64,000 nucleotides of DNA. It comes from an uncultured Desulfospira sp. (GTDB taxonomy: Bacteria; Desulfobacterota; Desulfobacteria; Desulfobacterales; Desulfobacteraceae). This document shows positions 1 to 64,000 of the stretch, in pieces. The notes below the pieces were generated by a model. It was not told the origin of the DNA. It worked only from the letters and a program-made list of their open reading frames with translations, and did not search any database. A program made the translations under genes and the position numbers. The stretch covers positions 3,712,001 through 3,776,000 of the forward strand of contig OY760175.1 of NCBI GenBank assembly GCA_963663165.1, in the 5' to 3' direction. How positions within the stretch are numbered: position 1 is the first letter of the stretch; each line of letters opens with the position of its first letter.

Positions 1-1
1 C

Positions 2-3000
2 ATCCGGGATGATACCCCCATCACCAACAGCGGGGCCACCGAGCTTTCCTCCATGAACCTGACCGAGCCCTTTGCCTCAACTGCTGCGGGCAGTGCCACC
101 ATGATTGTGGGAGACGATACGGTCACCATCCAGGGCTCTTTTTCAGGCCTTGGCGCTTCGCTTCTTTCAAGCTTTGACGCCATCGGCCTTTACCGGGGAC
201 GAAACGGCGAAGACGGAGAACTGGTCCAGACCCTGGATGTAAAAACCACAAACGCCCTTTCCGGAACCTTTTCGGCAAGCTATGCCAGAACCACGGAAAC
301 CCTTGATGCTCTGGCCGCAGGACTCTATTACATCCAGATCAATACAGCTGATCTGCCGACAGGTGCCTTAAGAGGCCAGCTTTACAACACTGAAACCAGC
401 AATGCGCCGGAATCCATCACTTTTACAAACACGGATTCAGGAGATACAGTCAGCGTGCGGAATGTGTCTGCCCTCCTGATTGTTGAATGGACCACAGCGG
501 AAGATAAAGAAAAATCCCCGGTCACTTATACGTATCAGCTTTCCACATCGGCTGACTTCAGCGAGGGGAGTCTGCTGGTCAACGCCTATGTGGGAACAAA
601 CAACTATTACCAGGGAATGACCGAAGCCCAATGGCTGGCTCTTCTGGATGGAAGCAGCGAAAAAGTGCTTTACCAGAGAATCATTGCCAGTGACGGACAG
701 ACCATTGTTATCGGCCAGGCTCAGGAAATCAAATTGACGGAGAACTCAAATCCCGTTGAAGGTGAGGTCACGGTAGAAGCGCCCAACTTCCAATACCAGG
801 GGATCTTTGCCACCCTGGGTACCGGGTTCACCGTGTATGACATTGCCATTGACGAAACCACCGGCCGTATCTGGGCCAACAACTATTACCATGGTCCTTA
901 CTGTTTTAATACGGATGGAACCATTCACAAATTCTCTGATTCCGGCATCGGATACGGAACCGATGCCAACGGCAACGATTTCATCAACGCCATAGACTTT
1001 AACGGCAATACCTTTTCCGACGGATATTGCTATGGTGTGGAGTATGACCCGGACGGATATATTCTCGTGGTAACAGACGGCAACCTGTTCAAGCTGGATG
1101 CCTATACCGGCAAGCCGGTTGCCTTCTGGGATTCTCCCACCAGCATAGGCTCCAACCCGTCCATGGCCGATGACAAATCGGTTTTCATGAGTAATGTTTA
1201 CCCGGGCAATGCCGCCTATATTGTTAAACCCAGCAGCACTGTGCAGGGAGAATACGACATTGTTACGGATTTTGGAACAAGCCTTGCTGTATCCGGCAGT
1301 GTAACCAGAACCTCAGCATACTCTCCTGAAGGCGACCGCATTTATCTTGTTCCCACCTCATCCTCCCCTTATGTTTCCGTGTATGCCAGGGTCGACGGCG
1401 AGTGGGTCAGACAGGACAACTTTGAAATGCCCGCATCCACAGGTTCCGACGCCGTGTATGCCGGTGAAAACCAGACCATGTGGGTGATCAACGAAAAAAG
1501 CACCAACCCGCCCAATCTAATATATGTGGATTTTACCAATCAGGAAACCTGGAATCTCTATCTTGAAGATATAGAAGAATCCGATATCCGGGCCATGACT
1601 GTAAGCCGTGACGGTAAAACCGTTTATGTCGGCGGCAGCACGGCCATTTATAAATACCAGGTGGTCGAAGAAGGCACTCAAGAAGATCCAAGCCTGATTT
1701 CCCTGAGCCAGGCCACTGCCCTGGATGATGATGATTCTGCACAGCTTCTGGGCGAAACCGTCAGGGTTCAGGCTGTGGTCACCACATCCAACCTGGCGGC
1801 AGACGGCCTGGAATTCTACGGCGAAGATGCCGGCGACCAGGTAAAATTCTTTGCGGGCACTGTAGTTGACGGGTATACCCCCAAAGCCGGAGACCTTGTT
1901 GAGGTCAAGGGACAGGTCCTTGAAACCCTGGGACAGGTGTACATCCAGCCCGAAAGCATTGAGCTGGTATCCCAAGACCAGCCCCTTGCCCGTCGCCCCC
2001 TGGTGACTGAAATCGGGGAGGATCAGGAGTCCCAGGTGGTTATTATCCCGGGGATTTCTTTGACCGATGCGGATCAGTGGACCAACGATGGATTCTTTGG
2101 TTTTGAGGTGACTGCGGCCAAAGAAGACGGATATTCCTTTAACCTGTTCATTTCCAAAGGCACGGATATTTTTGGAAACGAAGCCCCTGAAGGAACGTTT
2201 ACCGTAACCGGCGTGGTTCAGCAAAAAGGAGATGAGTACATTGTAACCCCTCTGTCCACCATGGATATCGGGCTCGAAGGCCAGGTGAGTACCGCCATGA
2301 TGACCAAATACCTGCCCGCCACCAGCAACCGGGTCACCTTCAGGGCCACTGCCGCCAGATCCCTTGGCCGGGTGAAAACCAGTGCCTATTCCTGGTACCG
2401 AAACGGTTTTCAGGTGGATTCCGACAATGACTGGGAAACGGTAACCGGACGGTTCTATGCCTGCCGGAACCTGAATTACGGCGACGTGCTGGTTGCTCAT
2501 GTAACCACCGCGGACTCTGTTTACCCATACGCATCCATTCCTTTTGCGCTTGGCATGGCTCCGGAACTTTCGGCAGATATAACGGACAACGCCCCTGGCG
2601 AAACCATCACCATCACCTTTGATGAAAACCAGAAATGGGCAGCTGCCATTGAAAAGATCGTCCTGGTTTCAGGAGATCAGGAAATCCTCATCTCCCAGAT
2701 GGGCGGTGAAGGCGAACTCCAGGGCCAGGAAGCGGAAAATCTTGCCCAAAAAAGTGTTGAAGTTGATTCAGCGCAGTATACAGTAAACACCACCGGTATT
2801 GTATTCAGCGCTGAGACTTTTGACCAGGTCGGGACTTACACCGTAATGGTGTATGCGGACGGTTACCGCCTGAATACAGTGGATCAGGAGATCCTTACAG
2901 CCTCTCCAACTGTTGAAACCGACAATGAGGACAATGACCTGCTCAATGATATCGTCATTACCTTTGAGCCGGATGAGGACTGGGCAGCAGCCGTGACCGG

Positions 3001-5377
3001 GGTATTCATCAATGGAACCGCCCTTGAAGCCGGTGACTACACCATAGAAAACGGGCAGCTGATCATCTATGCCGGTGTTTTCCCAGGCGCAGGAACCCTG
3101 ACGGTAACAGTTGAGGCTGACGGCTACACCGACAGGACCTTTGAACAGACCATTGTTCTGTCTACGCCGCCTGCCCTGACCGCTGACACCACCGATAATG
3201 TGGTGGGCCAGGCCATTGAAATTGAATTTGAGGCCAATGCCATCTGGCAGGGCTATATCACTGAAGTCCTGGTGAACGAATCGCCCCTGTCTTCAGATGA
3301 CTATACCATCGACAACGGTGTTCTCACCCTTGTCCCAGGCGTGCTGGGCCAGGTCCGGGAGTACGTCATCACCGTATCGGCGGACAACTTTGACGACACC
3401 GAAGTGGCCCAGCCGGTACTGGCCGCTACCGTGCCTGAGCTGATCCCAGCAGAAGATGTCTCCATCTTTGATGATGTGGTTATTACCTTTGAGGATAATG
3501 CGGCCTGGCGGTCGACTGTCCTCTCCGTAATCGTGGACGGGGAAGCACTGGATTCCAGCGCATGGACCCTTAACCAGGGAAATCTTGTCATTGCAGCCGG
3601 AACGTTTTCAGAAGCTGGCGATTATGAGATTCAGGTAACCGCTGGTGTTGCCTACCAAGTGGCTACGGTCACCCAGACCATTAACGCCCCTGAATATACC
3701 GTTTCCGGAACCGTGACCATGGATGGTTCAGCTCTGGCTTCCGTGGATATTATCCTGGACCAGCTGCTGGAGATGGATTTTGAAGGGAATCTTAACGATA
3801 CCAGCGGCAACGGCAATGAGGCAAATTCAGCCAATGTCCCGGTATATGATGACGATGCAGACCAGGGCCAGATTCTGGATTTTGACGGGTCTTCGGATCT
3901 GGTGAACCTGCCTGACTTTGTCCTTGAAGGAGACTACAGCATCAGCCTCTGGCTCAACCCGGATGTTATTGAAGGGACACAGGGCACAGGGTCTTACAGC
4001 CGCTCTTTCATGGCCTATTATGAGGACAGTGACAATGCCTTCAGGTTTACCATTGAGAACGGATATATCATCGCCTCCATCATCTCAGGCGGCGAAGAGG
4101 TCGGCGTGGGAACCCCTTCGGGCTCGCTTACAGCAGACCAGTGGGTCCATGTCACCATTGTTGTCAAAAAAGGAAAACAGGCGCGGGTTTACCTTGGCGG
4201 CCAAGATCAGACCGATTCTTCCTACGCCTGGAGCCGGGGCACGGATGCAGGGCTTACCCTGGGAGCCAGAAACAGTGGAGGCGGCCATTTCGACGGCCAG
4301 ATGGACAGCCTGATGATCTGGAACCGGGCCCTGACGGCAGAGGAGGTTTCTGATCTTGCCTCTACCGGAAAAGGCCCCAGGGTGGTAACTGGTACCGATG
4401 GGACCTACACCGCCCAGGTCTACTACGGCAAGGACCTGATCCTGAAACCTGAGTTCTCAGGTGTTACGTTTACGCCTGAAATGGCAGGTTTCACCAATAT
4501 CCAGGCCGATATCACCCAGAATTTTACCGGTGAGGGAGAAGTTTCCCTGGCCGTCCCCAACCCAATTGCCAACATGTCGGTGGACACCTCATCCGATCTG
4601 GTGATTGATCTTTCCGCCATGATGGCAGATCCTTCAGATCCACAAGCCCAGGTGTCATACACCCTGGTTTCCAACAGTGATTCTGATTTCATAAATGCCG
4701 TTATTTCCGGTACTGAACTGACACTGTCCTTTAAAGAAGTGTACGGAAAGGCATCCATTGAAATCAAGGGCACGGCCAACGGGAAAGAAGGGTCTGACAG
4801 TTTTATTGTAGAGCTCAATCCCTATTGTGAAGCTGGGGGCGGAGGCGACTGGGAGTATATCTTTGAGGTGAACCTGATCGGCTCTGACGATACCGACCTG
4901 ATGACCAATGAATCCGGCCAGACTCAGTACAGCAATTACCGTTACAGTTCAATCACCCAGGTAACTGCCGGAGAAACCATTACCCTGCGTGTTTCCAGCA
5001 AAGACTGGTCTAGCGACGAGGTTTTGGCCTGGATCGACTGGAACCAGGACGGAGACTTTGAGGATGACGGGGAGACCTACACAGTTGGTACAGGATGGGG
5101 AACCGAGACCCTTGGCACCTACCTGCACGCCTGGTCTTATGACATAACCGTACCCGAAACGGCCAAGACCGGTAAAACCATGCTCAGAATCCGCCACCAT
5201 GACGCCAGCGCAAGCGGTGCCAACACCACCCCCTGCGGCAGTTCAAGTTATGGGGAAGTGGAAGACTACGGTCTGGATATTCAGGCGGCTGCCGGCACGG
5301 ATGACACACAGGTTGAAGCGGCTTCTTCTGCCAGTACCACAAAAAGCCGCGCCAAGGCAGTAAAAAAGAAAAGATAA
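2..5377 (+). CDS. Large acidic multidomain surface/secreted protein, 5'-partial (CHRD, SusE-like/Ig, beta-propeller, OB-fold, 4x DUF1533-like, LamG, C-terminal GEVED)
   Basis: Frame is open from position 2 (IRDDTPITNSGATELSSMN...), so the true start lies outside the window. CHRD-like 'LAAGLYYIQINTADLPTGALRGQL'. Four repeats 'I(T/E)FExxxxWxxxI/V'. LamG 'YSISLWLNP...WVHVTIV...FDGQMDSLMIWNRALT'. GEVED 'WIDWNQDGDFED...GEVEDY'. Confidence 0.75.
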   Translation: MRDDTPITNSGATELSSMNLTEPFASTAAGSATMIVGDDTVTIQGSFSGLGASLLSSFDAIGLYRGRNGEDGELVQTLDVKTTNALSGTFSASYARTTETLDALAAGLYYIQINTADLPTGALRGQLYNTETSNAPESITFTNTDSGDTVSVRNVSALLIVEWTTAEDKEKSPVTYTYQLSTSADFSEGSLLVNAYVGTNNYYQGMTEAQWLALLDGSSEKVLYQRIIASDGQTIVIGQAQEIKLTENSNPVEGEVTVEAPNFQYQGIFATLGTGFTVYDIAIDETTGRIWANNYYHGPYCFNTDGTIHKFSDSGIGYGTDANGNDFINAIDFNGNTFSDGYCYGVEYDPDGYILVVTDGNLFKLDAYTGKPVAFWDSPTSIGSNPSMADDKSVFMSNVYPGNAAYIVKPSSTVQGEYDIVTDFGTSLAVSGSVTRTSAYSPEGDRIYLVPTSSSPYVSVYARVDGEWVRQDNFEMPASTGSDAVYAGENQTMWVINEKSTNPPNLIYVDFTNQETWNLYLEDIEESDIRAMTVSRDGKTVYVGGSTAIYKYQVVEEGTQEDPSLISLSQATALDDDDSAQLLGETVRVQAVVTTSNLAADGLEFYGEDAGDQVKFFAGTVVDGYTPKAGDLVEVKGQVLETLGQVYIQPESIELVSQDQPLARRPLVTEIGEDQESQVVIIPGISLTDADQWTNDGFFGFEVTAAKEDGYSFNLFISKGTDIFGNEAPEGTFTVTGVVQQKGDEYIVTPLSTMDIGLEGQVSTAMMTKYLPATSNRVTFRATAARSLGRVKTSAYSWYRNGFQVDSDNDWETVTGRFYACRNLNYGDVLVAHVTTADSVYPYASIPFALGMAPELSADITDNAPGETITITFDENQKWAAAIEKIVLVSGDQEILISQMGGEGELQGQEAENLAQKSVEVDSAQYTVNTTGIVFSAETFDQVGTYTVMVYADGYRLNTVDQEILTASPTVETDNEDNDLLNDIVITFEPDEDWAAAVTGVFINGTALEAGDYTIENGQLIIYAGVFPGAGTLTVTVEADGYTDRTFEQTIVLSTPPALTADTTDNVVGQAIEIEFEANAIWQGYITEVLVNESPLSSDDYTIDNGVLTLVPGVLGQVREYVITVSADNFDDTEVAQPVLAATVPELIPAEDVSIFDDVVITFEDNAAWRSTVLSVIVDGEALDSSAWTLNQGNLVIAAGTFSEAGDYEIQVTAGVAYQVATVTQTINAPEYTVSGTVTMDGSALASVDIILDQLLEMDFEGNLNDTSGNGNEANSANVPVYDDDADQGQILDFDGSSDLVNLPDFVLEGDYSISLWLNPDVIEGTQGTGSYSRSFMAYYEDSDNAFRFTIENGYIIASIISGGEEVGVGTPSGSLTADQWVHVTIVVKKGKQARVYLGGQDQTDSSYAWSRGTDAGLTLGARNSGGGHFDGQMDSLMIWNRALTAEEVSDLASTGKGPRVVTGTDGTYTAQVYYGKDLILKPEFSGVTFTPEMAGFTNIQADITQNFTGEGEVSLAVPNPIANMSVDTSSDLVIDLSAMMADPSDPQAQVSYTLVSNSDSDFINAVISGTELTLSFKEVYGKASIEIKGTANGKEGSDSFIVELNPYCEAGGGGDWEYIFEVNLIGSDDTDLMTNESGQTQYSNYRYSSITQVTAGETITLRVSSKDWSSDEVLAWIDWNQDGDFEDDGETYTVGTGWGTETLGTYLHAWSYDITVPETAKTGKTMLRIRHHDASASGANTTPCGSSSYGEVEDYGLDIQAAAGTDDTQVEAASSASTTKSRAKAVKKKR

Positions 5378-5431
5378 GGACTGGATATCCAGCCTTTGAA
5401 TATCCTCTAAATTTATAACCTTTAAACAGCC

Positions 5432-5469
5432 CCCACCCTGCCATCGGGCTATCCCGGTGGCAGGGTGGG
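5432..5469. terminator. GC-rich hairpin downstream of the surface protein gene
   Basis: cccaccctgcca...tggcagggtggg inverted repeat. Confidence 0.5.
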
Positions 5470-5528
5470 CACAAAAAACAATTTTCCGGGGCAGGGGGCT
5501 TCCTGCCGGAAGCGTCTCCCCAAAAGAC

Positions 5529-5565
5529 AAAAAGCCCTGACCAAAATAATTTGATCAGGGCTTTT
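5529..5565 (-). terminator. Rho-independent terminator of the rrn operon (probably bidirectional)
   Basis: aaaagccctga-N-tcagggctttt, 10 nt beyond the 5S 3' end. Confidence 0.75.
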
Positions 5566-5574
5566 AGAAAAATA

Positions 5575-5691
5575 ACCCGGCAGCGTTCTACTCTCCCACA
5601 CAGTCTCCCATGCAGTACCATCGACGCTAAGGCGCTTAACTACCGTGTTCGAGATGGGTACGGGTGTGGCCGCCTCGCCATTGCCACCGGG
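5575..5691 (-). rRNA. rrf: 5S rRNA
   Basis: Reverse complement reads CCCGGTGGCAATGGCGAGGCG...GATGGTACTGCATGGGAGACTGTGTGGGAGAGTAGAACGCTGCCGGGT; 117 nt. Confidence 0.97.
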
Positions 5692-5791
5692 TTAAACCGG
5701 CCAGGACCTGAAACTTCTGATTAATGTACTGTTACCGCGTTCCCGGAATCCTGTAATTTGTTGTAGTAAATAATCAGCTATGTTGATTGGC

Positions 5792-5915
5792 ATGTCAAAG
5801 TAAATTTTAGTGAAATTCAAGGCGCAAGCGAAAGTTTTAAATAAGCTGTAGTGAACTACTGCGTTTTAAAACTTTTGTGCAGCAACGCTGAATTTCGCAA
5901 AATTTACGCCGACAT
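5792..5915. repeat. 124-bp imperfect palindromic element (family A) in the 23S-5S spacer
   Basis: atgtc...gacat ends with nested inverted repeats; its reverse complement aligns with 9487-9610. Confidence 0.75.
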
Positions 5916-6074
5916 CAAAGAATTTAAGTTTATCTGTGGAAAAAAGTGGCTAAGCCTCACGACCTATTAGTACCGGTAAGCTCAACATGTTACCATGCTT
6001 ACACACCCGGCCTATCAACCTTGTCGTCTTCAAGGGGTCTTCAGTCCGAAGATGGGATATCTTATCTTGAAGTT

Positions 6075-6107
<33 letters not shown>

Positions 6108-6296
6108 GTACCCAACTTGGCTACCCAGCAATGCCCCTGGCGGAACAACTGGAACACCATTGGTTGGTCCAATCCGGTCCTCTCGTACTAGGATCAGATC
6201 TCCTCAAATATCCTGCGCCCACGAAAGATAGGGACCAAACTGTCTCACGACGTTTTAAACCCAGCTCACGTACCACTTTAATTGGCGAACAGCCAA

Positions 6297-6354
<58 letters not shown>

Positions 6355-6385
6355 GCCCCGTCGATGTGAACTCTTGGGGGCGATA

Positions 6386-6424
<39 letters not shown>

Positions 6425-6863
6425 CGGCCCTTCCATTCAGAACCGCCGGATCACTAAGACCTACTTTCGTACCTGCTCGAAATGTCTCTCTCGCAGTCAA
6501 GCTCCCTTATGCCTTTGCACTCTATGGCTGGTTTCCAATCAGCCTGAGGGAACCTTCGCGCGCCTCCGTTACTCTTTGGGAGGCGACCGCCCCAGTCAAA
6601 CTACCCACCAGACACTGTCCCAAGTCCGGGTTACGGACCATGGTTAGAACACTGAAATATGAAGGGTGGTATTTCAAGGGTGACTCCACCTGTACTGGCG
6701 TACCGGTTTCCTAGTCTCCCACCTATCCTGCACATCATATCCCAAAATCCAATGTCAAGCTGTAGTAAAGGTGCCGGGGTCTTTCCGTCTTTTCGCGGGT
6801 AGACGGTATCTTCACCGCCATTCCAATTTCGCTGAGTCCCTGGTTGAGACAGTGTGGAAGTCG

Positions 6864-6945
<82 letters not shown>

Positions 6946-7658
6946 TGGGGCTTCGGTTCAGTGCTTCGCTTACGCTAACAAATCCCCTTAACCTTCCAGC
7001 ACCGGGCAGGCGTCAGACCCTATACCTCGTCTTGCGACTTTGCAGAGTCCTATGTTTTTAGTAAACAGTCGCTACCACCAATTCTCTGCGGCCCCCAACA
7101 GCTTATTGTGTATACAAATCACCATCAGGGGCATACCTTCTCCCGAAGTTACGGTATCATTTTGCCGAGTTCCTTAACCAGGGTTCTCTCAAGCGCCTCG
7201 GGATACTCTCCCTGCCTACCTGTGTCGGTTTGCGGTACGATCACCTGTTATCTCGATAGAGGCTTTTCTTGGCAGCATGGGTGCAGTCAGTTTATGGGGT
7301 AAACCCCTCCTCATCACTTCTCGGCCTTAGAGTTCCGGATTTGCCTAAAACTCCAGCCTACTAGCTTGAACCGCCTATTCCAGCAGACGGATGACCTGCC
7401 CTCCTGCGTCCCCCCGTCTCTCAAACGATAACAAGGTGGTACAGAAATATTAATCTGTTTTCCATCGACTACGCCTTTCGGCCTCGCCTTAGGGATCGAC
7501 TAACCCTGAGAAGATTAGCTTTACTCAGGAAACCTTGGGCTTACGGCGAGCGGGCCTCTCACCCGCTTTATCGCTACTCATGTCAGCATGGTCACTTGTG
7601 CAACCTCCACACAACCTCACGGTTGCGATTCTTCGGCGGCACAACGCTCTTCTACCAC

Positions 7659-8086
7659 CAAGAAACTAGATACTGGAAACAAGAAACAAGACCTTAACTG
7701 TATCGGTTGATTAAGCCTCGCAGCATTCTTCCGATCTCCTGATATCTTTGATCAAAAAAAGTTTGGTCTTGTTTGCTCAAATACTCAAGGTCTCTTGAAA
7801 ACTCCAGCCATACCCGGCTTTCGTCACATGATCCCATGGCTATTTGAACGAATCTTCTTACATCAGCTTTACTGGATTGCTTGCCCATCCCTTCTGCAAT
7901 ATTTGCCGGGATAGATTTGCTTGACTTCCTTAGTTGTTGAGCCAGTTCATACTGCTCATGCTGGGGAAATCTTAGACTTACTTTGTGCACTTCCAACGCT
8001 AACTGATAAGACTTTTTAAAAACTTCAAGTCTATGGTAAGGCATCATCGCCCTCCTTGTTTCTTGTCTCTAGTATCTAGTTTCTTG
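7659..8086 (-). mobile_element. 23S rRNA intervening sequence in helix 45 (428 bp), ORF-containing
   Basis: Replaces the short helix-45 tip between ...GCTGCGGAT and GTGGTAGAAGAGCGTTG. Bounded by 32-bp inverted repeats 7659-7690 / 8055-8086 (30/32 identical) built of 7-mers. Confidence 0.93.
7694..8047 (-). CDS. Four-helix-bundle protein (23S rRNA IVS protein family, PF05635/TIGR02436-like)
   Basis: 117 aa with 'YHRLEVFKKSYQL...FPQHEQYELAQQLRKSSKSIPANIAEG...FVQIAMGSCDE...YLS...EIGRMLRGLI'. AGGAGG SD upstream; same strand as the rRNA. Confidence 0.92.
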   Translation of the reverse strand: MMPYHRLEVFKKSYQLALEVHKVSLRFPQHEQYELAQQLRKSSKSIPANIAEGMGKQSSKADVRRFVQIAMGSCDESRVWLEFSRDLEYLSKQDQTFFDQRYQEIGRMLRGLINRYS

Positions 8087-8170
8087 ATCCGCAGCTTCGG
8101 TACTATGCTTTAGCCCCGATACATTTTCGGCGCAGATCCACTCGACCAGTGAGCTGTTACGCTTTCTTTA

Positions 8171-8201
<31 letters not shown>

Positions 8202-8245
8202 TTGTCTGGGCATTCCCACATCCTTCTCCACTTAGCATAGATTTG

Positions 8246-8278
<33 letters not shown>

Positions 8279-8698
8279 CTCGTCCGCGGAACTTAGCTCC
8301 CGCGGGCTGACTCCTGCACTCTAACTTATCGGTATTCGGAGTTTGGTTAGGTTTGGTAATCTGGTGAGACCCCTAGCCCATCCAGTGCTCTACCTCCGAC
8401 AAGAAACGTGCAAGGCTATACCTAAATATATTTCGAAGAGAACCAGCTATCTCCAGGTTTGTTTGGCCTTTCACCCCTATCCACACCTCATCCGAACAGT
8501 TTTTAACCTGTGACGGTTCGGGCCTCCACGAGATTTTACTCCCGCTTCACCCTGGACATGGATAGATCACCTGGTTTCGGGTCTACTCAATACAACTTTC
8601 GCCCTGTTCAGACTCGCTTTCGCTTCGGCTACACCTATCGGCTTAACCTTGCTATATTAAGTAACTCGCTGACTCATTATGCAAAAGGCACGCGGTAA

Positions 8699-8835
8699 CC
8701 AAGAGACTAGAAACAAGAAACTGGAAACAAGATTTCGAACACTCGGTAACTTCCGGTGCCTGTTCAGCCCATTTAAATTGGGCGCCGAAGGCGCTTCGCC
8801 CTCTTGTATCTTGTTTCTTGACTCTAATCTCTTGG
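8699..8835 (-). mobile_element. 23S rRNA intervening sequence in helix 25 (137 bp), ORF-less
   Basis: Inserted between ACAAGCTGTGGGAG and TTACCGCGTGCCTTTTG. 34-bp inverted repeats (28/34) of the same AGAAAC(A/T)-type heptamers, with small internal hairpins. Confidence 0.9.
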
Positions 8836-8866
8836 CTCCCACAGCTTGTAAGCAAACGGTTTCAGG

Positions 8867-8918
<52 letters not shown>

Positions 8919-9486
8919 GGTTCGCTATCGGTTGCCAAGTCGTATTTAGCCTTATGTGATGGTCCACACTAATTCCCACAGAATTCCTCGTGTTCCGCAG
9001 TACTTGGGAGTACAATCAGGAGATCGATTATTTTCGCTTACAGGACTGTCACCTTCTTTGGTTAAGCTTTCCAGCTCATTCAACTAATAATCAATTTTTT
9101 TACTCCTGGAATCATCCGAAACTGATTCGCATGCATCCCGCGACCCCGATAACGCAACGCTTTCGGGCTTACACGTTACCGGTTTGGGCTGGTCCCCGTT
9201 CGCTCGCCGCTACTTGGAGAATCGTTTTTACTTTCTGTTCCTGGGGGTACTAAGATGTTTCAGTTCTCCCCGTTACCCTCCTTAACCTATGGATTCAGTC
9301 AAGGATGACACAGTATTGACCGTGTCGGGTTGCCCCATTCAGAAATCTCCGGATCAATGGGTGTTTAGCCCCTCCCCGAAGCTTATCGCAGCTTTCCACG
9401 TCTTTCTTCTTCACTTGGCACCAAGGCATCCGCCGTTTGCTCTTAGTAGCTTAGCCACTATTCCACAAATAAACTTAAACGCTTTG

Positions 9487-9610
9487 ATGTTTTTGAAAAA
9501 ATTGCGATCTTCGGCGTTGCTTCACAAAATTTTTAAAACGACATAGCCTACTATGCCTTATTTAAAAATTTTGTTCGCGCCTTGAAGCTCATCAATTTTT
9601 TCTTCAACAT
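9487..9610. repeat. 124-bp palindromic element (family A) in the 16S-23S ITS
   Basis: atgtt...aacat ends; conserved GCGTTGC...GCGCCTTG motifs; no tRNA found in this ITS. Confidence 0.75.
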
Positions 9611-9660
9611 AGCTCGCAAAAGTCTGATCAACATCAAACTCTCACGATTTATGATTAATT

Positions 9661-9718
9661 CAGTTGCCTTTACGGCAACTGCGCAATTGATATTTACTAC
9701 AACAAATTTTCAAAGAAC
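9661..9718 (-). promoter_or_regulatory. ITS antitermination boxA-like site plus small hairpin
   Basis: Minus strand GTTCTTTGAAAA (a similar GATCTTTGAAAA lies in the leader at 11450-11461); hairpin cagttgcc-ttac-ggcaactg. Confidence 0.55.
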
Positions 9719-9806
9719 ATGACAGATCCGGCTACTCTTGTTCACCGTTTTGATCTCTCAAAATTGGCCAGTGATAGCCTTAAAGCTTTTTTTATCTTTC
9801 CTTTGA

Positions 9807-11364
<1,558 letters not shown>

Positions 11365-11516
11365 ATAATCCTTTTTCCTAAAAACTCTTGGTCTTGACTT
11401 GCTAATTAAAACAAATCAACTTGACCCGCTTCAAAACTTCACTGACCAATTTTCAAAGATCAAATGTCTTTGGAGGAAAAATTTCTTGTTTACTGCTGCC
11501 CCCGAAAGACCGGCGT

Positions 11517-11545
11517 AATATGCATGAAAACAAAACGCATGTCAA
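11517..11545 (-). promoter_or_regulatory. sigma70-type rrn promoter
   Basis: TTGACA-17 bp-CATATT on the minus strand, followed by a GC-rich discriminator; AT-rich UP region upstream. Confidence 0.7.
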
Positions 11546-11737
11546 ACAATTTTTTAACAATTCTTGAGAATTTTTTTATCTCTTTAATTTTATTGGCATT
11601 AATTTTTAATATAGTTGAGGCCATTTCAAATAAACAGTTAACATTCATAAAAATGAAAATTTTTAATGCCGGCAATTGTGGTATGTATTTAAATATTTTT
11701 TTCTGGTTCAAGTTAATTTTTTTTAGGATAAACATTT

Positions 11738-12268
11738 ATGACCTCCCGGGTATATACGGACGCATCTTCCGCCATCCTGCTATACAAAGCCGGTTTGTTC
11801 GGCATGACCGCATCCCATTTTCAAATGGTTCTCACCCCTGGCGTCTTTGTTGAAATTACCCGGCAGGGGCATGACGGGGCAGAATATTTTTCCCGTTTTC
11901 AAAACCTTTCCATAGAGCCCCCGGACCCGTCCATTGGGACTGTCGGCCTTGAAAACGCCCTGTCCCTGGACTTAGGGGAAAAAGAAACCCTTTTACTCTT
12001 TTTACAGCAGAACAAGCTCCAAACAGCCGGTTTAAACCGGTTTATTCTGGTGGATGACGGGCCGGCCGCAAAATTCTGCAAGGCCCGGGGCCTTCCTTTT
12101 ATCAATGCCCTTCTCGTCCCCAAAATTTTAAGGCTCTCCGGCCATATGAGCCTGTCCGGCTGCGATGAAAAAATGGACCTTTTATCGAAAATAGGGCGGT
12201 ATTCTTCAACCATCCTTAAAAAAGCCCGCGAGCTAACGGCACAGGATCTGGATTATTTTATAGATTAA
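11738..12268 (+). CDS. Hypothetical PIN-like (DUF3368-like) protein
   Basis: 'VYTDASSAILL', 'LDLGEKETL', 'ILVDDGPAAKFC' match the acidic PIN-fold pattern. Confidence 0.55.
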   Translation: MTSRVYTDASSAILLYKAGLFGMTASHFQMVLTPGVFVEITRQGHDGAEYFSRFQNLSIEPPDPSIGTVGLENALSLDLGEKETLLLFLQQNKLQTAGLNRFILVDDGPAAKFCKARGLPFINALLVPKILRLSGHMSLSGCDEKMDLLSKIGRYSSTILKKARELTAQDLDYFID

Positions 12269-12288
12269 AACTTCGTGAAATCTCCGGG

Positions 12289-13188
12289 CTAAAAGCGGCC
12301 AGGCTTTTTTCTTTTTTTGACATTCACTACCGTAATCCCGGCAACAATAAAAATGACAGACCCCAGAAGATACCGGGTAACCGGCTCCCCTAAAAGCCAG
12401 ACACCGAAAAACACCCCGGCCAGGGGCACTATAAAAAGAAAGGAATACTGGGCCGTGGCCCCATATCGCCGCATCATGGCGTTCCATGCCACAAAACCGA
12501 CACAGGTGGTGACAAGGGCTTGGAAAAGGAGGGCATTGACCACCAGGGGAGTTACCGATGTCACCATGGGGTCATCCCAGATGACTGCCCCGACAAAAAA
12601 AAACGGCACCCCGATAACCATGGGATACAAGGTCACCTGGATGGTATTGAACCCGTCAATGATCCGTTTGAGAAACACAATGGAAACCGACCAGCACATC
12701 ACCGCACCCAAAACCATCAGGTCTCCGGAATGGATATCGGCATCCAGGTCTGGCCGGTCAAAAAAAAGCAGCACCACCCCGGTAAACCCCAGGGCGATAC
12801 CAAAAACCTTTTTAAGGGTTATCCGGTCTGCCGGGATGAAAAAATGAGATAAAATCATCACCATGAACGGGACCACATTGACGATCAGGGTTCCATGGGA
12901 CGCCGTGGTCCGGCTCAGTCCCACATGGAAACAGGAAAGCTGAAAACTGAACAGGCAGCCCTGAATAAAAATCAAGGCGGTCTGTTTAGGGGTCAGGCCC
13001 AGGGGGATCTTTTTATATGTTGCCCATAAAAACAGGCAAAAGCCGGCCACACAGAACCGGGTCCCGGCGGTGGTAAACGGGCCTAAGCCGGTCAGGGCGT
13101 ATTTAATGGCCACGGTGTTGCCCCCGAAAATGATGCATAAAACAACCATGCACAGGGCCGCCCCAACGGTCATGTCCTCATTTTTCAT
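12289..13188 (-). CDS. DMT/EamA family transporter
   Basis: About ten hydrophobic segments in two EamA repeats; start placed at MKNEDM. Confidence 0.85.
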   Translation of the reverse strand: MKNEDMTVGAALCMVVLCIIFGGNTVAIKYALTGLGPFTTAGTRFCVAGFCLFLWATYKKIPLGLTPKQTALIFIQGCLFSFQLSCFHVGLSRTTASHGTLIVNVVPFMVMILSHFFIPADRITLKKVFGIALGFTGVVLLFFDRPDLDADIHSGDLMVLGAVMCWSVSIVFLKRIIDGFNTIQVTLYPMVIGVPFFFVGAVIWDDPMVTSVTPLVVNALLFQALVTTCVGFVAWNAMMRRYGATAQYSFLFIVPLAGVFFGVWLLGEPVTRYLLGSVIFIVAGITVVNVKKRKKPGRF

Positions 13189-13363
13189 TGCGGGTTGTTC
13201 TCCGGGAAAATAACCAGGCGCACCGCCTGAATCTTTAAAAAGGATACAAAAACCCGAAAGTTTGGTAAAGGGTTTTGTTTCCGGTTTGACACCTTGACTT
13301 TGAGCCATATATTTCATACTGGTTTTAGGCATATCTAACAAAACAAAGGTGCCCGGCATTTTC

Positions 13364-13744
13364 ATGAAGCGACCATTAACTCATTCCTTGCTGATTTTCA
13401 CGACCGCACTGGCAATCAGTCTTAATCTGACGCTGAGTGAAACGGCCCGCTCTCTTCATATCCGCCATGAGCACAGCTGTATCTGCCGCCATATCGGGAT
13501 AAAGGACCTTGGCATTCACACCTGTCCTGTCCGGCACGGGCATACATGGACCCGGCCTCACCATGACTGTTTAATATGCAAGGCCTTTGAACTGTTCCAT
13601 ACGGTTTTCACCTCCAGACACCTTTATGTTTCCCCGCTTTTCCTGCCGGCAGCGGGGGCTGTTCCATCCAATGTCCCCCGGATCACACAAACAGCCGGCT
13701 TTGTGAAACAGGCCAGGGCGCCGCCTATAGAGGGACTCGGCTGA
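13364..13744 (+). CDS. DUF2946-like His/Cys-rich leader protein ending in RAPP
   Basis: Hydrophobic N-terminus, HEHxCxCxH, HGH, HHDCLIC (CxxC), C-terminal QARAPP; directly upstream of znuA. Confidence 0.7.
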   Translation: MKRPLTHSLLIFTTALAISLNLTLSETARSLHIRHEHSCICRHIGIKDLGIHTCPVRHGHTWTRPHHDCLICKAFELFHTVFTSRHLYVSPLFLPAAGAVPSNVPRITQTAGFVKQARAPPIEGLG

Positions 13745-13825
13745 AGACCGATGGCGGATCATCAGCCTGAACACCATACATTTCCATATCCGGACAAATT
13801 TCAAAATTTTAATAAAGGAGAACCC

Positions 13826-14761
13826 ATGAACACTGTGATTCGTTTGACGGTTGGATTGTTCCTGATGCTTGCCCTGCCGGGAGCCGTGTTTGCCAAGGCC
13901 CCTTTGCAGGTCCAGGTCAGTATCCTGCCCCAGAAATATTTTGTTGAAAGAGTGGCCAAAGATCTTGCAACGGTCGATGTCCTGGTCAAACCCGGCAAAA
14001 GCCCGGCCACCTATTCCCCGTCCCCGGACCAGATCAAAACCCTGGCCGGCGCGGATGTCTATTTTAGAATCGGTGTCCCCTTTGAAAACGGGTTCATGCA
14101 TAAGATAGAAGATATTGCCAAAAACATCCTTGTGGTCGACACCCGGAAGGGCATCACCCTCAGGGACATGAAAGCCCATCATCATGATGAAGAGGGAGAT
14201 GAGCACCACGAACATCACGGGGATGCCGACCACAAGGAACACGGGCACGAAGGCCATGAAGGCGACCATCACGCCGGCAAAGATCCCCATATCTGGATGA
14301 GCCCGATGCTGGTAAAACAGCAGGCCCTGACCATTTGCCAGACCCTGATCAGCCTTGATCCTGACCATAAGACCGATTTTGAAGCCAATTATAAAGCGTT
14401 TGCTCAGGATCTGGACAATCTTAACCAGGAACTGTCCGCGGCCCTGGCCCCTGTAAAAGGTGAAAATCTTTTTGTATTTCACCCGGCTTTTGGGTATTTT
14501 ACGGATGCCTACGGCCTGGAGCAGGTAGCCATAGAACAAATGGGAAAGGCGCCCAAGGGAAAGGAGCTGTCCCAGATTATTAAACAGGCCAAGGAACAAA
14601 AGACCCATGTCATTTTTGTCCAGCCCCAGTTTGACCAGACAGCGGCCCAGAAAATTGCATCGGCCATCAACGGGGCCGTGGTGCCCATTAACCCCCTTGC
14701 CGAGGATTACCTGGCCAATATGAAAACCATTGGTGACACGGTTGCGGCAGGATTAAAATAG
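13826..14761 (+). CDS. znuA: Zn/Mn ABC transporter substrate-binding protein
   Basis: Signal peptide, His-rich loop, DPHIWMSP, VFHPAFGYF; AAGGAG SD. Confidence 0.9.
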   Translation: MNTVIRLTVGLFLMLALPGAVFAKAPLQVQVSILPQKYFVERVAKDLATVDVLVKPGKSPATYSPSPDQIKTLAGADVYFRIGVPFENGFMHKIEDIAKNILVVDTRKGITLRDMKAHHHDEEGDEHHEHHGDADHKEHGHEGHEGDHHAGKDPHIWMSPMLVKQQALTICQTLISLDPDHKTDFEANYKAFAQDLDNLNQELSAALAPVKGENLFVFHPAFGYFTDAYGLEQVAIEQMGKAPKGKELSQIIKQAKEQKTHVIFVQPQFDQTAAQKIASAINGAVVPINPLAEDYLANMKTIGDTVAAGLK

Positions 14762-14765
14762 CGTA

Positions 14766-14854
14766 TTAGGCTGAAGGCTGAAGGGATTTAGGCTGAAGGT
14801 AGAACAACCATAAGCCCCCCCTTCAGCCTAACCCCCTTCTACCTAAACCCCTAA
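14766..14854. repeat. Heptamer-repeat hairpin (GGCTGAA/GGTTTA type)
   Basis: ggctgaa repeats followed by their complement ttcagcc; between znuA and znuC. Confidence 0.8.
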
Positions 14855-14866
14855 TTTAAGGACCCC

Positions 14867-15622
14867 ATGGACCAAGAAACCGATATCCAGATAGACCAGG
14901 TATCTTTTGCTTATACCCAGCGGACCATTCTTGAGAATGTCAGTCTTGCTGTGGGCAGGCATGATTTTGCAAGCATTGTCGGCCCCAACGGCGGCGGAAA
15001 AACCACTCTTTTAAAGCTCATTTTAGGGTTGATCGCCCCGGATTCAGGAAACATCCGGGTATTTGGGAAATCGCCGGAACAGGCCCGGCACAAAATCGGG
15101 TACATGCCCCAGTATGCCCATCTGGACATGGACTTTCCAGCCACGGTGCTGGACGTGGTTCTCATGGGAAGGCTGAACAGGGCCCGGTTCTGGTTTTCCA
15201 AAAAAGACAAAACCCAGGCCGAACAGGCCATTGAAAGGGTGGATCTCAAGGCATTTTCAAAAACCGGATTTAACGAACTGTCCGGAGGCCAGAAACAGCG
15301 GGCCCTCATTGCCCGGGCCCTGTGCAGCGACCCTGCCATCCTTCTGTTAGACGAACCCACAGCCAATGTAGACAATAAAACCGAGCAGACCCTGTTTAAG
15401 CTGTTAAAGGAACTGAATCAGGACATGACCATTCTTCTAGTTTCCCATGATTTGGGATTTGTTTCCAAGTACGTGAAAAGCGTGATCTGCGTTAACAAGC
15501 AGGTGGTCATCCACCCCACCACCGACCTGGAAGGCACCATGATCAAGGATATCTACCACGGGGACCTGAAAATGGTCCGTCATGACCACCGGTGTTCCGA
15601 AGGGGGCCACATCCATGATTGA
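14867..15622 (+). CDS. znuC: Metal ABC transporter ATP-binding protein
   Basis: GPNGGGKTT, LSGGQKQR, LLLDEP. Confidence 0.9.
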   Translation: MDQETDIQIDQVSFAYTQRTILENVSLAVGRHDFASIVGPNGGGKTTLLKLILGLIAPDSGNIRVFGKSPEQARHKIGYMPQYAHLDMDFPATVLDVVLMGRLNRARFWFSKKDKTQAEQAIERVDLKAFSKTGFNELSGGQKQRALIARALCSDPAILLLDEPTANVDNKTEQTLFKLLKELNQDMTILLVSHDLGFVSKYVKSVICVNKQVVIHPTTDLEGTMIKDIYHGDLKMVRHDHRCSEGGHIHD

Positions 15623-16463
15623 GTTCCTTAAAGCCGTCATGGACCCGGACAACACGTTTTTACTTTATGCCGTGATCATGGGAGGGCTTGCGTCCATATC
15701 CTTCGGCATCATCGGCACCTTTGTCACCATCAAGCGCATCGGCTACCTGGCCGGGGCCATCTCCCATTCCGTGTTTGGCGGCATCGGCCTTGCCATCTAT
15801 CTTCAGGTCAACATGGGCCTTGCCTGGTTTGACCCGGTTTTAGGGGCGGTTCTGGCTGCGGTTGTTTCGGCACTGATCGTGGGGGTTGTCTCCATAAAGG
15901 CCAAGGCAAGGGAGGACACCATTATCGGAACCCTCTGGGCCGTGGGCATGGCCGCCGGCATCCTGTTTATCGATAAAACCCAGGGGTATTTCAACCTTTC
16001 GTCTTACCTGTTTGGGGATATTCTGCTGATTTCACAAAAAGACCTTGTGTTTGTTCTGGGGATGGATCTGCTGGTGATCGCTGTTGTTACGGTGTTTTTC
16101 AACCGTTTTTTTGCCGTCTGTTTTGACGCTGAATTCACCCTGCTCAGGGGGATCAACACCACGTTTTTCTATCTGTCCCTTCTGGTTCTGACCGCCCTGA
16201 CCGTTGTTCTTCTGGTCAGAATCGTGGGAATCGTTCTGGTCATTGCCCTGTTAACCATCCCGTCGGCCATTGCCTCTTTTTACGCCCGCCGTCTCTGGCA
16301 GATGGCCGCCATCTCCATTTTCCTGTGCGCCCTGTTTACCTGGACCGGCCTTGGGATCAGCTATACCTTGAGCCTGTCCTCGGGCCCCTGCATTATTGTT
16401 TTTGCAGGAACCGTTTATTTTGGACTTCTTGCCATTCATAAACTGATTTTAAAAAACAAATGA
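15615..16463 (+). CDS. znuB: Metal ABC transporter permease
   Basis: 'AISHSVFGGIG', 'YLFGDIL', 'VGIVLVIALLTIP'. Confidence 0.9.
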   Translation: MIEFLKAVMDPDNTFLLYAVIMGGLASISFGIIGTFVTIKRIGYLAGAISHSVFGGIGLAIYLQVNMGLAWFDPVLGAVLAAVVSALIVGVVSIKAKAREDTIIGTLWAVGMAAGILFIDKTQGYFNLSSYLFGDILLISQKDLVFVLGMDLLVIAVVTVFFNRFFAVCFDAEFTLLRGINTTFFYLSLLVLTALTVVLLVRIVGIVLVIALLTIPSAIASFYARRLWQMAAISIFLCALFTWTGLGISYTLSLSSGPCIIVFAGTVYFGLLAIHKLILKNK

Positions 16464-17539
16464 ACGCCTTTAAACAACCGCCTGATCCCACTCCCTTTCC
16501 CATGGACCCTTCCCATGGCAACGGCTGCAGCTGTGCCCATGAGAAAGCCGCCCCAGGCATTCTGGATTCAGCGGGCAGGTCCATTCAGATTTTTATCCTG
16601 GTGTCGGCCATTATCATGGCCGTGTTTCAAGCCAGGTCCGAAGCCTTTATCTCTTTTTGCATCATCTTTTCATCCATTGTGCTGGAGGCCTTTCCCTTCA
16701 TGCTGCTCGGAACCCTTTTGGGCGGATTTGTAGAGGTCTTTTTATCCAGGGAGCAGTTCATCTCCATTCTCCCGAAAAATAAGACGGTGGCCATTGTCTG
16801 TGCGGCTTTTTTAGGCATTTTTTTCCCGGTATGTGAATGCGCCATTGTACCGGTGGTCAGAAAATTCCTTCAAAAGGGCATGCCCTTGGGATCGGCCGTA
16901 ACCTTTCTTCTGGCCGGCCCCATTGTCAATCCCCTGGTCTTTGCCTCTACCCTGGTGGCCTATACATTTGACTTTAAAGTCGCTTTTCTAAGGACCGCTG
17001 CAGGGCTTGTCATTGCCATTGCCGCAGGGCTTTTCATCAATGCCGTTATCCGGGAAAAAGACGCGGTAATCCCGGGGTCCTCCCATTCCTGCGCCCATTG
17101 CGGCCATGATCACCCCGCCCGCTTTGCCGGAAAAATAAAAGCCGCCCTGTTTCACGGAGCGGCCGATTTTTACGACATCGGCCGTTTTCTGATCATGGGG
17201 GCGTTGATTGCCGCCACCTTGCAGACCATGGTGGACCGGCAGGTTTTTCTTTCTCCGGGGACTGTTCCCCTGGTTTCCATCGGGGCCATGATGGTTCTGG
17301 CCTTTGTGCTGAACCTGTGTTCCGAGGCCGACGCCTTTATCTGTGCATCCTTCAGGCCCATGGGGATTCCCCTGTCGGCCCAGCTGGCCTTCATGGTTCT
17401 TGGCCCCATGCTGGATATCAAACTCATCCTCATGTACCTGGGCCTGTTTACCCGGAAAATGATTCTTCTGCTCTGCTTTTTTGTGGTGATGGCTGTTTTT
17501 GCGGCTTCGGTTGTTATGGAGGTGCTGCCATGGATATGA
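16460..17539 (+). CDS. DUF318/ArsP-family permease
   Basis: 'FPVCECAIVP', 'FLLAGPIVNP', 'LCSEADAF'. Confidence 0.85.
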   Translation: MNAFKQPPDPTPFPMDPSHGNGCSCAHEKAAPGILDSAGRSIQIFILVSAIIMAVFQARSEAFISFCIIFSSIVLEAFPFMLLGTLLGGFVEVFLSREQFISILPKNKTVAIVCAAFLGIFFPVCECAIVPVVRKFLQKGMPLGSAVTFLLAGPIVNPLVFASTLVAYTFDFKVAFLRTAAGLVIAIAAGLFINAVIREKDAVIPGSSHSCAHCGHDHPARFAGKIKAALFHGAADFYDIGRFLIMGALIAATLQTMVDRQVFLSPGTVPLVSIGAMMVLAFVLNLCSEADAFICASFRPMGIPLSAQLAFMVLGPMLDIKLILMYLGLFTRKMILLLCFFVVMAVFAASVVMEVLPWI

Positions 17540-18258
17540 ACACCAGAGAAACCCACAGCCGGATTCTTCCCCCGGCCATCATGGCGGCCTGGGCCGGGGT
17601 CTTTGTCTACTTATTGATAAACGACCAGTACCTGCTGTTTCTCAAGCCCGATTTTTTGTTTCTCATCCTTGGGGGACTTTTGCTTTCCAGTCTCTATTTC
17701 TGGGGGTTTTTAGGAAAAATGCTTCCGGCAGACAGCGACCATACCGTAAAGGGGCTGTTTCTTTTGCTGCCCATTTTATTTATTTTTTCAGCCGGCGAAA
17801 ACAGCCTGGGCAGCTATACCCTGTCCAAACGGCCCATGGTTCTCCCTGAAACCGGCCAGGACCAGCCTTTTTCACCGAAGCCGGAAATAATCAGGCCCGC
17901 GGCCCCTAGCCAATCGGAATCCGGCCTTATCCCCATTACCCGGCTTATCCGGGAATGGGACGCCTTTGAAGGAAAAACCGTTACCATAGAAGGGCTGTTC
18001 ACGGGGAACGTGGCCGGACAGGAAGAATTAGGTGCCGTGTTCCGTTATTATGTGACCTGCTGCGCGGCTGATGCTCAGCCCGTGGGCGTATTCTTGAAAA
18101 AAACACCGGACATCAACTTTGAGGACAATGCCTGGGTCAGGGCCACCGGAACCGTCAATATCATGGAACGGGAAGGATTTCAGGTGATTTTCATGGCCCT
18201 CAAAAACATCGAGCCCAGGGAAAAACCCTCCAAAAACGCAGCCTATCTTTACAATTAG
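17530..18258 (+). CDS. DUF1980/TIGR03943-family membrane protein
   Basis: Three N-terminal TM segments and 'RYYVTCCAADA'; usual partner of DUF318 permeases. Confidence 0.8.
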   Translation: MDMNTRETHSRILPPAIMAAWAGVFVYLLINDQYLLFLKPDFLFLILGGLLLSSLYFWGFLGKMLPADSDHTVKGLFLLLPILFIFSAGENSLGSYTLSKRPMVLPETGQDQPFSPKPEIIRPAAPSQSESGLIPITRLIREWDAFEGKTVTIEGLFTGNVAGQEELGAVFRYYVTCCAADAQPVGVFLKKTPDINFEDNAWVRATGTVNIMEREGFQVIFMALKNIEPREKPSKNAAYLYN

Positions 18259-18268
18259 GGACTCGGGC

Positions 18269-19705
18269 CTAGGCGCCCGGAAACCGGACTTCAAAGGCCA
18301 GGCCGTCAGATGAGTTGAACGCCCGGATGCGGCCGCTGCAGTGTTCGACTTGTTTTTGGGCAATGGCAAGCCCCAGGCCGGACCCGCAGGGGCTGCCGGT
18401 ATCCCCCAAGCGGTAAAACGGCTCAAACAGCTTTTTAAGCTCCCGGGGCTCAAGCCTTCGAAAGGTATTGGCAAGGGTCAGTACAACCTGCTGCCCTTTG
18501 TCTGCTTTTTCAGCATCCCTCTTTTCTAAACTAATTTTGATCCGGCCTTTTTCCCTGGTGTATTTCACGGCATTGTCCACAAGATTTGAAATGGCTGTGG
18601 ATACCATGGTTTTATCCGCCCAGATCGCGGCCGGGGCCTCAATCACGGTTTCAAGTGCCAGCTGTTTTTGGTCCATCTGAGGGCCAAACCGGTCTATAAG
18701 TTCCGGGACCAGTTGATTAAGACTGACCGGTTCCATATCCGGCACCTGGGTTTGCAATTCCATTCTGGAAAGGGTTAGAATACGGTCGATAAGGCCGTCC
18801 AGAATATGGATATCCTCATCCACCTGATCCATGTATCGCAAGATTTTGTTCCGGTCCGGGATCTCCACCTGGTTCAGATCCTCCCAGGCCCGGTCCAGAC
18901 GGTCCCGGATAAGCTGAATGGAAACCGTTATCCGGGCCAGAGGGCTTCGAAGCTCATGGGAAATATTGGCGGTCAGTTCCCGGCTGTCCCGGATCATTTT
19001 TTCCAATTTGGCGGCCATGAAATTAAAGGATTGGGCCAGGCCGGCAATTTCATCATTTCCCTTTACCTGGGTTCTTTGGGAAAGATCCCCCCGGGCAAAG
19101 TCCAGGGCTGCCTGGTTAAGCCGGTTGATCCGCCGGGTAACGGTTTTGGCCAGGGGGATCAGGGAAACGGCAATGACAAGACCGATGACCAGAAGCCCGA
19201 TCAAGAAAATCCGGCGCGGCTTTTCAGGATAGGCTTTTTTAAAATGAAGGTGGAGAAGCCATTCGTTTTCACCCTGGGTAAGCCGCACGGTTGCCCCATA
19301 TTCAAGCCGCCGTTTGGACAGAAAGTACAGGTCAATGCCATGTTCGGATAAGGATTCGTGTTGATTCGGCTCCAGCTTTGATTCCAGGTCCGGCGACGGG
19401 CGGCCAAAGACCGGACGCCCGTGGGTATCCGTGATCCAGATATCTGCCTTGAAAAGGGCGGCGTATTGTGAAATGAGTTGGGCTAGGGCTTTATTGCCGG
19501 CCAGTGCCGTATCAGGGGCTGAATCAATCCGGTCCTGGACCATCTGTCTGAAAAACACCAGCTTTGCCCGGGACTGTTCTTTGAAGTAATCCCGGAATGA
19601 ATGGCCGGCCGTGGCCATAAACAGGATCAGGATCAGGACCTCCGTAACCAGGAGAACCCCGATAAAGGTGAACAACAGCCGGGTGTAGAACCGTTTGACT
19701 TTCAT
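18269..19705 (-). CDS. HAMP sensor histidine kinase (CpxA-like)
   Basis: Two TM segments, HAMP, 'ISHELRSPL', 'NLVDNAVKY', 'GSGLGLAI'; ATGA overlap with the regulator. Confidence 0.9.
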   Translation of the reverse strand: MKVKRFYTRLLFTFIGVLLVTEVLILILFMATAGHSFRDYFKEQSRAKLVFFRQMVQDRIDSAPDTALAGNKALAQLISQYAALFKADIWITDTHGRPVFGRPSPDLESKLEPNQHESLSEHGIDLYFLSKRRLEYGATVRLTQGENEWLLHLHFKKAYPEKPRRIFLIGLLVIGLVIAVSLIPLAKTVTRRINRLNQAALDFARGDLSQRTQVKGNDEIAGLAQSFNFMAAKLEKMIRDSRELTANISHELRSPLARITVSIQLIRDRLDRAWEDLNQVEIPDRNKILRYMDQVDEDIHILDGLIDRILTLSRMELQTQVPDMEPVSLNQLVPELIDRFGPQMDQKQLALETVIEAPAAIWADKTMVSTAISNLVDNAVKYTREKGRIKISLEKRDAEKADKGQQVVLTLANTFRRLEPRELKKLFEPFYRLGDTGSPCGSGLGLAIAQKQVEHCSGRIRAFNSSDGLAFEVRFPGA

Positions 19706-20415
19706 TGATCCCCGGCAAACATATACCCGGTTCCCCATACGGTCTTAATCCGCTTTGGGGAGGCCGGGTCTTTTTCTATCTTGGCCCGCAGTTTGCTGAT
19801 GTGGATGTCCACACTCCGGTCAAACGCCATAAAATCCCGGCCCTGGGCCATGGTCATGATCTGGTCCCGGCTGAGCACCTGGCTGGGGTGCTTCATCAAT
19901 GCCTTTAGAATCTTGAATTCCGTGGTGGACAGGTCCATGGTCCGGCCGTCCGCCTCTATGGTAAATGCGGCCGTGTTCAGCACCAGGGCGCCTGCTTTGA
20001 TCAGATGGCCGGAAACCGTCTCCTGCCCATCTCTCTTAAGGGGTTCTTTATGGGGCTGCCGCCGGAGTACGGCCTTGATCCGGGCCAGCAGCTCCCGGGG
20101 ATTAAAGGGTTTGGGCAGATAATCATCGGCGCCCAGCTCCAGTCCCACGATCCGGTCGGTTTCATCTCCTTTTGCCGTGAGCATGATGACCGGCAGGTCA
20201 TGGCCGACCCGGATCTCCCTTAATACTTCTAAACCGTCTTTGCCGGGCAGCATATAGTCCAGAATGATCAGGTCACAGGAAAGCTGTCCGATCTTTTCGG
20301 CCGCATTGAGGCCGTCGGGCAGGGATGAAACCTCAAACCCGTTTCCCGCCAGATAGTCGGACAACAATTCGATTAACTTTGCGTCATCGTCTATGATCAG
20401 AATCCTTGCACTCAT
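19702..20415 (-). CDS. OmpR-family response regulator (CpxR-like)
   Basis: REC domain plus winged helix 'DRSVDIHISKLRAKIE...IKTVWGTGY'. Confidence 0.93.
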   Translation of the reverse strand: MSARILIIDDDAKLIELLSDYLAGNGFEVSSLPDGLNAAEKIGQLSCDLIILDYMLPGKDGLEVLREIRVGHDLPVIMLTAKGDETDRIVGLELGADDYLPKPFNPRELLARIKAVLRRQPHKEPLKRDGQETVSGHLIKAGALVLNTAAFTIEADGRTMDLSTTEFKILKALMKHPSQVLSRDQIMTMAQGRDFMAFDRSVDIHISKLRAKIEKDPASPKRIKTVWGTGYMFAGDQ

Positions 20416-20444
20416 GAAATGACCATATCGCGTTTTAAAATGCT

Positions 20445-20493
20445 TTTACAGCGGATTTACATTTTTTTACATTTTCACAAAACCTGATTTACA
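20445..20493. promoter_or_regulatory. Tandem TTTACA boxes (CpxR-type GTAAA-N5-GTAAA)
   Basis: TTTACA at 20445, 20456, 20466 and 20488 (helical spacing) between divergent genes. Confidence 0.6.
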
Positions 20494-20571
20494 TTTGCCC
20501 CTTATCCTGACCCCGTCCTGGAAAAAAATCTTTTATCAGGGCCTTAACCGTTAAAAAAAAGGAGACCGACA

Positions 20572-21102
20572 ATGTTCAAAAAAAAGAGAAAAGGATTGAT
20601 TGGGGTAGGCGTGATCGTTCTGATGATCGCCGGCATGGGCTGGTTCATGGCAGCCGGTGCCTTCGGGCCTGACTGCGACCGTAGCTTTGGCAGGCGCGGC
20701 ATGCCCGATTTTGTACAAGGGGAAATCGGCGAATTCATGCTCTGGCGGCTTGACAAAAAAATGGCCCGTCTGGATCTTTCAGACGACCAGCAGGCACAGT
20801 ACGACACATTAAGGAAACATCTGCAGGAAACCATTGAAACCGGCATGGACAGCAGGGCAGCCCTTCGCGAGCAGGTCATGGGCGAATTTGAAAAACCGGA
20901 GCCCGACCTGTCTTCGCTCATCACCGGCATTCAGTTTCACCTGGACCGGATGTCCGGCCTGGCCACCGAAAGCTTAAGCCTGATGGACCAATTCTATGCC
21001 GGCCTTGACCCGGAACAGCAGACCAGAATCGCCACGGGCATCAAAGAAAAGATAGCGGCCCGTCAAAACGGCTGTTACCGCCAGGCAAAGAAGGCCAACT
21101 GA
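20572..21102 (+). CDS. Spy/CpxP-like periplasmic protein
   Basis: Signal/TM segment, 'RLDLSDDQQAQ' and 'FYAGLDPEQQ' LTxxQ-like motifs; divergent from the two-component system. Confidence 0.7.
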   Translation: MFKKKRKGLIGVGVIVLMIAGMGWFMAAGAFGPDCDRSFGRRGMPDFVQGEIGEFMLWRLDKKMARLDLSDDQQAQYDTLRKHLQETIETGMDSRAALREQVMGEFEKPEPDLSSLITGIQFHLDRMSGLATESLSLMDQFYAGLDPEQQTRIATGIKEKIAARQNGCYRQAKKAN

Positions 21103-21226
21103 TGGGACCCCATGACCCGCAGAACCTTTGCCGTCACCACGGCCAAAACCGGCCGGGACCGGCCCCTTTGATCAGGGCCGAACAACGCCCGGCCGGTCCT
21201 GCAACACGGTATATAGACAGATTTTT

Positions 21227-22087
21227 TTAATTTCTGATGTTAAACGTAAATGAATGGGTCCCCTCAATCTTCTTTTTGGGATTAAAGAGGAACACCTCTT
21301 TGGTTGTGCGGCTCTTCAGCACCCGGCGAATTTGGACAGTGGGGGCCTGGCAGGCTTTTGTTCCGGTTTTGGCAATCAGAATCTCAACGGTATTGTCACC
21401 TTTAAATAGACCGCCGGACAGCACCCCGGCCCGGCAGGCTTGAACCGGCGCACCCTGCTGAACACCATTAACAATTACTTTGGTTTCATATCCATAACTG
21501 GTCACATCAAGCAATGCCGATGCATAGGGTGCCTGAACCGGGGCCGGGGCCGGTTTGACCTGGCCGTCAATAGCACCGTCCAGGGGAATCTCGGCCAGGG
21601 GAAACAATGATTTTTTGCCGTTTTCATCGTATTTGGGCTTGTCCATGTTCATGGCAAGGGCCACTTTCCATCCGGACGGTTCATTTACGAATTTGATAAA
21701 GCTGAAGACAATCCGGGGATTTCCGCCCCCGTCGGTCTCGCCCGAATCCGTTACATATACAAGTCCTGCGGTATCCCCGTTCTCCAGGAGGGTCAGAAAC
21801 CGGGCATTGAAAATGTCAGGGCCGTATTGGGCCATGCTTTTAATGATCTCCGGCGTTAAGGACCGGTTGGCAGATATCAGCCTGTTCTTCATGGACCCCA
21901 GACTGTAGGCCGACATGGTCTTTTCAAGTTCTGACACTTGACCGGTTCTGCTGGCCTCAAGATGGGCCATCCACGATTGTTCAAGGGTGTCGCGCAAAGA
22001 TGGGGATTCCGCCCGGGCGCCTTCACCAACCGGCAGTGTCAGCGCCAGGAATAATATGAGAATAACCGTTTTTATTTTTATCATCAT
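21227..22087 (-). CDS. Hypothetical exported protein
   Basis: 286-aa ORF with signal peptide and CAGGAG SD. Confidence 0.7.
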   Translation of the reverse strand: MMIKIKTVILILFLALTLPVGEGARAESPSLRDTLEQSWMAHLEASRTGQVSELEKTMSAYSLGSMKNRLISANRSLTPEIIKSMAQYGPDIFNARFLTLLENGDTAGLVYVTDSGETDGGGNPRIVFSFIKFVNEPSGWKVALAMNMDKPKYDENGKKSLFPLAEIPLDGAIDGQVKPAPAPVQAPYASALLDVTSYGYETKVIVNGVQQGAPVQACRAGVLSGGLFKGDNTVEILIAKTGTKACQAPTVQIRRVLKSRTTKEVFLFNPKKKIEGTHSFTFNIRN

Positions 22088-22119
22088 GCTGTTGTCTCCT
22101 GTTTCTTTTTATTCTTTTT

Positions 22120-22272
22120 CCACAAACCGGTGATCTCACGCAGACAGAGCCCTTCTGACTTGTTGCCAACCATCCCGATCTCGTCAACTCTTTTGACACC
22201 AAACCCCGGCACATAGGATTTGATATCAATGAGAGGCGTATTATTCAACACATCGATCCCTTTGACAAACAC
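22120..22272 (-). pseudogene. trmO: 3' remnant of a TrmO/TsaA (YaeB) tRNA methyltransferase, frameshifted
   Basis: 'VKGIDVLNNTPLIDIKSYVP' continues in another frame as 'RSGWL...RS', the typical TrmO C-terminus; no 5' part present. Confidence 0.6.
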
Positions 22273-22301
22273 TTTATTTTCTTCCCGCCATAAATAACAT
22301 C

Positions 22302-22336
22302 AAGGCAGGGCCCATACCAGGCCCTGCCTTTTTTTT
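22302..22336 (+). terminator. Terminator-like hairpin with T-tract on the + strand
   Basis: aaggcagggcc-catacca-ggccctgcctt-T6. Confidence 0.55.
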
Positions 22337-22432
22337 GAAAATCGGTATATGATTTTGACCGTACAGGAAAAATTCAAGGTCATTTGCACATTTTAATTTT
22401 TTTCCTGCTGCCCAGTGCCTGAACGAAAACCC

Positions 22433-22506
22433 GTGTTTGGGCGAAAAGTTGCCCAGATGCAAATTTTTCTGCAACGCAGCAGATGGGTGACGTTTCGTTC
22501 AAACAC
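22433..22506. repeat. Internally deleted copy of palindromic family A
   Basis: Matches both arms of the reverse complement of 34509-34635 but lacks the ~50-bp centre. Confidence 0.75.
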
Positions 22507-22509
22507 TAC

Positions 22510-25500
22510 CTAAAGGGTAATGTTCAGTGCCGGGATCAGTTCACCCAGGGTGGCTTTGGCTTCCTCAAATTCATACCCGCTGATCTGGCCGGACAGCTTT
22601 TCCAGCAGGGTTTGGGCGGATTGTTCCCGGACTGTTCCGGCCAGCTGTTTGACAACAGAAACGGCATCGGTGTCATCATCATTGAGTCGTTCCTGCAACT
22701 TCAGGATCAGGGCTTTTACGGTTTCAGGATCAGCCGGGCTGCCGGCTGTCGGGGTTTCCCGGTCCGGTCCCAGGGTCTGAATTCCCTGGATGACCGTCTC
22801 CAGGTTTTGGAAAAAATCAGGCAGGATCTGTTCTGCCCCCTGAATGTCTTCTTTTTTTAAGGCTGCATCCAGAAGGGTTGCCGTTTCAAACAAAGATTCG
22901 GCACCGATGTTGCCGGCCACGCCTTTGGCGGTGTGGGCAAGCATTTGAGCGGTCTCCATATCCCGGTCTGCTATGGCCTGGCGGATGCGTTCCCCGGCCC
23001 GGGCCTGGTTGTGGGCAAATTTATGCAATAACTCCCGGTAAAGGGCCGTATCCCCGGCAAGCCGTTCAAGCCCCTCCCGGACATTGATACCCGGCAGTGG
23101 TCCGAAATCTTCTTCAAACCTCCGGGATTGGCCGGCCCCGGCCGGAAAAGCCCCGGGAAATGCCCGCCCCTTGCCGGTGGGTTTGATCCATCTGCGCAAG
23201 ACATTGAACAGTTCCTTGACGTCAATGGGTTTGGCCACATGGTCGTTCATCCCTGCGGCCAGTGCCTTTTCCCGGTCCCCGGCCATGGCGTTGGCGGTCA
23301 TGGCAATGACAGGCAGGTCCTTGAACGCATCGTCTTCCCTGATCTTCCGGCCGGCGGTGTAACCATCCATTTCAGGCATATTGACATCCATAAGCACGGC
23401 ATCATAATCGGCCTTTTGAAGCGCTTCCAAACCCAGAAGGCCGTTATCCGCCGTTTCAACCACAAGCCCTTTATTTTCAAGGATTCCCCGGGCCACCTGC
23501 TGATTGATTTCATTATCTTCCACCACCAGTATCCGGGCCCCCTGAATGGCGCCGACACCGGGCAGCCGCTCCCGTTGCCGCCGGGACACCCCGCTGGAAA
23601 GACCCTTTCCCCCCAGTGCCGCCATAATCGTGTCCAGCAGAAGGGAGGGGCTGACCGGCTTCACCAGGTACCCGTCAAGCCCTATGGTGTCGGCCTGCTG
23701 CATCAACTCTTCCCTGGCATAGGCCGACACCATGATAATGGAGGGGACATTCATCTCAAGGGATTGTTTTATCTTCCGGGATGCGTGTAGCCCGTCCATT
23801 CCCGGCATTTTCCAGTCCATGAGAACCAGATCAAAGGGCACATTGTCCTTTCCGGCCTGCACAAGTTCTGAAAATCCGGCTTCAGCACTGTCAGCCTGGG
23901 TTACCTGAAAGGTCATGGCCTCAAGCATTTTGCTTAAAACCGCACGGCAGACCGGGTTATCGTCCACCACCAGGACTTTTTTCCCAAGGAATTCGGCATC
24001 GGGCAGCAGCTGTCCGGCCGCCGGGGAGTCCGCCTTTTTCAAACGGACCGTGAAAAAAAAGGTGGTGCCCTGCCCAAAGGTGCTTTCCACCCAGATCCGG
24101 CCCTTCATCATTTCCGTAAGGCTCTTGCAGATAAAAAGCCCGAGACCGGTGCCCCCGTATTTTCGGGTAGTGGAAGAATCCGCCTGGGTAAAGGCCTCAA
24201 ATAATCCGGCCTGCTGCTCCCCGGTCAGCCCGATACCGCTGTCCTGGACAAAAAATTCCAGTTCGACTTCCTGATCGTCCTCGGCTGCCACGGAACAGCC
24301 CAGCACGATCTCCCCTTTCCGGGTAAACTTGACCGCATTACCGGTAAGATTGGTCAGAATCTGTCCCAGCCTTAAGGGGTCCCCGATCAAGGCAGGGGGC
24401 AGGCCCGGCGCAATGTTAAAAATCACCTCCAGCCCTTTTTCCTGGGCTTTGATGCCCACAATATTCGTTACGGTATCCAGGACTTCTTCAATACAAAATT
24501 CAATGGCTTCCATATTCAATTTGCCGGCCTCAATCTTGCTGAAGTCAAGGATATCGTTGATAACGCCCAACAGGGCTTTGGAGCTTGTTTGAATTTTCCA
24601 GATATAGTCAAACTGCTGCTCATTGAGATCTGTTTGCAGGGCCAGGTGGGAAAATCCAATAACGGCATTCAGGGGGGTCCTGATCTCATGGCTCATGTTG
24701 GCCAGGAAATCGCTTTTGGCCCGGGTGGCCTCTTCGGCCACCCGCATGGCCTTTTCCAGTTCAGCGGTCCGTTCCTCCACCAGAACCTCAAGATGGTCCT
24801 GGTAATCCTTGAGTTCCTGTTCGGCCTGTTTTTGCCGGGTGATGTCCTTTGCGGCCCCGGCAATGCCCATGACCTGCCCGTCGGCATCCAAAATAGGTTT
24901 ATGGGAAACAAAGATCCAGATGCTGCTGCCGTCCTTTTTCCGGGCCCTCAGCAGGGCCTCCTGCCGTCCCCTTCCCTGGAGCGCCAGATCCGTATGGGTT
25001 TTAAGCTGGGGCCAATCCCGTTCGTCAATTATGGGCCGGGGATAGTCTGCCATTGCCATGCATTCCTTCACCGAATAACCGGTAATCCGTTCCACGGCCT
25101 GGTTCACCCAGACCAGTCTGCCATCAATGTCCTGCCAGGACTGCCAGTCATAGGTGTATTCGGAAATAATCCGCAACTGTTCCTGGGACTTTTGGACCCG
25201 GTCAAGGAGGCGTACCCGTTCTGTGATGTCAAGGATGAGGCCGGCCGCACGCACAGGGCTGCCCTGCCCGTCCCATTCGATGGCCCGGCCCACATGGTTG
25301 ACCCAGATCCATTGGCCACCCTTTCCAACAAAACGAAAATCCACATTGACCAGGGGAACTTGCCCTGTCTCATATCGTTCTGCAGTTTGTTTAAACCGGA
25401 CCAGATCATCGGGATGAATGAGTTCAAAATAGGCTTCTAAGGTGCGGGGGATGGTATGTTCCAAAAGGCCAAGCCGCTGGAAAAGAATCAATGAATCAAA

Positions 25501-26997
25501 GGTCATATCCCCTGTTTTCAGATCTATATGAAAGTAACCGGCCCCGGCTGTTTCCAGGGCAAAGTGGAGCTGCTCCTGGGTTTGTTTTACCTGCTCATGA
25601 AGTTCCTGGCGTTCTGTGATATCCATGCTCAGGCCGGCAATCTCGGTTATGTTTCCCCGGTCATCCCGTTTAATGGGGCGTCCCACGGAATGACGCCAGG
25701 CCCAGTCCAGCTTCCCTTGGCGCCGGACCCGGTAATCGATATCAAATACCTGAGCCTCACCGTCCTGTATCTGTTTAAATTTTTCTGTGAAAAGCGGCTG
25801 GTCGTCGGGATGGGCCGTGGAGATGAGCCGGGAGAAGGCCTGGCTCTCTTTTTGCGGCCCATGCCCCTCAATGACGGCCTCATCGGGCATACCATAGGAG
25901 ACAACTTGGTTTACCATATCAAATTGCCAGTAATAGGCACCGGCCACTTCCAGGGAAAAATACAGCCGCTCCTCGCTTTTCCGGAAGGCATCTTCCACCT
26001 GGGCGCGCTTTGCAATTTCCCGTTTTAACTTCCGGTTGGCCATCAGGATCACCAAGATGATCAACAGGACCGCAATGACGACAGGGGAACCGATTTTAAG
26101 GAGCCTTCCCCAGTCGATCTCCTTCTGGGTGTTTACCAGAATCCACCGGGTGTGAACCGTATCATGCTCCCTGGGGGTCAGGGAAAGGATGGCCTTGTTC
26201 AGAACGGCCATAAGCTCCGGCCAGTCCTTGCGCACCCCCATGTGAAGCCTGTGGCCATACTGTTCGGGAATGGTGACCACCTCCAGTTGTCTTAAATTAT
26301 GCTGCTTGATGATATAGGCGGTCACGGCGGCATTTTCGATAAATGCGTCGGCCCTGCCGTGGGCCACGGCCAACACCCCGTCTTCCGGTGTCCGGACCGG
26401 GACCAGATTTAATCGCGGATACAGGACAGGAAGCGCTTCATAAATGGAACGGGCCGCCACCACAGCCACCTTTTTGCCGTAAAGCCCCCGGATCCCGTTG
26501 GATCTATTCTGGTTAAACCGGACCGCCATGGCCCATGGATAATGCAGATATTTCCGGGTGAACAAAAAATTTTCTTCCCGGCTTTTTAAATGGGCCAGGA
26601 CCGTAACGAGATCCAGCTCCTTATTCTGGCCCGCTGCCAGGATCTCCTCCCTTGAAAGGGGGGAACCGTCCTCTTTCTTGATCCGTTCAAAGGTGACATG
26701 AAGCCGGTTGCCGATAATATCCAGATAATCCATCACCATCCCCTGGGCCTGTCCCTTGGAATCAATAAATTCAAAGGGAGGCCGGTCAGGGCTGAATCCG
26801 ATGCGAATCACCGGGTGAGCTTCAAGCCACTGGCGCTCTTTTGCGGTAAGGGTCTGATTCCAGAATGCGTCAACACCGCTGCCTGCGACAGCGGAAGGTC
26901 TGCCCGACCGGGGATGGCTGTCAGCCCGGCAAAGGCCGGAAGGGATACAGAGCAAACAGATATGGATCACCAAAACCGGGACCATAAATATGCGCAT
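22510..26997 (-). CDS. Hybrid sensor histidine kinase (periplasmic PBPb, 3 PAS/PAC, HisKA-HATPase, 2 REC, HPt)
   Basis: 'FLANMSHEIRTPLN', 'GGTGLGL', two receiver domains, HPt 'AHTAKGVAGNIGA'; start after CAGGAG. Confidence 0.92.
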   Translation of the reverse strand: MRIFMVPVLVIHICLLCIPSGLCRADSHPRSGRPSAVAGSGVDAFWNQTLTAKERQWLEAHPVIRIGFSPDRPPFEFIDSKGQAQGMVMDYLDIIGNRLHVTFERIKKEDGSPLSREEILAAGQNKELDLVTVLAHLKSREENFLFTRKYLHYPWAMAVRFNQNRSNGIRGLYGKKVAVVAARSIYEALPVLYPRLNLVPVRTPEDGVLAVAHGRADAFIENAAVTAYIIKQHNLRQLEVVTIPEQYGHRLHMGVRKDWPELMAVLNKAILSLTPREHDTVHTRWILVNTQKEIDWGRLLKIGSPVVIAVLLIILVILMANRKLKREIAKRAQVEDAFRKSEERLYFSLEVAGAYYWQFDMVNQVVSYGMPDEAVIEGHGPQKESQAFSRLISTAHPDDQPLFTEKFKQIQDGEAQVFDIDYRVRRQGKLDWAWRHSVGRPIKRDDRGNITEIAGLSMDITERQELHEQVKQTQEQLHFALETAGAGYFHIDLKTGDMTFDSLILFQRLGLLEHTIPRTLEAYFELIHPDDLVRFKQTAERYETGQVPLVNVDFRFVGKGGQWIWVNHVGRAIEWDGQGSPVRAAGLILDITERVRLLDRVQKSQEQLRIISEYTYDWQSWQDIDGRLVWVNQAVERITGYSVKECMAMADYPRPIIDERDWPQLKTHTDLALQGRGRQEALLRARKKDGSSIWIFVSHKPILDADGQVMGIAGAAKDITRQKQAEQELKDYQDHLEVLVEERTAELEKAMRVAEEATRAKSDFLANMSHEIRTPLNAVIGFSHLALQTDLNEQQFDYIWKIQTSSKALLGVINDILDFSKIEAGKLNMEAIEFCIEEVLDTVTNIVGIKAQEKGLEVIFNIAPGLPPALIGDPLRLGQILTNLTGNAVKFTRKGEIVLGCSVAAEDDQEVELEFFVQDSGIGLTGEQQAGLFEAFTQADSSTTRKYGGTGLGLFICKSLTEMMKGRIWVESTFGQGTTFFFTVRLKKADSPAAGQLLPDAEFLGKKVLVVDDNPVCRAVLSKMLEAMTFQVTQADSAEAGFSELVQAGKDNVPFDLVLMDWKMPGMDGLHASRKIKQSLEMNVPSIIMVSAYAREELMQQADTIGLDGYLVKPVSPSLLLDTIMAALGGKGLSSGVSRRQRERLPGVGAIQGARILVVEDNEINQQVARGILENKGLVVETADNGLLGLEALQKADYDAVLMDVNMPEMDGYTAGRKIREDDAFKDLPVIAMTANAMAGDREKALAAGMNDHVAKPIDVKELFNVLRRWIKPTGKGRAFPGAFPAGAGQSRRFEEDFGPLPGINVREGLERLAGDTALYRELLHKFAHNQARAGERIRQAIADRDMETAQMLAHTAKGVAGNIGAESLFETATLLDAALKKEDIQGAEQILPDFFQNLETVIQGIQTLGPDRETPTAGSPADPETVKALILKLQERLNDDDTDAVSVVKQLAGTVREQSAQTLLEKLSGQISGYEFEEAKATLGELIPALNITL

Positions 26998-27341
26998 GGC
27001 ATTCTCCTGAATGTAACTCATCGCAGAGCAACTTAATTGTATACGATTACAATATGTTAACCGGAAACCCATTGGCCAGTGACCCTTGAGAACGCGCGAA
27101 AAAATCAAACCGGTTAAGGGTTTTTGAAAGCCCCGTAAAATCGTCAGCCCCTGACGGATTTCAGACCTTTATCGACCGGAACAACACGTCAACCCGGATA
27201 TTTCATGAAAGGATTACAAAAAAAACTATACGTCTTTCATTCATACCTGTCAATTGCGGCTCGAACCGGTTCCGGGGTGATCGCATGCGGATAGCCCGCT
27301 GATGACGGCAATTTTGACGATAAGGATAATAATGTATATTG

Positions 27342-27418
27342 TTGAGACTTGGGATATGGGACTTGGGGAGGCCGTGGATGCCGCAATCCCCAAGTCCCAT
27401 ATCCCAAGTCCCAAGTCC
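27342..27418. repeat. Heptamer-repeat hairpin (TGGGA(C/T)(A/T) type)
   Basis: Perfect 24-bp inverted repeat 27346-27369 / 27387-27410. Confidence 0.85.
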
Positions 27419-27467
27419 AATTTTTTGGAGATTCTCCTTATTTCCCATTCCAGGGTGGATTGTTTTT

Positions 27468-28592
27468 TTACATGCGATGGCCCTGTGAAACGATCCCGCT
27501 GCCCCGGGCCGAATCATATGCCGGGCGGCCCTCAAAATCAAAGATAACCACCCGGAAAACAATCCGGTCCCCTGAAAAGGTTCTGGTGGTTTCCAGAATA
27601 TTGGTGCCCACATGGGAAAGGATGGACGGATAGTTCGGATAAATATAGGTGAAGGCGTGCCGGGCCGTGTTGGCGGCCTTTATGTTCTCAGCCAGTGGCC
27701 CGTTCCCGGTTAGGTTTTGGGCCCATTGGGCCAGCCGTTCCATGGTCAGCTCGGATTTGGCCGCATGGGTGTGTTCAAACCCCAGGGCCATTTTAACCGC
27801 CTTTCCAAAAAAAACCGTATAGGTAATCTGTTTTATGGTCTTCTTAACGGCCTCGTCTATGGCGGCTTTAAAAAAATCCCCGGTCTGGATAAAGGCCTCC
27901 TCACTGAGGTCTGGGAGAAGGTCCATGGCCAGCCGCTCGCTTCGCCTTCCCGTGGTAAACACCAGGTGGTCAATCCCCCTGGCCGCTGCCACGGATATGG
28001 ATGAGCCGATGGTGGCAATATAAGCCTCATGGGACAGGGGGCGCACAATACCGGTGGTCCCGAGAATGGAGATTCCGCCCAGGATGCCCAGCCGGGCATT
28101 CAGGGTCTTTTTGGCCAGTTCCTCCCCTTTGGGCACAAAAATTTCAATGGTTACGTGAAATGAAGATTGAACGGAAAACTGCCTGAACACGGAATCCACA
28201 GCCCGGCGAATCATTTTCCGGGGGCCGGAATTGATGGCCGGCTGGCCCACTTCAACCTCCAGGCCCGGCTTGGTCACGGTTCCGACACCCTGTCCCCCCT
28301 GGATATCAATGCCCATCTGCTTTGCAGGGGAAAGGGTGATTCTGGCCCCGATCTGGGCCTTGTGGGTAACGTCGGGATCATCCCCGGCATCCTTGATGAT
28401 AACGGCCTCACAGCAGCGTTCTGAAATTCGGGTAACCCTTTCTACCGGAACAGTCCGGGTTTCTCCGGTTAAAAATTCAATCTCAACCGCATCCGGGATA
28501 TTCCCTGACACCAGGTTGACCAGTGCGGCCTTGACCGCAGCAGATGCCGCCGCCCCCGTGGTAAAGCCTTTCCTTAGCCGTTCAGTTCCCAA
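27468..28592 (-). CDS. cbiD: Cobalt-precorrin-5B C1-methyltransferase
   Basis: 'LRKGFTTGAAA', 'IKDAGDDPDVTH', 'TLNARLGILGGISILGTTGIV'; TTG start inferred. Confidence 0.92.
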   Translation of the reverse strand: MGTERLRKGFTTGAAASAAVKAALVNLVSGNIPDAVEIEFLTGETRTVPVERVTRISERCCEAVIIKDAGDDPDVTHKAQIGARITLSPAKQMGIDIQGGQGVGTVTKPGLEVEVGQPAINSGPRKMIRRAVDSVFRQFSVQSSFHVTIEIFVPKGEELAKKTLNARLGILGGISILGTTGIVRPLSHEAYIATIGSSISVAAARGIDHLVFTTGRRSERLAMDLLPDLSEEAFIQTGDFFKAAIDEAVKKTIKQITYTVFFGKAVKMALGFEHTHAAKSELTMERLAQWAQNLTGNGPLAENIKAANTARHAFTYIYPNYPSILSHVGTNILETTRTFSGDRIVFRVVIFDFEGRPAYDSARGSGIVSQGHRM

Positions 28593-29985
28593 TGGTATCC
28601 CTGTAAGCCCGGCATGAAGCAACAAACCGGCGGGCGCAGCCCGGGTTGGAGCCAAAATGAACGTGCATATATGATCCCAGGGTCTGAGCGGTCTGGTACC
28701 CTTTCAAGGCAAGTTCCTGACCGGACCTGGACCTGACCTGATAGACATTTTTAGTGCAAACCGGTGTTTTTGTATCCTGGATGGCGGAATAGTGGAATTC
28801 ATGGCCCCGGATCACATCCCCTTTCCGGCCGATCAGGGTATCTTCCTGAAGCACAATTTCACGGTACCCCAGAGCCCTGAGCCGTTTGGACATCTGAATG
28901 GAAAAATCAAAGCAGCCGGCCATGGGAAAAACCATATCCCCGTCCATGACCTGGCGGCATAAAAACATAAACCCGCCGCACTCCCCGTATATGGGCAGGC
29001 CGGCCAGACTGAGATTTTTGATTTCGGCCAGCAGCTCTTTTTTTCTGGAAAGGATTCCGGCATGAACCTCGGGATATCCCCCGCCAAAATAGATACCGTC
29101 AATGCCCCGGGGCAGATGGTCCTGCCTTAAGGGGGAAAACTCAACGATCCGGGCGCCCTGCGCCTTGAGCTGATCAATGTTATCCTGATAATAAAAACAA
29201 AAGGCCTCGTCCCGGGCCAGGGCAATGAGGGGGCCGTCCCCGGAACCAGCGACCGATGCCGGCAAAGGGGGGGGCGCCTGATCCGAAACAGGTTCCGGTG
29301 ATACCGGTTTCAGGTCTTTGATAAACCGGTCCATGTCAAGATTTTCATCAACCATGGAGACCAGGGTGTCCAGCACTTTGGGAGAAATTTCCCGCTCATC
29401 AGCCGTGACCAGCCCCAAATGGCGCTCGGGCATGACAATTTCATCGTTCCGGGGCATGTGCCCCAAAACCCTTGTGGTGCAGTGCTGCTCTACGGCGGTT
29501 TTCAAATATTCGTAGTGAACCTTGCTGCCGGTCCGGCTGAAGATCACCCCGGCCAGCTCAAGGTCCGGATCAAAGGATTCAAACCCCTTGACCATGGCAG
29601 CGGCACTTCTGGCCATGCCCTTGGCATCCAGGATCAACACCACGGGAAGCCCCAGCCATTTGGCCATCTGGGCCGTTGACCCGGTCTCGGACACCCCGTC
29701 ATATCCGTCAAAAAGCCCCATCACCCCTTCTGCCAGGGCAATGTCCGCCCCTTTGGACCCCGTGTCAAACAGATACCGGTTATACGCCCTGGTCAGCATC
29801 CAGGAATCCAGATTCACACTGACCCGGCCGGCAATCTTAGTATGATGCCCCGGGTCAATAAAATCCGGCCCCACCTTAAACGGCGCAACTTTTATCCCCC
29901 GGGAATTTAACCAGGCCAGAAGGGCCATGGTAATGGTGGTTTTTCCCGATCCCGAACCCGTAGCGGCAACAACAAACCCTTTCAT
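28582..29985 (-). CDS. cbiA: Cobyrinate a,c-diamide synthase
   Basis: 'SGSGKTT', 'FKVGPDFIDP', 'EGVMGLFDG', 'ECGG', 'GHEFHYS'. Confidence 0.93.
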   Translation of the reverse strand: MKGFVVAATGSGSGKTTITMALLAWLNSRGIKVAPFKVGPDFIDPGHHTKIAGRVSVNLDSWMLTRAYNRYLFDTGSKGADIALAEGVMGLFDGYDGVSETGSTAQMAKWLGLPVVLILDAKGMARSAAAMVKGFESFDPDLELAGVIFSRTGSKVHYEYLKTAVEQHCTTRVLGHMPRNDEIVMPERHLGLVTADEREISPKVLDTLVSMVDENLDMDRFIKDLKPVSPEPVSDQAPPPLPASVAGSGDGPLIALARDEAFCFYYQDNIDQLKAQGARIVEFSPLRQDHLPRGIDGIYFGGGYPEVHAGILSRKKELLAEIKNLSLAGLPIYGECGGFMFLCRQVMDGDMVFPMAGCFDFSIQMSKRLRALGYREIVLQEDTLIGRKGDVIRGHEFHYSAIQDTKTPVCTKNVYQVRSRSGQELALKGYQTAQTLGSYMHVHFGSNPGCARRFVASCRAYRDTIGN

Positions 29986-30009
29986 CCTTCAGCCTTCATC
30001 CTTCATCCT
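29981..30009 (-). repeat. Four tandem heptamers GG(A/C)TGAA at the cbiC/cbiA junction
   Basis: Plus strand ttcatcc-ttcagcc-ttcatcc-ttcatcc. Confidence 0.7.
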
Positions 30010-30622
30010 TTCCAACCGCCATCATAGCCAACGCATTGACCACCGCCGCAGCCACATTAGAGCCCCCTTTCCGGCCTTTGTTGGTAATATAGGGGATATC
30101 CAGTTTCATGAGTTCATCTTTGGATTCAGCGGCATTGACAAACCCCACCGGAAACCCGATGACCAGAGCAGGGGAGGCTTTGCCTTCCCGGATCAGCTCA
30201 ATCAGGCGCAACAGGGCCGTGGGGGCATTTCCCACCACGTAAATCCCCTGGGACAGCTCTTGGGCTGCCGCATCCACGGCTGCCAGTGCCCGGGTGGTGC
30301 CGGCGGCTTTGGCCTTAGCGGCAATGTCGGGCTCGGCAATGAGGCACTGAACCTGTCCGCCGAACTGACTGATCTCTTTTTTCCGGATCCCCACCCGGGC
30401 CATGTTGGTATCCGTAAAAATCTGATTTCCCCCGCGGATGGCCGCTATCCCTTGTTCAACAGCATCCTTGTTAAACCGGATGGTGTTAATGTACTCAAAA
30501 TCCGCACTGGTATGGATAATCCGCCGGACGATGGGCCATTTTTCCCCGTCAAAGCCATGATCTGCCGCTTCCTGATCGATGATTTGAAAACTTAATGTTT
30601 CAATTTCCTGTGGTTTCATCAA
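29996..30622 (-). CDS. cbiC: Precorrin-8X/cobalt-precorrin-8 methylmutase
   Basis: 'IETLSFQII', 'RRIIHTSADF', 'GNAPTAL', 'PVGFVNAAESK', 'GRKGGS'. Confidence 0.93.
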   Translation of the reverse strand: MMKPQEIETLSFQIIDQEAADHGFDGEKWPIVRRIIHTSADFEYINTIRFNKDAVEQGIAAIRGGNQIFTDTNMARVGIRKKEISQFGGQVQCLIAEPDIAAKAKAAGTTRALAAVDAAAQELSQGIYVVGNAPTALLRLIELIREGKASPALVIGFPVGFVNAAESKDELMKLDIPYITNKGRKGGSNVAAAVVNALAMMAVGKDEG

Positions 30623-30639
30623 TATTCCTTTTTTTTAAA

Positions 30640-30714
30640 GGATATGGGATATGGGACATGGGGTTGCCTTGCGGCTTTTCCCGCATGTCCCAAGTCCCAT
30701 ATCCCATATCCCAA
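30640..30714. repeat. Heptamer-repeat hairpin, same family as 27342-27418
   Basis: ggatatgggatatgggac(a/t)tggg inverted repeat, 22/23. Confidence 0.85.
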
Positions 30715-30722
30715 CCCGGACT

Positions 30723-30772
30723 TATTCGTTGTGGCCGTTTCTGATCAAAATCCTGTCGGCCCGCCGCCGTTA
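30723..30772 (+). repeat. Degenerate copy of repeat family B
   Basis: tattcgttgtggccg...cggcccgccgccgtta compared with tatttgttgtgggcg...cggcccgtggccgtta at 59227-59279. Confidence 0.55.
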
Positions 30773-30892
30773 TTGATGTTGATATTTTTTAGCCAAACTA
30801 CCACCTTTAGGTTGTTTTTGGCAACTATCCTGCTAAAATACCGTTCAAATGCTGGTTTGGATAAAAACCTTTTTAAGGAGTAAATTTAGACA

Positions 30893-31732
30893 ATGGACTT
30901 TAAAAATTTTGGCGTAAATATAGAAAAAGTTATTGATACCATCACGGTATGGGCCACCACCTATTCGGTTAAAATTGTAGCGGCCCTTCTGGTTTTCATC
31001 ATTGGAAAATGGCTGGCCAGAAAAATTTCCATCCTGGTCAAAAAAATCCTGGAAAGAAACAAAGTGGATGTCACCCTGGTTAATTTTCTTGAGGGGATTA
31101 TCTACTATGCCCTTCTGATTCTGGTCCTGATTGCGGCCGCCGGACAGCTGGGCATTAACACCACCTCCTTTTTGACCATTGTGGGCGCTGCCGGCTTAGC
31201 CGTTGGCCTTGCTTTGAAAGATTCCCTTTCCAACTTTGCTTCCGGTGTGATGCTCATCCTTTTCCGGCCGTTCAAAGTAGGGGATTATGTCACCATCGCC
31301 GGCGTGAGCGGCACGGTTCAGCGCATTGATATTTTCAACACCATTTTGCATACTGTGGACAACCAGAAGCTCATCGTTCCCAATTCCGGCGTGACCGGTG
31401 ACATCATCACCAATGTAACGGCCAATAATACCCGGCGGATTGATCTGGTCATCGGTATCAGTTACAGCGACGACATTCCAAAGGCCAAACAGGTGCTGGA
31501 AGACATTATAAAATCGGAGGAACGGGTCCTGGAAATTCCCAAACCCACCATTGCCGTATCCGAACTGGCAGACTCCAGCGTAAACCTGGTGGTCAGGCCC
31601 TGGGTTAAAACCAGCGACTACTGGGATGTATATTTTGCCCTGACGGAAAAAATTAAATTGACATTTGATGAAAAAGGGGTCAGTTTTCCCTTTCCCCAGC
31701 AGGACGTTCACCTGTTCAAAGCCGAGTCCTAG
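30893..31732 (+). CDS. mscS: Small-conductance mechanosensitive channel
   Basis: 'GAAGLAVGLALKDSLSNFASGVMLILFRPFKVGD', 'FPFPQQDVH'. Confidence 0.93.
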   Translation: MDFKNFGVNIEKVIDTITVWATTYSVKIVAALLVFIIGKWLARKISILVKKILERNKVDVTLVNFLEGIIYYALLILVLIAAAGQLGINTTSFLTIVGAAGLAVGLALKDSLSNFASGVMLILFRPFKVGDYVTIAGVSGTVQRIDIFNTILHTVDNQKLIVPNSGVTGDIITNVTANNTRRIDLVIGISYSDDIPKAKQVLEDIIKSEERVLEIPKPTIAVSELADSSVNLVVRPWVKTSDYWDVYFALTEKIKLTFDEKGVSFPFPQQDVHLFKAES

Positions 31733-31838
31733 CCGAACCTGTTTGGATTTTTAAAGGTGCTATCAGCAAAGGCTTTCCGTCAATTGTGAGAGGCAGACTC
31801 TCAATGAAAAGCGGCAAGCCGCTAAAGGAGACTTTATT

Positions 31839-33047
31839 TTGGAAGACAAGAATATCATCCGCTTTGCCAGCCGCATGGACCAGCTGCCGCCTTATCTTTT
31901 CGGCATGATTAATAAAATGAAAATGGAAAAGCGGCGCAAAGGGGATGATGTCATCGACCTTGGCATGGGAAACCCCATGGACCCCACGCCGGACGCCGTA
32001 ATCGACAAGCTCGTTGAAGTGGCCAAGGACCCCAAGGCCCACCGGTATCCGGAAAGTTCGGGCATGCCCCACTTAAAGCTTCAGATCTCAAAGTATTACA
32101 AACGCCACTATGACATTGATCTGGACCCGGAAAAGGAAACTTATTTTACCATTGGCTCCAAAGAAGGCATCTCCCATCTGTGCCTGGCCATCATGGGGCC
32201 CGGAGACTCGGTTCTGGTTCCGGCACCGGCCTTTCCCATCCATATCTATGCGGCGGTCATTGCCGGGGCCAATGTCATGAAAATCCCCATTGAACCTGAA
32301 GCCGGATTCCTGGACCGGATCATCAACATCTGCGAGTCCTGTTACCCGGGTCCCAAGGTCCTCATGCTCAACTACCCCCACAACCCCACCGGTGTGGTCA
32401 CGGACAAGCACTTTTATAAAGAGATCGTTCAGCTGGCCAAACGGTTCCGGTTCATGGTGATCAATGACTTTGCCTATTCCAAAATCACCTTTGACGGATA
32501 TAAGGCCCCCAGTTTCCTGGAAGTGGATGGCGCCAAAGACGTTGGGGTCGAGTTCGGGTCATTTTCAAAATCCTACAACATGGCTGGATGGCGGATCGGC
32601 TATTGTGTGGGCAATGAACAGATCGTCGCCGCACTGGGCAAGATCAAGGGATATTTTGACTACGGCATCTTCTCGGCCATCCAGGTGGCCGGCATCATTG
32701 CCTTAAGGGATTGCGACGAGACCATCCCCGAGCTTGCAAAGGTATACGAAACCCGGCGGGATGTCTTGTGTTCAGGGCTTGAACGTATCGGATGGGACAT
32801 CACAAAACCCAAGGCCGGCATGTTTGTCTGGGCCAAAATTCCCGAACCCTTTGCCAAGATGGGCTCCATGCAGTTTGCCATTGAAATGATGGACCGGGCC
32901 AATGTGGCCGTGGCCCCGGGAACCGGTTTCAGTGACGAGGGTGAAGGCTACCTGCGCCTGGCCCTGGTGGAAAATGAAGAACGGCTGCGCCAGGCCATCC
33001 GGCAGATGAAAAAAGCCATGGACGGAATGAAAGAGATAAGCTGTTAG
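31839..33047 (+). CDS. alaC: Class I/II PLP aminotransferase (AlaC-like)
   Basis: 'LPPYLF', 'DLGMGNP', 'NYPHNPTG', 'SFSKSYNMAGWRIG'. Confidence 0.75.
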   Translation: MEDKNIIRFASRMDQLPPYLFGMINKMKMEKRRKGDDVIDLGMGNPMDPTPDAVIDKLVEVAKDPKAHRYPESSGMPHLKLQISKYYKRHYDIDLDPEKETYFTIGSKEGISHLCLAIMGPGDSVLVPAPAFPIHIYAAVIAGANVMKIPIEPEAGFLDRIINICESCYPGPKVLMLNYPHNPTGVVTDKHFYKEIVQLAKRFRFMVINDFAYSKITFDGYKAPSFLEVDGAKDVGVEFGSFSKSYNMAGWRIGYCVGNEQIVAALGKIKGYFDYGIFSAIQVAGIIALRDCDETIPELAKVYETRRDVLCSGLERIGWDITKPKAGMFVWAKIPEPFAKMGSMQFAIEMMDRANVAVAPGTGFSDEGEGYLRLALVENEERLRQAIRQMKKAMDGMKEISC

Positions 33048-33160
33048 CTTTTAGCTAATTAGCTGTTAACCTTTAGCTTTCCAAGCGAATAAAGGTAACA
33101 AATGAAAATTTTAAATTTTCATTTTTCAGGTTCCGGTTTCCGATTTCCGTTCTCCGGTTT
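33041..33160 (+). repeat. Two short heptamer runs (CTGTTAG-type; TTCCGGT-type)
   Basis: ctgttag-cttttag-ctaattag-ctgttaa-cctttag over the aminotransferase stop; ttcagg-ttccggt-ttccgat-ttccgtt-ctccggt in the ktrB 5' end. Confidence 0.55.
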
Positions 33161-34508
33161 TTTCAATTCTCCGGGGCGGATTTCCATTTTTGGTTACCTG
33201 CTGCTGATTCTTCTGGGAAGCGGGCTTCTCATGCTGCCCGCCTGCCTGAAAACCAATGGGCTGCATTATATTGACGCCCTGTTTACAGCGGCGTCAGCCG
33301 TCTGTGTCACCGGCCTTTCAACCGTTGATACGGCAGGGACATTCACCACCGCCGGCAGAACCGTTATCCTGGTTCTGATCCAGGTGGGCGGCATCGGGAT
33401 CATGGTGTTGTCCACGGTGTTTTTGCTGACGCTTGGCCGGAAAGTCAGCATGACCGGCCGGATTCTGATCCGGGACACTTACAGCTTTACCCATGGCAAC
33501 CGGGTCCAGTCCCTGGTCTGGGATGTCATCAAATTCACTCTGGTCATTGAGGCCGTTGGTGCCGGGGTTCTCTTTTTCAGGTTTTATCCGTCCCAGCCCC
33601 TTGAAACGGCTTTGTTCAACTCGGTTTTTCATTCCATATCCGCCTTTTGCAATGCCGGATTCTGCCTGTTTGACAACTCTTTTACCGCATACCGGTCGGA
33701 CTGGATCGTGAACCTGGACATCTGCCTGCTCATTATCCTGGGAGGAATCGGATTTGTGGTGCTCAGCGAGGTAAAAGACAAATTTTCTTCAAACCGGCGG
33801 CGGGCCTGGTCGTTTTTGAGCCTGCACAGCAAGCTGGTCATCATCAGCACCCTGGTGCTGATGATCGTCAGCACCCTTTTAATTTTTGGCCTGGAATGGT
33901 CCAATACCCTGGCCGGGATGCCCTTTCATACCCGGTTCCTGGCGGCTTTTTTCCAGGCAGTCAATGCCCGGACCGCCGGGTTTAATACCCTGGCCATAGG
34001 AGACCTGACCAATGAAACCCTGTTTATCATTATCATATTGATGTTTATCGGGGCAGCGCCCGGCTCCTGCGGCGGCGGGGTCAAGGTGACCACCTGCTCG
34101 AGCATCTTTTTGCTGGGATTTCACCGGTTCCTTGGCCGGGAACGGCTGCTGATTTTCCACCGCCGTATTTCCGAAGAAAGTATTTCAAAGGCATTGAGCC
34201 TGGTGCTGATCAGTTTTGCCATAGCCACCATTGGGATTATCATGATCCAGCAGTTTGAGTTGGGAGAAATCTCCCACCAGCAAACCCGGGGATTGTTTCT
34301 GGAATACATGTTTGAAATCATCAGCGCCTTTGGTACGGTGGGGCTGAGCACCGGCGTGACCCCCGGCCTTTCCTGGGCAGGAAAATGCCTGGTCATCACC
34401 ATGATGTTCATTGGCAGGCTTGGTCCTATAGCCATTGCGGTCGCCGTGAGCAAAAAAGGACAGTCCAGGCATTTTTCCTATGCAACAGAAAACATCATGA
34501 TAGGATAA
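33102..34508 (+). CDS. ktrB: Ktr/Trk potassium uptake membrane subunit
   Basis: Four pore loops 'SAVCVTGL', 'SAFCNAGF', 'ARTAGF', 'SAFGTVGLS'. Confidence 0.9.
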   Translation: MKILNFHFSGSGFRFPFSGFFNSPGRISIFGYLLLILLGSGLLMLPACLKTNGLHYIDALFTAASAVCVTGLSTVDTAGTFTTAGRTVILVLIQVGGIGIMVLSTVFLLTLGRKVSMTGRILIRDTYSFTHGNRVQSLVWDVIKFTLVIEAVGAGVLFFRFYPSQPLETALFNSVFHSISAFCNAGFCLFDNSFTAYRSDWIVNLDICLLIILGGIGFVVLSEVKDKFSSNRRRAWSFLSLHSKLVIISTLVLMIVSTLLIFGLEWSNTLAGMPFHTRFLAAFFQAVNARTAGFNTLAIGDLTNETLFIIIILMFIGAAPGSCGGGVKVTTCSSIFLLGFHRFLGRERLLIFHRRISEESISKALSLVLISFAIATIGIIMIQQFELGEISHQQTRGLFLEYMFEIISAFGTVGLSTGVTPGLSWAGKCLVITMMFIGRLGPIAIAVAVSKKGQSRHFSYATENIMIG

Positions 34509-34635
34509 ATGTTTGGCCGAAAACTCACCCATCTGCTGCGTTGCTGCAAAAATTTGAAATCCTCACATACTTTGAGTATGTTCCGGTTTCAAATTTTTTT
34601 GCGCCTTGCATATGGGCAAGTTTTCAGCCAAACAT
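34509..34635. repeat. 127-bp palindromic element (family A), full copy
   Basis: atgtttgg...ccaaacat ends; GCGTTGC / GCGCCTTGC; central catac-tttga-gtatg. Confidence 0.85.
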
Positions 34636-34711
34636 GACCACATCAGTGCCCCATCTTGGCTGGCCTTCTCACATAGCAACAGTATGCTACGAAGTCCTGA
34701 CTAACGGCCAC

Positions 34712-34759
34712 GGGCCGTCTTGGTTATCCAACCAAGAACCGCCCACAACGAAAAATGAA
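34712..34759 (-). repeat. Repeat family B copy
   Basis: taacggccacgggccgtcttggttatccaaccaagaaccgcccacaacg closely matches the reverse complement of 59231-59279. Confidence 0.85.
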
Positions 34760-34840
34760 GCACTGATGAACAGTTACAGCCCCTGATTTTTGTTTATTTT
34801 CAGCCAAACATGACCGCAGCAGTGTAAAGGATAAAAGACA

Positions 34841-35494
34841 ATGAAACAATTTTTAGTGGTGGGGCTTGGCAATTTCGGGTTTTACCTGGCCACCCATCTG
34901 TTTGAAAAAGGCCATGAAGTCATGGCCATCGATAAAAACCCGACCCTGGTACAGAACATCAAAAATCAGGTCACCCAGGCCGTGGTGGCCGATGCCACGG
35001 ATGCTTTGGCCCTGCAGGAACTTGGCGTAAAAGACGTGGATACCGCCATTGTGAGCATCGGGTCTATTTTGGGAAATTCCATTCTCACGGTCATGAACCT
35101 TCAGGAGGCCGGAATCCCCCATATCGTTGCCAAGGCCATCAGCGATCCCCACAGGAAAATCCTGGAAAAGCTGGGGGTCAAAGATATCTCCTTTCCGGAA
35201 AAAGACATGGCCCTGTCCATGGCCGCCCGCCTGGACAACCCCAATCTGATCGATTACCTGGCCTTTATGGAAGGATACGGGATCATTGAACTGGCGGTTC
35301 CCCGAAAATTTGTGGGCAAGACCTTAAAGCAGATCAACCTGACCAACAAATACGGGGTCCAGGTGGTGGCCATCCGGGAACTGGTGCCCGAAAGAATAAG
35401 GTTTATCCCCAAAGCCGAGTTTGTCCTCAAAGACAGCGATATCATGATCCTTCTGGGATCAGACCAGGGCCTGGAAAAACTAAAAACCGTTTAA
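34841..35494 (+). CDS. ktrA: Ktr/Trk potassium uptake RCK subunit
   Basis: 'VVGLGNFG' NAD-binding RCK N-domain plus TrkA-C. Confidence 0.9.
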   Translation: MKQFLVVGLGNFGFYLATHLFEKGHEVMAIDKNPTLVQNIKNQVTQAVVADATDALALQELGVKDVDTAIVSIGSILGNSILTVMNLQEAGIPHIVAKAISDPHRKILEKLGVKDISFPEKDMALSMAARLDNPNLIDYLAFMEGYGIIELAVPRKFVGKTLKQINLTNKYGVQVVAIRELVPERIRFIPKAEFVLKDSDIMILLGSDQGLEKLKTV

Positions 35495-35634
35495 AGGCAT
35501 CCGACTGTCAGCTATAAAATGCCACCTTATTGGGTCAATTTCGACTCCTGTTAATTACCCACTGGTTGACAAAAAGGAAGGTCCTGACCTATTTTAATAA
35601 TTTTCATGACCAGATGTAACAAAGGAACCATTTA

Positions 35635-36399
35635 ATGCCACAATATAATAACTCTATTGAAAACGGTGGAAAAATCCTTTCTTTGTTCACCCAGTCACGC
35701 CCAAGGTGGGGAATCTCTGAGATTGCCAGAGAATTAGGGCTTTCCAAAACCACAGCCTTTAACCTGGTTTATACTTTGGAAAAAATTGATTTCCTTGTAA
35801 AAAATGAAGAAACTCAGAAATACGAGTTGGGAATCCGTTTGGCCTCCATCGGGTCAATCATGGTTGCCAACATGGAACTGAATCAGAAAAGTGCCGGTAT
35901 CATACAAGAACTGGCGTCAACTTCCGGACTTTCATGCCGGATGGGAATCTGGCATCAGGATGGTGTCCTTGTTGTCTTTAGCGGCTCTCCAACCAACCTT
36001 CCCCAACCCCCGTCATATCAGGCCGGGCCCAGGGTTCCGGGATATAGCACTGCCATGGGCCGTGCTATATTATCAAAGATGCATTCTGATGAAGTTACCC
36101 GGTATTTAGACCGGATACAGCTTATCAAATATACGTCAGCGACCAAGATTAAAAAGCAGGAGATATTAAAAGAACTGGCGGATACCCAAGAAAGAGGGTT
36201 TTCCATATGCAATGGTGAAATGATTTATGGATCTTCAGCCCTGGGGGCCCCCATCATCAACAATAAAAACATTCCCGTTGGAGGGATTTCTCTTGTGGGC
36301 GAGTCCGAGCTTGTTCTCGGGCCCAAAATGAAACACCATGCCAATGCTATCTGCCGTGGGGCACAACAGATTTCGCAAAGTCTGGGATTTGGCGTTTGA
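35635..36399 (+). CDS. IclR-family transcriptional regulator
   Basis: HTH 'GISEIARELGLSKTTAFNLVYTL', 'YSTAMGRAIL'. Confidence 0.92.
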   Translation: MPQYNNSIENGGKILSLFTQSRPRWGISEIARELGLSKTTAFNLVYTLEKIDFLVKNEETQKYELGIRLASIGSIMVANMELNQKSAGIIQELASTSGLSCRMGIWHQDGVLVVFSGSPTNLPQPPSYQAGPRVPGYSTAMGRAILSKMHSDEVTRYLDRIQLIKYTSATKIKKQEILKELADTQERGFSICNGEMIYGSSALGAPIINNKNIPVGGISLVGESELVLGPKMKHHANAICRGAQQISQSLGFGV

Positions 36400-36426
36400 G
36401 ATCCCTTTATCCGGTATTAACCATAG

Positions 36427-36454
36427 GGCAGTGCCCATTCTGATGGGCACTGCC
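36427..36454. terminator. Bidirectional terminator between convergent iclR and dctP
   Basis: ggcagtgcccat-tctg-atgggcactgcc. Confidence 0.75.
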
Positions 36455-36462
36455 TTTCTGCT

Positions 36463-37494
36463 TTACTCAAACTGCTTTGTCAACTCCACGGCTCTCTCAT
36501 ATACGGTTTTACCGGGTTTTCCGATCCGTTCCATTTTTTGAATCCATTCCTCCGTAAGCCCTTTTCCAAGCCCCCACCATTGTTTCATCTCTTCGTTAGT
36601 GGGTTTGTAAATCATTTGTCCAAGCTTACGGGCCTTTTCCATGGATTCTTCCATGCATTGTATCCCGGACTCCGGATAATGGTCTGCCAGCCATTCATTG
36701 GCCGCCTCAAATCCCTTTTGAACATCCGCAGGAAGGCTGTCCCATTTTTTCTTGCTCATGATGGCACTATAAATCCCTCTTCCCAGGTGCATGTCGGTGT
36801 GGTAAGGCAGCAACTCGACGCACCCCCGTGAATCCGCCACGTTGAGCGGGGCAAATACGCCGTCTCCAAGTTTCCTTTCCAGGGACATGTACCAGTCAGG
36901 GGATCCCAGGCTTAAAGGAATAGCACCAGCCGCCTTCATAAGCTTTACGGCTTCCCCGGTGGCGATAATTTTCAACCCCTTTAAATCAGAAGGGACACGA
37001 ACCGGTTTTTCAGTCGTATGAACAGCGTTTCCACTCATACTGAATGAACGCACCAGCACTTTGTAGTCTTTAACTTCGTCTCTCATTTCAGGGAACTCAT
37101 CTAATAACTGCTCCCAGACAAAACGGCCGTCTTTGGCTGTCGGAATATGAAAGGTAATACTGCGCATGACAATATTGAGCCCCATTTGTGTTGCTTCATA
37201 TGCATACGCCAGCCAGCCGATATCGGTTATGCCGCTCTTTACGGCATCCAGGCAATCCTCCATTCGCACCAGGGTGCCGTCGCCATACACGGTAATGTCG
37301 ACCTGGCCATTTGTCTCCTTTTTTACCCGGTCAGCGTATTCCAAAAAATACTTATGCTGAAGCGTGACACTTGGAATGTGGTGGGCAAATTTCAGTTTAA
37401 TTTTATTGCCTGATGCGGCAAACAGATGTGAACTTCCCGAAAAGAACGAAATAGCAGCTGAAACAGTCAGAACAATAAGCCATTGTTTTCTCAT
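36463..37494 (-). CDS. dctP: TRAP transporter substrate-binding protein
   Basis: Signal peptide, 'KLKFAHH', 'DLKGLKI', 'WYMSLERKLGDG'. Confidence 0.88.
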   Translation of the reverse strand: MRKQWLIVLTVSAAISFFSGSSHLFAASGNKIKLKFAHHIPSVTLQHKYFLEYADRVKKETNGQVDITVYGDGTLVRMEDCLDAVKSGITDIGWLAYAYEATQMGLNIVMRSITFHIPTAKDGRFVWEQLLDEFPEMRDEVKDYKVLVRSFSMSGNAVHTTEKPVRVPSDLKGLKIIATGEAVKLMKAAGAIPLSLGSPDWYMSLERKLGDGVFAPLNVADSRGCVELLPYHTDMHLGRGIYSAIMSKKKWDSLPADVQKGFEAANEWLADHYPESGIQCMEESMEKARKLGQMIYKPTNEEMKQWWGLGKGLTEEWIQKMERIGKPGKTVYERAVELTKQFE

Positions 37495-37547
37495 TTTACT
37501 CTTTTCTCCTTAACGATTAAAATTCATAAAATATTTAAACCACGCAA

Positions 37548-37769
37548 CTATCCAAAACTCACCAAAACCGGCACTTTCTTTTCCGGAGATACGGTAATGG
37601 CCCCTTCCGGGCAATCCCGTTCACAAAAAAGACAGACCATACACTCTTCGGGGTATTTGATAACCGCCTTTTGAGTCACAGTATCCATTCTGATCACATC
37701 CATCGGGCAACTGTCGATACAGGTGCCGCACCCCATACACAAATTCATATCAATTATCTCAATGCTCAT
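37548..37769 (-). CDS. 2x[4Fe-4S] ferredoxin (AprB/AsfB-like)
   Basis: CMGCGTCIDSCP and CMVCLFCERDCP. Confidence 0.9.
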   Translation of the reverse strand: MSIEIIDMNLCMGCGTCIDSCPMDVIRMDTVTQKAVIKYPEECMVCLFCERDCPEGAITVSPEKKVPVLVSFG

Positions 37770-37803
37770 TTTTTATGTTATGCCCATCCGGTTATGTTAT
37801 TGA

Positions 37804-39555
37804 TTATGATTGATCTTCCATTGGCAGTACTCTCGGATACCTTTCCCCATACGGTGCCGAGATATCCGGCCGCCAATCCTCAGGAACCGGTTCTTTTTGT
37901 AATACCATCTGCCCGTTGCGGCACTGAATTTTAACCCATGCCAGCCAGTCGGGGTCATTACGAAGGGGAAAGTCTTCTCTGAAGTGGGCACCACGGCTTT
38001 CTGTTCTAAACAAAGACGCCCTGAGCGCCATTTCAGTATTAAGCGCCATATTCCGTATTTCCAATGCGAGTCTCCATTCGTGGGGATCCCGGGCTTTGAG
38101 CTTCGGTACCAGATGCTGATTCATAAACTCAACAAACGTAAGGGCTGCTGTCAGTCGTTTTTGATGCTTAATATTAAAAATAAAGTACGGTACGGTAAAA
38201 GACTGAAGCACCTGTGTCAACCACCTTGGCCCAAAACCGCCTTTTCTTTCCATGGGCCGGCAGACAGTTGTTTTCAAGCGGGTCACTGTCGCTTCATCGA
38301 CAGAAGTCTTTTTATTTTCCCTGGCATATTTCGCTGCACCGGTTCCGGCCCGTGCGCCAGTGACCGTTGCATGGCAAAGCCCGATCCCCATCCCGGAATA
38401 AGCGGCGCCGCTGACCATTGAAGCGCAGTTGTTTCCGGCGCAATACAAGCCGGGAAGATTGCATGCGCAAAACTGATCAACCGGCCATATCCCGGCCCCG
38501 GCATGGATGTTCTGGGCGGAGGTTTCCCGGCCTGCAGAATACTCAAGCAGGTCTGTTTCAAATACGTTCAGGCCGATTTTATCAACTTCCAGAGTGCCCA
38601 TCCGGTCAAAAAACTGTTCCGCGCTTTGTTTTCTTTCCGGTGAAAGGTTCCGGTAGTCAATATATAAGGGCAGGCGGCCGCAGTGGGCTTCCCAGGCAGC
38701 GGTCAGAACCGGCCCGCCCTCGGCGTTTAAAACCGGCCAGACCATCGGTCCCATAAGTCCGCTGCGAAAAGAGGGATACCGCGACAAGATATCGATATCC
38801 TCATCACTGTCAATGTCCGGGGGCAGGAGAGAACCTCCTTCCGGTTCATTGTTTTGGGATCTCAGGTATCTGCCCGGATCCCCGATAAATTCCTTTCCGG
38901 ACACCACAGCCCCGGCTCTATAACCCATGGCATGTCCATCCGAAGTCCAGTAATGGATGGGTTTGGCTTCAATTTTGGCACTGCTTCCGCCTGCCGCCAG
39001 GACAATGGCTTTGGTTTTAAATACATATAGATCTCCTTTCACACCGTGAAAGCCGATCCCCCCCGCGATGACCCCATCCTGGTTGATCAATTCTCCCATC
39101 ACGATCCGGTCAATGATCCGGACGCCGGCATTAAGGACGTGCCGGCGAAGCGTCGGCGCATATTCCCGGTGCTTCATGCAATGATGTTCGGTTACGCCGT
39201 AGCGGCCGCTGAGTATGTTGCCGCCCTTACGGTAGAATTTTACGCCCCATGATGACAGGTCATTATATCTGTCAATGGAATCCTCCAATAAAATCCGGCA
39301 CCAGTCCCTGTTGACAAGATATTCGCCGGCTTTCGCCATCTGGGTGATCCAGGACGCCATATCCTGATGGATGGCAGGATCAAAAAAAGTGAAATCCCCT
39401 TCAGCGAAGTGGGTCGCGCCTGATTTTCCGGCATACCCCTTATCCACCAAAATAACGTTATCAACATATTTTCTGGCGTTGACTGCGGCGAAAAGACCGG
39501 CAAATCCCCCGCCAATAACCAGAACATCAGCTTCTATTATATTTACAGCCATCAA
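37804..39555 (-). CDS. SdhA/FrdA/AprA-superfamily flavoprotein (non-canonical)
   Basis: 'DVLVIGGGFAG', 'DKGYAGKSGAT', 'GLYCAG', C-terminal 'RTESRGAHFREDFP'. Confidence 0.85.
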   Translation of the reverse strand: MMAVNIIEADVLVIGGGFAGLFAAVNARKYVDNVILVDKGYAGKSGATHFAEGDFTFFDPAIHQDMASWITQMAKAGEYLVNRDWCRILLEDSIDRYNDLSSWGVKFYRKGGNILSGRYGVTEHHCMKHREYAPTLRRHVLNAGVRIIDRIVMGELINQDGVIAGGIGFHGVKGDLYVFKTKAIVLAAGGSSAKIEAKPIHYWTSDGHAMGYRAGAVVSGKEFIGDPGRYLRSQNNEPEGGSLLPPDIDSDEDIDILSRYPSFRSGLMGPMVWPVLNAEGGPVLTAAWEAHCGRLPLYIDYRNLSPERKQSAEQFFDRMGTLEVDKIGLNVFETDLLEYSAGRETSAQNIHAGAGIWPVDQFCACNLPGLYCAGNNCASMVSGAAYSGMGIGLCHATVTGARAGTGAAKYARENKKTSVDEATVTRLKTTVCRPMERKGGFGPRWLTQVLQSFTVPYFIFNIKHQKRLTAALTFVEFMNQHLVPKLKARDPHEWRLALEIRNMALNTEMALRASLFRTESRGAHFREDFPLRNDPDWLAWVKIQCRNGQMVLQKEPVPEDWRPDISAPYGERYPRVLPMEDQS

Positions 39556-39638
39556 CCACTTACCTCCGATAAATCAAAAGACATTAAACCCGTTCTTTAT
39601 GCAGCGTGCGTGAGTAGAGTTGTTATTAAATTAAATAT

Positions 39639-39780
39639 AATCTTATATTATGAACGATTATCCTTATTAGTACAATACGTTCATATAAAAAGTCAATGGA
39701 AAATATAATACAAAAATAAATATTGACATCATAAAACAAAAGAGTTTATAAATAACCATATTCGTTCTTAAATAAAGAAC
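39639..39780. promoter_or_regulatory. AT-rich divergent promoter region with candidate IclR operators
   Basis: Palindrome GTTCTT-N5-AAGAAC at 39764-39780, weaker matches at 39639 and 39679; TTGACA-18-TATAAA at 39723-39752. Confidence 0.5.
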
Positions 39781-39842
39781 AAAATAGCACCATCCATTTA
39801 ACAAGAAAAGTAAAACGCACGGCTTAAGAAAAGGTAAAGACC

Positions 39843-40346
39843 ATGATCCGAGATCTTTTGGTACAGGCTGAAAAAGTTGCTGCGATTGTTGGAAAAATAA
39901 CGGCGCTTTCCGGCGCTGTTATTCTAATGGCAATGATGCTTCTCACGGTTATAGATGTGCTGTTGCGATTTCTTTTTCACCGGCCCATTATGGGCGGTCT
40001 GGAAATAATCCAGGTCATGATGGTGTCCATTTCGTTCATAACGATGATATATAGTACAATCCAAAAGAGTCACATCAAAGTTGATATTCTGACCAGCTAT
40101 ATTCCAAAACCAATACAACAGATTATTGACAGCATCTTTTATGTAATCTGCATTGTATTCTTTGTGATCATAAGTTGGAAAAACTTTGGGGCCGCCCTTC
40201 ACTTAAAAAAGGTGTGCCAGATGACCGACATCCTGGAGATTCCCATTTATCCTTTCTATCTGCTGATTTCGGCAGCATCAACAATCTTGATGCTGCTATT
40301 GTTACTATATTTACTCCATATCATTCTTAGGACAGAAGAAAAATGA
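39843..40346 (+). CDS. dctQ: TRAP transporter small permease
   Basis: Four TM segments, 'DVLLRF', 'HIKVDIL'. Confidence 0.88.
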   Translation: MIRDLLVQAEKVAAIVGKITALSGAVILMAMMLLTVIDVLLRFLFHRPIMGGLEIIQVMMVSISFITMIYSTIQKSHIKVDILTSYIPKPIQQIIDSIFYVICIVFFVIISWKNFGAALHLKKVCQMTDILEIPIYPFYLLISAASTILMLLLLLYLLHIILRTEEK

Positions 40347-41638
40347 GCCCTGAATTAGTAGGTATTATCGCGATTCTCATACTGATCGGTACCTTATTAT
40401 TGCGCGTCTGGATTGGTTTGGCCATGGCGTTGGTCGGTTTCTTCGGCTTCTGGTATTTAATGAACTTTGAAGCTGCGGCGGAATTACTGGTGGTGGTTCC
40501 TTACCGGGTTCTGTCAGACCATAACCTTTCTGTGATTCCCTTGTTTATTCTGATGGGGGTTCTTGTCTCTAAAACGGGGATCAGCAAAGACCTTTATAAG
40601 GCCGCCAATGCATGGATAGGGCCCGTAAAGGGGGGACTGGCAATGGCAACATGTGTGGCCTGTGCCGCGTTTGCGGCCATCTGCGGCACCAGCCTGGCCG
40701 GAACCGTTACCATGGCTCAGATTGCCGTACCGGAAATGAGAAAATTTCATTACAAAGAATCATTATCCAGTGCCTCTGTTGTTGCCGGAGGGACCCTTGG
40801 TATTCTAATTCCACCGAGTCTGGGCTTCATCATGTACGCCATTCTTACGGAGGAATCTGTCGGCATGCTGTTTATGGCCGGATTTCTGCCGGGGATACTG
40901 ATGGTGGTTTTATTCATGATCGCCATATTTTTCCTGACCATTATAGACCCCAATATAGCACCGCCCGGCCCCAAAGCGGATGTGGCCCAGAAACTGACGT
41001 CTCTTAAGCACACATGGACAATGATTGCGCTGTTTGTACTGGTGATGGGAGGGATATACGGCGGTATTTTTACGCCCACAGAAGCCGGTGCCGTGGGGGC
41101 TTTCGGTGCAATGGTGATATGTGCATTGAAAGGACAGCTCAATTTGAAAACCCTGCTGGACTCCCTCACGGATACGGTGAAAACAACGGGGATGATTGTA
41201 ACCATTGTATTAGGCGCTTTTATCTTTATGCGGTTTTTAACCATCACTCATTTGCCTTTTGCCATGGCGGAAACCATCAATTCAGTTTCTTTGCCGCGGT
41301 ATGCCATACTGGCCATAATTATAATAATTTATATCCTGCTGGGAATGATACTGGATATTATCGCAGCCATCACCCTTACGGTTCCCATTGTTCACCCTAC
41401 CATTGTCGCTTTGGGCTTTGATCCTGTCTGGTATGGGGTGGTGATGGTGATCGTCATGGAGATGGGCATGATCACGCCGCCAATCGGAATTAACGTGTTT
41501 GTCCTTTCCGGCATAACCGGCACGCCTGTAAGTGATGTTTTCAGGGGGGTGTGGCCTTTTGTAGCGGCCATGCTGGCGTGTATCATCATCCTGACGATCT
41601 TCCCGCAGATTGCGCTGTTTTTACCCAGTTTGATGTAA
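40343..41638 (+). CDS. dctM: TRAP transporter large permease
   Basis: 'IPLFILMG', 'GTLGILIPPS', 'FTPTEAGA', 'ITPPIGINVF'. Confidence 0.93.
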   Translation: MSPELVGIIAILILIGTLLLRVWIGLAMALVGFFGFWYLMNFEAAAELLVVVPYRVLSDHNLSVIPLFILMGVLVSKTGISKDLYKAANAWIGPVKGGLAMATCVACAAFAAICGTSLAGTVTMAQIAVPEMRKFHYKESLSSASVVAGGTLGILIPPSLGFIMYAILTEESVGMLFMAGFLPGILMVVLFMIAIFFLTIIDPNIAPPGPKADVAQKLTSLKHTWTMIALFVLVMGGIYGGIFTPTEAGAVGAFGAMVICALKGQLNLKTLLDSLTDTVKTTGMIVTIVLGAFIFMRFLTITHLPFAMAETINSVSLPRYAILAIIIIIYILLGMILDIIAAITLTVPIVHPTIVALGFDPVWYGVVMVIVMEMGMITPPIGINVFVLSGITGTPVSDVFRGVWPFVAAMLACIIILTIFPQIALFLPSLM

Positions 41639-41651
41639 GCGAAAAAAGACT

Positions 41652-42416
41652 ATGCCCCAATACAATAATTCCATTGAAAGGGCCGCAAGAATTCTGGCAC
41701 TGTTTACGGCGGCCCGCCCGAAATGGGGGACGTCTGAAGTTTCCCGAGAGCTTGAAATTTCAAAAACAACCACATACAACATCCTGGCGACCCTGGAGAA
41801 AACCGGATTCCTGACAAAAGATGAAGACGGCAAACGATATGGGCTCGGGCAAAAACTGTGTTCACTGGGTGCCATCACGTCCGCGAACAACCCGCTCAGT
41901 CAGAAAGCCGCCGGTTTGGTTCAGCAGCTGTCTTCAAGGCTTGGTACATCATCCCGGCTAGGGATATGGGATACGGATGCCGTCATTATTATCTTTTCCG
42001 GGTTTTCCATTAATGCACCACAGCAGCCTTCATTCCAGGCGGGGCCCAGGGTTTCGGCACACGGCACAGCCCTTGGCAAGGCCATTCTGGCCTACATGGA
42101 TACCGATGAGGTAAGCCTGTTTCTCAACCGGTCAAATTTAGTGGAATATACATCTAAAACAAAAACCCAAAGATCAGAAATCCTGGAAGATCTGCGGATG
42201 ACAAAAACAAGGGGGTACGCGATCTGCGATGAAGAGATGATGTATGGGGGCGCTGCCATTGCCGCACCGATATTCGACAGAGCCAATCGCGTTACCGCCG
42301 CCATTACGGTTTTAGGAAATGTGGAGCAGATTCTGGGTGCCGATCAAAACCGCATTATCAGTGAATTACGCTCCATTGCGATGCAAATTTCCCAAAGCAT
42401 CGGGTATGGATATTAA
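41652..42416 (+). CDS. IclR-family transcriptional regulator (paralog of 35635-36399)
   Basis: Same length (254 aa) and same N-terminus MPQYNNSIE; shared 'QAGPRV'. Confidence 0.92.
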   Translation: MPQYNNSIERAARILALFTAARPKWGTSEVSRELEISKTTTYNILATLEKTGFLTKDEDGKRYGLGQKLCSLGAITSANNPLSQKAAGLVQQLSSRLGTSSRLGIWDTDAVIIIFSGFSINAPQQPSFQAGPRVSAHGTALGKAILAYMDTDEVSLFLNRSNLVEYTSKTKTQRSEILEDLRMTKTRGYAICDEEMMYGGAAIAAPIFDRANRVTAAITVLGNVEQILGADQNRIISELRSIAMQISQSIGYGY

Positions 42417-42436
42417 CACAATCCGAAGGAGATCCC

Positions 42437-44437
42437 ATGGACGCAGCAACTCAAGATATTTCAACGAAATGGCCCTATCCCGTACGGTATGAAGAAGAAA
42501 TTGAGGACCAGGCCGATGTGCTCATCATTGGGGGCGGCATCGCCGGTTGCCATGCGGCGCTTTCCGCATTAAGAAAAGGCTCCCGTGTGATCGTCGTGGA
42601 TAAATCCGCTGTAAAAATCAGTGGGTCAGGGGGAATCGGCGTGGACCACTGGCACGGTGCCATCGGCAATCCATGCTGTACCATTACGCCTGAAGAATGG
42701 ATTGAACAGGTGGATGAATACGACTATAAAGTCACCTCCGAATTCGGACTCGGTCCTGTTTGTTATATTCTGGGAAAGGAAAGCTATGACGCCATGGTGG
42801 AGGTTGAAGAACTGGGCGCCCAGGTCCGGGATGAAAACGACGTGTTCAAAGGGGCTGATTTCAGAGATGATAAAACAAAATTGATGTTCGCTTATGACTA
42901 TGACGGAAAACACTGCGTTCGGGTCTTTGGATCCGGAATCAAAGCCGCCTTGTACAAGGGGTTAAAAAAAGCCGGTGTCAAATTTTATGAGCATGTCATG
43001 GTAACCGGACTGCTCAATGAGAACGGGAAACAGGGAAACCGTGTGGTGGGGGCCACGGGTGTTAACGTCCGTACCGGGGAATTCATCGTTTTCAAGGCAA
43101 AGGCCACGGTGATCAGTTCAGGACGCGCCAATCATATCTGGAATTTTTCAACGGAAAAGGTCGGATTAGGCGAGTCGCCGGGCGACCCCAACTGCGCCGG
43201 TGACGGCTTTGTGATGGCCTACCGGGCCGGAGCGGAACTCACAATGATGGAAGCCAGCCTCCCTGTCACGAGCCCTGGTTTTTTTCCAAGATACGGCCAA
43301 GGGAATTCCCATAACACATGGTATGCATGCACATTGGTGGATGCCAACGGAAAAGAGATCCCCTGGGTAGACCGGGATGGAAACCAATTGGAAACCGTTT
43401 CTCAGCGATACCGGACCCAGCCTGGGCAAAAATTTTTTTTATTTTCACGCCACTATCCGTTCATGCCGTTTAAATACCGTGGTCCCTCAATGATTCTTGA
43501 TCTTGAAAAAAGGATCATGAGCGGTGAATTTACCCTGCCGCTATACGCAGACCTGCCGGGAATGCCGGAACACGAGCGCCGGGCCATATTTGGCCTCATG
43601 GTGGGGAATGAGGGCAAAAGCCGGATCCCTGTCTATGATGTGTACACCAAGGCAGGATTTGATCCGGACAAAGACCTGCTCCAGAACCGGGCCCTTCCGG
43701 TTGAGTGCCTGAAAGGCCAGAAGCCGGAACCCAAGGTAAAACTGGCACCGCAGCCCAGGAATTTCGGATTTGTGGGGGGGTACGGGGGGCTGGTGTTTGA
43801 CTGGGACTTGAAGACCACACTGGACGGGCTTTATGTTGCAGGAGAACCTTTGGCCGGAGGTGCCAATTACGCAGCGTCTGTCACGTCCGGACGATATGCC
43901 GGCAGAAAAGCCGCACAATACGCTATGGGCAATAGTAACGATTCCCAAATCTCCAGAGAACAAGTGGAAAATGAAAAGAAACGGGCCTATGAACCGATCA
44001 AGCGGACAGAGGGGATGGGATGGAAGGAATTTCAGACCGGATTATGCCGAATCATGCAGGAATACTGCGGTGAATACAAAACCAAAGAGACTCTGGACCT
44101 GGCAGGACAATGGTTATCCAATATCCGTGACAGCGAGGCGTCAACTGTTTTAGCCAGAAATCCCCACGAATTACAGCGCTCCTTAGAGGTCCTGATCAGC
44201 CTTGAAATGAGCCAGGTCATTGTTCAGGCGTCACTGGCGAGAAAGGCCAGCAGTTATGATTTGGGATTTAACCGGATCGACTATCCAAACGTCGATCCTG
44301 ATGAATGGAAAAAATATCTTACCATCAAATCTGAAAACGGGCAGACCGTATATGGAGAACTGCCGCTCAACTACTGGTTAAAACCGCCTTATGCCCCAAC
44401 CTATGCCGAAAACTATGAAAAACATTGTTCGCTATAG
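42437..44437 (+). CDS. Second AprA/AsfA-like flavoprotein
   Basis: 'DVLIIGGGIAG', 'DKSAVKISGSGGIGVDH', 'GDGFVMAYRAGA', 'TTLDGLYVAGE', 'RIDYP'. Confidence 0.85.
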   Translation: MDAATQDISTKWPYPVRYEEEIEDQADVLIIGGGIAGCHAALSALRKGSRVIVVDKSAVKISGSGGIGVDHWHGAIGNPCCTITPEEWIEQVDEYDYKVTSEFGLGPVCYILGKESYDAMVEVEELGAQVRDENDVFKGADFRDDKTKLMFAYDYDGKHCVRVFGSGIKAALYKGLKKAGVKFYEHVMVTGLLNENGKQGNRVVGATGVNVRTGEFIVFKAKATVISSGRANHIWNFSTEKVGLGESPGDPNCAGDGFVMAYRAGAELTMMEASLPVTSPGFFPRYGQGNSHNTWYACTLVDANGKEIPWVDRDGNQLETVSQRYRTQPGQKFFLFSRHYPFMPFKYRGPSMILDLEKRIMSGEFTLPLYADLPGMPEHERRAIFGLMVGNEGKSRIPVYDVYTKAGFDPDKDLLQNRALPVECLKGQKPEPKVKLAPQPRNFGFVGGYGGLVFDWDLKTTLDGLYVAGEPLAGGANYAASVTSGRYAGRKAAQYAMGNSNDSQISREQVENEKKRAYEPIKRTEGMGWKEFQTGLCRIMQEYCGEYKTKETLDLAGQWLSNIRDSEASTVLARNPHELQRSLEVLISLEMSQVIVQASLARKASSYDLGFNRIDYPNVDPDEWKKYLTIKSENGQTVYGELPLNYWLKPPYAPTYAENYEKHCSL

Positions 44438-44473
44438 GCCTTTTTTTGCCAAGAATAAAATGAGGAAAATCAG

Positions 44474-44812
44474 ATGACACATATAGCTTATGCGGTCCCG
44501 AATACGGCGACTTTAGGTCAGACCATTGTCATTGACCCGGAATATTGCGTTGGATGTAACGCCTGTGTAGATGCGTGCCGATGCCAGGTTTTTTTGCCCG
44601 GCCCGGTCAAAGGCGGCCCGCCGGTGATCATGTACCCTGACGAATGCTGGTTATGCGGGTGCTGCGTTGAGTCCTGCCGGCAGGAAGATGCCATCCGCTT
44701 TGTGCATACCTTAAGCCAACGGGTCAACTGGAAGCGGAAAGATACCGGAGCATTTTACAGAATCGGCATGTGCAATCCACCGCCGCCCAATACCAAGCCG
44801 TTGGTTCGGTAA
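44474..44812 (+). CDS. 2x[4Fe-4S] ferredoxin with C-terminal tail (AprB-like)
   Basis: CVGCNACVDAC and YPDECWLCGCCVESC. Confidence 0.88.
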   Translation: MTHIAYAVPNTATLGQTIVIDPEYCVGCNACVDACRCQVFLPGPVKGGPPVIMYPDECWLCGCCVESCRQEDAIRFVHTLSQRVNWKRKDTGAFYRIGMCNPPPPNTKPLVR

Positions 44813-44908
44813 TTTCATCCGCGCATTGGCGTGTTGGAATAAGCAGATTCCCTGCAACCACCCCGGTGACTGGCCCGGGTTAACTTAAAATAATACATAA
44901 CTTCAATA

Positions 44909-44993
44909 AAATGTAGGGATTTAGGCTGAAGGGGTTTAGGGCTGTGCATCCCTTCAGCCTAACCACCTTCAGCCTAATTACCTTTTCTACATT
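44909..44993. repeat. Heptamer-repeat hairpin (GGCTGAA type), same family as 14766-14854
   Basis: ggatttaggctgaaggggtttagg...ccttcagcctaaccaccttcagcctaa; flanked by a 21-bp direct repeat at 44855 and 45026. Confidence 0.8.
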
Positions 44994-45142
44994 AAATTTA
45001 CTAACGATATCCCAATGTCATAATCCAATCACCCCGGTGACCGGCCGGGCAGGCGTTGCATTTTTTCTTAACGGCTGATAAGATGCCGCATCTTTTGTTC
45101 GTTACCAGCGTTTAATTCAACAGGCAAAAAAGGAGAGCGATA

Positions 45143-46117
45143 ATGAAACATCATTTGTTTGTTCTGATACCCGCCCTTGTATCTTTACTATTGCTGCCCG
45201 GACTCTGCATGGCCGAACCATCCGGAAAACTGATCATTTTCCATGCCGGCAGCCTGACCGTCCCCTTTGCAGACATTGAAAAGGCCTTTGAAGCCGCATA
45301 CCCAGAGGTGGACGTTCTCCGGGAAGCCGGGGGCAGCACCAAAATGGCCCGGTTGATCTCAGAGGTGGGAAAGCCGGCCGACATCATGGCCTCTGCCGAC
45401 TATACGGTCATTGACAACAACCTGATCCCCGGCTTTGCCCAGTGGAATGTCCGGTTTGCCAGCAACCAGCTGGTGTTGTGCTATACGGAAAACAGCCGGT
45501 CCGCCGATAAAGTCAACAGCGATAACTGGTATGAAATCCTGGCTGAAAAAGGCGTGGAATGGGGGCACTCGGACCCGAACCTGGACCCCTGCGGCTACCG
45601 CAGCCTCATGGTCCTTCAACTGGCTGAAAAATTCTATAATATTCCCGGCCTTTACGACAAGCTTCTGGCCAACCGCCCCCAAAAGAATGTGCGGCCCAAA
45701 TCCGTGGAACTGGTGAACCTGCTTAAAACCGGCCACATGGATTATGCCTGGGAATATCTGTCCGTGGCCATCCAGCACGAACTTAAGTATGTTACCTTGA
45801 ACGATCACATCAACCTGGGCAATTATAAATACGACGAATTCTACAAACAGGCCGCCGTTGAGGTCACCGGGAAAAAACCGGGCACCTTCACCACCAAAAA
45901 GGGAAAATCCTGCACCTATGGGATTACCATGATTAAAGATGCGCCCAACCCCGAAGCGGCCCAGGCATTTCTGGCCTTTTTGCTCTCCCCGGACAAGGGA
46001 TTGAAAACCCTTAAAGAAATGGGGCAGCCCCCGTTTATCCCGGCCCGGGTACCCACCGATGAAATGGCAAAGAAACTGCCGGCCGCCATTTCAGGGCTTG
46101 TAGAGGTCAAAAACTGA
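45143..46117 (+). CDS. wtpA: Tungstate/molybdate ABC transporter substrate-binding protein
   Basis: 'IFHAGSL', '[12 protein letters not shown]', 'YAWEYLSVA'. Confidence 0.9.
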
Positions 46118-46120
46118 TTG

Positions 46121-46909
46121 ATGGGTAAACCCGACCGTATGGGCAGGCTGTTCATGATGTTCAGCCTGCCTGTGATTTTGTTTTTAACCGTTCCCCTGAT
46201 CAAGATGATCACCGGGCCCACCCCTGGCCTGCTCTTTGAGACCCTGGCGGATAAAGATGTGCTGGCCGCCATTGCCCGCTCCCTTGGGCTCTCTCTTGCG
46301 GCAGGCGTACTTGCCTTTGGACTTGGGACCCCGTTAAGCTATCTTCTGGCCAGAAAAGAGTTTTGGGGCAAAAAAATCATTGAGGGCATTATTGACCTGC
46401 CCGTGATGATTCCCCACCCCGTGGTGGGCATTGCCATTTTAAGCCTGGCCGGACGGACCCATCCCTTTGGAAAATTTTTGTCCAGTATCGGCATTCAGAT
46501 CATGGGAACCCAGACCGGGATTATCACGGTGCTGGTGTTTGTGGGCATCCCTTTCTATGTCAACACGGTAAAGGCCGGGTTTGAAAGTGTGCCCATCCGC
46601 CTTGAATACGCATCAAGGACCCTTGGGGCCGGCACCTTTGAAACCTTCCGGCGGATCACCCTGCCCCTGACCTGGCGGCACATGGTTTTGGGCATCATCA
46701 TGTGTACGGCCCGGGCCATTTCCGAATTCGGGGCCGTGGTGATCGTGGCCTACCACCCCATGACCGCACCGGTGATGATTTACGAGCGGTTCACCGCCTA
46801 TGGCCTGAAATATTCCCAGCCCGTGGCGGTTTGGCTGATTCTGTTGTCCCTGCTCCTTTTCATTGTCTTGAGAATGCTGTCCAGATCTGCTGTCCAATAT
46901 CACAGGTAA
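46121..46909 (+). CDS. wtpB: Tungstate/molybdate ABC permease
   Basis: 'IIDLPVMIPHPVVGIA', 'ARAISEFGA'. Confidence 0.88.
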   Translation: MGKPDRMGRLFMMFSLPVILFLTVPLIKMITGPTPGLLFETLADKDVLAAIARSLGLSLAAGVLAFGLGTPLSYLLARKEFWGKKIIEGIIDLPVMIPHPVVGIAILSLAGRTHPFGKFLSSIGIQIMGTQTGIITVLVFVGIPFYVNTVKAGFESVPIRLEYASRTLGAGTFETFRRITLPLTWRHMVLGIIMCTARAISEFGAVVIVAYHPMTAPVMIYERFTAYGLKYSQPVAVWLILLSLLLFIVLRMLSRSAVQYHR

Positions 46910-46912
46910 GCC

Positions 46913-47977
46913 ATGATCCGTCTTGACCACATCAACCTTTCCTTTCCCGGATTCTCCCTTGAAAACATCAACCTGGATATCCGGGAAAAGGATTTTTTCG
47001 CCCTGATCGGCCCCACCGGCTCGGGCAAGTCCCTGGTGCTGGAAATCATCATGGGCCTGGTCTCCTTTTCTTCAGGGAATTTGTTGTTCAAAGACCAGGA
47101 TCTGGGGCGGGTGCCGGTCGAAAAAAGACAGCTGGCCCTGGTTTATCAGGATTTTGCCCTGTTTCCCCACCTTACGGTGGCCGGCAATATCCTCTACGGC
47201 ATCCGGTATCACGGCATTGAAAAAGGCCAGGGCCGCCAGCGCCTCAAGCATCTGGCAACCACCCTGGGGCTGGAAAGGATTCTTGGCCGAAAGCCCCACA
47301 ACCTAAGCGGCGGGGAAAAACAGCGGGCGGCCCTGGCCCGGGCTTTGATCCTGAACCCCGCGGTTCTGCTGCTGGATGAGCCCTTATCTGCCCTGGACCC
47401 GGAATTCCATGCTGAAGCCAAGAACCTTCTCAAACAGATCCACCAGGACATGGACATGACCATTGTCATGGTCTCCCACAATTTCAGCGACGTTATGTAC
47501 CTGGCCAACCGGGGGGCGGTGATCCACCAGGGCCGCATCTGCCAGACCGGGGATATCACCACCCTGTTTGAAAAACCCGACTCCCTGTTCACGGCCCGGT
47601 TTGTGGGCATGAAAAATATTATGCCGGCCCGGGCCGCCAATGGAAAACTTCGCATAGAAGGCTCAGACGCCATTATGGCAACCAGCACCCATGGCCCCGG
47701 CACAATACAGGGCTGCATGGGAATCCGGCCCGAAGATATTGTGTTTATCCCCGAGGGTGCCCCATTCTCCGGAAACCCTGCCAACCGGTTTCAAGGGACC
47801 ATCACCCATATCGCAAATCAGGGCATGTTTGTGGAACTTCACATGGCCGCCTGCGGGCTCACCTTTGAAGCGGCCTGGCCCCGGCGGTATTTAAAGGACC
47901 ATCATCTGGATATCGGCCGGCAGGTCAGCTTTGCCGTAGCGCCGGAAGCCGTGCATGTGATCCCGGCATCCCCATAA
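46913..47977 (+). CDS. wtpC: Tungstate/molybdate ABC ATPase with TOBE tail
   Basis: GPTGSGKS, LSGGEKQR, LLLDEPLSALD. Confidence 0.88.
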   Translation: MIRLDHINLSFPGFSLENINLDIREKDFFALIGPTGSGKSLVLEIIMGLVSFSSGNLLFKDQDLGRVPVEKRQLALVYQDFALFPHLTVAGNILYGIRYHGIEKGQGRQRLKHLATTLGLERILGRKPHNLSGGEKQRAALARALILNPAVLLLDEPLSALDPEFHAEAKNLLKQIHQDMDMTIVMVSHNFSDVMYLANRGAVIHQGRICQTGDITTLFEKPDSLFTARFVGMKNIMPARAANGKLRIEGSDAIMATSTHGPGTIQGCMGIRPEDIVFIPEGAPFSGNPANRFQGTITHIANQGMFVELHMAACGLTFEAAWPRRYLKDHHLDIGRQVSFAVAPEAVHVIPASP

Positions 47978-48074
47978 ACCTTTCTTAAATATTGCTTCCC
48001 TCAGGGCAAATTAATCTGGTATAGGTGATTAGATTTTATCCAACCTTTAACAGCAATTGTAATCATCTGGACCC

Positions 48075-48962
48075 ATGAACACCAGCACACCAGCACATTC
48101 TGCCAAATTGAATTTATCCCGGTCTCCGGTGCCAAAAGGAGAAGTCTGGCTTGGCACTGAGTTTATGGCCAAAGCAGGCCTTCAAGATACCCTTGACAAT
48201 CACCTTAAAATTGCTGAACAGCTCGGGCAGGATATCGTCTGCCTTCCGGTTGCCCTGGACACCAGCAGCAAACCGCCACTGGGATACCGGTATTTTACCC
48301 CGGATGATATCCGGACGGCCGCTGCAGGCAGCCGCCGGTTTATTGCCGCTGCCGTTGACGGCCCTTTCCAGGAGCTGGTGAACCAAAAGGGACTGATGGC
48401 GGTTTTGACCGGATGGATCAGTGATCGTGACGCACTGCAGGATGCCTATGCCGCCGAACAGGAAAAAACCATGGCGTTAATTCAAGAAAGCATGGAAAAC
48501 GGTGCTGACGCTATCATTATCATGGATGACCTTTCCGGAGACCAGGGGCCCATGATCAGCCCTGATGATATCGACATGATGTGTTCCGGCTTTTATGAAG
48601 CAGCGGCAAACCGGGTCCATGGTGCCGACAGGCTTGTGCTGCTTCATTGCTGTGGAAAAATCACCGGGCTTGCCAGGGTAATCGGCAAATGGCAGCTCGA
48701 CGGCTTTGCCGCAGTTCAACATCAGGCCAATGATCTGGTTCACCTTCAGTCGCTTTTTCCCTCATGCATTCTTATGGCAGGGATAGACGGGAATCTTCTT
48801 GAAGGCCCCCTGACCGATGCAGCACAGGACGAATTTAGAACCCTGACCCAACAACTGCTCAAAACCGGCCGCTTCATTCTCAGCTCTGCCTGCGGACTCT
48901 ACAGCGGCACCTTTTTTGAAAGAATCCGGCACCTGTATAAAATTGCCGACCAGCAGATTTAA
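48075..48962 (+). CDS. Uroporphyrinogen decarboxylase-fold protein (MtaA/CmuA-like, divergent)
   Basis: 'IIIMDDL...PMISP', 'LHCCG', 'MAGID', 'FILSSACG'. Confidence 0.75.
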   Translation: MNTSTPAHSAKLNLSRSPVPKGEVWLGTEFMAKAGLQDTLDNHLKIAEQLGQDIVCLPVALDTSSKPPLGYRYFTPDDIRTAAAGSRRFIAAAVDGPFQELVNQKGLMAVLTGWISDRDALQDAYAAEQEKTMALIQESMENGADAIIIMDDLSGDQGPMISPDDIDMMCSGFYEAAANRVHGADRLVLLHCCGKITGLARVIGKWQLDGFAAVQHQANDLVHLQSLFPSCILMAGIDGNLLEGPLTDAAQDEFRTLTQQLLKTGRFILSSACGLYSGTFFERIRHLYKIADQQI

Positions 48963-49223
48963 ATTCTTGGCTGCCCTTCTGACGACAGGTCCATGATCTT
49001 TTGACCCTACCGGATGCCTTCCATTCCGTGGTGCAATGTCCGGATTAATGCCTGAATAGTTACAAACTATCTATTATTTTTTGTAACACCGGGCAACATC
49101 CCCCCTCTCATAATCTATATATATATAAATACGCAGATCAACCCCAACAAGCCTTGTATTTATGGGGTGATCACCCTAATTATGGCTAAATTTACGCCAT
49201 ATTTCTACGTCCGTTAAAAATCC

Positions 49224-49255
49224 CTTGACAGAGTTATATAGATAACTTTATATAT
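49224..49255 (+). promoter_or_regulatory. Promoter/operator copy 1 (TTGACA plus palindrome AGTTAT-N4-ATAACT)
   Basis: 31/32 identical to the reverse complement of 56740-56771. Confidence 0.8.
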
Positions 49256-49324
49256 GTTTAATATACCACAACCATAGGCTAACCCGCTTTCCGAAACAGA
49301 CCAATAAATAGAAAGGAATCTATA

Positions 49325-49957
49325 ATGTTTAATGATTTAATAAATGCGGTGACCGGCATGAAGGAACAGGAAGCACTTGCCATCACAAAAGAGCTGCTGG
49401 ACAACAACGCCGATCCTGTGGGCTTGCTGGATGCCTGTACCCAGGCAATGGAGACGATTGGAGAAAAATTTGAAGCCGGTGTTTATTTCCTTCCTGAACT
49501 GATGATGGCCGGTGAAATGCTCAAACAGATTTCCGATATTGTCAAACCCATGATCAAAACCCGGACAAAAAACGAAAACGCCGGCAAAGTTCTCATTGGG
49601 ACCGTCCAGGGAGACATTCATGACATTGGGAAAGACATCGTTACCTTTCTTCTGGATGTAAACGGCTTTAATGTCCGTGATATCGGAATCGACGTCCCGC
49701 CGGAAACCTTTGTAAAGGAAATCCAGGATTTCAAGCCCCAGATTGTCGGCATGAGCGGCCTCCTTACCCTGGCCTACGATGCCATGAAAGATACGGTTGC
49801 CGCCATAGATAAAGCCGGGTTGCGAAATGATATCAAAATTATCATCGGCGGCGGCCAGATGAGTGATAAAATTGCTGACTACGCCGGGGCGGATGCCTGC
49901 GCAAAAGACGCAATGGACGGCATCAACACGATTAAAAAATGGGTTGCCAACGCATAA
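49325..49957 (+). CDS. Corrinoid (B12-binding) methyl-carrier protein
   Basis: Cap 'YFLPELMMAGE', 'GTVQGDIHDIGK', 'SGLLT', 'IIGGG'. Confidence 0.92.
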   Translation: MFNDLINAVTGMKEQEALAITKELLDNNADPVGLLDACTQAMETIGEKFEAGVYFLPELMMAGEMLKQISDIVKPMIKTRTKNENAGKVLIGTVQGDIHDIGKDIVTFLLDVNGFNVRDIGIDVPPETFVKEIQDFKPQIVGMSGLLTLAYDAMKDTVAAIDKAGLRNDIKIIIGGGQMSDKIADYAGADACAKDAMDGINTIKKWVANA

Positions 49958-50067
49958 AGGCCGCCATGTCTGCGGGCAGGGTTACCAAGGCCGAAAACCA
50001 CGATTGACATTTTAAAAGAATCACAGGGTCTATTGTTAAACGATCCCATAAAGGAACCCATCAGCAA

Positions 50068-50922
50068 ATGGAAACCATAGTTACAAACGGTGATCATAAA
50101 GTAACCATCTCCCATGACGGCCCCACCATTATGATCGGTGAAAGAATCAATCCGACCGGCAAGAAAAAAATGGCTGAAGCTCTGAGAAAAGGCGATCTTC
50201 AAATTGTCAGAGAGCAGGCTGTTTCCCAGGTTGCTGCCGGCGCCCAGATATTGGACATCAACGTTGTCACCGAAGGGGTTGATGAAATCGAACTGCTTCC
50301 CAGGGTTATTGAAGCGGTTCTTGAAGTGGTTCAGGTCCCCCTGTGCATTGATATCAACAATCCCAAAGCTCTGAAAAAGGCGCTTGAGGTTTATCCCGGC
50401 AAAGCGCTGGTTAACTCGGTATCGGCTGAAAAAAAATCCCTGGCCGAGGTGCTGCCCCTAATCAAAAAATACAATGCCGCTGTTATCGGCCTTGCCCTTG
50501 ATGATGGCGGCATACCAAAAACAGCACAAAAACGCCTTGAAATTGCAAAACTGATTGTGGAACAGGGCGAGGCTGCCGGCATTGGGAAAGAAGATATAGT
50601 GATTGATTCCCTGTGTCTGGCATTGGGCAGTGATGACCAGGCCGCAACCGTAACACTTGATGCTGTGCGAATGATCAAAGAAGAACTGGGGGTCAATCAG
50701 ACCCTTGGCGCCAGCAATGTCTCCTTTGGCCTGCCGGCCAGAATGGAAGTCAACAAGGCGTTCCTGCCCCTTGCCATTGCCAACGGAGTGACCTGCCCGA
50801 CGGTCAACCCCAACCATGTCGGGGCCACCATTATGGCAACGGACCTTGTTTTAGGGCGGGACCGCTTCTCCATGCGGTATATCAAAAATTATCGGCAGAA
50901 AAGCGGCCCGTCTGACGTTTAA
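50068..50922 (+). CDS. Methyltetrahydrofolate:corrinoid methyltransferase (pterin-binding, AcsE/MT2-like)
   Basis: 'IGERINPTGKK', 'AGAQILDIN', 'VPLCID', 'GASNVSFGLP'. Confidence 0.9.
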   Translation: METIVTNGDHKVTISHDGPTIMIGERINPTGKKKMAEALRKGDLQIVREQAVSQVAAGAQILDINVVTEGVDEIELLPRVIEAVLEVVQVPLCIDINNPKALKKALEVYPGKALVNSVSAEKKSLAEVLPLIKKYNAAVIGLALDDGGIPKTAQKRLEIAKLIVEQGEAAGIGKEDIVIDSLCLALGSDDQAATVTLDAVRMIKEELGVNQTLGASNVSFGLPARMEVNKAFLPLAIANGVTCPTVNPNHVGATIMATDLVLGRDRFSMRYIKNYRQKSGPSDV

Positions 50923-50924
50923 AA

Positions 50925-52181
50925 TCAATTGTAAACCCCATATTCTTTTGTCGTTGTCTCCATAATCTTCACATTCTCCGGTTTGGCTTCATCCGGGATA
51001 CCTACGGCACCGTCCATGATAAAGCCGCCATCTTTTCCAACGACATCAATCAATTTTTTGCAATATTCCTCAACCATTTCCGGAGTCTCCATAATCAGCA
51101 TTGATGCAGGCACATTTCCTCGGATACACACCCGGTCTCTTAAAACTTCTTTGGCTTTAAAAAGGTCTGTTCCTTCAAAATGGTAGATGGCCTTTCCGGC
51201 AGGTATGTCCTTTATTATCTCCAGGCGTGAATCACATTTCCCTTCCCAAATCGGACAAGGAACCAAATCATGATTGATGAATTCCATCATAAGCTCACGA
51301 AGCGTCGGCCAATAAAAGGTTTTGAATTGATCTGGAGACATGAATCCGTCCAGACCTTTGTGCAGGGGCATAAAGATGTAGGGAATACCGGAATTCTTGG
51401 CATCAGCAATAGCGGACCGGGCTAAAACAGGCAGGGCCTTCTCCAAAGCCATAAGAAGTTTTTCCGGATGTCTGTACATATCCAGCATAATGCCTCTGGT
51501 GCCACGAAAATTATCCCCAAAATAATCAAAGGGCGCATAGGCAGTGGCCCCAAACATATGCGGAAAGCCAAATTCATCCATCTCTTTTCCAAACGCGCCG
51601 GCTTTCGCCGCCCATCGTTGCCCTTCGGCGCCGGCCTCAAGCAAGGCTTGAAGCGCCGAAGTTATTTCCGGCAGACCTAGCATAGCGGCAGATTTCGGGA
51701 CTCTCAGGTAATACTGGCCCGGTAGATACGGCAACTTTTTCAGGCCATCAAGGGTTCCACAAATGCGGGGAAGATAAAACCGGAGCATGAAATCTGTCGG
51801 ATCGAACAGATAGACATCGTATTCATCAGCTGTCATGTATTCTTTTTCCACCACCTGGAAAGAATGATCAACCGGAACACCGTAACCCGGCCTTTTCACC
51901 TGATTAAAGTCAAGAATTCCCATGAGGGGGCCCAGGCCAAAAAGCCCGTAAGGATTCAGATACTGATCCGGTTCATATTCCAAGATCGCTTTCTTTGTAG
52001 CATCTCTCAAGTTGTCATAATCATGCATGTAGTCCTTGCATGTCATTCCAGCATATTTCGCGGGGAAAAAGCTGAACATAGGAACAAAGGGGACACGATC
52101 CGGCTTTTTCAATTTGGCAGCGTCATCAATCCTTTTCATCCGTTCTTTTTTCAATAATTCAATTTTATTCTTCTCCATCAT
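50925..52181 (-). CDS. UroD-family protein (putative substrate:corrinoid methyltransferase)
   Basis: 'PDRVP', 'RGTRGIMLDMYRHPEK', 'PLHKGLDGFMS', 'FYWPTL', 'GGFIMD'. Confidence 0.8.
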   Translation of the reverse strand: MMEKNKIELLKKERMKRIDDAAKLKKPDRVPFVPMFSFFPAKYAGMTCKDYMHDYDNLRDATKKAILEYEPDQYLNPYGLFGLGPLMGILDFNQVKRPGYGVPVDHSFQVVEKEYMTADEYDVYLFDPTDFMLRFYLPRICGTLDGLKKLPYLPGQYYLRVPKSAAMLGLPEITSALQALLEAGAEGQRWAAKAGAFGKEMDEFGFPHMFGATAYAPFDYFGDNFRGTRGIMLDMYRHPEKLLMALEKALPVLARSAIADAKNSGIPYIFMPLHKGLDGFMSPDQFKTFYWPTLRELMMEFINHDLVPCPIWEGKCDSRLEIIKDIPAGKAIYHFEGTDLFKAKEVLRDRVCIRGNVPASMLIMETPEMVEEYCKKLIDVVGKDGGFIMDGAVGIPDEAKPENVKIMETTTKEYGVYN

Positions 52182-52211
52182 CTTTGAACCTCCACCTTTT
52201 GAGGACAGGCA

Positions 52212-53480
52212 TTAGCAAACGCCATAATCGAATACCGCTTTTGTCATTGCTTCAACATTTTCTATTTTCGAATCAGGTGGGACACCGTCTACTGCCCCGT
52301 CCACAATGAGCCCCCCCGTGTCTTTGAAAGTATCTATAAGATTCTTTACATAATCTTCAACTTCCGATGGGTTGCCTGTAACAAGCAAGTGAGATGGAAC
52401 ATTCCCCCAAAAGCACATCATATCTCCCAATATATCCTTGAACTTTTTAAGATCAATGGCATCAAAATGGCCGGCAATTTTTCCGGGCGGAAGTGTTGCC
52501 AGATATTTTAACCGGCTGGTATAATTACCTTCGAAGAATGGAACCGGTGTTAAATCCGCATCAATGAGCTGCAAAAGAAGATATTCCAGGGAAGGCCAAT
52601 AAAATTTTTTAAACTGTTCATCGGACATGAATCCATCGGCCCCCTTATGAAGCGGAATAAAAACCATTTTGCTGTCACTGAGTTTTGCAGATACGATGGA
52701 CGCCTCGGTCCTTTCAGGGGTAAACACGTCAATCATCTTGATCAGCTTATCCGGCTGACGGTACATATCAAGGATGGTGCCTTTTAATCCCCTTAAATCA
52801 TCCGCAATCCAGTCAAACGTTGTTTTGGCTACAGCAAACCCCATACTTGGAAACCCCATTTGCCTAAGATCATCTCTAATGCTGGTATGTGCGTTATGGC
52901 ATTGTTGCATTTCACTGCCAAAATCTAAAATTGTCTCAAGTAAATTTTTCATCTCCGGTGAATTTATGAAATTCCCAAGCCCAAACATCAGTGATGACCC
53001 GCTTGAGAACAGATAAAGCGGCGGCAATTTTTGAAGGGGCACCAAACTCGCTGCAATCCGCGGCCATAATTTACGGATTATAAATCCATCCGGATTTTTT
53101 AAAATTTCATCGTATTCATCTGCCTGCAGGTACTCCTTTTCCATATACTGATAACAGTTGTCATCATCAAGGTGTCGGCCCGGCCATTTATAAGTTTGAA
53201 TGCCTATCAGATCCATGGCAGGAGCCGGCAGAATCGAGAGGGTCTGGGGGGCCATATCCCAGTTTAATTTCGCCAGGCCGGTTTTCCATGCCTTGGCCAG
53301 TTTTGCGTAGTCATACATGGCTTCCCTGTTGGAAATCCCCCCGTATCTGGTTAAAAAAAAGCCGGCCAGGCTGACAATTGGAACTCTATCGGGCTTTTTC
53401 AGTTGTATGGCGTCATTTATCCTTTTTAACCTTGAATTATAAATTTCATCTTTTTCCAGATTTGAGAATTCTTCACCCAT
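52212..53480 (-). CDS. UroD-family protein, paralog of 50925-52181
   Basis: 'PDRVP', 'RGLKGTILDMYRQPDK', 'PLHKGADGFMS', 'FYWPSL'. Confidence 0.8.
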   Translation of the reverse strand: MGEEFSNLEKDEIYNSRLKRINDAIQLKKPDRVPIVSLAGFFLTRYGGISNREAMYDYAKLAKAWKTGLAKLNWDMAPQTLSILPAPAMDLIGIQTYKWPGRHLDDDNCYQYMEKEYLQADEYDEILKNPDGFIIRKLWPRIAASLVPLQKLPPLYLFSSGSSLMFGLGNFINSPEMKNLLETILDFGSEMQQCHNAHTSIRDDLRQMGFPSMGFAVAKTTFDWIADDLRGLKGTILDMYRQPDKLIKMIDVFTPERTEASIVSAKLSDSKMVFIPLHKGADGFMSDEQFKKFYWPSLEYLLLQLIDADLTPVPFFEGNYTSRLKYLATLPPGKIAGHFDAIDLKKFKDILGDMMCFWGNVPSHLLVTGNPSEVEDYVKNLIDTFKDTGGLIVDGAVDGVPPDSKIENVEAMTKAVFDYGVC

Positions 53481-53537
53481 CTTGTTTCTCCGTATTCGCA
53501 TTGCAATGTGTTTGGATCCTGACCCAGATATTTCGGG

Positions 53538-54041
53538 CTAAACAATTTTTTTTACCATGTTCGCGCCCCAGAGAATGAGATCTACTATCAATACAATGAT
53601 TAAAACAACAAAACCAAACAATTCAAGGCACATGAATATGTACTTGGGGAGATATAGAACCGCGCTGAAATTTTGAATACTGTACTCGTAATAGGCCTGA
53701 ACACCGGCTGCGGATACCATAAATACAGTTAAGGTTAACATGCATAAATAATTTAAAAAATCAAAAACCGGCTGAATTTTTTCAGGAAACAGATCATACA
53801 GCAAAGACATTGAAACATTTTTTTTCTGGGCCTGCACATTGGCAAGAGATAAAAAAACCAGGGGGACCATTGAAAGTTGAACGATTTCGTATGAGCCCAA
53901 TAAACCGGTTCCCATTGCGCGCAAACAGACCTCGGCCACAAGAACCAGCATCATCACCACTAAAAATAATGACCCCAGCGTGCTGAAAAGGTATGAAAGT
54001 CCACCGACGCCTTTTTCCAGCTTTAAGAAAAAATTATCCAT
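53538..54041 (-). CDS. dctQ: TRAP transporter small permease
   Basis: 167 aa, four TM segments, 'GSYEIVQ'. Confidence 0.82.
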   Translation of the reverse strand: MDNFFLKLEKGVGGLSYLFSTLGSLFLVVMMLVLVAEVCLRAMGTGLLGSYEIVQLSMVPLVFLSLANVQAQKKNVSMSLLYDLFPEKIQPVFDFLNYLCMLTLTVFMVSAAGVQAYYEYSIQNFSAVLYLPKYIFMCLELFGFVVLIIVLIVDLILWGANMVKKIV

Positions 54042-54231
54042 ACACCATCTCCAATGAATTGACTGCCTTTACTGTACCTATGGCTTAAAATAAACGCTTT
54101 CATAACAGATGCTTATATATTTTTCAGCACGTTTGGCAATTTTATAAACCACCAGGCTTTAAAGTCGCCTGCCCTTTTCGTATTTAATAAAGAGCAGGCG
54201 CGACTGCTTATCAGACAGGTTGCTGGCTCTA

Positions 54232-55260
54232 TCAGTTTTTATACTTTTCCAGATTTTTCATAAACGCTTCTGTGGTTTCCCTTGCAGGCCGTTTTCTTTT
54301 TTCCTCCAGCTTATACCATTGTTCCCAGGCCGCATGGGCTTTTTCCGTCCACTTTTCGGCCTCTTCCAGCGGAATTGTATAGGTGGTATCGCTGAATTCA
54401 GACTTGGCTCTTTTAACACAACTAGAGACAACATCGTCGTACCATTCATCCAGCCTGGCACCGAATTTGGTACCGCACTCATCCATAACTTTTTTCAAGT
54501 CATCTGAGAGGCCGTTGTATTTGGATTTATTCATCACAATGTACAATGCCGGCGAGTATAAATTAACGATGGTGTAGTTCTTTGTCACATCCCAAAGATT
54601 GTAATCATTTACCGCAGTAAATGAAAATACATAACCGTCAATCACATGTTTGTCCATGCTCTCCCATGTTTCTGTAATCGGAATATTCATTGGTTGAGCG
54701 CCTGCATTTTTCATAAATTCCGTCTGGGCTCCGGGTGAGACTCGAATTCTCATGCCTTTGAGATCCTCAAATGTTTTTACCAGTTTGTTGGTGGTACCGA
54801 TGACAGCCCCACCGCCAATGGCTTGAAGCGCAAAGACCTTAACATCTTTCCATTCCTTCTGGTATGCTTCATTTGTTCTCCAAAGCTCCATGAGCGCTTT
54901 ACTTCCAACCGGTGCATTGGGAATATCCATCATCGGCAGTGTTGTCATGGCGGTTAACGGGTGGATTCCGGGAGTCATGGTTGCTGTGGTATAGGCAAGA
55001 TCGGCCACCCCGTTAACGACTGAAGAAAAGGCCTGTGGCGGCGGGCATAAGGTGGGGCCGCCAAAAACAGTAATTTTAAGTCTTCCGTTTGATTTTGCTG
55101 CAACATCATCTGCAAAATCCTGAACCATTTGAGCGGCCACGCTGCCCGGCGCATTCGGGATGGTCATTCGAAGCTCCTGGGTCTTGGCGACAAGCGATAC
55201 CGGAAGGCAGACAAGAACAATTAGAGCGACAAAAGGAATAATCATAGTTTTTTTGTGCAT
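54232..55260 (-). CDS. dctP: TRAP transporter substrate-binding protein
   Basis: Signal peptide, 'SNGRLKIT', 'EDLKGMRIRV', 'HVIDG'. Confidence 0.88.
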   Translation of the reverse strand: MHKKTMIIPFVALIVLVCLPVSLVAKTQELRMTIPNAPGSVAAQMVQDFADDVAAKSNGRLKITVFGGPTLCPPPQAFSSVVNGVADLAYTTATMTPGIHPLTAMTTLPMMDIPNAPVGSKALMELWRTNEAYQKEWKDVKVFALQAIGGGAVIGTTNKLVKTFEDLKGMRIRVSPGAQTEFMKNAGAQPMNIPITETWESMDKHVIDGYVFSFTAVNDYNLWDVTKNYTIVNLYSPALYIVMNKSKYNGLSDDLKKVMDECGTKFGARLDEWYDDVVSSCVKRAKSEFSDTTYTIPLEEAEKWTEKAHAAWEQWYKLEEKRKRPARETTEAFMKNLEKYKN

Positions 55261-55359
55261 GGTTTTCTCCTTTGGTTTGTTTGGCTTACATCCACATCTA
55301 AATCAGCTGATATGAAAGGTTGTTATATTAATCAACTATCCACATTCAGCCATTACCAT

Positions 55360-56664
55360 TTATCCTTGCATACTATTGGGTAAAAACATTACAATCTCGG
55401 GAAATAAAAAAATAACAAACGAAAAAATAAGAATGCATATAATATAAGGAATCACTGCCAGCATTAACCCTTTTAACTCAATCTCATCAGAAATTCCTTT
55501 GACGGCAAAGAGCACCATACCGACAGGGGGTGTAATTAATGCTGTTTCTATGAACACGACGATCATAACGCCAAACCAGATCGGATCAAATCCCAGTTTC
55601 CTGACAATAGGGAAAATGATGGGAACGGTCAGAGTAAGAATAGACATTGAGTCCATTACACACCCTAAAACAAAATAGGCCATCACGATACAGACGAAAA
55701 CCGCCGTAGGGGGGAATCCCAGGTTGCCTATCCAATTGGACAGACTAGCAGGCAACCCGGATATGGCCAGAAAATAGTTCATGATCATGGCACCGATCAA
55801 AATAATAAACGCCATGGCGCTTGTTAAGCATGCATCTTTAATAGCCGTCATGAATTTTTTAGCTGACATATTGCGCGATACTATCCCATAGACAAGAACG
55901 ATAAACGCCCCGACTCCCGCGGCCTCAGAAGCGGTAAAAACACCTTTATAAATTCCGCCGATGATCACAACAAACACGCATAAAATAGGCAGGATATCAA
56001 AAAATGCACCCACGCGCTCTTTCAGACCATGACGTTTGCCTTTAGGGGCTGCCCCAGGACGAATGGTAACGATAATCAAGGCTGTCGCCATATACATTGC
56101 CAAAAGCAACACCCCCGGTATAAACAATGCCAACAGGACCTTTCCAACCGACTGTTCCGTAAGAATGGCATAAATTACAGCGATAACACTGGGGGGAATC
56201 AGAATCCCCAGACTCCCTCCCGCAACTACGGTTGCAGCAGAAAAATTCGGGTCATAATTGTATCTTTTCATATCTGGGATCGCCACTTTGCCCATGGCTG
56301 CGGAAGTTGCAAGGCTGGATCCGCTGATGGCTGCAAAAATACCGCAGGCCAACAGGGTGGCCATTGCCAGGCCGGCTTTAAAATGCCCCACCAGCTTATA
56401 GGCGGATGAGTACAGTTTTTTGGTCATTCCCCCCTGAAACGCGAACTCTCCCAAAAGGATAAATAAAGGAACGACACTGAAACTGTATGATGCAATACTG
56501 GCATACGGTGTCGTCTTGAGAACGCCAAACGCGCCTCCAAACCCGGTGATGGCCCAGGTTCCGCCGAATCCGACCAGAATCATGGCGTATCCCACCGGCA
56601 GGCGCATAAATAAAAGTATGAACAAAATTGCGATACCCGTTAATCCGATCATTTGGCTATACAC
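55360..56664 (-). CDS. dctM: TRAP transporter large permease
   Basis: 'VPLFILLG', 'SGSSLAT', 'LGILIPPS', 'LITPPVG'. Confidence 0.92.
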   Translation of the reverse strand: MYSQMIGLTGIAILFILLFMRLPVGYAMILVGFGGTWAITGFGGAFGVLKTTPYASIASYSFSVVPLFILLGEFAFQGGMTKKLYSSAYKLVGHFKAGLAMATLLACGIFAAISGSSLATSAAMGKVAIPDMKRYNYDPNFSAATVVAGGSLGILIPPSVIAVIYAILTEQSVGKVLLALFIPGVLLLAMYMATALIIVTIRPGAAPKGKRHGLKERVGAFFDILPILCVFVVIIGGIYKGVFTASEAAGVGAFIVLVYGIVSRNMSAKKFMTAIKDACLTSAMAFIILIGAMIMNYFLAISGLPASLSNWIGNLGFPPTAVFVCIVMAYFVLGCVMDSMSILTLTVPIIFPIVRKLGFDPIWFGVMIVVFIETALITPPVGMVLFAVKGISDEIELKGLMLAVIPYIICILIFSFVIFLFPEIVMFLPNSMQG

Positions 56665-56739
56665 GTCTTATTGCCTCATCTCTTCTTTGTTCGCCGGTAT
56701 GTTCCGGAAAACGGATTTATTGATAGAATGTCACGGATG

Positions 56740-56771
56740 ATATATAAAGTTATCTATATAACTTTGTCAAG
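56740..56771 (-). promoter_or_regulatory. Promoter/operator copy 2
   Basis: Minus strand cttgacaaagttatatagataactttatatat. Confidence 0.8.
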
Positions 56772-56892
56772 CGTTTTTTTAAACACAAACAAACCGCTTG
56801 ATTTTTAAGGATTATTTAACAATATACAAGATAAATTATTGAGCAAAAATCAATCTTGACGGTTTTGGCCAAACCATTTATATAGATAGATT

Positions 56893-57660
56893 ATGACACC
56901 GCTTAAAAGCCAACACCTTCAAAATACAGAAATAGTGATTGACCGGCAGTCTCATGAGCCGGCCTATATCCAGATCTGTAACTTGTTAAAAGAGCAAATT
57001 GCCAAGGGGGTTTACCTGCCGGGCAGCAAGTTGCCCTCAGAGTCCGCACTGCGCCGCCTTCACAAGGTCAGCCCCATGACGGTGAGGCGTTCTATAAAAA
57101 TGCTGATCGACCAAGGGGTTGTGACAACTGTCCAGGGAAGCGGCACCTTTGTCAAAGCACCGGATTTTGATCATGTCACGTTCTCCTTGAAAGAATTTTC
57201 CTATATTTTCAAAGACAGCAACCGGGCAAAGGTGAAACTGCTGGAGGTGAAGACCCGGAAAAGTGACCCGGAAACTGCCCGGTGGCTCCAGATAGAAGAA
57301 GGGACACGGGTGATTCTGCTTCGAAGGGTCCTGCTCAAGGACGGTGATCCGGTTATTTATCAGGAAGAAAACCTGGTGTATGACCCTACCCGGCCCATTA
57401 TTGAGACGGAAATGGAAGTAAACAGCCTGTACGGACTTTTTGAAGGCAATGGACAGTCATTTATGAAACGGAGCGATTTGACCATCGAAGCCATGGTCCT
57501 GAACCAGGAAGAGTCAAAAATCTTAAATACCATACCGCTCCAGCCGGCCTTCAGAATCGAACATCTGTTTTATGATTTTGAAGATAAGCCCTTGAGTTGG
57601 GGGCAGTTTATTTGCAGGGGGGATCAGCTTCGGTTTAAGACAACCGTCGGGCTGGTGTAA
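56893..57660 (+). CDS. GntR/HutC-family regulator with UTRA domain
   Basis: 'PAYIQI...LPSESAL...VSPMTVRR...QGSGTFV' plus UTRA-sized C-terminus. Confidence 0.9.
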   Translation: MTPLKSQHLQNTEIVIDRQSHEPAYIQICNLLKEQIAKGVYLPGSKLPSESALRRLHKVSPMTVRRSIKMLIDQGVVTTVQGSGTFVKAPDFDHVTFSLKEFSYIFKDSNRAKVKLLEVKTRKSDPETARWLQIEEGTRVILLRRVLLKDGDPVIYQEENLVYDPTRPIIETEMEVNSLYGLFEGNGQSFMKRSDLTIEAMVLNQEESKILNTIPLQPAFRIEHLFYDFEDKPLSWGQFICRGDQLRFKTTVGLV

Positions 57661-57688
57661 CTATAACTGAATAGTTTTACGGGAAAAA

Positions 57689-58348
57689 ATGCCGAACAAA
57701 GAAATGGACAATCTGGTAAAACTGGGCACCCTGATCAGCGATTTAAATGAAAAGCGTGCGCTTGAACTGACGCAGCAGTTAATCTATGACGGTTCGGATC
57801 CTGTTAAAATCATTGAATATGCGCACAAAGGGATGGCGGAGGTCGGCCAGAAATATGAAAAAGAGATCTATTTTATTTCGGGCCTGGTGATGGCCGGAGA
57901 AATCATGCAGCAGATCGGGCAGATGGTCCTGCCGCTGACCGTGGGAAAGCCGTTTGGAAAAACCGTTGGAAAACTTCTGGTCGGGACAGTGGAAGGTGAT
58001 ATCCATTATATTGGAAAAGATATTTTCAAAGCCATGCTCAGCGGTCACGGATTTACTGTCATGGACCTGGGGGTGGATGTCACCAAAGAAAAATTTTTAT
58101 CCGGTGTGCAGGAGTTTAAACCGGATATCATTGGGTTTTCCTGTCTGATCACCGCCTGTATCACCACCCTGGCGGAAACCATCACCTATCTGCGGTCCAA
58201 TATTCCCAAAGAAATCGCCCCCAAAGCATATCTTGCCGGGGGGTGGATGATGGGAAGCCGGGAGTGCCGAACCATTGGTGCCGATCTGTGTACCATGGAC
58301 AGCATGGAGGGGGTCCGGTTATGCCAGAAGACCATGGGGCTTGTTTAA
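57689..58348 (+). CDS. Second corrinoid-binding protein
   Basis: 'YFISGLVMAGEI', 'GTVEGDIHYIGK', 'DLGVDV'. Confidence 0.88.
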   Translation: MPNKEMDNLVKLGTLISDLNEKRALELTQQLIYDGSDPVKIIEYAHKGMAEVGQKYEKEIYFISGLVMAGEIMQQIGQMVLPLTVGKPFGKTVGKLLVGTVEGDIHYIGKDIFKAMLSGHGFTVMDLGVDVTKEKFLSGVQEFKPDIIGFSCLITACITTLAETITYLRSNIPKEIAPKAYLAGGWMMGSRECRTIGADLCTMDSMEGVRLCQKTMGLV

Positions 58349-58435
58349 ACGGACATTTCATATAGGTACCCCATAACCACAGCCGGTTAGCGGGTGATAT
58401 TATGGTAATTTGAACCGGAAATTTTCTCTTTGGCC

Positions 58436-58720
58436 TTAGTTTTTTTGAAGAATAACTATAAATTCTTGCCTTAAGCGGGAGGCTATTTTCATTCGATGCT
58501 CACTTTTCCAGCCGTTTTTTTCCAGTGATTGAATAAAATTCTTCTTAATGGGCACGACCCCGTTGGCTTTCCTGGATGGGTGAAGGACAAATTTATCGTT
58601 GCTTTCCGGCCATGTGATAGAATGGATGGCCCCATAAATTTCAGTCAGAATAAGTTCAAATTCTTTTGACTGTGCAAACGTTCCCCGCCTTATCAGGTAT
58701 TCATTCTTTAAAATTTTCAT
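58436..58720 (-). pseudogene. Truncated BamHI-family type II restriction endonuclease
   Basis: 'SITWP...ANGVVPIKK...GWKSE' matches the BamHI N-terminal half as recalled. The ORF stops at 94 aa, before the catalytic D...E-x-E region. Confidence 0.75.
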
Positions 58721-58940
58721 TCAGCAGCCCCTCAACTTCATTCACCATTATGGATGCTTTTGTGTTTAGTACTTTGGAAAGAAGCAGGATGGTTTTCAAT
58801 GAGGGTTGTCTTAATCCTCTTTCTAAAAGCGAAATATAACTCCGATCTAAACCGCACTCCTGGGATAGTTTTTCCTGTGATAATTTATTTGAAGTTCTGA
58901 ATTTTCGGAGGACCTGACCAAATATTATTTCAGCATTCAA
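58701..58940 (-). CDS. R-M controller (C) protein, XRE HTH
   Basis: 'FGQVLRKFR...LSQEKLSQECGLDRSYISLLERGLRQPSL'; overlaps the REase start. Confidence 0.88.
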   Translation of the reverse strand: MNAEIIFGQVLRKFRTSNKLSQEKLSQECGLDRSYISLLERGLRQPSLKTILLLSKVLNTKASIMVNEVEGLLNENFKE

Positions 58941-58995
58941 ATTTCACCTCTCCTTTATAGCCGGATCCAGCTTACAGAGTTTTGGCCACCGCCTC

Positions 58996-59009
58996 TACAG
59001 ACTATAGTC
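58996..59009 (-). promoter_or_regulatory. C-box operator
   Basis: Minus strand GACTATAGTC-TGTA, resembling the PvuII/BamHI-type C box plus TGTA spacer; second half-site degenerate. Confidence 0.65.
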
Positions 59010-59096
59010 CGCAATATATTGATTGATAAGTCGCCCGTTATGTGTTACTGACTGTAAAAAACAAGTGAAAATGATTCAAAGGATAAAAAAACAAGG

Positions 59097-59192
59097 ATGC
59101 TTTTTGCTGCACTCAAAATAGAAACCACCCTATCGCTGAGCAGGCTCTCAAAGGCAACGGGAATTCCTGCCAAGCGCTTAAAATATTTATAA
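59097..59192 (+). pseudogene. Detached 5' fragment (HTH) of the methyltransferase gene
   Basis: MLFAALKIETTLSLSRLSKATGIPAKRLKY joins in frame to YNETNKLPSG... once 91 bp are removed. Confidence 0.7.
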
Positions 59193-59277
59193 GAAAGTCT
59201 CAGTAACGTCCTGAGAAGACTTTCAATATTTGTTGTGGGCGGCTCTTGGTTGGATAACCAAAGCGGCCCGTGGCCGT
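59187..59277 (+). mobile_element. 91-bp insertion (hairpin plus repeat family B) inside the MTase gene
   Basis: Related copies at 34712-34759 and 30723-30772; TTATAA at both ends; introduces a stop and a frameshift. Confidence 0.75.
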
Positions 59278-59358
59278 TATAACGAAACCAACAAACTGCC
59301 ATCCGGATCTGATTTAGACCGGATCTTATCTGAGACCGGGCTTGAAAAAATTGAGTTA

Positions 59359-60360
59359 ATGCCTCGCATGGGGCATTTATCAAGAGAAATCCGATCTTCC
59401 ATCATGGGGAATGCTGAACAGATAGCCAAGTTGATATCACCGGCAAAAGACGAAAAAACGACACCCAAGAGGACACCCCCTGTCTTTCGTACAAAATTGG
59501 GTAGCCTCTACCAATGTGATTGCCTGGACCTGATGGAAACAATGGAGAATGACAGCATTGACCTTGTTTTTGCAGACCCGCCCTTTAATCTGAACAAATT
59601 ATACCCCTCAAAGATAAACGATAATCTGAAATCCGAAGAGTATTTAAAGTGGTGTGAAAAGTGGGCCCTTGAATGTGCCCGGATTTTAAAACATGGGGGG
59701 AGCCTTTTTATCTGGAACCTTCCGAAATGGAACTCTTATCTGTCTGAATTCTTGAACCATACCCTGACATTCAGACATTGGATCTGCGTGGACATTAAAT
59801 ATTCTTTGCCCGTAAAAGGCAGGCTATACCCGTCCCATTATTCTTTGTTGTATTATTGTAAAGGAGAAAAGCCGGCGACATTTCACCCGGACAGACTTCC
59901 AATGGGAATCTGCCCCCATTGTTATGGTGACCTGAAAGATTATGGCGGCTACAAAAATAAGATGAACCCTGACGGGGTTAATATCAGTGATGTCTGGCTG
60001 GACATCCCGCCGGTCAGACATGCTAAATATAAAAAGCGAAACGGTTCAAATGAGTTGTCCATTAACTTGCTGGACCGGATCATTGAAATGGCCTCAAACA
60101 AGGGGGACCTTATATTTGACCCCTTTGGCGGCTCAGGCACAACCTATGCGGTTGCTGAAATAAAGGGACGGCGATGGATCGGGACAGAAATCGGGCCCGT
60201 TGAAACGATTGCCGAGCGATTTAACCACATTCATGAAGATCAGGAAAACCTGAACAGAATCAGGAAAGATATCAACGCCCTTATTCCTGATAAATACTAT
60301 CACAAAAGAGTGGAAAAGGGGTTGTGGACCCCGGACTCTTTCAGGGAAAAAGCATCTTAA
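59359..60360 (+). CDS. N4-cytosine DNA methyltransferase, M.BamHI-like (catalytic part intact; restart codon uncertain)
   Basis: 'FADPPFN', 'CPHC...KDYGGYKNKMNP', 'PVRH', 'DPFGGSGTT'; beta-class motif order. Confidence 0.85.
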   Translation: MPRMGHLSREIRSSIMGNAEQIAKLISPAKDEKTTPKRTPPVFRTKLGSLYQCDCLDLMETMENDSIDLVFADPPFNLNKLYPSKINDNLKSEEYLKWCEKWALECARILKHGGSLFIWNLPKWNSYLSEFLNHTLTFRHWICVDIKYSLPVKGRLYPSHYSLLYYCKGEKPATFHPDRLPMGICPHCYGDLKDYGGYKNKMNPDGVNISDVWLDIPPVRHAKYKKRNGSNELSINLLDRIIEMASNKGDLIFDPFGGSGTTYAVAEIKGRRWIGTEIGPVETIAERFNHIHEDQENLNRIRKDINALIPDKYYHKRVEKGLWTPDSFREKAS

Positions 60361-60690
60361 CCGGCAACTATCCGTTCAAATACCAGATTTTTACATTTTT
60401 TACATCCCGGTTCATCGGCACCCCTCCCTGCACCGGGCTGCTATTTTGACTGGTTGTTTACCCCGGACAGGCCCCTGTTGCAATTAACAACAGGGGCATT
60501 CAAAGCGCAATAACAGCTTAACTAATTGATATATCAAAAAATAATTTTATACGCACCCGGGTGTATTTCAGATTGAAACAACCCCGGGGTTAATTAGGCA
60601 TCCGGATTTTAAGCCTGCCTCATTGGCGGAACGCCGGCATTCCCGCTTTACGACACCTGAAATTCATTTTTTTTATTTTTTATTCTTCCC

Positions 60691-60706
60691 TGGTATACAA
60701 AATGCT
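60691..60706 (+). promoter_or_regulatory. sigma54 promoter
   Basis: TGGTATACAAAATGCT, GG-N10-GC spacing, preceded by an AT tract. Confidence 0.6.
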
Positions 60707-60769
60707 TTTCCCTGTTTCTAAGAAGATCGGAGAAAAAACCTTAAACCCGAAAGAAAACAGGAGATTCTC

Positions 60770-60949
60770 ATGAAAGCCGAAATTTTTAAATCCTTGGAAG
60801 ACTTAATGACCGCCGTAACGTTTGCCGAAAAAAACCTGCATGAGGATGCCCTTATCATGATGGGCAGCCGGTCTGAAAGAAACCGGGCCCGGCAGAACAA
60901 CAGAAAAGAAAATCGCCAGGAAGATTCAAGACCCCGGATGCGCCTTTAG
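60770..60949 (+). CDS. Small hypothetical protein (59 aa; below the ORF-track cutoff)
   Basis: CAGGAG SD; MKAEIFKSLEDLMTAVTFAEKNLHEDALIMM...RPRMRL. Confidence 0.7.
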   Translation: MKAEIFKSLEDLMTAVTFAEKNLHEDALIMMGSRSERNRARQNNRKENRQEDSRPRMRL

Positions 60950-60978
60950 TCCATGCCTGAAAAGGAGAAAAGCAAACC

Positions 60979-61494
60979 ATGAAACAGGTTCTTCTGGCCA
61001 CAAACGGGGAAGCGCCCTCCCCAAAGGCCTTTTTCTATGCCGTTGACTTAAGCCAAAGGGTACGGGCCCGGTTGAGTATCCTTTGTTTCATTGAAAAGGA
61101 ACGGCTTGAGGCCCATTTGGTGAAAACCAGGAAAAAAGCCGTCGGCATGAGCCGATTTCTTGAGGATTCCTTCGCAGATGCCGGTCTTGCCCAGGGGGGG
61201 CTGTTTCTAGATGCAGATCAGGTCCAAAGCGGGGTCTGCCCCCCCCTCAAAGAAATGCTCAAGGGGAACATTACCGGTGTTGACTTGGAAGTAACCGTCA
61301 GCGGCGGTGATCCTGAAACCGACATAGAACCTTTTGTTGAATCCCATCGCAACGTCATCCTTACTATTCTGGATTCCTCAAAAAAAGGAGACAGCCCCGG
61401 CAAGAAAAAAGCCCTCATCAACCTGCTTAAACGAAAACTCGGGGTTCCCCTGGTTGTTGTGAAATCCGGCACGGCTGAGCCTTCCAACGCTTGA
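60979..61494 (+). CDS. Universal stress protein-like
   Basis: 'KQVLLATNG...AFFYAVDL', C-terminal 'LGVPLVVVK'. Confidence 0.65.
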   Translation: MKQVLLATNGEAPSPKAFFYAVDLSQRVRARLSILCFIEKERLEAHLVKTRKKAVGMSRFLEDSFADAGLAQGGLFLDADQVQSGVCPPLKEMLKGNITGVDLEVTVSGGDPETDIEPFVESHRNVILTILDSSKKGDSPGKKKALINLLKRKLGVPLVVVKSGTAEPSNA

Positions 61495-61507
61495 ATTTCA
61501 AATAATA

Positions 61508-61537
61508 CTGCCCCCCGTATCGCTCAGAGGGGGGCAG
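61508..61537. terminator. Hairpin between convergent genes
   Basis: ctgcccccc...ggggggcag. Confidence 0.5.
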
Positions 61538-61586
61538 CCGGTATGATTTCCTGTCTTAACCCGGATGTTTCATAAAACGGTTACGA

Positions 61587-62357
61587 TCAGGATTTTTTGC
61601 CCAGATTTTTCAATGTTTTTTTAATATAGGCCATGCCTTTACTGAAAAGGCGTTCCGCCCTTTCGTCGGGCGTACCAATTTCCTCGTCCTGGAGTGTCTC
61701 ACTGCACCAGGGATACAGCGGGTCTTTTGCAAATCCCTCTCCGAGCATAAACATAAAAAAAATCATGCACAAAATTCCGGGATCACCATTGATTAACTGG
61801 GTTTCAGCCTGCGCCCGGCCCCGTTGGACAAGTTCAATCAGGGCCTGGTTTCCGGCATAGTTACATTTTTCAGGAAAGATAAGCTTTAACCGGGGCAGGA
61901 TATCCGCTTCAAGGTCACCCGTGCTTTCACAGGCCTTTTCAAATTTTTCACGGCCGGCGCGTTCAAGGCTGGTAACGGCATACTCCCGGTTGGGTCCGCC
62001 AACCGTATCCAGATACGCCATGGCTTTTTCAAAAAGTGCATCGGCCCGTTCCTCCTGGTCCTCCATAGCCGGATCAGTGAGAATCTGCCCGGCCCAGGGC
62101 AACTGGCAGTCCATATCAAAATAACTGCCCAGCATAAACATCATTTCAATATAAAACTGCACCGGTCCATGGGTGGTGAGCCCATAGGTTTCAGCCCGCA
62201 GGACACCAAGCTGAACCACTTTACGGACGCCTTCTTTACCTAAGGCCTGGCTGTGGTGCGGTGCAAAGTCCAGGAGGTGTTCAATCATCCGGTCTTCAAA
62301 ATTCTTCAACACCGCCTGCCGAAGGACTTCTACCTGTTGGTTACGAATTTGCAGCAT
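61587..62357 (-). CDS. Hypothetical protein with an internal duplicated domain
   Basis: 'MMFMLGSYFDMDCQLPWAGQILTD...EERADALFEKAMAYL' repeated as 'FMFMLGEGFAKDPLYPWCSETLQD...DERAERLFSKGMAYI'. Confidence 0.75.
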   Translation of the reverse strand: MLQIRNQQVEVLRQAVLKNFEDRMIEHLLDFAPHHSQALGKEGVRKVVQLGVLRAETYGLTTHGPVQFYIEMMFMLGSYFDMDCQLPWAGQILTDPAMEDQEERADALFEKAMAYLDTVGGPNREYAVTSLERAGREKFEKACESTGDLEADILPRLKLIFPEKCNYAGNQALIELVQRGRAQAETQLINGDPGILCMIFFMFMLGEGFAKDPLYPWCSETLQDEEIGTPDERAERLFSKGMAYIKKTLKNLGKKS

Positions 62358-62670
62358 GGCTTTCCCCTATGTCGGAAATTTAAATATTCAAGAATCGATT
62401 CTGTTCCGTTTTGTACTATTAAATTTTTTCATTTTGCAATGATTTTATAAAATTTACGGTCCTTAGTGGGTTATGGTTTGATTTACTTTCCCTATCAGGG
62501 TACTATTTATTCCGGCGAGGCCTGATGGTGTCCTTTAAGATTTCACCAAGTCTTTTGTCAGCAACGCACACCGGGAACAGCAGTCCTGCCAAGTTATTCA
62601 ATATTTCAATTGATTACATAAAATATGAGTCGGCCCAACAAGCCGATCCTTTCAGGAGGCTGACCAAGCC

Positions 62671-64000
62671 ATGTCAATGTCCGGTACAAAAAAGCCGAAA
62701 AAGCCAAGCGAACCGCCCAGAGCAACTGAAACAGCGCCGGTCACAGCGCCTGTTACGACGCCTGTTTCCGCTACAACCACAACTTGTCCTATAATCAAAT
62801 ATGAACTGGTTGATTTTATTGAAATGGTCACCCGGGACGAAGAACATTGGGTAGAGGGTGCATTGCCGGAGCCCAAAGACAAGTCGGTGATTACAAAAGG
62901 GGTGACACGGACAGATAAAGATGATTCCGGTAACTTCAAACAGTACATTAATGTGGGAAGGGATATCGAAGGCAGCGACAGCCGGCATCCGGAATATGGG
63001 CGGAAAATCACCTTCAAGGTCAGGGTCAAAAGAAGTGACGGTAAGACGGAACAGCTCAGCGGGGTAAAAGTGGTGTTTAACAGCAGCTGCGAAAAAGCCG
63101 CCACCCGGAAAACGCCCGATGCCAACATATGGCAGGACGCTGAACTGACCGGCAACCAAAAATCCGGCTTCAGCAGCCAAGGCGGTGCAGACACCCTGAC
63201 CGTTTCCACAGATAACAAAGGCTGGACCCCGGCGGTAACATTTTATCTCTCCCAGTACGGCGGGGACATATTTGGCTTCACGGCCGAGTTGGATAAATCG
63301 GTTAAAACAGCAAGAAAAAGGCCGCCCAGGCGGGCCAAAAAATATATTGTCTGGCGCAAATTCTGGTATCAGTTGACCTATGGGAATTATAAATACAACG
63401 GGACTAATGATTACGAACCGCCTTCCCTGCAGCAGGCCAAAGATGCCTACAAAGAAGTGTTCGCCGAAATGGTTGAAGCCGCCGCTGCAGCCCCCCAGAA
63501 AAATGTGTTTGAAAAAGATGATCTGCCCGAAGATTTAAGAAAAAGGACCTTTCTTGAAGAGTACCAGGTCAAGCAGGGAGGCAGTACAAACGAAGTAGCC
63601 GTAATCGGCGGCCACAATAAAACCAAATTCACAGAGGCCGGGATTTACAAGAAGGATAACCCCAAAGGGACCCAGCCAAAGGCCAACCTGATTGTCTGCC
63701 AATACCAATGTGATCCCCTTGGCAAGACAGCTTTGGGGACCTTTGATGTAAAACAAGACCGCCTGGTAACTTTAGCAAAAGGTGCCGGTTCCATTGTCTG
63801 CAAACCGCCCTTGAAACCAGGTGCCCAACTGGTTGTGACGGGCAGATGGTACAAGGCAGATGGACATCAGGGAGGAAATATTGTCGATGACTGCATTGAG
63901 GTCTACAAGGAAAGGCCCTCTACCCTTACAGTCAGAGTGGATCTGACAAAAGCCACAAAACTTGACCCCCTCCATGCCCCCCCTGTTCCCACGGATGCCC
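62671..64000 (+). CDS. Large hypothetical protein, 3'-partial (missing from the ORF track because it has no stop in the window)
   Basis: AGGAGG SD. Open frame MSMSGTKKPKKP...TTTTCP...KQYIN...HPEYGR...LSQYGGD...VWRKFWYQ continues to the window end. Confidence 0.8.
   Translation, partial: MSMSGTKKPKKPSEPPRATETAPVTAPVTTPVSATTTTCPIIKYELVDFIEMVTRDEEHWVEGALPEPKDKSVITKGVTRTDKDDSGNFKQYINVGRDIEGSDSRHPEYGRKITFKVRVKRSDGKTEQLSGVKVVFNSSCEKAATRKTPDANIWQDAELTGNQKSGFSSQGGADTLTVSTDNKGWTPAVTFYLSQYGGDIFGFTAELDKSVKTARKRPPRRAKKYIVWRKFWYQLTYGNYKYNGTNDYEPPSLQQAKDAYKEVFAEMVEAAAAAPQKNVFEKDDLPEDLRKRTFLEEYQVKQGGSTNEVAVIGGHNKTKFTEAGIYKKDNPKGTQPKANLIVCQYQCDPLGKTALGTFDVKQDRLVTLAKGAGSIVCKPPLKPGAQLVVTGRWYKADGHQGGNIVDDCIEVYKERPSTLTVRVDLTKATKLDPLHAPPVPTDA

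What the first reader, a model, noticed from the sequence alone, without database searches (positions are those of the whole stretch)
7659..8086. Protein-coding intervening sequence inside 23S rRNA helix 45: a four-helix-bundle gene caged by inverted 7-nt repeat arrays
Seen: a 428-bp insert with 32-nt arms made of heptamers (AGAAACA/AGAAACT/AGATACT). In the rRNA the arms give 30 Watson-Crick pairs, one G-U and one mismatch. The AGGAGG SD sits at the end of the 5' arm and the stop codon lies 3 nt before the 3' arm, so the gene fills the loop. Known: helix-45 IVSs are excised by RNase III without religation; ORF-bearing IVSs of this protein family occur in Leptospira and Coxiella; the fold is related to the DGR accessory protein Avd; the function is unknown. 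Inference: the excised IVS would be a stem-protected mini-mRNA made at rRNA levels. The heptamer arms suggest a discrete mobile cassette that is tolerated because it is processed out.
Basis: partly seen in the sequence, partly recalled or inferred. Interest (0 to 1): 0.82.

Follow-up and report, generated by a model that had tools for sequence, protein, structure and literature searches.

The report
Gene-carrying insert in 23S rRNA
A small gene wrapped in a hairpin of 7-base repeats sits inside two of this bacterium's three large ribosomal RNA genes; such inserts are known from Leptospira and Coxiella, but this one belongs to a cross-phylum lineage found only in ribosomal RNA whose gene is strongly conserved, so the protein probably does something.

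Summary
Contigs from two public studies reproduce it. It is a new member of a known kind, the ORF-bearing 23S intervening sequence; heptamer repeats are already described for the Coxiella IVS (PMC4990558).

Additions from this work:
- Two of three rrn operons carry it, plus a 135-bp ORF-less sister with the same arms in helix 25; the third has neither.
- 93 of 94 homologues at 50% identity or more lie in 23S helix 45 or 25, across six phyla, in one supported clade.
- dN/dS is 0.04-0.12, like recA and gyrB, and the arm sequence is more conserved than silent sites.
- Two relatives keep one-heptamer stubs.
- The same heptamer forms 141 genomic arrays, polarised after stop codons and carried by two miniature elements.

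Best reading: an RNase III-excised selfish cassette that spreads between rRNA alleles by recombination and makes a functional ring protein. Excision, translation and mobility are inferred, not shown. The 'stable mini-mRNA at rRNA levels' idea is doubtful. The scan noted this cassette design many times on other DNA.

The parts
5946..9456 (-). Host 23S rRNA gene, 3511 nt (2974 nt in the insert-free operon)
   Evidence: Rfam RF02541; three copies compared
7659..8086 (-). Helix-45 intervening sequence, 428 nt, replacing the normal helix tip; 41% GC against 50% for the genome
8055..8086 (-). 5' arm, 32 nt, about 4.5 heptamers
7659..7690 (-). 3' arm, complementary to the 5' arm; A.C mismatch and G-U pair at positions shared across the clade
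8051..8056 (-). AGGAGG Shine-Dalgarno sequence, predicted mostly base-paired
7694..8047 (-). Four-helix-bundle ORF (PF05635/TIGR02436), 116-117 aa, pI 9.5, likely start 8044
8700..8834 (-). Second, ORF-less intervening sequence in helix 25, 135 nt, with the same heptamer arms (27 WC, 2 G-U, 4 mismatches in 33 positions). Its 5' arm plus loop hairpin also occurs in two dispersed miniature elements.

Best explanation
This is an ORF-bearing 23S rRNA intervening sequence of the Leptospira/Coxiella kind, from a lineage specialised for helices 45 and 25. (1) Shown: it replaces the helix-45 tip in 2 of 3 operons, is predicted to fold as a 32-bp stem, and encodes an Xcc0516-like four-helix bundle. (2) Inferred from the known family: it is transcribed with pre-rRNA and cut out by RNase III without religation, which makes it harmless. 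(3) Inferred from selection: the protein is translated from the pre-rRNA or the excised piece, probably modestly and briefly. (4) Inferred: the cassette enters empty rRNA alleles by homologous recombination or gene conversion through the conserved flanks, mostly among kin and sometimes across phyla. It is lost by collapse to a stub or by conversion back to the empty allele. (5) Least certain: the basic ring-shaped protein binds its own heptamer arms and helps the cassette's processing or spread. ORF-less arm pairs (helix 25) and lone arrays would then be non-autonomous relics.
For: Filled and empty alleles in one genome. In 151 family genomes the ORF-IVS was found in 3, from 3 genera, and a short helix 45 in 34; G078 has 2 filled and 3 empty copies. 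93 of 94 loci at >=50% identity are in 23S: 81 in helix 45, 12 in helix 25. The exception is a 55-aa partial match, and all 10 loci below 50% are outside rRNA (104 of 105 loci scored). One 69-row clade (97/95) holds only 23S copies and mixes Thermodesulfobacteriota, Pseudomonadota, Bacteroidota, Actinomycetota, Planctomycetota and Chloroflexota. dN/dS was 0.035-0.119 in the 17 of 68 printed pairs where silent sites were not saturated, and 0.07-0.11 against 0.05-0.13 for recA and gyrB. The 32-nt arms are identical to those of L036, L061 and L154 while dS is 0.8-1.4. An A.C mismatch at stem pair 19 recurs in 24 of 41 distinct arm pairs and a G-U at pair 22 in 25 of 41. G022 and G017 keep 8-bp stubs of the arms, and full-IVS contig L061 matches G022 at every variable flank position. 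One RNase III gene is present. Protein identity tracks host 23S identity (Spearman 0.66, pairs of 33 loci). The model supports self-association: score 0.55, best of 3 controls 0.00, run agreement >=93%, pLDDT >=84; that mark was reached by 20 of 30 solved pairs and 1 of 23 single chains, and the pass may come from memory of 2GSC.
Against: No RNA data show excision or translation. No foreign flank sequence came with the insert in G000 or G078, so a recombinational entry is not shown. Within the family, IVS dS (0.81-1.31) overlaps or lies only somewhat below host-gene dS (1.2-2.5), so inheritance plus repeated loss is not excluded. Of 37 genes where the other helix was readable, only 5 had three or more words of this heptamer type there, and several had other repeat words, so trans-mobilisation of matching arms is not a rule. 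The arrays occur in 22 of 81 family genomes, including G001, which has no IVS. Some copies look broken: a 1-nt deletion in G078's second copy and partial matches. The loci were collected by likeness to this protein, so the clade is sampled unevenly. In Coxiella the ORF is decaying and the RNA is labile.
Confidence: 0.6

Rival explanations
1. Host-beneficial passenger: the protein helps the cell (for example as an RNA chaperone or stress or defence factor), and the rRNA operon is only a strong growth-linked expression site. The arms serve only excision.
For: Housekeeping-level dN/dS. An SD-like core upstream in 45 of 68 distinct proteins (no background computed and the arms are purine-rich). 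All three operons are filled in G100.
Against: Patchy presence (3 of 151 genomes), mixed operons, stubs and broken copies fit a gain-and-loss cycle. It does not explain why the arm sequence, not just the pairing, is conserved.
Confidence: 0.2
2. RNA-mediated homing: like its structural relative Avd, the protein recruits a reverse transcriptase from elsewhere in the genome to copy pre-rRNA carrying the IVS, and the cDNA converts empty alleles and seeds arrays at gene junctions.
For: Fold matches Avd (TM 0.78). The genome has 11 reverse-transcriptase matches. Lone arrays are polarised to the sense strand after stop codons: 11 of 65 against 0, null mean 1.1, maximum 5 in 2000 draws. The stubs keep about 8 bp of arm, the length that RNase III left in Coxiella (444 versus 428 nt).
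Against: The Avd equivalog is not reached (36 bits, cut-off 80) and identity to Avd is 13%. No RT is linked. The polarity is equally explained by cassettes inserting in the transcribed orientation. Stub loops resemble the host's empty loop, which suggests DNA recombination.
Confidence: 0.12
3. Neutral hitch-hiker: the ORF is silent and decaying, as proposed for Coxiella, and only the hairpin matters.
For: PMC4990558. The SD is predicted paired. A few frameshifted or partial copies exist.
Against: dN/dS of 0.04-0.12 with saturated silent sites across a clade found only in 23S genes cannot arise without translation at some stage.
Confidence: 0.07
4. Assembly artefact.
For: The arms are repetitive and match many genomic arrays.
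Against: Two operons, two public runs with 0 differences, and homologous inserts at the same site in many other records.
Confidence: 0.01

Closest known systems
Coxiella burnetii helix-45 IVS with S23p ORF (Warrier et al. 2016, PMC4990558; read: first of 6 parts, section 14, passages)
   Same: Helix 45; about 430 nt; long terminal stem; tandem heptamers before the ORF; same protein family.
   Different: Different heptamer word. Here the SD lies at the inner end of the arm and the ORF is under strong purifying selection. The host has a mix of filled and empty operons and a sister insert in helix 25.
Leptospira ORF-bearing 23S IVS (Ralph and McClelland 1993, 1994; not held in the library; known only as cited in PMC4990558)
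   Same: Conserved ORF in a helix-45 IVS; horizontal transfer and a mobility role for the ORF were already proposed.
   Different: Could not compare in detail. Those papers may already report selection on the ORF or repeats in the arms.
Xcc0516 (PDB 2GSC), BT_0352 (2RLD) and DGR Avd (4DWL)
   Same: Same fold (TM 0.93, 0.83, 0.78). 2GSC is a homopentamer of four-helix bundles (PMC4990558; link to Avd in PMC10053308, passages).
   Different: 31% identity to 2GSC and 13% to Avd; no RT or template repeat beside it.
PF05635/TIGR02436 genes with repeat arms between ordinary genes
   Same: L001 in this genome and many relatives have tandem-repeat, often inverted, flanks. Earlier notes of this scan describe the design widely.
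   Different: They fall outside the 23S clade and use other repeat words. None of the non-rRNA copies examined carried this heptamer on inverted arms.
ORF-less helix-25 and helix-45 IVSs of Salmonella (PMC2672173, passages)
   Same: Same sites, uneven distribution among operons, RNase III excision.
   Different: No ORF and no heptamer arms are mentioned in the passages read.

Membership tests
ORF-bearing 23S rRNA IVS (Leptospira/Coxiella type) | Insert at helix 45 (or 25) of a 23S gene | tested here: met
ORF-bearing 23S rRNA IVS (Leptospira/Coxiella type) | Terminal inverted repeats forming a long stem | tested here: met
   32 positions, z -7.3
ORF-bearing 23S rRNA IVS (Leptospira/Coxiella type) | S23p / PF05635 / TIGR02436 ORF in the loop | tested here: met
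   116 and 115 bits, over cut-offs
ORF-bearing 23S rRNA IVS (Leptospira/Coxiella type) | Sporadic among operons and relatives | tested here: met
   2 of 3 operons; 3 of 151 family genomes
ORF-bearing 23S rRNA IVS (Leptospira/Coxiella type) | Excised by RNase III without religation | not testable with these tools
   RNase III gene present; no RNA reads of this strain were available
Group I/II intron with homing endonuclease | Ribozyme core and a nuclease or RT ORF | tested here: not met
   Rfam gives only LSU, SSU and 5S; the ORF is an all-helical bundle
Insertion sequence / MITE | Target-site duplication and a transposase | tested here: not met
   The insert replaces the helix tip with no duplication; no transposase in 428 nt
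DGR accessory protein Avd | NF033474 over cut-off | tested here: not met
   36 bits, cut-off 80
DGR accessory protein Avd | Four-helix bundle forming a homo-oligomeric ring | tested here: inconclusive
   Fold met; oligomer supported by a model only, with four copies
DGR accessory protein Avd | Linked RT and template repeat | tested here: not met
   The gene lies inside 23S; RT matches are elsewhere in the genome

The most novel reading that the evidence does not exclude
The four-helix-bundle ring is a sequence-specific reader of its own heptamer arms and drives a nuclease-free, homing-like spread of the cassette into rRNA helices across phyla. The same process leaves ORF-less arm pairs, helix stubs and the hundreds of strand-polarised heptamer arrays at gene junctions, which would link rRNA intervening sequences to the origin of bacterial heptamer repeats.
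Probability: 0.22. Interest if true: 0.8.

Novelty: new member of a known kind. Interest (0 to 1): 0.42.

Why it matters
How IVSs arise and move, and what the S23p protein does, are left open in PMC4990558. The one well-studied case I could read (Coxiella) concluded that the ORF is decaying. This lineage points the other way: selection as strong as on recA, acting on a gene found only inside 23S. A genome with filled and empty operons side by side is a ready test bed for conversion and for protein-arm binding. The locus itself is an ordinary example of a known element.

Tried and rejected
- RNA runs X1 and X5 have no cover over the ORF while the flanks are deeply covered by other organisms' rRNA. 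This says nothing about expression. No listed contig spans the helix-25 insert, so it rests on the two operons and on homologous inserts in L036-L038.
- Foreign co-conversion tract: none within 200 nt upstream or 150 nt downstream.
- A non-rRNA gene with the same arms: not found among the family loci or the 20 further regions.
- Matching heptamer arms in the other helix as a rule: not supported, 5 of 37.
- The pattern search missed even the own genome and was discarded; one search replaced it.
- The script stopped with an error after 68 rows; later loci were not scored.
- The automatic heptamer call missed some real arms (L001, seen directly) and mis-set ORF ends for frameshifted copies.
- The strict pattern for the GTTAGCT-type arrays gave no stop-codon signal (1 against 0 of 46); the loose one gave 47 against 15 of 220.
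- Literature searches found no paper on an rRNA-restricted clade under selection or linking these arms to genomic arrays. Ralph and McClelland 1993 and 1994, and one further paper sought by a recalled id, were not held. Supplements were not read.
- Intron, IS and DGR membership were rejected (see membership tests).
- L036-L038 and the G100 copies give the same identity values and are counted as one data point.

Full report
Observation. The window holds a 16S-23S-5S operon on the minus strand; the 23S match spans 3511 nt. The insert at 7659-8086 is as described: 32-nt arms with 30 Watson-Crick pairs, one A.C mismatch and one G-U, a fold with z = -7.3, an SD at 8056-8051 and a stop codon 3 nt before the 3' arm. 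The ORF is PF05635/TIGR02436, well over cut-off. Its model (pLDDT 96.5) matches Xcc0516 (TM 0.93) and, more weakly, Avd (TM 0.78). Contigs from two studies reproduce the insert with flanks and 0 differences.

The genome. There are three rRNA operons. Two carry an identical helix-45 IVS and a 135-nt ORF-less helix-25 insert with the same heptamer arms; the third has neither. The IVS replaces the 16-nt helix tip, with no target duplication. 23S flanks of 94-96% identity to a record named Desulfotignum place the host among Desulfobacteraceae-type sulfate reducers (inference).

Relatives. In 151 family genomes the protein was found at E <= 1e-30 in 3, from 3 genera, and a short helix 45 was found in 34; many drafts lack rRNA. 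G078 has 2 filled and 3 empty copies. G022 and G017 keep an 8-bp stub of the arms, and contig L061, with the full IVS, equals G022 at all variable flank positions. I read this as a gain-and-loss cycle. Filled and empty flanks are identical within G000 and within G078, so no donor tract is visible.

The lineage. Two scans gave 25 genome loci and the best 80 of 195 metagenome loci. Of 104 scored, 93 of the 94 at 50% identity or more lie in 23S (81 helix 45, 12 helix 25), and all 10 below 50% lie elsewhere. A tree of 99 distinct near-full-length proteins (116 columns, many open forks) puts 69 rows, all in 23S, in one clade (97/95) that mixes six named phyla. Protein and host-23S identity correlate (0.66; pairs are not independent), so transfer is biased to kin or partly vertical. 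dN/dS is 0.035-0.119 where measurable (17 of 68 pairs; the other 51 are saturated) and equals that of recA and gyrB. Because these genes are found only in 23S, the selection acted there. The arms stay identical across dS of 0.8-1.4 and keep an A.C mismatch (24 of 41) and a G-U (25 of 41) at fixed positions. RNase III needs pairing more than an exact sequence (general knowledge), so something may read the heptamers; slippage and conversion among repeats could also homogenise them.

The heptamer elsewhere. 141 arrays of three or more units occur in the genome, against 0 in 2 Mb of shuffled sequence: 8 in the IVS arms, 49 and 19 in two miniature dispersed elements that carry the 5' arm and loop of the helix-25 insert, and 65 alone. 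Eleven of the 65 begin within 12 nt after a same-strand stop codon and none in the opposite sense; random placement in non-ORF DNA gives a mean of 1.1 and a maximum of 5 (crude ORF calls). Several form inverted pairs between co-oriented genes, like empty cassettes. The non-rRNA paralogue L001 sits between two genes with arms of another word, whose arrays show the same polarity, 19 against 0. Arrays occur in 22 of 81 family genomes, including one without the IVS. No non-rRNA gene with these arms was found. The link from arrays to cassettes is therefore an inference.

Mechanism. Shown: anatomy, allele polymorphism, clade restriction, selection. Inferred from the known family: RNase III excision without religation (enzyme gene present; shown for Coxiella). 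Inferred: translation, spread by recombination between rRNA alleles, and arm binding by a basic (pI 9.5) homo-oligomer. The model score for self-association is 0.55 against 0.00 for controls, possibly from memory of 2GSC. I give this 0.6, a host-benefit reading 0.2, RT-assisted homing 0.12 and neutrality 0.07.

In Coxiella the excised RNA had a 3.9-min half-life in E. coli, the SD was removed on excision and the ORF was decaying (PMC4990558). Here the SD would survive a cut near the stem base but is predicted mostly paired. A stable, abundant mini-mRNA is possible but unsupported.

Comparison and novelty. Every defining feature of the ORF-bearing IVS that could be tested is met; intron, IS and DGR membership are not. 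Heptamers in an IVS, horizontal transfer and a mobility role for the ORF are in print (PMC4990558 and papers it cites). I found no paper on the rRNA-restricted clade, its selection or the link to genomic arrays, but the two Leptospira papers were not readable. The scan's word search returned 447 earlier findings in at least 406 genomes; the 8 shown describe this cassette design on other DNA. These are leads, not support. Papers seen: PMC4990558 (first part, section 14, passages), PMC2672173 and PMC10053308 (passages); others only as search listings.

Verdict. Real; a new member of a known kind; interest 0.42. The value lies in the evidence that the protein is functional and in a genome that allows a direct test.

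Noticed in passing
G000 genome-wide (e.g. C1:271632, 302603, 1145965): A 124-bp miniature element with 18-bp terminal inverted repeats and 10-bp target duplications carries the heptamer array plus the loop hairpin of the helix-25 IVS; 19 copies.
   Followed up: partly
G000 genome-wide (e.g. C1:273396, 6702621): A second dispersed repeat of roughly 130-150 bp (49 copies) begins with the same array and hairpin, 83-90% identical to the first 60 nt of the helix-25 IVS.
   Followed up: partly
G000 genome-wide: Other heptamer families are abundant. The GGGACTT type has 128 arrays, 19 after a same-strand stop against 0 opposite, and is the word that brackets the non-rRNA four-helix gene L001 (C1:1448354-1448671). 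GTTAGCT-type arrays often end just before an SD and start codon on the other strand.
   Followed up: partly
L183 (G022), L184 (G017); run X1: Helix 45 reduced to a one-heptamer stub of the IVS arms with a short AT-rich loop like the host's empty loop; similar joins appear in RNA contigs of X1. How stubs form is unexplained.
   Followed up: partly
L052:4013-4564: One 23S gene carries two ORF-bearing IVSs, in helix 25 and helix 45, with different repeat words.
   Followed up: no
window 9099-9325: The window's 23S copy differs from the other two at 6 positions in its first 360 nt, although it shares both inserts with one of them.
   Followed up: no
window 9457-9805: The 16S-23S spacer holds no tRNA gene.
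   Followed up: no
   Followed up: partly
L044:4160-4495; L039:4120-5070; L049:4120-5450: Other large 23S inserts in IVS-bearing genes; they look like a small nuclease cassette and group I introns with endonuclease ORFs (labels recalled, not tested).
   Followed up: no
window 53-5377 (+): A 1774-aa acidic, repeat-rich ORF just downstream of the rRNA operon, with the look of a large surface protein.
   Followed up: no
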